From an uncultured archaeon (GTDB lineage Archaea; Altiarchaeota; Altiarchaeia; JAFGQM01), in the NCBI GenBank assembly GCA_964592405.1, contig CAZQBY010000014.1, positions 1 to 20,004 on the forward strand: 20,004 nt of DNA. Reading direction: 5' to 3'. This document shows positions 1 through 20,004 of the stretch, in pieces (the stretch's first letter is position 1; every line of letters starts with the position of its first letter). Below the pieces are notes generated by a model. That model was not told the DNA's origin. It saw nothing but the letters and a program-made list of their open reading frames with translations, and did no database searches. The position numbers were made by a program, and so were the translations under genes.

Positions 1-2
1 TC

Positions 3-44
3 GCCGAGGGTCCCTGCAGCTTCGCTGCAGGTCTGACCTCGGCG
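3..44 (+). repeat. tRNA-acceptor-stem-like hairpin element
   Basis: GCCGAGG (3-9) pairs with CCTCGGC (37-43), followed by G44; inner perfect stem CCTGCAGC-TTC-GCTGCAGG (13-31). Same architecture as the cassettes around the tRNA-Ser at 19617-19929. Confidence 0.6.
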
Positions 45-52
45 TGTTTATC

Positions 53-60
53 TTTTAAAA
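53..60 (+). promoter_or_regulatory. Putative TATA box for the GNAT-like ORF (leaderless)
   Basis: TTTTAAAA ending about 24 nt before ATG 84, the archaeal leaderless spacing. Confidence 0.35.
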
Positions 61-83
61 TCTCTGGATATAATTAATGCAGC

Positions 84-527
84 ATGCCTCCAAGGCACAA
101 AGGCCCAAAGAAGATCGACAAGTTCTGTTGGGCAAGGGATTTCAGACCGGAGAAGAGGGCACAGTTTGGCACTTATGAGCTTGCAGACCCGAAGAACACC
201 TTTGTAGCAACCTCCGGCAACAGGATAGTGGGTATTGCCCGATTTTCCATCGTAAACGGAAAGCACGTTCTTACTGGTATTTCAATGATGCCCGAGTTCC
301 GCGGCCATCAAAGCCGCGACCTCCTAATAAAGGCTGTGAAAGCCCGGTTTGACGACCACCCGGAAATCGGGGCTGTCTATGGGATATCTGCCAAGATATT
401 GTCTGCAGGGGGCAGAGAGAAGCTCTCCAGATGGTTTGAGATGTGTGGCGCCGACCCAATCAGTCATCGCCACTTCACACACAGGATTACCCGGTCCAAG
501 TTCTTCGCACGCTATCCCCCAAAATAG
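84..527 (+). CDS. Hypothetical protein, probable GNAT-fold acetyltransferase
   Basis: 147 aa; FVAxxGNRIVGIA beta-hairpin, then VLTGISMMPEFRG resembling GNAT beta4/motif A (degenerate after RG), and a late WFEMCG resembling the FYxKxGF motif. Confidence 0.55.
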   Translation: MPPRHKGPKKIDKFCWARDFRPEKRAQFGTYELADPKNTFVATSGNRIVGIARFSIVNGKHVLTGISMMPEFRGHQSRDLLIKAVKARFDDHPEIGAVYGISAKILSAGGREKLSRWFEMCGADPISHRHFTHRITRSKFFARYPPK

Positions 528-534
528 GTAGCCA

Positions 535-550
535 CCGAACGTTTTTATAG
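535..550 (+). promoter_or_regulatory. BRE/TATA promoter of the S10-spc operon
   Basis: CCGAACG followed by TTTTTATA (542-549), upstream of the uL3 leader. Confidence 0.55.
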
Positions 551-571
551 GGACTGCTTCTAATTAACCGC

Positions 572-579
572 TTTTTTTT
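572..579 (+). terminator. Oligo-T tract, possible terminator of the GNAT-like gene
   Basis: T8 run 45 nt after the stop codon at 527; archaeal terminators are U-tracts. Confidence 0.35.
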
Positions 580-722
580 CTGGCGTTGAATCGAAGCATC
601 CGTCCAAGCGCAGACGCAGTTGCGTCCATGTCTACAATCATATTCAAAAGTAATAAGAGGGTATCCCGAGCCCGGTGGGTTGCGAAGCAACCGCCAACAG
701 GGTACAGGGATGATAATCCCAT

Positions 723-1721
723 ATGGCGAAATACCACAAGCCGAGGGCCGGATCAATCGGCTACTCGCCAAGGGTCAGGGCGAAGAAGCAGACGCCCAGT
801 ATAGGCAATTACCTGCCCAGTCAGGAGGCTGCCCCTTTGGGCTTCCTCTGCTACAAGGCAGGCATGACTCATGTAATCGCCAAAGACCTTGCCAAAAACT
901 CCCCAACCCATAATCTTGACGTCCGGATCCCTGTTACAATCCTCGACTGTCCCCCCCTGACTGTCATTGGCATTCGTGCTTACATCAACGGCTATAATGG
1001 CTTGGAAGTGCTCACGGATGCCCTAGCTGAGAAGCTCGACAAGGACCTGGCCCGTGCAATGTCCATACCAAAGCAGCCCAAGACCCGGCAGAACATCAAA
1101 AAAATCGAGGATAATATAGATGCTGTGGTCAGGATAACCCTTCTGATAGCCACCCAGCCGAGAAAATCAGGTGTGGGGAAGAAGAAGCCAGACATTATGG
1201 AGATTCCACTGGGCGGCGATGTTGCTGCACAACTGGAATATGCAAAGAAAATGCTCGGCAGTGAGATAACCATCCGCGACGTCTTTAACGAGTCTGAGAC
1301 GGTCGATGTGCTGGCTGTCACGAAGGGAAAGGGCTTTCAAGGGCCCGTCAAGAGGTGGGGCATCAAGATACAAAAAAGAAAAGCCAAGCGGACTGCCCAC
1401 ACAAGGCATGTCGGTTCCATAGGCGGCTGGACTCCGGGAAACCTGAGCTGGCTGACGCCAATGGCGGGCCAGACAGGATATCACAACCGCGTTGACTTCA
1501 ACAAATTCATAATCAAAATAGGTGAGAAAGGAGATGGTATAAATCCGAAGGGCGGGTTTGTCGGATATGGACCAATAAAGGGAGATTATCTCCTTGTCAA
1601 GGGATCGGTTCCCGGTCCTAGGAAACGGGCTGTTGCCCTGAGGAAGGCTATAAGAAATCCGAACAAGACCTATCCCCTCTCGATTGAGTATATCTCATTG
1701 GCATCTCCACAAGGCACATGA
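723..1721 (+). CDS. rpl3: 50S ribosomal protein uL3
   Basis: PRAGSIGYSPRVRA, YKAGMTH, VTKGKGFQGPVKRWG, GSVPGPRKR: archaeal L3 motifs; first gene of the operon. Confidence 0.99.
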   Translation: MAKYHKPRAGSIGYSPRVRAKKQTPSIGNYLPSQEAAPLGFLCYKAGMTHVIAKDLAKNSPTHNLDVRIPVTILDCPPLTVIGIRAYINGYNGLEVLTDALAEKLDKDLARAMSIPKQPKTRQNIKKIEDNIDAVVRITLLIATQPRKSGVGKKKPDIMEIPLGGDVAAQLEYAKKMLGSEITIRDVFNESETVDVLAVTKGKGFQGPVKRWGIKIQKRKAKRTAHTRHVGSIGGWTPGNLSWLTPMAGQTGYHNRVDFNKFIIKIGEKGDGINPKGGFVGYGPIKGDYLLVKGSVPGPRKRAVALRKAIRNPNKTYPLSIEYISLASPQGT

Positions 1722-2704
1722 TGGCCGGCAAAAAGACTGCAAGGAAAGGAGCAGATGCTGGAGCCAGGACCGGCAAAAAGTCTGCAGAGGGCAGCAAGCC
1801 CAAAGCAGAAACATACACAGGCATGCGGCAGAAAGAAACAAAAAAGACAGAAATAAAGAAGCCTGGAACAGGGAGGAAAAAGACAGGGAAGACAAAGAGC
1901 GTGCCTGGCAGGAAGGCGAAGGTATTTTCTCTCAGGGGGACCCATAAGGGTGATATAAACCTCCCCGAAGTGTTTGGCACGGAATACCGGCCGGATCTGA
2001 TACGGCGGGCCGTGGTATTTGAACACTCACTCATGAGGCAGCCGTATGGTTCCGATCCGCGGGCAGGTTTTAGATCCACTGCCGACTACTATTCAAGGAG
2101 GAGGGGATATTATAGGCTAACTGTCAATCGCGGCATGTCAAGACTGCCTCGCCAGAAGCGCCCGGGAGGAGGTCTTGGCGAGGTTCGTGTTGTTCCACAG
2201 GCGAGGGGCGGTCACCGTGCCCATCCGCCAAAGGCAGAGAAGAGGCTGGCAAAGAAGATGAACGAGAGAGAGTGGATACTTGCCCTAAAATCAGCTATTG
2301 CAGCCACTGCCGATGCCGAACTGGTAACAGGCGACGGCAGACATCATGTCATTGATACTAGTAATCTGACATTACCCCTTATAGTGGAGGCTTCATTTGA
2401 ATCCATAAAGAAGGCAGGGGAGGTCCATAGCATATTTGAGAAATTGGGCCTTGCTGATGATGTCAAGCGTGCAGCCAACAAAAAAACCAAGGCGGGCAGG
2501 GCAAGAACCGGTAAAAGGAGGTTCAGAAAATCCGTCTTGGTTGTGGTTTCTGACAACTGTCCGGTGATGAACGCTGCCAGGAACCTGGCTGGTGTGGATG
2601 TGGTTGATGCCGACGGGCTGAATGTAGCACTCCTTGCACCCGGGGGACATCCGGGGAGGCTGACGCTGTGGACTGAAGGTGCAATTGAAAAGATATCCTC
2701 GTGA
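1718..2704 (+). CDS. rpl4: 50S ribosomal protein uL4 with about 65 aa Lys-rich N-terminal extension
   Basis: YRPDLIRRAV, GGHRAHPPK, ARNLAGVDVV, LAPGGHPGRLTLWTE; ATGA overlap with the uL3 stop. Confidence 0.98.
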   Translation: MMAGKKTARKGADAGARTGKKSAEGSKPKAETYTGMRQKETKKTEIKKPGTGRKKTGKTKSVPGRKAKVFSLRGTHKGDINLPEVFGTEYRPDLIRRAVVFEHSLMRQPYGSDPRAGFRSTADYYSRRRGYYRLTVNRGMSRLPRQKRPGGGLGEVRVVPQARGGHRAHPPKAEKRLAKKMNEREWILALKSAIAATADAELVTGDGRHHVIDTSNLTLPLIVEASFESIKKAGEVHSIFEKLGLADDVKRAANKKTKAGRARTGKRRFRKSVLVVVSDNCPVMNAARNLAGVDVVDADGLNVALLAPGGHPGRLTLWTEGAIEKISS

Positions 2705-2706
2705 AA

Positions 2707-2958
2707 ATGAAAGTCCTGTTATATCCAATACTGACCGAAAAGTCGTTTGATCTGCTGGAAAGGGAGAACAAAGTGGTATTTGCGGTGGACAGAGCTGCAA
2801 CCAAAATCGACATAAGGGATGCGGTTGAGAAGAATTATGAAGTCAAGGTGGACACGGTCAACATAATCAATGATTTCCGGAGGGAGAAAAAGGCAATAGT
2901 TAAGCTGAAGCCGGACTTTGATGCAGGCAAGATAATCTCGGATCTGGGTTTGATGTGA
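2707..2958 (+). CDS. rpl23: 50S ribosomal protein uL23
   Basis: PILTEKS, ENKVVFAVDRAATK, KKAIVKL; ATG 2707 preferred, GTG 2701 possible. Confidence 0.97.
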   Translation: MKVLLYPILTEKSFDLLERENKVVFAVDRAATKIDIRDAVEKNYEVKVDTVNIINDFRREKKAIVKLKPDFDAGKIISDLGLM

Positions 2959-2991
2959 TGTTTTGATGTAATAAAAGATGAATAATAAAAG

Positions 2992-3735
2992 ATGGGCAAG
3001 AGACTAATACAACAGGCGAGGGGCAAGGGAGGGCCACCATATGCTGCACCCAGTCACCGCTTTGTTTCAGATTGCAGATACATGGGCCTTGATGAATTCA
3101 AAAAGGGAGGAATTATGCAGGTTGTTGACCTCATATCCGACCCCGTCAGAAGCGCACCCCTGATGAAGCTGATAAATGAGGATTTTCAGGAGGTTTATAT
3201 GATAGCTCCCTCTGGTATAAGGGTCGGCGATATCATAGAATTTGGAGAATCGGCGCCCCTAGGGCCGGGAAACATCCTCCCGGTGGGCAGGATAACCGAG
3301 GGGACACCCATCTACAACATTGAGCTGGTCCCCGGAGACGGCGGCAAGCTGGTCCGGTCTTCCGGCTCGGCAGCCTATGTGCTTTCTCAGGATCAGGAGC
3401 GAAGAAAGACTGTTATAAAGCTGCCATCCAAGAGAAAGGTGGATGTGGAGTTTGGTTGCAGAGCGACTATCGGGACAATAGCCGGAAGTGGCAGGCCGGA
3501 TAAGCCTTTTGTCAAGGCAGGAGCGCGCTACAAGGATCAGAAATCTCGCGGAAAGCTCTATCCACGGACCTCTGCGACCGCTATGAATGCAATAGATCAC
3601 CCATTCGGAGGCAGGACCAACATAGGAAGGTCAAGCTCATCCAAGAAAAACGCTCCGCCCGGCGCCAAAGTCGGCAAGATAGCCCCAAGACGGACGGGCG
3701 TGCGGAGGAGTAGGGCTAAAGAACAGAACAAATAA
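2992..3735 (+). CDS. rpl2: 50S ribosomal protein uL2
   Basis: MGKRLIQQARGKG, NIELVPGDGGKLVRSSG, MNAIDHPFGG, APPGAKVGKIAPRRTG. Confidence 0.99.
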   Translation: MGKRLIQQARGKGGPPYAAPSHRFVSDCRYMGLDEFKKGGIMQVVDLISDPVRSAPLMKLINEDFQEVYMIAPSGIRVGDIIEFGESAPLGPGNILPVGRITEGTPIYNIELVPGDGGKLVRSSGSAAYVLSQDQERRKTVIKLPSKRKVDVEFGCRATIGTIAGSGRPDKPFVKAGARYKDQKSRGKLYPRTSATAMNAIDHPFGGRTNIGRSSSSKKNAPPGAKVGKIAPRRTGVRRSRAKEQNK

Positions 3736-3737
3736 CA

Positions 3738-4139
3738 ATGGCTAAGAAAGAATTCAGATACCGTGGAAAATCCCTCGCGGAGCTGCAGGCCATGGATATA
3801 GAGGAATTCATAGCTCTCCTGCCGTCAAGGCAAAAAAGGAGTGTGAAAAGGATGCTGGCTGCCAAGGAGAGTGATGAACGGCTGAAACTCTACAAGGCCC
3901 TTAAAAAGGGCAGGAAGGGGAGGATAAAGACCCATTGCAGAGACTTTGTAATACTGCCCGAGATGGTCGGTATGAGGATAGCTGTCCACAACGGAAAGGA
4001 GTTCAAGGAAATTGAGATAAAGGAGAAGATGATAGGACACTTCTTGGGCGAATTCGCACTTACAAGGGTATTCCTAAAACATTCTACTCCTGGTATTGGA
4101 GCATCCAGGTCTACCAAATTTGTATCAGTAAGAGCATGA
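3738..4139 (+). CDS. rps19: 30S ribosomal protein uS19
   Basis: EFRYRGK, KTHCRDFVILPEMVG, MIGHFLGEFALTR, GIGASRS. Confidence 0.99.
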   Translation: MAKKEFRYRGKSLAELQAMDIEEFIALLPSRQKRSVKRMLAAKESDERLKLYKALKKGRKGRIKTHCRDFVILPEMVGMRIAVHNGKEFKEIEIKEKMIGHFLGEFALTRVFLKHSTPGIGASRSTKFVSVRA

Positions 4140-4588
4140 AGGTTGGTTATGCATATATTCCGGAAAGTGAGGGTTTTGTGGCCAAGGCTACTGGAAAGGA
4201 GATGCGGGTCAAATTCAAGGACTGTGTGGAGATATGTGCAGCCATCAGGGGTATGAAGGCCATAAAGGCGCGTGAATATCTGCAGTCTGTTATTGACGGT
4301 TCCGCACTCATACCAATAAAGAAGGCAAAGAAGCTAGGTCCGCACAAGCCGGGCATGAAACCCTCTGGTAGACGACCAGTCAAAGCTGTCAGGGCGGTAT
4401 TGAATGTTCTGAATTCTGCTGTGTCAAATGCGGAGTTCCGCGGTCTGGATGTCGACAGCTGTATGGTTGTTTCGGCACTGGCACAAAGGGGGCGTAAGCT
4501 CAGAAGGGTGAAACCAAAGGGCAGATATGCCCTCTATGCTGTTCCATTAACCACAGTCCAGATAGTCTTGGAGGAAATATCAGAATAA
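4136..4588 (+). CDS. rpl22: 50S ribosomal protein uL22
   Basis: EICAAIRGM, GRRPVKA, SAVSNAEFRGLD; position between uS19 and uS3. Confidence 0.96.
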   Translation: MKVGYAYIPESEGFVAKATGKEMRVKFKDCVEICAAIRGMKAIKAREYLQSVIDGSALIPIKKAKKLGPHKPGMKPSGRRPVKAVRAVLNVLNSAVSNAEFRGLDVDSCMVVSALAQRGRKLRRVKPKGRYALYAVPLTTVQIVLEEISE

Positions 4589-5604
4589 TGGCAATTGAAC
4601 GTCTTTTTGTTGGAGAGGGTGTGAAGGAAGCCGAAGTGAAGAGGTATCTCTTCAAGGAGCTGAAGAGGGCCGGTCTTGCGGGTATTGTCATACAGAGGAC
4701 ACCGCTCGTTACCAGAATAGTGGTCTACTGTGATCGCCCTGCTCTGGTTATAGGTCGCAAGGGGTCCAATGTCCGGGAGATAACACGCCTGATAGAGCAA
4801 AACTATAAGATAGAAAAGCCCGAGATAGAAGTCAAGAAGGTGGACAATCCAAACCTTGAGCCGAATATAGTCGCATACAGGATTGCATCCGCACTGGAGA
4901 GGGGGATGAATGCAAGAAAAGTTGGCTATAAGGCCCTTCAGGCTGTGATGAGAAGCGGAGCCAAGGGGGTTGAAATAGTCCTGTCCGGAAAACTGGTTGG
5001 CAAGGGCGGGCGCTCAAGGGTGCTGAAGATGAAGGCCGGCTATCTGAAGAAGTGTGGAAGACCCTCCATAGAGCAGGTGATGCATGGAAGCACCATAGCC
5101 ACGTGCAAACCCGGCATTATTGGGGTTGAGGTTTCAATAGTCCCAAGGAATGTTCACTTCCCGGATGAAATAAGCATCATAAGACCGGAGGATCTGAAGA
5201 TAGAGGAGGAGGTGGTTGGGGAAGAGGAACAAAAGATGCCGGAGAAAACCTCTGGGGAGAAAATAGCCGCCAATGAAAAGGCAGAGGAAAAGGCAGGGGA
5301 AAAGGCGGAGGAAAAGGCAAAGGAGATGGCAGAGAAAGGGAAGACAGAAAAGAAAACAGAGAAGAAGGAACAGAAGACAAAGGAAAAGGAAGCCGAGAAG
5401 AAAGAGGAGAAAAAGTCAACAAAAAAGGCAGAAAAAAAATCAGCAAAGAAAGGGGCAGAGCCGGTGAAGGGTAACGCTGCGGAAAAGAAATCTGTTATAA
5501 AAAAGGAGAGGGGCTCAAAGAAATCAGTTCCAAAAAAACCGACCGTGAAAAAAACCACCAAAATCACCAAGACCAAAACCGCCAAAACCACTGCGAAGAA
5601 ATAA
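4588..5604 (+). CDS. rps3: 30S ribosomal protein uS3 with about 140 aa E/K-rich C-terminal tail
   Basis: KH domain (RPALVIGRKGSNV), GAKGVEIVLSGK, KPGIIGVEVSI...PDEI, then a low-complexity tail. Confidence 0.98.
   Translation: MAIERLFVGEGVKEAEVKRYLFKELKRAGLAGIVIQRTPLVTRIVVYCDRPALVIGRKGSNVREITRLIEQNYKIEKPEIEVKKVDNPNLEPNIVAYRIASALERGMNARKVGYKALQAVMRSGAKGVEIVLSGKLVGKGGRSRVLKMKAGYLKKCGRPSIEQVMHGSTIATCKPGIIGVEVSIVPRNVHFPDEISIIRPEDLKIEEEVVGEEEQKMPEKTSGEKIAANEKAEEKAGEKAEEKAKEMAEKGKTEKKTEKKEQKTKEKEAEKKEEKKSTKKAEKKSAKKGAEPVKGNAAEKKSVIKKERGSKKSVPKKPTVKKTTKITKTKTAKTTAKK
5275..5334 (+). repeat. 12-bp coding tandem repeat (5 units, EKAx) in the uS3 tail
   Basis: gaaaaggcagag gaaaaggcaggg gaaaaggcggag gaaaaggcaaag gagatggcagag. 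Confidence 0.85.
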
Positions 5605-5605
5605 G

Positions 5606-5818
5606 ATGGCGATATTGAGACTAACGGAAATCAGGGAAATGTCGGAGGAGCAGATAGAGGAAAAACTTGTGGAGCTCTCAACCGAGCTGGGCAAGATGAA
5701 GAGTCAGGTTCGGTCCGGGGGAGCTCCGGAGAATCCGGGCAGGATGAGGGAGATAAGAAGGACCATTGCCCGGCTGGAGACCATAAGGGCCGAAAGAGCA
5801 AAAACAAAGACCAAATGA
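5606..5818 (+). CDS. rpl29: 50S ribosomal protein uL29
   Basis: MAILRLTEIREMS, GGAPENPGRMREIRRTIARLET. Confidence 0.98.
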   Translation: MAILRLTEIREMSEEQIEEKLVELSTELGKMKSQVRSGGAPENPGRMREIRRTIARLETIRAERAKTKTK

Positions 5819-5823
5819 CAAGC

Positions 5824-5838
5824 AAACATATTTATATA
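5824..5838 (+). promoter_or_regulatory. Internal TATA box upstream of aIF1/SUI1
   Basis: TTTATATA (5831-5838) with A-rich upstream context, in a 50-nt AT-rich gap about 30 nt before ATG 5869. Confidence 0.55.
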
Positions 5839-5868
5839 CCCTCATTATCAAACTAACAACACCAAATA

Positions 5869-6168
5869 ATGTCAGACATCTGCAACAAGTGCGGACTGCC
5901 AAAAGAACTCTGTGCCTGTGGCGAAATTTCCAAGCAGCAGGCCAGAGTCACTATCCGGTCCGAGAAGCGAAGGTATAACAAGCAGATGACACTGGTCGAG
6001 GGGCTGGATTCCGGCCAAAAAGAGGTTATGAAGAAACTGAAGGCCAAATTGGCCTGTGGCGGAACAGTAAAAGACGGCGTCATCGAATTGCAGGGCCAGC
6101 ATGTACAAAAGACCAAGGAAATCCTTATCTCAATGGGTTTCCCTGAGAATACAATAGAGGCATCATAA
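5869..6168 (+). CDS. sui1: Translation initiation factor aIF1 (SUI1 family)
   Basis: CxxCGLPKELCxC Zn knuckle, LKAKLACGGTVKDGVIELQG. Confidence 0.97.
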   Translation: MSDICNKCGLPKELCACGEISKQQARVTIRSEKRRYNKQMTLVEGLDSGQKEVMKKLKAKLACGGTVKDGVIELQGQHVQKTKEILISMGFPENTIEAS

Positions 6169-6275
6169 GTACATCATAGCCTCTAAACCTTGAAACTCAA
6201 GCCCCTGCAGAAGGACCGGGTCTGGAGAGGCCATACTGGAATGTATCAAACCCTGCAGACCCACAGACACAAGGA

Positions 6276-6560
6276 ATGGCGATAACACCTTATAATATAT
6301 TAAGGCATGAGCTGATTGGTCTGCGCGCCAAAGTCGCGGAGTCCAGAGATCCGGGCCTTGTGGGAGTATCAGGTGTCATAACAGACGAAACCAAGAACAC
6401 CATCACGCTCAAGGGGCCGAAAGGCTCCAAAAAGGTTGCGAAAGAGCAAGTCACTCTTTCGATCCACACTGACAGTGGTGATGAGCTGCTGGTCAATGGG
6501 TCGCTACTTCTGGGCAGACCCGAGGAGCGCATAAAAAAGAAGATCAGGATAATCTTCTGA
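6276..6560 (+). CDS. rnp1: RNase P protein subunit Rpp29 (POP4)
   Basis: ITPYNILRHELIGL, GVITDETKNT, GRPEERIKK; canonical position before uS17. Confidence 0.97.
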   Translation: MAITPYNILRHELIGLRAKVAESRDPGLVGVSGVITDETKNTITLKGPKGSKKVAKEQVTLSIHTDSGDELLVNGSLLLGRPEERIKKKIRIIF

Positions 6561-6592
6561 TTGCGCTTCTTTAGTAGGAAAGTTATGTTTGC

Positions 6593-6925
6593 ATGAAAGC
6601 AGATAATCAGATGGCTGAAAAAGCTAAAGGAGGTATTGTTTCCCGGGAGGGGATATCCACCCGCGGCGCAGTGTTAGAGGGTGTTGTAGTCAGTGATAAG
6701 ATGCAGAAGACTGTTACAGTCAGAATCGAATATATTGTGAAGGTGCCAAAATACGAGAGAATGAAACGGCGCCATTCAAAAATAAAAGCCCGCAATCCTC
6801 CGGAGATCGGGGCGAAGGTCGGCGACGTTGTGAAAATCGCCGAATGCCGCCCGCTCTCAAAAACAGTCCATTTCATTGTTATTGAAAAGAAACAACCTGC
6901 AGAAAAGAAACAAGCCAAGAAATAA
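6593..6925 (+). CDS. rps17: 30S ribosomal protein uS17
   Basis: RGAVLEGVVVSDKMQKTVTV, KYER, GDVVKIAECRPLSKT; start may be ATG 6611. Confidence 0.97.
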   Translation: MKADNQMAEKAKGGIVSREGISTRGAVLEGVVVSDKMQKTVTVRIEYIVKVPKYERMKRRHSKIKARNPPEIGAKVGDVVKIAECRPLSKTVHFIVIEKKQPAEKKQAKK

Positions 6926-6926
6926 A

Positions 6927-7325
6927 ATGCTCGGAATCTCATCCAAAATCTCAAGGCCTCTTCCGATAGGGGCTCAGCTGACAGTAGCTGACAATACCGG
7001 CGCACGCATATTTGAGATTATGGCAGTCAGCGGATATAAAAGCAAGAGGAGGAGACTTCCTGCGGCCGGAATAGGGGATCTCATAATAGGTTCAGTCAAG
7101 AGGGGCAAGCCGGAGATGATGCATCAGGTCCTCAAGGCCGTTGTAATACGCCAGAAGAAGGAATACAGGCGTCCGGATGGAACTCGTGTGAGCTTTGCTG
7201 ACAATGCCTGTGTCATAGTGGATGATGAGGGTAAGCCAAAAGGAACGGAGATAAAGGGTCCTGTAGCCAAGGAGGTTTTGGAGAGGTGGAGGAAAATAGG
7301 GAGCAATGCCAGGATAGTAGTATAA
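6927..7325 (+). CDS. rpl14: 50S ribosomal protein uL14
   Basis: ADNTGA, AVVIRQKKEYRRPDG, FADNACVI, IKGPVAKE; start reassigned to ATG 6927, one base after the uS17 stop. Confidence 0.98.
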   Translation: MLGISSKISRPLPIGAQLTVADNTGARIFEIMAVSGYKSKRRRLPAAGIGDLIIGSVKRGKPEMMHQVLKAVVIRQKKEYRRPDGTRVSFADNACVIVDDEGKPKGTEIKGPVAKEVLERWRKIGSNARIVV

Positions 7326-7326
7326 A

Positions 7327-7908
7327 ATGGGAAAGACCAAACAACCGCGGAAACAGAAAAGGGCACTTGCAAATCTAAAATTACATCAAAAGCGAAAGAA
7401 GCTCTCCGCCATTCTGAGCAAGGAGCTGAGAAAAAAGTTTAACCGGCGCACCCTCCCCATAAGGCGAGGCGACAGAGTCCGGGTTCTTACAGGCTCTTTC
7501 AAAGGAGTGGAGGGCGAAGTCATGAACGTTGATCTGGGCAAGATGAAGGTCTACATCGATAAGGTTGTGTCAAAAAAGAGAGACGGCACAGAGGTCCTCA
7601 GGGCAATGGAAGCCTCAAATCTCATGATCACGGATGTGGACATCCGTGACAAGGCACGGCAAAAGGTTCTTGAAAGAAAGGTCAGCAAGAGTGTTATAGA
7701 AACCGAGATTAGGAGGGAGGAGACCCGCCTGAAGAAGGCTGAGGAAGAGAGGAAGAAAAAAGAGGCCGAAATGAAGGCAAGAGAAGAGGAGAAGAAGGCG
7801 GAGAAGGAACGCAAAGAGGAGGCCAAGACCGCCGGTAAGAAGAAAGTCAGGATCTCCGAGAAGGGGATTGACAAAAAGACTAAAAAGGAATGGATATCTG
7901 AGAAATGA
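7327..7908 (+). CDS. rpl24: 50S ribosomal protein uL24 with about 75 aa E/K/R-rich C-terminal tail
   Basis: KQPRKQKR, LSKELRKK, PIRRGDRVRVLTGSFKG (KOW), ASNLMI. Confidence 0.97.
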   Translation: MGKTKQPRKQKRALANLKLHQKRKKLSAILSKELRKKFNRRTLPIRRGDRVRVLTGSFKGVEGEVMNVDLGKMKVYIDKVVSKKRDGTEVLRAMEASNLMITDVDIRDKARQKVLERKVSKSVIETEIRREETRLKKAEEERKKKEAEMKAREEEKKAEKERKEEAKTAGKKKVRISEKGIDKKTKKEWISEK

Positions 7909-8606
7909 GTCATCTAAAAACCCTGGCATCGCAAAAGGCGCTGAAGGTTCCAAGGAAGGAAAAGGTCTTCATAATGAAGCCCGTCCCCGGTCCGCATGGA
8001 CAGGAGGTATCAATACCATTGGGCGTGTTGTTAATGGACTATCTGGGCCTCGCCAAGACGCGAAAGGAGGTAAAATACATACTCCACACCAGTGAGGTTC
8101 TCGTGGACGGCAGGAGAATCAAAGATGAAAGGTTTCCTGTCGGCCTGCTGGACATAGTGGCAATACCTTCCATCAGCAAGTATTACCTTATTATGGTTGA
8201 CAGCAACGCACGCCTCTATCCAAGGGATGTGGAGAAGGCAAAGTCGGACCTCAAACTGTGTAAGCTGACCGGCAAGACCATGGTGAAGGGCGGCAAGCTG
8301 CAACTGAATTTCTATGATGGCAGGAATATACTTGTGCCTGCCAAGGACTCAGGGAAGTATGGTATTGGTGGAACTGCAGTCGTAAAGATACCGGAAAACA
8401 AGATAACTGAGTTCATAAGCTTGAGTGAGGGCAGACTTGCCCTTGTTGCCAAGGGTCGACATGCAGGCAAGATAGGCAGGGTAGCAAAGATAACTGAGAG
8501 CGGGTTTAACCTGAAGAGCCTGACGACCCTGGACTGTGACAGCGAGACAGTCGTGACCAATACTGATTATATTTTTATCATAGGGGACAAGACATCTAGG
8601 ATATGA
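7905..8606 (+). CDS. rps4e: 30S ribosomal protein eS4
   Basis: HLKTLA, PGPHG, VLVDGRR...FPVGLLD, GRHAGKIG. Confidence 0.98.
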   Translation: MSHLKTLASQKALKVPRKEKVFIMKPVPGPHGQEVSIPLGVLLMDYLGLAKTRKEVKYILHTSEVLVDGRRIKDERFPVGLLDIVAIPSISKYYLIMVDSNARLYPRDVEKAKSDLKLCKLTGKTMVKGGKLQLNFYDGRNILVPAKDSGKYGIGGTAVVKIPENKITEFISLSEGRLALVAKGRHAGKIGRVAKITESGFNLKSLTTLDCDSETVVTNTDYIFIIGDKTSRI

Positions 8607-9151
8607 TGGCATTCAGTACAACGACCGGTAAGAAAGAGGAAAACAAGATGCGGGAGCCATATATCTCCAAGGTAGTGGCAAACATAGGTGTCGGGTCAAG
8701 CGGTGATCTGCTGGAATCTGCGATGAAGCTCCTCGAGAAGCTCAGCGGCAGAAAACCGGTTAAGACCTATTCAAGGCACAAGATACCTGCCTGGGGTCTG
8801 AGACTCGGTCTGCCAATAGGTGCCAAAGTGACTCTCCGGGGCAGGGATGCCCACAATTTTCTGGAAAGGTCGCTGAATGCAGTAGACAAGACCCTCAAAG
8901 AATGCAACTTTGATGATGCCGGGAATCTCTCATTTGGCATAGAACAGTACGTATTCTACGACAACATCAAGTATGATCCGGAGATTGGAACGATGGGGCT
9001 TCAGATATCAGTAACAATAGAGCGTCCGGGCTTTAGGATCAAAAAGCGGAAGATAAAAAAATCTAAAGTCGGCAGGAGCCACAGGGTTTCAAGGGCAGAT
9101 GCCATGGACTTCATAAAGAGGGAGTTCGGAGTAACCATAGAAAATGAGTGA
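8603..9151 (+). CDS. rpl5: 50S ribosomal protein uL5
   Basis: [43 protein letters not shown]. Confidence 0.98.
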
Positions 9152-9272
9152 AGATGTCAGGTGCAGGATATGCGGCAGAAAGCAGGCCATCATCAGAAAG
9201 TATGGTCTGATTGTGTGCAGGCAATGCTTCAGGGAAGTTGCCCGCAATCTTGGTTTTGAAAAATATAAGTAA
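9144..9272 (+). CDS. rps14: 30S ribosomal protein uS14 (Zn-finger type), not in the ORF track
   Basis: Manual translation: [42 protein letters not shown] (42 aa), CxxC...CRQCFRE; lies between uL5 and uS8. Confidence 0.97.
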
Positions 9273-9274
9273 GA

Positions 9275-9664
9275 ATGAAAAGAGATCTGATAAACGACGC
9301 TTTGGTTGCTATAAAGAATGCGGAGGCTGCAGGAAAGCAGAGTCTAGTTGTCCGTCCAACGTCAAATCTGTTAAAAGAGGTCCTGAAAATCATGCAGAAG
9401 GAGGGCTATATCGGAGAGTTTGAGTATATAGATGACCACAGGGGCGGCAAGTTCTTGATAAAACTGTCTCACAGGCTCAACAACTGCGGCGTCATAAAAC
9501 CCCGGTTTCCGCTGAAAAAGACAGAATATGAGCGCTGGGAGCAGAGATATCTGCCGGCAGCAAATTTTGGTATCCTGATAGTTTCAACATCCAGTGGTCT
9601 GATGACTCATTACGAATCAAAGAAGAACGGATTGGGGGGAAGGCTTATAGCCTACATTTACTGA
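9275..9664 (+). CDS. rps8: 30S ribosomal protein uS8
   Basis: GYIGEFEYIDDHRGG, NCGVIKPRF, LIVSTSSGLMTH, GGRLIAYIY. Confidence 0.99.
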   Translation: MKRDLINDALVAIKNAEAAGKQSLVVRPTSNLLKEVLKIMQKEGYIGEFEYIDDHRGGKFLIKLSHRLNNCGVIKPRFPLKKTEYERWEQRYLPAANFGILIVSTSSGLMTHYESKKNGLGGRLIAYIY

Positions 9665-10203
9665 TGTTTTCCATAACATATAAGATTCCGGAGGACGTGA
9701 AGGTCGAGGTCCACGGCAGGGAGGTAGTGGTAACCGGTGAGGGGGGGGAAGAAAACCGCAGGGTGTTCAAGGCCAAACATGTTGAGATAAAGAAAGACAA
9801 TGGAACCCTGACAGTGTTTACAACCTCTCGCAAAAAGCGTGATAGAGCCGATGTCGGGACGGTTATGGGCCACATCAGGAATATGATTAAGGGCATCGAA
9901 AAGGGGAGCACCTACAGACTCAAGGTAGTCTACTCTCATTTCCCCATGAATGTAAAGGTAGAGGGGAATATTCTTTCCGTAGAAAACTTCCTTGGTGAGA
10001 AAAAACCACGGACTATGAGGATACTGGAGGGTGTTGAAATCAGGATAGAAGGACAGGATATATATCTAAGCGGTATTGATAAGGAGCAGGTTGGGCTTTG
10101 TGCCTCCCAGATAGAGCAGCTTTGCAGGGTGTCTGGTCTGGATAGGCGTATATTTCAGGATGGTATATACATAGTGGAGAAAGACGGCAAACCCTTGAAA
10201 TGA
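9664..10203 (+). CDS. rpl6: 50S ribosomal protein uL6
   Basis: HIRNMIKG, VYSHFPM, NFLGEKKPR, DRRIFQDGIYI. Confidence 0.99.
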   Translation: MFSITYKIPEDVKVEVHGREVVVTGEGGEENRRVFKAKHVEIKKDNGTLTVFTTSRKKRDRADVGTVMGHIRNMIKGIEKGSTYRLKVVYSHFPMNVKVEGNILSVENFLGEKKPRTMRILEGVEIRIEGQDIYLSGIDKEQVGLCASQIEQLCRVSGLDRRIFQDGIYIVEKDGKPLK

Positions 10204-10913
10204 GCAAGAAGATGAGCGCTGGAACCAAGAAGAAGGATGCCGGAGTAGGGGCGGCAGAAGAGGCTGTGAAGAAAGCCGGAAATGGGCCGGAGAAGAAGGA
10301 GAAGGCCAAGTCTGCCGGGCAGGTATCCACCAAGCAGGAAACCAAACAGAAAACCAGACAGGAAACCAAACAGAAAACCAGACAGGAAAGCAAACAGAAA
10401 ACCGGACAGGAAAGCAAACAGAAAACCGGACAGGAAAGCAAGCAGAAAACCAAGCAGAAAACCAGGCAGACGAGAGGATCCTACAGGATATCACGCTCAA
10501 AAGAGGCCAGCAGGATGGCGAGGGAGAAATCCCGTCTTCAGAAGAAAAAGGGCAAGTTTAAGCGCCAGAATTATGGCAAGAAGAAGCGCATTCCGAACCG
10601 CTGGCGGAGGCCAAGGGGTATTGATTCTGGGCACCGGAAGGATGAGAAACACAAGCCGGCACATCCGCGAAGTGGATACATGACTCCAAAAATTGTCAAG
10701 GGCCTGCATCCAACAGGGTACAAACCTGTAAGGGTGTTTACTCCATCCGAGCTGGAGGGAATTGACCCGAGAACCGAGGCCGTGGTGGTGGCATCGTCTG
10801 TTGGTAACAGAAAAAGGCTTGAGATACAAAAAAGGGCACAGAAAATGAGTATCCAAATCCTGAATTACAGGGAGATCAGGGAAGCAAACAGTAGGGAGAC
10901 AAGCAAAGTATGA
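10200..10913 (+). CDS. rpl32e: 50S ribosomal protein eL32 with about 100 aa repeat-containing N-terminal extension
   Basis: FKRQ, WRRPRGIDS, GLHPTGY, VGNRKR; ATGA overlap with the uL6 stop. Confidence 0.97.
   Translation: MSKKMSAGTKKKDAGVGAAEEAVKKAGNGPEKKEKAKSAGQVSTKQETKQKTRQETKQKTRQESKQKTGQESKQKTGQESKQKTKQKTRQTRGSYRISRSKEASRMAREKSRLQKKKGKFKRQNYGKKKRIPNRWRRPRGIDSGHRKDEKHKPAHPRSGYMTPKIVKGLHPTGYKPVRVFTPSELEGIDPRTEAVVVASSVGNRKRLEIQKRAQKMSIQILNYREIREANSRETSKV
10329..10472 (+). repeat. 12-bp x 12 coding tandem repeat (24-bp higher-order period) in eL32
   Basis: Units such as accaaacagaaa, accagacaggaa, agcaaacagaaa, accggacaggaa; encodes TKQE-TKQK-TRQE-TKQK-TRQE-SKQK-TGQE-SKQK-TGQE-SKQK-TKQK-TRQT. 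Confidence 0.95.
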
Positions 10914-11368
10914 GCAACCTAAAGACACAAAAGAGGATCGCTGCAGAGATTTTGAAGCTGGGGAAGTCTAGGGTCTGGATAAATCCGGAAGCGGGTGCAG
11001 ATGTGGGACAGGCCATGACCCGCGATGATGTTAGAGAGATTGTCAAACAGGGCCTCATACAGGAGAAGCCTGCCAAAAAGCAGACCAGAAAGCGGGCCAA
11101 AAAGCGCATGGAACTCAGGCGCAAGAGAAAGGCCACAGGCCATGGCAAGCGCAGGGGAACAAGAAACGCGCGCAAACCTGAGAAGGTCAGGTGGATGGAA
11201 AAGATCAGATCGCAGAGAAGGTTTTTGAGGAAGCTCAGGGATGAGGGCAGGATAGATGTGCGCATCTACCGGAGATATTATCTAAGAATAAAGGGTGGTG
11301 AATATACCACCATCAAACAACTGAGAGAATCCATGAAAACAGAGGGCGTTTTAAAACAGAATGGCTAA
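10910..11368 (+). CDS. rpl19e: 50S ribosomal protein eL19
   Basis: LKTQKRIAAEILK, RVWINP, TRDDVR, GHGKRRG, WMEKIRSQR, YLRIKGG. Confidence 0.98.
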   Translation: MSNLKTQKRIAAEILKLGKSRVWINPEAGADVGQAMTRDDVREIVKQGLIQEKPAKKQTRKRAKKRMELRRKRKATGHGKRRGTRNARKPEKVRWMEKIRSQRRFLRKLRDEGRIDVRIYRRYYLRIKGGEYTTIKQLRESMKTEGVLKQNG

Positions 11369-11864
11369 GGGACCAAGATACAGGGTGAAGTTCCGAAGGG
11401 AGCGGGATGGACAAACTGACTATAAAAAACGCTTGGCGCTCTTGAAATCACGGCTGCCGAGACTGGTCGTAAGGATATCAAACAAACACATATGCTGTCA
11501 GGTCATAAATCATGAAAAGGAGGGTGACAGGGTGATTGCATCCGGCTTTTCAAAGGAACTCGTCAAGCTTGGCTGGAAAGGCTCCACCTCCAATACCCCT
11601 GCCGCTTACCTGACCGGATACTTATGTGGCAGGAGGGCCAAGAAAGCGGAGATAGAGAAAGCTGTATTGGATATCGGGCGCAGGAGCGTTATAAGGGGTT
11701 CCAGAGTCTTTGCTGCCCTGAAAGGGGCCTTGGATGCGGGCATTGAGATACCTCATAGTGAGTCCATATTACCGCCTCAGGAGAGGATTGAAGGAGCCCA
11801 TATAGACCCCGGGCTCAAAACTCAGGTCGGCAATATCAAAAAGGCAATAGATTCCAAGTTTTGA
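11361..11864 (+). CDS. rpl18: 50S ribosomal protein uL18
   Basis: [46 protein letters not shown]. Confidence 0.99.
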
Positions 11865-11866
11865 AA

Positions 11867-12808
11867 ATGACAGGAGAGAAGAAGAAAGGAGAAAGCGAAG
11901 AAGTTGCTTTAGGAGAACCTGTCGGGTCTGATGTCCAGCAGGGAATCGGCATAGAGAATAGCACGGATGACAGGGCTTCCAAAACTGCATCCAAAACAAA
12001 AGCTCCTGAGGCAGGGGCCTCCAAAACCGGGATAGCCGGAGATACTACAGAACCTGAGAAAATAGTTGAAGAGGAGTCTCCCAAGAAAAGCGAAGTAGCA
12101 GCGGAAAAACCCTCTGTGCCGGAAAAAGAGAGCCCTACCCAAGACCGCCCAAAGAAGCCTGCCTCCCGGACGTTCGGATATGAGGAAGAGGAGGAGTGGA
12201 TACCAAAGACTGAGACAGGCAGGAAGGTGAAGGCCGGAGAGATAACCGATATTGACGAGATACTAAAGGCAGGCATTCCAATAATGGAAAAAGGTATCGT
12301 GGATACCCTGCTCCCATCCCTCCACGAAGAGGTAATGGACATCCGCCGGGTTCAGAGAACCCTGGACAGTGGCAGGAGGATGAGGTTCAGTATCATGGTT
12401 GTTGTGGGCGACAAAAACGGCCATGTTGGGGTTGGAACCGCCAAGGGAACCGAGGTCGGGCCGACCATAAAGAAGGCGATAAACAGGGCGAAGCTCAATA
12501 TAATCAGGGTTGAAAGGGCCTGCGCATCATGGGAGTGCGGGTGTGGTGAGCCGCACACTGTTCCATTCAAGGTAACCGGCAAGGAAGGATCGGTGACTGT
12601 AGTGCTCAAACCTGCTCCAAAGGGCGTTGGGCTGGTGGCCGGCGACAACTCAAAGACCATGCTTGAATTTGCAGGAATCAAGGATGTGTGGGCATTCTCT
12701 AAGGGACATTCCCGCACAATAATAAACCAGATACTGGCTACATATGCTGCCCTGAAGAAGCTCTCAGCCTTCAAGAAACCACCAGCTGGCAAGAAAAAGA
12801 GAGGGTGA
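11867..12808 (+). CDS. rps5: 30S ribosomal protein uS5 with about 105 aa disordered N-terminal extension
   Basis: [40 protein letters not shown]; ATG 11867 chosen, TTG 11861 possible. Confidence 0.98.
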
Positions 12809-12810
12809 TA

Positions 12811-13302
12811 ATGACGAAGGAGAAAAAATCAGGGAAGATTGCAGTAGTGCGCGTGCGTGGAGATGTTGATATCCGCAGAGATATAAGGGACACCCTGAAA
12901 ATGCTCAATCTCAAAAAGGTCAACTGGGCCACAATCATTGACCCCACACCAACATACATGGGCATGGTGCAAAAGGCAAAGGATTTCATTACTTGGGGGG
13001 AGATAGACGAGGAAACCCTCACAGCTCTTATCGAAAAATGGGGCAGGGGGGCCGGGGACAGGCGCCTTGGAAAAAAAGAGGCGGCTGAATTTTCAAAGAA
13101 GTTTATAGCAGGGGAGACTACCTTCAGGAAGGCAGGCCTCAAACCGTATTTCAAACTCCATCCACCATCAAGGGGATATGAAAGGGGGGGTATAAAGCAT
13201 CACGTTAGCATTGGTGGGGCACTGGGCTATCGCGGCAGCAGGATCAATGACCTGCTTGCAAGGATGGCCGGTCTAAAAGCAAAAGATGGCTCAAAAAAAT
13301 AG
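12811..13302 (+). CDS. rpl30: 50S ribosomal protein uL30
   Basis: AVVRVRG, TLKMLNL, ITWGEID, FKLHPP, GALGYRG; GGTGA SD-like motif before ATG 12811. Confidence 0.98.
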   Translation: MTKEKKSGKIAVVRVRGDVDIRRDIRDTLKMLNLKKVNWATIIDPTPTYMGMVQKAKDFITWGEIDEETLTALIEKWGRGAGDRRLGKKEAAEFSKKFIAGETTFRKAGLKPYFKLHPPSRGYERGGIKHHVSIGGALGYRGSRINDLLARMAGLKAKDGSKK

Positions 13303-13729
13303 GAAGATACACAAGAAAAGAGGTACCCGGAGCTGTGGATATGGCAGTGCCCAGAAGCATCGTGGAGCGGGCTCAAGGGGTGGCAGAGGCAATGCAGGTT
13401 CCGGCAAACACAAGCAGATCAAATGCAGGCTGGAGGGCAGAGTCTTTGGGAGCTCTGGTTTCAGTAGGCATCCCAGCCTGGTTTCAAAACCAAGTGTTAT
13501 CAATCTTTCCGATATTGATAAAAACATAGAGAAGTGGGTTCGTGAGGGCAGGGCAGAGAAGAAGGCCGGCAGCTATCTGGCTGACCTCTCCGCACTTGGA
13601 TATGATAAGGTTCTTGGGGGTGGCAAGCTGACACACAGGATACAGATAAAAGCCAGTTCATTTTCAGAATCCGCCAAGAGAAAGATAGAAGAAGCGGGCG
13701 GCAGGGTCTTAACTGGAACAGAATCCTAA
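13286..13729 (+). CDS. rpl15: 50S ribosomal protein uL15
   Basis: RGTRSCGYG, HRGAGSRGGRGNAG, GYDKVLGGG, FSESAKRKIEEAGG. Confidence 0.99.
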   Translation: MAQKNRKIHKKRGTRSCGYGSAQKHRGAGSRGGRGNAGSGKHKQIKCRLEGRVFGSSGFSRHPSLVSKPSVINLSDIDKNIEKWVREGRAEKKAGSYLADLSALGYDKVLGGGKLTHRIQIKASSFSESAKRKIEEAGGRVLTGTES

Positions 13730-13733
13730 GGAG

Positions 13734-15146
13734 ATGGCATCAATACTATATAAACTAGAGCCTCTCTACAGGCACTTCCCGGAGATAAAGGCACCCACAA
13801 GGCATGTCAGCCTTAAAGAGAAATTCATGTGGGTGGGCATAGTACTGGTTCTCTTTCTGCTGATGGGGCAGATTACCCCCCTTGGGGCCGCGCGTGCTGA
13901 CGAGTCTCAACTGGGTATCATACAGGTGGTTTTTGCCTCACAGTTTGGAACTCTGATGTCAGTTGGTATAGGGCCAATAGTGACAGCATCCATCATACTA
14001 CAGCTTCTGGTGGGGGCCAAGATGATAAACCTGGACCTCCACAACACTGAGGACAGGGCGGTGTTTCAGGGAACACAGAAACTGCTGACTATACTGGTTG
14101 CCCTTTTTGAATCATATGCATTTGTAGGCATAGGCGCAATTCCGGTAACGAATCCAGCGGATCTTGGTTTGGTAATTTTTGTCACCTTGCAGATAGCCTT
14201 CGCCTCCATACTTTTGATGTTTCTGGACGAGATAGTCTCCAAATGGGGTATCGGGAGTGGAATCGGTTTGTTCATTGCGGCCGGTGTCTCACGAAGGATA
14301 GTCGTACAGGCACTCAGTCCGGTGCCGGCAGGTGCAGGCGGCTTCAGGGGCATCATACCAAACTTCCTAGCACAGCTTGCGGAGGGACAGCTGGATCTCT
14401 TCATGCTCTGGCCGGTAGCCACGACAGTTCTTGTTTTTCTAGCTGTGGCCTATTTCGAATCCCTCAAGATAGAGATACCGCTGTCATACGGCCGCTTTGG
14501 TGTAGGTGCCAGATATCCTCTCCGCTTCTTTTATACATCTAACATACCTGTCATCCTGACGTCGGCTGTCCTTGCCAATGTTGTCATATTTGCTGGCATT
14601 TTCAGTGGACTAGGAATTCCGATTTTGGGTGAAACAGTAAACGGTCAGATAGTTCCAAATCTTGAAAAGGGCGGGATTGGGTATCTTATAACTCAGGGCG
14701 ACCTTGGCGGGCGCGACGGTGTCTTTACACCGGGCGGCATAGTCAAACTTAGCAATCCTGCTGTGGTCCTCCACCTGATTGTCTACACTCTGGTTTTTGT
14801 TGGTCTTTGTGTCCTCTTTGGCGTTTTTTGGGTCATGATGAGTAACATGGACGCGGAAACCGTAGCCGAGCAGATGGAGACTTCAGGCTTACAGATACCC
14901 GGTTTCAGGGCTGATAGGAGGGTCATACGGAGGGTACTGGAACGCTACATACCGCAGCTTACTGTGGTTTCCGCCATAGCTGTAGGGCTTCTGGCGGTTA
15001 CTGCCAATTTGACCGGTGCCTTGGGTAGCGGGACTGGCATACTGCTTACAGTAGGCATACTCTACAGAATGTATGAGGAGATAAAGAGGGAGCAGCTCAA
15101 CGAGCTGAGCCCGGCATTGAGAAAGTTTATAGGCGGAGAGAGGTAA
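13734..15146 (+). CDS. secY: Preprotein translocase subunit SecY
   Basis: GIGPIVTASIILQLL, KWGIGSGIGLFI, FFYTSNIPVIL, QIPGFR, GSGTGILL; about 10 TM segments. Confidence 0.99.
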   Translation: MASILYKLEPLYRHFPEIKAPTRHVSLKEKFMWVGIVLVLFLLMGQITPLGAARADESQLGIIQVVFASQFGTLMSVGIGPIVTASIILQLLVGAKMINLDLHNTEDRAVFQGTQKLLTILVALFESYAFVGIGAIPVTNPADLGLVIFVTLQIAFASILLMFLDEIVSKWGIGSGIGLFIAAGVSRRIVVQALSPVPAGAGGFRGIIPNFLAQLAEGQLDLFMLWPVATTVLVFLAVAYFESLKIEIPLSYGRFGVGARYPLRFFYTSNIPVILTSAVLANVVIFAGIFSGLGIPILGETVNGQIVPNLEKGGIGYLITQGDLGGRDGVFTPGGIVKLSNPAVVLHLIVYTLVFVGLCVLFGVFWVMMSNMDAETVAEQMETSGLQIPGFRADRRVIRRVLERYIPQLTVVSAIAVGLLAVTANLTGALGSGTGILLTVGILYRMYEEIKREQLNELSPALRKFIGGER

Positions 15147-15180
15147 ATTAAGCTAACAAATCTAAAAACTGGTGAGAAAA

Positions 15181-15735
15181 ATGCTGTGTATTCTGCTTGG
15201 GATTCCGGGTGTCGGGAAGACAACAGTCTTGAGATCTGTTGCAAAGAAGATTAGTGTAAAAAGACTTAACTTTGGGGACTATATGTTCAATGAGGCCAAA
15301 AGGGCCGGTTTGGTCAATGACAGGGACGACATGAGGAAACTCCCAAGGGAGACTCAACTGGAACTTCAGGAGAAGGCAGCCCATGAGATACATATGCATT
15401 CGAGGGGACAAAATGTAATTGTTGACACCCACAGCTCCATAAAGACGCCAATGGGTTATATGCCGGGTCTGCCGGAGAACGTCCTACGCGCGCTTGATCC
15501 AGAGGTGATAATCCTGCTGGAATATGACCCAAAGCTTATTCATAAGAGGAGACTTGGAGACCCCTCCAGAAACAGGGACGAAGACTCCATTGAGGCAATA
15601 GAAGAGCACCAGCTGATAAACAGGTGTTTTGCATCCATTTATGCCTATCTGACACATTCAACGCTCCTCATAGTCCAGAATGTTGAAGGGAAACCGGAAG
15701 AAGCTGCCGAAAAAATAGCCGAGGTGTTCAAATGA
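15181..15735 (+). CDS. adkA: Archaeal adenylate kinase
   Basis: P-loop GIPGVGKTT, RDDMRKL, VDTH, GYMPGLP; GGTGA (15171-15175) favours ATG 15181 over GTG 15172. Confidence 0.95.
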   Translation: MLCILLGIPGVGKTTVLRSVAKKISVKRLNFGDYMFNEAKRAGLVNDRDDMRKLPRETQLELQEKAAHEIHMHSRGQNVIVDTHSSIKTPMGYMPGLPENVLRALDPEVIILLEYDPKLIHKRRLGDPSRNRDEDSIEAIEEHQLINRCFASIYAYLTHSTLLIVQNVEGKPEEAAEKIAEVFK

Positions 15736-16568
15736 GCTGGATATTTCTAATACCTGTAATCGCCGCAGGGCTTTCATTCCTGAGCATCCTTATAGAGTTT
15801 TTTACCCATGACCGCGAGAAGGGCAAGGAACTGGAGTTTGCAATCAGGAGGAAACAGCGCGAGATAAAAGAGCTCCAGAAATCAAAGGACACCAAGGCCA
15901 TGATGAAGGCCAATAAGGAGCTGATGTCGCTGATGGGGCAGAACTTCCGCCTTCGTATGAAAACCATGTTTATCTCCTTTCCCCTCTTCATCATAGTGTT
16001 CTTTTTCCTGCAGAGTGCGCTCAATGTGGCACCACTCTATGCTGGTGGGGTCTCACAGCTCGGAGCGGATCTGAGGAATCTGGAATCATCCCCCCAGACT
16101 ATAACAGCACAGATCGTCTCGGATGACATAGATATATTAGGAGCCAATGTCAGGGAGCTCGAACTGGATGACAGGGGTGATCAGGGAGATCACCAGCAGG
16201 TCTGGTGGAATTTAACGGCCTCTGAGGGTCTGAAGAACTATGCCATCAGGATCTCTGCGGGTGCGGAGTCAGATGAGAAAACATACAGTATAAGGGTTGT
16301 GCCATCCGGGAGTCTGCTGGCGGACTTCACCCCCGCAGGTACGGACAAGGTCTTAGGCGGGAGTATTGAGGTAACACCACTCTACAAAGGTGTTGAGATA
16401 AACCTCTTGGGCATAAACCTCTCATGGTTCTGGTACTATCTCCTATCATATTTCATACTTGCAATTGCAATGATGCCTCTCAAGAACCACATACTATGGG
16501 GCCACTGGGGCGGCATAAGGCATCTGGAGAAAATAGAGCGTGAGAAGAATGAAACAGCAAAAAAGTAG
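15732..16568 (+). CDS. DUF106 / EMC3-TMCO1 (Oxa1 superfamily) membrane protein with inserted soluble domain
   Basis: TM1, coiled coil, TM2 (MKTMFISFPLFIIVF), about 120 aa insert, TM3 (LSWFWYYLLSYF); canonical position between adk and eL34. Confidence 0.88.
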   Translation: MSWIFLIPVIAAGLSFLSILIEFFTHDREKGKELEFAIRRKQREIKELQKSKDTKAMMKANKELMSLMGQNFRLRMKTMFISFPLFIIVFFFLQSALNVAPLYAGGVSQLGADLRNLESSPQTITAQIVSDDIDILGANVRELELDDRGDQGDHQQVWWNLTASEGLKNYAIRISAGAESDEKTYSIRVVPSGSLLADFTPAGTDKVLGGSIEVTPLYKGVEINLLGINLSWFWYYLLSYFILAIAMMPLKNHILWGHWGGIRHLEKIEREKNETAKK

Positions 16569-17085
16569 AAAAGGAACCAGGATTATAAAGAGGCGCACTC
16601 CTAGAGGGAGAACTGCCATCCACTACGTCAAAAAGAAGCCAAGAAAAGCCTCATGTGCTCTTTGTGGAGCCCTGCTTGGGGGCATTCCCAACGCCCTGCC
16701 GAGCGAGCTAAAGAAGATGACTCGGAGCCAGAGGCGTGTTTCCAGAATATTTGGCGGCGTCCTCTGTAGCAGATGCACCAAGAGGGTTGAGAAATACAGG
16801 TTGCGCATGGAGGAAGGCGTTGCAATAAAACGCGACCTGAGAATTGAGAAATTCCTGCCGAGGGGATGGTATGCCTCCCTGAGCGTCAAAGCAAAAGTCA
16901 AAGAAGCAGTTGCCGAAACCGGAGAGGAGACTGCTGCAGAAGCAGTAAAAGAGACCGGGGCCAAGAAGGCCGAGAAGCCCAAAAAGACGGCAACAAAGGC
17001 AGCTGCAAAACCCAAGGCGAAGAAAGAGTCCGGGACCAAGGAGGGAACCAAGAAGTCGGCGCAGAAAAAGGCGGCTGGTAAGTAA
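16549..17085 (+). CDS. rpl34e: 50S ribosomal protein eL34 with about 65 aa K/A/E-rich C-terminal tail
   Basis: RRTPRGR, CALCGALLGGIP, RVSRIFGGVLCSRC; ATG 16549. Confidence 0.95.
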   Translation: MKQQKSRKGTRIIKRRTPRGRTAIHYVKKKPRKASCALCGALLGGIPNALPSELKKMTRSQRRVSRIFGGVLCSRCTKRVEKYRLRMEEGVAIKRDLRIEKFLPRGWYASLSVKAKVKEAVAETGEETAAEAVKETGAKKAEKPKKTATKAAAKPKAKKESGTKEGTKKSAQKKAAGK

Positions 17086-17086
17086 G

Positions 17087-17608
17087 ATGATAGTGACTGT
17101 CGGGGGATCAATAGGTAGCGGGAAGACTACTTTGGCCAAAAATCTCGCCAGAAAACTGGGCTTAAAATATTACTCGGTGGGCCAAATGATGCGCAGACTT
17201 GCTGATGAGAGGGGCATTTCTGTCCTAGACTTGAGTCTTATGGCGGAGGACGATCCGAGCATAGACCAGCAGCTTGACACCAAGCAGAAAGAGCTCGCTA
17301 GCGAGGGGAACTGTGTCATGGACTCAAGGCTTGGGGCATATCTCCTGGATGCGGACTTCAAGATATGGCTGGATGCTTCCCCTCAGGTGCAGGCCGAACG
17401 CATAGCCGGCAGGGACGGCATTTCGCTGGAAGAAGCCAAGATGCGTATAGCCCGCCGGGAAGCCAGTGAGAACAAGCGCTATCGTGAGATATATGGTATT
17501 GATGTCGAAAACCGTTCGGTTTATGACCTTATCCTCAATACCGACAATATGACAAAGGAAGAAGTTCTAAAAAAGTGCCTTGATGCTCTAAAATCAAAGT
17601 GTCTGTAG
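17087..17608 (+). CDS. cmk: Cytidylate kinase (archaeal type)
   Basis: GSIGSGKTT, IDQQLD, MDSRLG, RREASENKRYREIYGID, YDLILNT. Confidence 0.96.
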   Translation: MIVTVGGSIGSGKTTLAKNLARKLGLKYYSVGQMMRRLADERGISVLDLSLMAEDDPSIDQQLDTKQKELASEGNCVMDSRLGAYLLDADFKIWLDASPQVQAERIAGRDGISLEEAKMRIARREASENKRYREIYGIDVENRSVYDLILNTDNMTKEEVLKKCLDALKSKCL

Positions 17609-17651
17609 TTTTTATACTGCAAATATCAAATTTAACAGCATTGCCCAAAAA

Positions 17652-17918
17652 ATGGTTGCTATAGAAGTCGGAAGAGTCTGCAAGAAACTTACCGGGAGGG
17701 AGGCCGGCCGATATTGTGTGGTGGTGGACCTGATAGATGACAGTTACCTCTTGGTTACAGGGCCCAAAGGAATCAGCGGGGTTAAGAGAAGGAAATGCAA
17801 TATCCTCCATCTTGAACCGACAGAGAACAAAGTTGATATAAAAAAAGGGGCATCTGACGAAGAGGTTAAAAAGGCTCTCAAAAAGAGCAATCTTGTCGAA
17901 AAAGTCAAGCTTCGGTAG
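17652..17918 (+). CDS. rpl14e: 50S ribosomal protein eL14
   Basis: IEVGRVCKKLTGREAG, LVTGPK, VKRRKCNILHLEPT. Confidence 0.98.
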   Translation: MVAIEVGRVCKKLTGREAGRYCVVVDLIDDSYLLVTGPKGISGVKRRKCNILHLEPTENKVDIKKGASDEEVKKALKKSNLVEKVKLR

Positions 17919-18023
17919 CACACATCCTATATGGTCTTTCTGTTATTATCCTCTCAGCTTCTAAATCTCTGAATTCGGAATTGAATATCTGGAATTGAAC
18001 AATTTCCAGACCGGTGTCAGACC

Positions 18024-19019
18024 ATGTCGGAGATACTTATAAAATCTGAAGACGTAACCAGCCAAGACTATGGTTGCGCACCAGACAGGAGGCCGATTGA
18101 AGAGCTTCTGAGGAAGGGGGTAGTGAACCTAGATAAGCCCCGGGGACCCACCTCACATCAGGTCGCCTCTTGGATTAAAGACATCCTCGGCGTCAAAACC
18201 GGGCATGGCGGCACGCTCGATCCGGCAGTCTCCGGCTGCCTTCCGATTTTCCTGGGATCCGCTACCCGGCTTTCAGACCTTATGTTACTCTCGGGTAAGG
18301 AGTATGTCTGCCTGATGAGGCTCCATGCTCATGCCACAAAGAAGAATATAACCTCCCTCCTCAAGAAATTTCAGGGCAACATATATCAGCGCCCCCCAGT
18401 CAAGAGTTCTGTAAAGCGGGTTCTGCGGAAGCGGCGGGTGTATGAAACCGAGCTTCTGGAGATCTCTGACAACAATATCCTCTTCCGTATATCATGTGAG
18501 GCCGGCACCTACATAAGAAAATACTGCCACGATTTTGGTTTGATACTGGGGACAGAGGCACATATGCAGGAGTTGAGAAGGATCAGGAGCGGAGTATTCA
18601 CCGAAGATGATACTCTTGTTACGCTGCACGACCTAAAAGATGCCTATGTTTTTTGGAAGGAGGGAGGAGAAGAGAGGTTTATAAGGCGGTGTGTCCTGCC
18701 CATGGAGTATGCCGTGCAGAATGTACCAAAACTCTGGGTGAGGGATTCTGCAATAGATGCCCTATGCCACGGGTCGGATCTTGCAGCTCCGGGGGTCGTC
18801 AGGATGGAGAAATTCGGCAAGGGCAAGACGGTAGCTGTCATGTCGCTAAAAGGCGAACTGGTCGCATTGGGCGAGGCGCTGGAGACTACCGAGAGCATAC
18901 TGCGCGCAAAGAAGGGCTTTGTTGTCAGGACAGACCGCGTTTTCATGGAGCCCGGCACTTACCCAAAGAGATGGAAAACACAGAGTGAAAATACAAAAGA
19001 CAGCAGAAATGGAAACTGA
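18024..19019 (+). CDS. cbf5: H/ACA RNA-guided / tRNA pseudouridine synthase Cbf5
   Basis: LDKPRGPTSHQV, GHGGTLDP (catalytic Asp), YQRPP, CEAGTYIRK, MQELRR, C-terminal PUA domain. Confidence 0.98.
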   Translation: MSEILIKSEDVTSQDYGCAPDRRPIEELLRKGVVNLDKPRGPTSHQVASWIKDILGVKTGHGGTLDPAVSGCLPIFLGSATRLSDLMLLSGKEYVCLMRLHAHATKKNITSLLKKFQGNIYQRPPVKSSVKRVLRKRRVYETELLEISDNNILFRISCEAGTYIRKYCHDFGLILGTEAHMQELRRIRSGVFTEDDTLVTLHDLKDAYVFWKEGGEERFIRRCVLPMEYAVQNVPKLWVRDSAIDALCHGSDLAAPGVVRMEKFGKGKTVAVMSLKGELVALGEALETTESILRAKKGFVVRTDRVFMEPGTYPKRWKTQSENTKDSRNGN

Positions 19020-19605
19020 CCATTACTTTTCAAAAAAACCCAGATCGAAACCAAAACCCAGAACTTTGAGGCTTTTCATCAGTGGAAAACAAATAGTGTT
19101 CAGGACTTCATCCGGCATCTTTTCACCAAAGAGAATAGACAAAGCCACATTGCTTCTTATAGAAAATATGCGACTTGGAGACAAGATATTAGATCTTGGC
19201 TGTGGCTATGGCCCCATAGGTATAGCTGCTGCCCACCTCAAACCCGGATGTAGTGTAACTATGGTGGAAATAAATGAGCGCGCTGCAATGCTTGCACGTG
19301 AGAACCTCTCCCTGAACCACACCAAAAATGTGCGTGTTATAGAGTCGGATTTCTTTGAGAAAGTTGATGATAGATTTGACACAATTCTTATGAATCCCCC
19401 CATGGCCCTAGGACTCAAACGAATTTTCCTGTTGATTGAGGAGTGCCGGGAGCATCTGGCCGTGGGCGGAACCCTCCAGATAGTCGCGCGCCACAATAAG
19501 GGCGGCGCGCGCATAGCTGCGCGCATGCAGGAGGTTTTTGGAAATGTAGAGACCCTAGCCAAGAGCGGAGGGTTCAGGGTTTATATGTCAGTTCGCTCAA
19601 AATAA
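19009..19605 (+). CDS. Class I SAM-dependent methyltransferase (MTS / RsmC-like)
   Basis: HYFSKKP, SGIFS...ID, LDLGCGYG, NPP; start reassigned to ATG 19009, overlapping the cbf5 end. Confidence 0.92.
   Translation: METDHYFSKKPRSKPKPRTLRLFISGKQIVFRTSSGIFSPKRIDKATLLLIENMRLGDKILDLGCGYGPIGIAAAHLKPGCSVTMVEINERAAMLARENLSLNHTKNVRVIESDFFEKVDDRFDTILMNPPMALGLKRIFLLIEECREHLAVGGTLQIVARHNKGGARIAARMQEVFGNVETLAKSGGFRVYMSVRSK
19580..19586 (+). promoter_or_regulatory. Possible TATA box for the tRNA-Ser cassette array
   Basis: TTTATAT inside the MTase 3' end, about 30 nt before the first acceptor-stem cassette at 19617; no clear TATA closer to the tRNA. Confidence 0.35.
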
Positions 19606-19656
19606 TCGCTTTTCTTGCTGAGGTCTGGCTCGCGGGCGCCGGGACTTCATGCTCGT

Positions 19657-19762
19657 AGCCCTCAGCGCTCATAAGCAGAGAGAATATCTCATGCTGAGCT
19701 TGGGCGAACCTTCGGTTCGCAGCCCTCAGCGCTCATAAGCAGAGAGAATACCTCATGCTGAG
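19657..19762 (+). repeat. 42-bp direct repeat x2 (period 64) joining tRNA 3' acceptor strand, linker and 5' acceptor strand
   Basis: AGCCCTCAGCGCTCATAAGCAGAGAGAATA(T/C)CTCATGCTGAG at 19657-19698 and 19721-19762; one mismatch. Confidence 0.95.
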
Positions 19763-19840
19763 GTGGCGGAATCTGGTAACGCGCTGGACTGCTAATCCAG
19801 TGACCTTCGGGTCTTCCGGGTTCAAATCCCGGCCTCAGCG
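19757..19840 (+). tRNA. tRNA-Ser (anticodon GCT)
   Basis: Acceptor GCTGAGG/CCTCAGC plus discriminator G; anticodon arm CTGGA-CTGCTAA-TCCAG; long variable arm GACC-TTCG-GGTC; T arm CCGGG-TTCAAAT-CCCGG; no intron; CCA not encoded. Confidence 0.97.
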
Positions 19841-20004
19841 CTTCCTTCTCTAGGCAACGCCCCGCGCCGAGGCGTCTGTTCACCTGTTTGCCGAGCTTAT
19901 TCGCCCAGGTGAACATCCCGGCCTCAGCGCTTCCTTCTCTAGGCAACGCCCCCGCGCCGAGGCGTCTGTTCACCTGTTTGCCGAGCTTATTCGCCCAGGT
20001 GAAC
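19826..20004 (+). repeat. 89/90-bp tandem repeat starting with the last 15 nt of the tRNA
   Basis: Copy 1 at 19826-19914, copy 2 at 19915-20004; identical except C4 vs C5 run; each starts ATCCCGGCCTCAGCG; may continue past the window end. Confidence 0.93.

Follow-up and report, generated by a model that had tools for sequence, protein, structure and literature searches.

A tRNA-Ser gene within an array of tRNA-end hairpin modules in an uncultured archaeon of the Altiarchaeota

In Haloferax volcanii a tRNA-like element is located upstream of the 5S rRNA, and in the case of mascRNA/MEN-beta tRNA-like structures define the ends of RNAs via RNase P and RNase Z. The tRNA of the E. coli tyrT/tyrV genes is followed by 178 bp tandem repeats, each carrying the 3'-terminal nucleotides of the tRNA. 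Integron attC arrays and REP/RAYT elements consist of imperfect hairpins in series, separated by short spacers; the terminal inverted repeats are constant, the interiors vary, and one position close to the helix end is recurrently unpaired. The t-elements, e.g. those of plant mitochondria, are regarded as substrates of RNase P and RNase Z (PMC1920247, PMC4326828 and PMC4946936). The rttR/tyrT case of E. coli is discussed within bioRxiv 10.1101/2024.07.17.603846, and PMC3293823 describes tRNA fragments of Caldiarchaeum that were made by mobile elements.

We have analyzed a window of 20,004 nt (the whole stretch of DNA considered here) from the 87%-complete genome of an uncultured vent archaeon of the Altiarchaeota. 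A single tRNA gene stands near its end, in a row of hairpin units that carry copies of the tRNA ends:

19580-19586, + strand: promoter-like box TTTATAT, paired with the CAAAATAA box
19598-19605, + strand: promoter-like box CAAAATAA, overlapping the stop codon of a methyltransferase ORF (18919-19605)
19617-19667, + strand: unit A, upstream cassette of type U4 (GCTGAGG+T, interior hairpin, CCTCAGC, G)
19668-19692, + strand: linker 1, 25 nt, of the CTCATAAGCAGAGAG... type
19693-19731, + strand: unit B, upstream cassette of type U2 (GCTGAG, GCGAACC-TTC-GGTTCGC, CCTCAGC-G)
19732-19756, + strand: linker 2, 25 nt, matching linker 1 at 24/25 positions
19757-19840, + strand: tRNA-Ser(GCT), called by ARAGORN and by Rfam RF00005 (63.8 bits)
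19841-19865, + strand: linker 3, 25 nt, pyrimidine-rich, without a run of four or more T
19866-19929, + strand: unit D, downstream cassette of type D1 (GCCGAGG, 10-bp stem, 15-nt tRNA repeat)
19930-19955, + strand: linker 4, 26 nt, repeating linker 3 with an additional C
19956-20004, + strand: unit E, second D1 copy, cut by the window end at a 100-N scaffold gap

A preliminary description had reported units A, B, D and E around the tRNA, separated by linkers of 25 nt of which the first two are nearly identical. All of these elements were recovered at the same positions, the first three linkers measure 25 nt and the D-E linker 26 nt. The repeat/variable-insert layout that it proposed holds, and so does its argument that plain duplication of a tRNA 3' end cannot explain the array. 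The box pair (19580-19605) lies 12-37 nt upstream of unit A, the interior hairpin of which carries an invariant CTCGC...GCTCG motif; the minimum free energy of this unit is -23.0 kcal/mol. Unit B folds at -20.8 kcal/mol, and its interior recurs with GCCGAGG/CCTCGGC ends on two other contigs of the genome (C5:41749-41787 and C6:83580-83618). Every cassette that ends in CCTCAGCG, at the C5 and C6 loci and in genomes G002 and G007, is followed by a linker of the linker-1 type. The tRNA gene itself is intronless and its CCA is not encoded. In unit D the 10-bp stem (TGTTCACCTG/CAGGTGAACA) is one that recurs unchanged at C5 and C6 as well as in G002 and G003, and the opening GCCGAGG has a C.A mismatch against the local 3' strand. 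The last 15 nt of the tRNA, from T-loop to discriminator, are present as a direct repeat (ATCCCGGCCTCAGCG) at 19826-19840 and 19915-19929, and Tandem Repeats Finder reported a 90-nt period over 19826-20004 (2.0 copies, 98% matches). Moreover, CCTCAGCGCT occurs 11 times on both strands of the 1.13-Mb genome, six times in the window array, four times in two other tRNA-Ser arrays and once elsewhere. With 10 of the 11 copies falling in tRNA-Ser arrays, the array is beyond chance.

The window ends where the assembly is broken, and the array runs on beyond the 100-N gap (C14:20105-20280) with D1 copies and a different linker; its last short hairpin is followed by TTTTT at about C14:20280. The gap falls inside the tandem part and leaves copy number and order across it unfixed, as would be expected if the array were an artefact of assembly at a contig end. 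Such an artefact is nevertheless extremely improbable, considering that the junctions are present, with 0-3 differences, in independent unitigs of four runs, and that assemblies of two further loci, of at least five other genomes and of one metagenome contig show this architecture as well. The de Bruijn contigs of one public run (X2) tile positions 19226-19979 in seven overlapping pieces with zero differences. In X1, X2 and X3 the summed depth of unit D is about 3-4x that of the flank, and loose contig ends at 19931 run into the linker that follows the gap. One of the sequencing runs is possibly the source sample of the genome assembly. As regards the reads over the array, every junction was thus recovered, in contigs that are short unitigs and that inform on junctions, not on long-range order or copy number.

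The two further tRNA-Ser loci seen in the genome, C5:41683-42215 and C6:83456-83967, have a matching layout, and the tRNA-Ser loci of five genomes of the host's family (G001, G002, G003, G006 and G007) have the same architecture. Cassette types are common to five of the seven other genomes of this family. In a metagenome scan with a loose pattern of the U3 outer stems, the matches listed included one true orthologous locus (L265), which has the architecture and keeps the box pair before its first cassette; the other 113 of the 114 loci listed look like chance matches, as judged by the lack of a tRNA-Ser start within 400 nt downstream. Within the host genome, at least 12 of the 33 tRNAs are followed by a hairpin that ends in a copy of the tRNA's own last 13 nt (at most two mismatches, within 700 nt of the tRNA). 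These copies mostly end 87-94 nt past the tRNA, and the tail matches amount to 22 self matches over 33 tRNAs versus 27 over 916 non-self pairs. Upstream units were seen at tRNA-Ser genes and, incompletely, ahead of tRNA-His; they start with a strand that repeats tRNA positions 1-8/10, and the complement of this strand closes them. The downstream units are opened by a strand complementary to their own tRNA-tail copy and end in that copy, which starts in the T-loop at about position 59 and extends 1-2 nt past the discriminator. Degenerate units are present as well, e.g. behind tRNA-Gly(GCC), tRNA-Glu and the tRNA at C1:67014. Of 61 genomes of the phylum, six have the core CAAGGTCAT..CACCTTG, and all six belong to the same family (f1); the matches number 18, versus one for a reversed control pattern. 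The core sits behind Ser, Gly, Val, Ile and other tRNAs. All five significant copies of the D2 core in the host genome lie directly 3' of a tRNA, with none elsewhere. The cassettes at other tRNA loci and in relatives that the preliminary description had named as a check are real (two tRNA-Ser loci, 12 of 33 tRNAs, five genomes), and the array is best explained as one case of a family-restricted system of the Altiarchaeota that embeds tRNA genes in tRNA-end hairpin modules. No published description of such cassettes was found, judging from titles and the openings of abstracts.

A comparison with the described systems shows both likeness and difference. The t-elements are likewise non-tRNA hairpins with a tRNA-like acceptor helix inside a transcription unit, where for the cassettes both transcription and cleavage by RNase P and RNase Z are predicted. 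In contrast to t-elements, the cassettes copy the neighbouring tRNA exactly, are arrayed on both sides of it, have no T-arm, share interiors between tRNAs and flank tRNAs instead of mRNAs or rRNAs. The tyrT/tyrV repeats and rtT (rttR) of E. coli adjoin a tRNA 3' end, are co-transcribed with it and are released by processing; unlike the cassettes, they have no restored 5' acceptor strand and no upstream counterpart and are confined to one operon. The Rfam RtT model gave no match to the window, in either the gathering or the E-value scan, and there is no sequence relation. The mascRNA and MEN-beta structures are eukaryotic and cloverleaf-like, unlike the cassettes, and the only signal of RF01684 (14.7 bits, cut-off 42.5) lies inside the T-arm of the real tRNA. 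The att repeats at archaeal tRNAs are likewise direct repeats from the T-loop to the 3' end and serve as integrase crossover sites. Such a repeat of the tRNA 3' part was seen at 12 of the 33 tRNAs, while the upstream units copy the 5' end instead. However, the repeats here enclose a noncoding hairpin of about 70 nt, no integrase was found, and the cassettes add a hairpin-closing inverted copy and conserved structured cores. Finally, attC arrays and REP/RAYT elements resemble the cassettes in their hairpin rows, spacers, interiors and unpaired position, but they are bacterial, whereas the cassettes are archaeal, tRNA-tethered and ORF-less and have tRNA-specific termini; IntI and RAYT genes were not found in the host genome.

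All units have an acceptor-like helix of 6-9 bp. A T-loop is absent from every unit, the downstream units retaining the 3' strand of the T-stem alone, unpaired. The Rfam tRNA model (RF00005) did not match units A, B, D and E even at E-values up to 10, ARAGORN called one tRNA gene in the window, and an Rfam E-value scan of the window returned nothing beyond the tRNA. A number of candidate classes were rejected. An integron attC array was dismissed, with no match to PF00589 and terminal strands that differ with the tRNA, and so was a MITE/REP family, as the five D2-core copies are all tRNA-tethered and the sole Y1_Tnp match, located where a contig ends, is partial and interrupted by a stop codon. 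A CRISPR array was discarded, as its "spacers" are hairpins that recur at other loci; the only CRISPR-DR match (17.8 bits, cut-off 35) falls within the tRNA T-arm. For archaeal C/D box sRNAs, the sole signals were those of sR41 and sR38 on the minus strand, with 13.6-14.6 bits against cut-offs of 50-54. Inspection by eye led us to drop C/D boxes, K-turns and bulge-helix-bulge motifs, a primer-binding-site reading (the CCA complement is absent) and homology of unit B to the tRNA variable arm. The ACCTTCGG stretch that unit B and this arm have in common, to which attention had been drawn earlier, is probably just the common C(UUCG)G tetraloop hairpin.

The interiors of several cassettes are strongly conserved. 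Between genera, cassette U3 is identical at 40-41 of 42 positions (95-98%), compared to 73-79 of 85-86 positions for tRNA-Ser(GGA) and 15-20 of 25 for the linker that adjoins U3; SecY identity in the compared genera is 72-78% at the less close of the compared loci. Since a hairpin type thus exceeds the tRNA in conservation, the cassettes are probably working RNA modules. Unit A was aligned with nine homologues from four other genomes. In this U4 alignment (10 sequences, 5 genomes) 100 of 100 cells are paired, two of the ten pairs show compensatory changes, and the covariation score is 0.189 versus 0.069+-0.025, a value reached in none of 500 shuffles. For the D2 stem, in a set gathered with a pattern that fixes part of this stem, the pairs were T-A (14 times) or C-G (7 times) and A-T (20 times) or G-C (once). 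The covariation in the interior stems on which the preliminary description had placed weight is therefore present to some extent, in the U4 and D2 stems, and at the level of sequence comparison some interiors are shown to be under purifying selection.

This conservation bears directly on the idea that the array is neutral debris, i.e. collapsed tandem tRNA duplicates or old att repeats that were amplified by slippage and have no function. An internal deletion in a duplicated tRNA gene would automatically leave both acceptor strands, unit D does retain bits of a T-arm (CGTCTG..TTCA ... ATCCCGG), direct repeats of the tRNA end promote unequal recombination and several units are degenerate. Nevertheless, the interiors are not tRNA-derived and are common to unrelated tRNAs, their stems are kept paired by compensatory changes, U3 surpasses the tRNA in identity between genera, and about 70 nt alone separate the repeats, with no integrase found. 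We consider debris an improbable explanation.

Many tRNA genes of the host are preceded by the same arrangement, a T-rich box and then one resembling CAAAATAA. Allowing at most one mismatch, 9 of 32 tRNAs have CAAAATAA in the 80 nt before them, against 0.05 per 80 nt genome-wide, and the inside of the three arrays has none; the TTTATAT and CAAAATAA boxes also precede the C6 array. The pair is a putative promoter. A scan for sigma-70 promoters and intrinsic terminators was set aside, since these models are inapplicable to an archaeal host. A run of at least four T within 30 nt after the tRNA was seen for 1 of 12 cassette-bearing tRNAs versus 9 of 20 others (Fisher p = 0.05). The genome encodes both an RNase P RNA (133 bits) and an RNase Z (364.8 bits).

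The reading we favour, with a probability of roughly 0.45, is that the units are tRNA-end leader and trailer hairpins that would be removed by RNase P and RNase Z in the manner of t-elements and would have been multiplied and shuffled by recombination. One transcript would contain the tRNA and the units, the latter forming its structured leader and trailer, as suggested by the presence of the boxes upstream only and by linkers without oligo-T. The spare acceptor strand, locked in its own hairpin, would not compete with the real acceptor stem, and the tRNA-like ends of the helices could let RNase P and tRNase Z, both encoded, clip the modules. Recognition by these enzymes is an assumption, considering that the units have no T-loop and match neither the tRNA model nor any other Rfam family. 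Recombination between the shared acceptor strands and the direct repeats multiplies the units and swaps their interiors, as shown by identical copies in tandem, gaps in the assembly, recurrence of an interior in different frames and an identical order of the units at paralogous loci. Some of the interiors may have a sequence-specific role, for instance in protein binding or in the control of processing. Neutralised spare acceptor strands would not account for conserved interiors. The earlier proposal of co-transcribed tRNA-mimic hairpins thus survives as far as co-transcription is concerned, with which the box position and the linkers agree, while the decoy roles attached to it have been weakened.

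The folding of the units favours neither strand overall: the sense strand was the more stable one for 19 and the antisense strand for 23 of 42 units. The downstream hairpins are more stable on the opposite strand in 24 of 32 cases (p = 0.018, for related sequences), and the preference of the upstream hairpins is not significant (16/26). Therefore there is no G.U signature of an RNA read from the sense strand. As measured by duplex energy, several of the 5' strands of downstream units at non-Ser tRNAs show no more than a moderate preference for their own tail over the tails of other tRNAs. In 97 of 386 comparisons another tRNA's tail paired at least equally well, and for 4 of 24 the own tail was strictly best; the 7-mer test for pairing to the own tRNA is weak because many acceptor stems of this genome are alike.

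These folding data are pertinent to the main rival, in which the units are non-autonomous, site-specific mobile hairpins of about 65-90 nt that insert at tRNA ends and act at the DNA level. The targets would be the T-loop and 3' end for downstream units and the 5' end for upstream units, folded single-stranded or cruciform DNA would be recognised by a recombinase in trans, comparable to attC or REP/RAYT, and the conservation would serve the element's own propagation. In line with this, the same cores stand behind many tRNAs in one orientation and at one position, each downstream core ends in a direct repeat that begins in the T-loop, and constant frames enclose swapped interiors. Tandem amplification has broken the assembly, the downstream hairpins are at least equally good on the bottom strand, a mismatch at helix position 3 recurs in downstream units (9 of 18 strand combinations) and a fragment of a Y1 transposase is present at C1:66-212. 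However, this fragment is partial, contains a stop codon, lies at a contig end and is unlinked to the arrays, and the tyrosine recombinase profile PF00589 had no match in the genome. The search for recombinase genes that the preliminary description had recommended has thus yielded one broken Y1 fragment; of the mobile-element idea itself the tethering of the downstream cores to tRNAs stands (5/5), and an integrase was not found. Apart from these, a TnpB-like search of the genome gave one sub-threshold match. The terminal strands vary with the tRNA, and we know of no recombinase that tolerates terminal strands varying from tRNA to tRNA. Copies of the D2 core away from tRNAs were not seen, and U3 is conserved above the tRNA while the linkers drift, which fits a host function better. 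Viral sequences offered little in addition: the D2-pattern scan of IMG/VR gave at least 119 matches, near a rough estimate of chance, the D1-pattern scan gave one unrelated perfect palindrome, and none of the 120 viral-contig loci from the two scans was scored by the D2 profile at E <= 1e-3. Taking both sides together, mobile DNA cassettes are a possible though doubtful explanation.

Units A, B, D and E and type U3 all retain the acceptor helix together with a discriminator G, which is in line with the earlier suggestion that free processed minihelices are serylated, receive a CCA tail or soak up toxins directed at acceptor ends. Several synthetases, as well as the CCA-adding enzyme, act on minihelices (PMC4695843, PMC11392972). 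Nonetheless, among 23 distinct sequences of upstream units the 3' strand is followed by A in 11, by G in 8 and by T in 4, and with a G in only 8 of 23 a role as SerRS decoy is unlikely. Moreover, many units have a C.A or pyrimidine-pyrimidine mismatch at 3:70 (the position-3 mismatch mentioned above for downstream units), the helices often continue through the discriminator, the units have no T-loop and the same design is found at tRNAs of many specificities and not at tRNA-Ser alone. Decoys of any of these kinds are very unlikely.

It is tentatively suggested that tRNA-tethered cassettes with a borrowed acceptor-strand frame and exchangeable, selected interiors constitute an undescribed class in this family of the Altiarchaeota. 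They could represent new small RNA genes matured by the tRNA-end machinery or, alternatively, site-specific DNA cassettes that use tRNA ends as attachment sites. If the products are processed RNAs, RNase P, RNase Z and perhaps the CCA enzyme would mature a whole set of non-tRNA hairpins; the organisation of tRNA genes would gain a further layer, and natural minihelices would become available for testing. If they are DNA elements, a recombination system without recognisable integrase would be aimed at tRNA ends. In either case the cassette repeats break assemblies at tRNA genes, several of the arrays described here ending in N gaps, and are probably part of the reason why so few tRNAs are counted in such MAGs.

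The array around the tRNA-Ser(GCT) gene has the layout and coordinates of the preliminary description: two units upstream of the tRNA (A and B), one downstream (D) and a fifth that begins at 19956, with linkers that match the sequence. The units are short hairpins built from copies of the ends of the tRNA that they flank. Their opening strand reads GCTGAGG, GCTGAG or GCCGAGG and their closing strand is CCTCAGC-G in each; the linkers measure 25, 25, 25 and 26 nt.

19617-19667, unit A, hairpin upstream of tRNA-Ser(GCT), type U4
19693-19731, unit B, hairpin upstream of tRNA-Ser(GCT), type U2
19757-19840, tRNA-Ser(GCT) (ARAGORN; Rfam 63.8 bits)
19866-19929, unit D, 64 nt, downstream of tRNA-Ser(GCT), type D1
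19956-20004 within the window, unit E, second copy of D, type D1

Tandem Repeats Finder reported a 90-nt period across 19826-20004, and a repeat search of the window returned the A/B frame as a 46-nt repeat together with the 10-bp stem of D. The window, the start of contig C14 in a genome of 1.13 Mb and 22 contigs, is bounded at C14:20004 by a 100-N scaffold gap, beyond which the array continues from C14:20105 with further copies of D, another linker and a final short hairpin followed by TTTTT. The sequence CCTCAGCGCT has 11 copies in the genome (G000, an Altiarchaeota MAG), 10 of which lie within tRNA-Ser arrays. Unitigs from X2, a public vent-metagenome run, cover 19226-19979 end to end with no difference, and therefore the junctions of the array are real, although this support is at the level of the junctions and not of the copy number across the gap. 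Since these unitigs carry the junctions, an assembly artefact is hardly credible. Depth across D was about 3-4 times that of the flank in three runs. Just past the window, and opposite in strand to the array, lies a 414-aa ORF (C14:20322-21566, minus) with an N-terminal twin-arginine-like signal and, as judged by eye only, a lytic transglycosylase-like motif; it is followed by tRNA-Leu(TAG) at C14:22466-22551.

A survey of other tRNA loci and of relatives confirmed the original observation and widened it considerably. G000 carries a second array at C5:41683-42215, around an intron-bearing tRNA-Ser (GGA), and a third at C6:83456-83967, around an intron-bearing tRNA-Ser whose anticodon was read by eye as TGA, the ARAGORN call there being wrong. 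Both have four or five units before the tRNA and D-type units after it. Arrays also surround tRNA-Ser genes in the same-genus genomes G001 and G002 and in G003, G006 and G007 of the same family; a further genome, G005, has downstream units only. Upstream arrays, in which the 5' strand recurs periodically, are confined in G000 to the three tRNA-Ser genes; a partial homologue stands ahead of tRNA-His. The cassettes are a system and not a local accident. Introns of up to 204 nt in its tRNA genes mark the organism as an archaeon, and the closest named relatives of the SecY protein of G000 are from Altiarchaeota MAGs.

The catalogue of 44 distinct unit sequences, which includes two false positives in coding DNA, sorts into recurring types.

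U1, upstream, 37 nt
U2, upstream, 39 nt, including unit B
U3, upstream, 42 nt
U4, upstream, 51-52 nt, including unit A
D1 (units D and E), D2, D3 and D4, downstream

The same interiors occur in two frames, GCTGAGG/CCTCAGC beside tRNA-Ser(GCT) and GCCGAGG/CCTCGGC beside the other isoacceptors, and paralogous loci of one genome agree in the order of their units, which differs between genera. Together, these two observations point to recombination at the shared strands as the probable source of the swapped interiors.

Downstream units stand behind many tRNAs. ARAGORN counted 18 tRNAs in G000 without and 33 with its intron mode, some introns being unusually long (204 nt at C1:69498-69774, 125 nt at C13:877-1079 and 94 nt at C3:50691-50859). 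In 12 of 33 tRNA genes the last 13 nt are copied nearby (at most two mismatches), in most cases with the end of the first copy 87-94 nt past the tRNA. Self copies number 22 over the 33 tRNAs, compared to 27 over 916 non-self pairs. A downstream unit has four parts: a linker of some 25 nt that is rich in pyrimidines, a strand complementary to the 3' end of the tRNA and often to its discriminator as well, a hairpin core, and a direct repeat that runs from T-loop position ~59 to the discriminator. Eight sites in G000 end in such a copy of the local tRNA, the preceding tRNAs being Phe, Arg, Gly, Glu, Ala, His, Val and one mis-called by ARAGORN.

C1:19590-19680, downstream unit
C3:32353-32450, downstream unit
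C3:58738-58830, downstream unit
C4:59334-59430, downstream unit
C10:41520-41614 (minus), downstream unit
C13:1080-1260, downstream unit
C17:5950-6424 (minus), downstream unit
C18:8247-8900, downstream unit

Several downstream units occur in tandem, at places where the assembly has N gaps, so that tRNA loci form break points in this assembly. The opening strand is clearly complementary to the tail of its own tRNA for Ser, Trp, Ala and Val, and for Met and Gln in the 7-mer test only. It is only moderate for several other tRNAs, whose GC-rich stems look alike. Out of 386 comparisons, the tail of another tRNA did equally well or better in 97. Of 61 genomes of the phylum, six carry the D2 core (CAAGGTCAT..CACCTTG); these are of one family (G000 and five of its seven other members), and a pattern search returned it from none of the 53 genomes of other families; there were 18 matches, against one for the reversed control pattern. 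It adjoins, on the 3' side, tRNAs for Ser, Gly, Val and Ile as well as Met-, Arg- and Asp-like tRNAs, and each of the five significant D2 profile matches in G000 has a tRNA immediately 5' of it, in the same orientation.

The conservation of the units suggests selection. Among G000, G002 and G007, U3 is identical at 40-41 of 42 positions, compared to 73-79 of 85-86 for tRNA-Ser(GGA) and 15-20 of 25 for the linker that follows U3; the sequence of U3 is thus under purifying selection. SecY proteins of the less close relatives are 72-78% identical. In an alignment of ten U4 units from five genomes with ten consensus pairs, all 100 cells of these pairs are paired and two pairs have changed on both sides; the covariation score was 0.189 versus 0.069+-0.025 for shuffles, none of 500 shuffles scoring as high, and the interior holds an invariant CTCGC...GCTCG motif. 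In D2 (22 units), pairing of the second stem is kept via T-A/C-G and A-T/G-C exchanges, part of that stem being fixed by the collecting pattern itself. The D1 stem is invariant in three genera, which argues for constraint and is uninformative on structure. That the units are neutral debris seems improbable.

Ahead of many tRNA genes of G000 stand a T-rich TATA-like box and, some 13-20 nt on, a CAAAATAA-like box. The full form, TTTTWA, ~13-20 nt, (T/C)CAAAATAA and then a GC-rich stretch (e.g. C6:6915-6949, C1:66640-66672 and 19580-19605 in the window), is probably the tRNA promoter and initiator region of the lineage. With at most one mismatch allowed, 9 of 32 tRNAs have CAAAATAA in the 80 nt before them (background 0.05 per 80 nt). 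Exact copies precede unit A by 19 nt and the first C6 unit by 23 nt, the same search found none within the three tRNA-Ser arrays, and the box pair is kept ahead of the first cassette at the orthologous metagenome locus L265. T-runs of at least four within 30 nt past the discriminator follow 1 of 12 cassette-bearing tRNAs versus 9 of 20 others (p = 0.05). Considering that the boxes stand only before the first units and that T-runs are rare after cassette-bearing tRNAs, we infer that, most simply, the units before the tRNA belong to the pre-tRNA leader and those after it to a trailer made by read-through. G000 has an RNase P RNA (133 bits) and an RNase Z (364.8 bits). Our preferred reading, with a probability of roughly 0.45, is that the array would be a set of hairpin modules that stem from tRNA ends and are transcribed with the tRNA as its leader and trailer; selection would keep them, recombination would reshuffle them, and tRNA-end nucleases would probably cut them off.

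The lack of an overall sense-strand bias in the folding energies of all units counts against an RNA reading. For downstream units the opposite strand is more stable in 24 of 32 (p = 0.018, on related sequences), whereas 16 of 26 upstream units are more stable on the sense strand, not a significant excess. The main rival, a selfish, site-specific cassette system at the DNA level, is possible, if less likely: it would account for this bottom-strand bias, the recurrent unpaired position, the strict tethering to tRNA ends, the cores common to unrelated tRNAs and the tandem amplification, but the only Y1 transposase trace (IS200/IS605-type, C1:66-212 at the contig start, profile positions 71-119) is a broken fragment with an in-frame TAG and has no link to the arrays, and scans of viral contigs gave chance-type matches only among the viral loci examined. 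The co-occurring integrase genes envisaged in the preliminary description did not turn up, as the 87%-complete G000 has no match to the tyrosine recombinase family PF00589, a XerA-like gene included.

The further proposal that the units act as decoy minihelices for SerRS fared badly and is very unlikely as a general role. Of 23 upstream units, 11 have A at the discriminator position, 4 have T and only 8 have G, and 9 of the 18 distinct combinations of strands carry a non-Watson-Crick pair (C.A, C.U, U.C or C.C) at position 3:70. This mismatch, the commonest defect of downstream units, is found in D and E (C.A), in U3 at C5 and C6 (a C.A conserved across genera) and in downstream units of Ala, Arg, Val, Ile and Gly tRNAs. 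Other classes were rejected as well: ordinary integration scars, considering the ~70 nt between repeats, the missing recombinase and upstream units that copy the 5' end; dispersed MITEs, as all significant D2 copies in G000 lie 3' of tRNAs; and CRISPR and C/D sRNA, as an Rfam scan of the units matched no family.

In presumed working, the co-transcribed modules come nearest to t-elements and tRNA-like processing signals and, in E. coli, to the tyrT distal repeats and rtT RNA; by origin, to the tRNA fragments that mobile elements create in archaea (PMC3293823). None of these has all four features together: restored acceptor helices, arrays on both sides of a tRNA, modular interiors common to different tRNAs and a conservation above that of the tRNA. 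The accessible parts of the literature searched held no description of tRNA-end hairpin cassettes.

A second repeat family consists of two hairpins bracketed by CACGAG...CTCGTG. It occurs in G000 at C6:7130-7210 and at C4:59440-59560, at about 1330-1415 of locus L012 (G035:C64), and downstream of arrays at four loci (L002, L008, L020 and L047). In G000 tRNA-Pro(TGG) is followed by an incomplete copy of tRNA-Pro that contains one such repeat, and in G035 one interrupts a tRNA-Ser gene in its T-loop, in the manner of a non-canonical intron. The position of this intron-like insert is the same as that at which the direct repeat of the downstream units starts (T-loop ~59/60).
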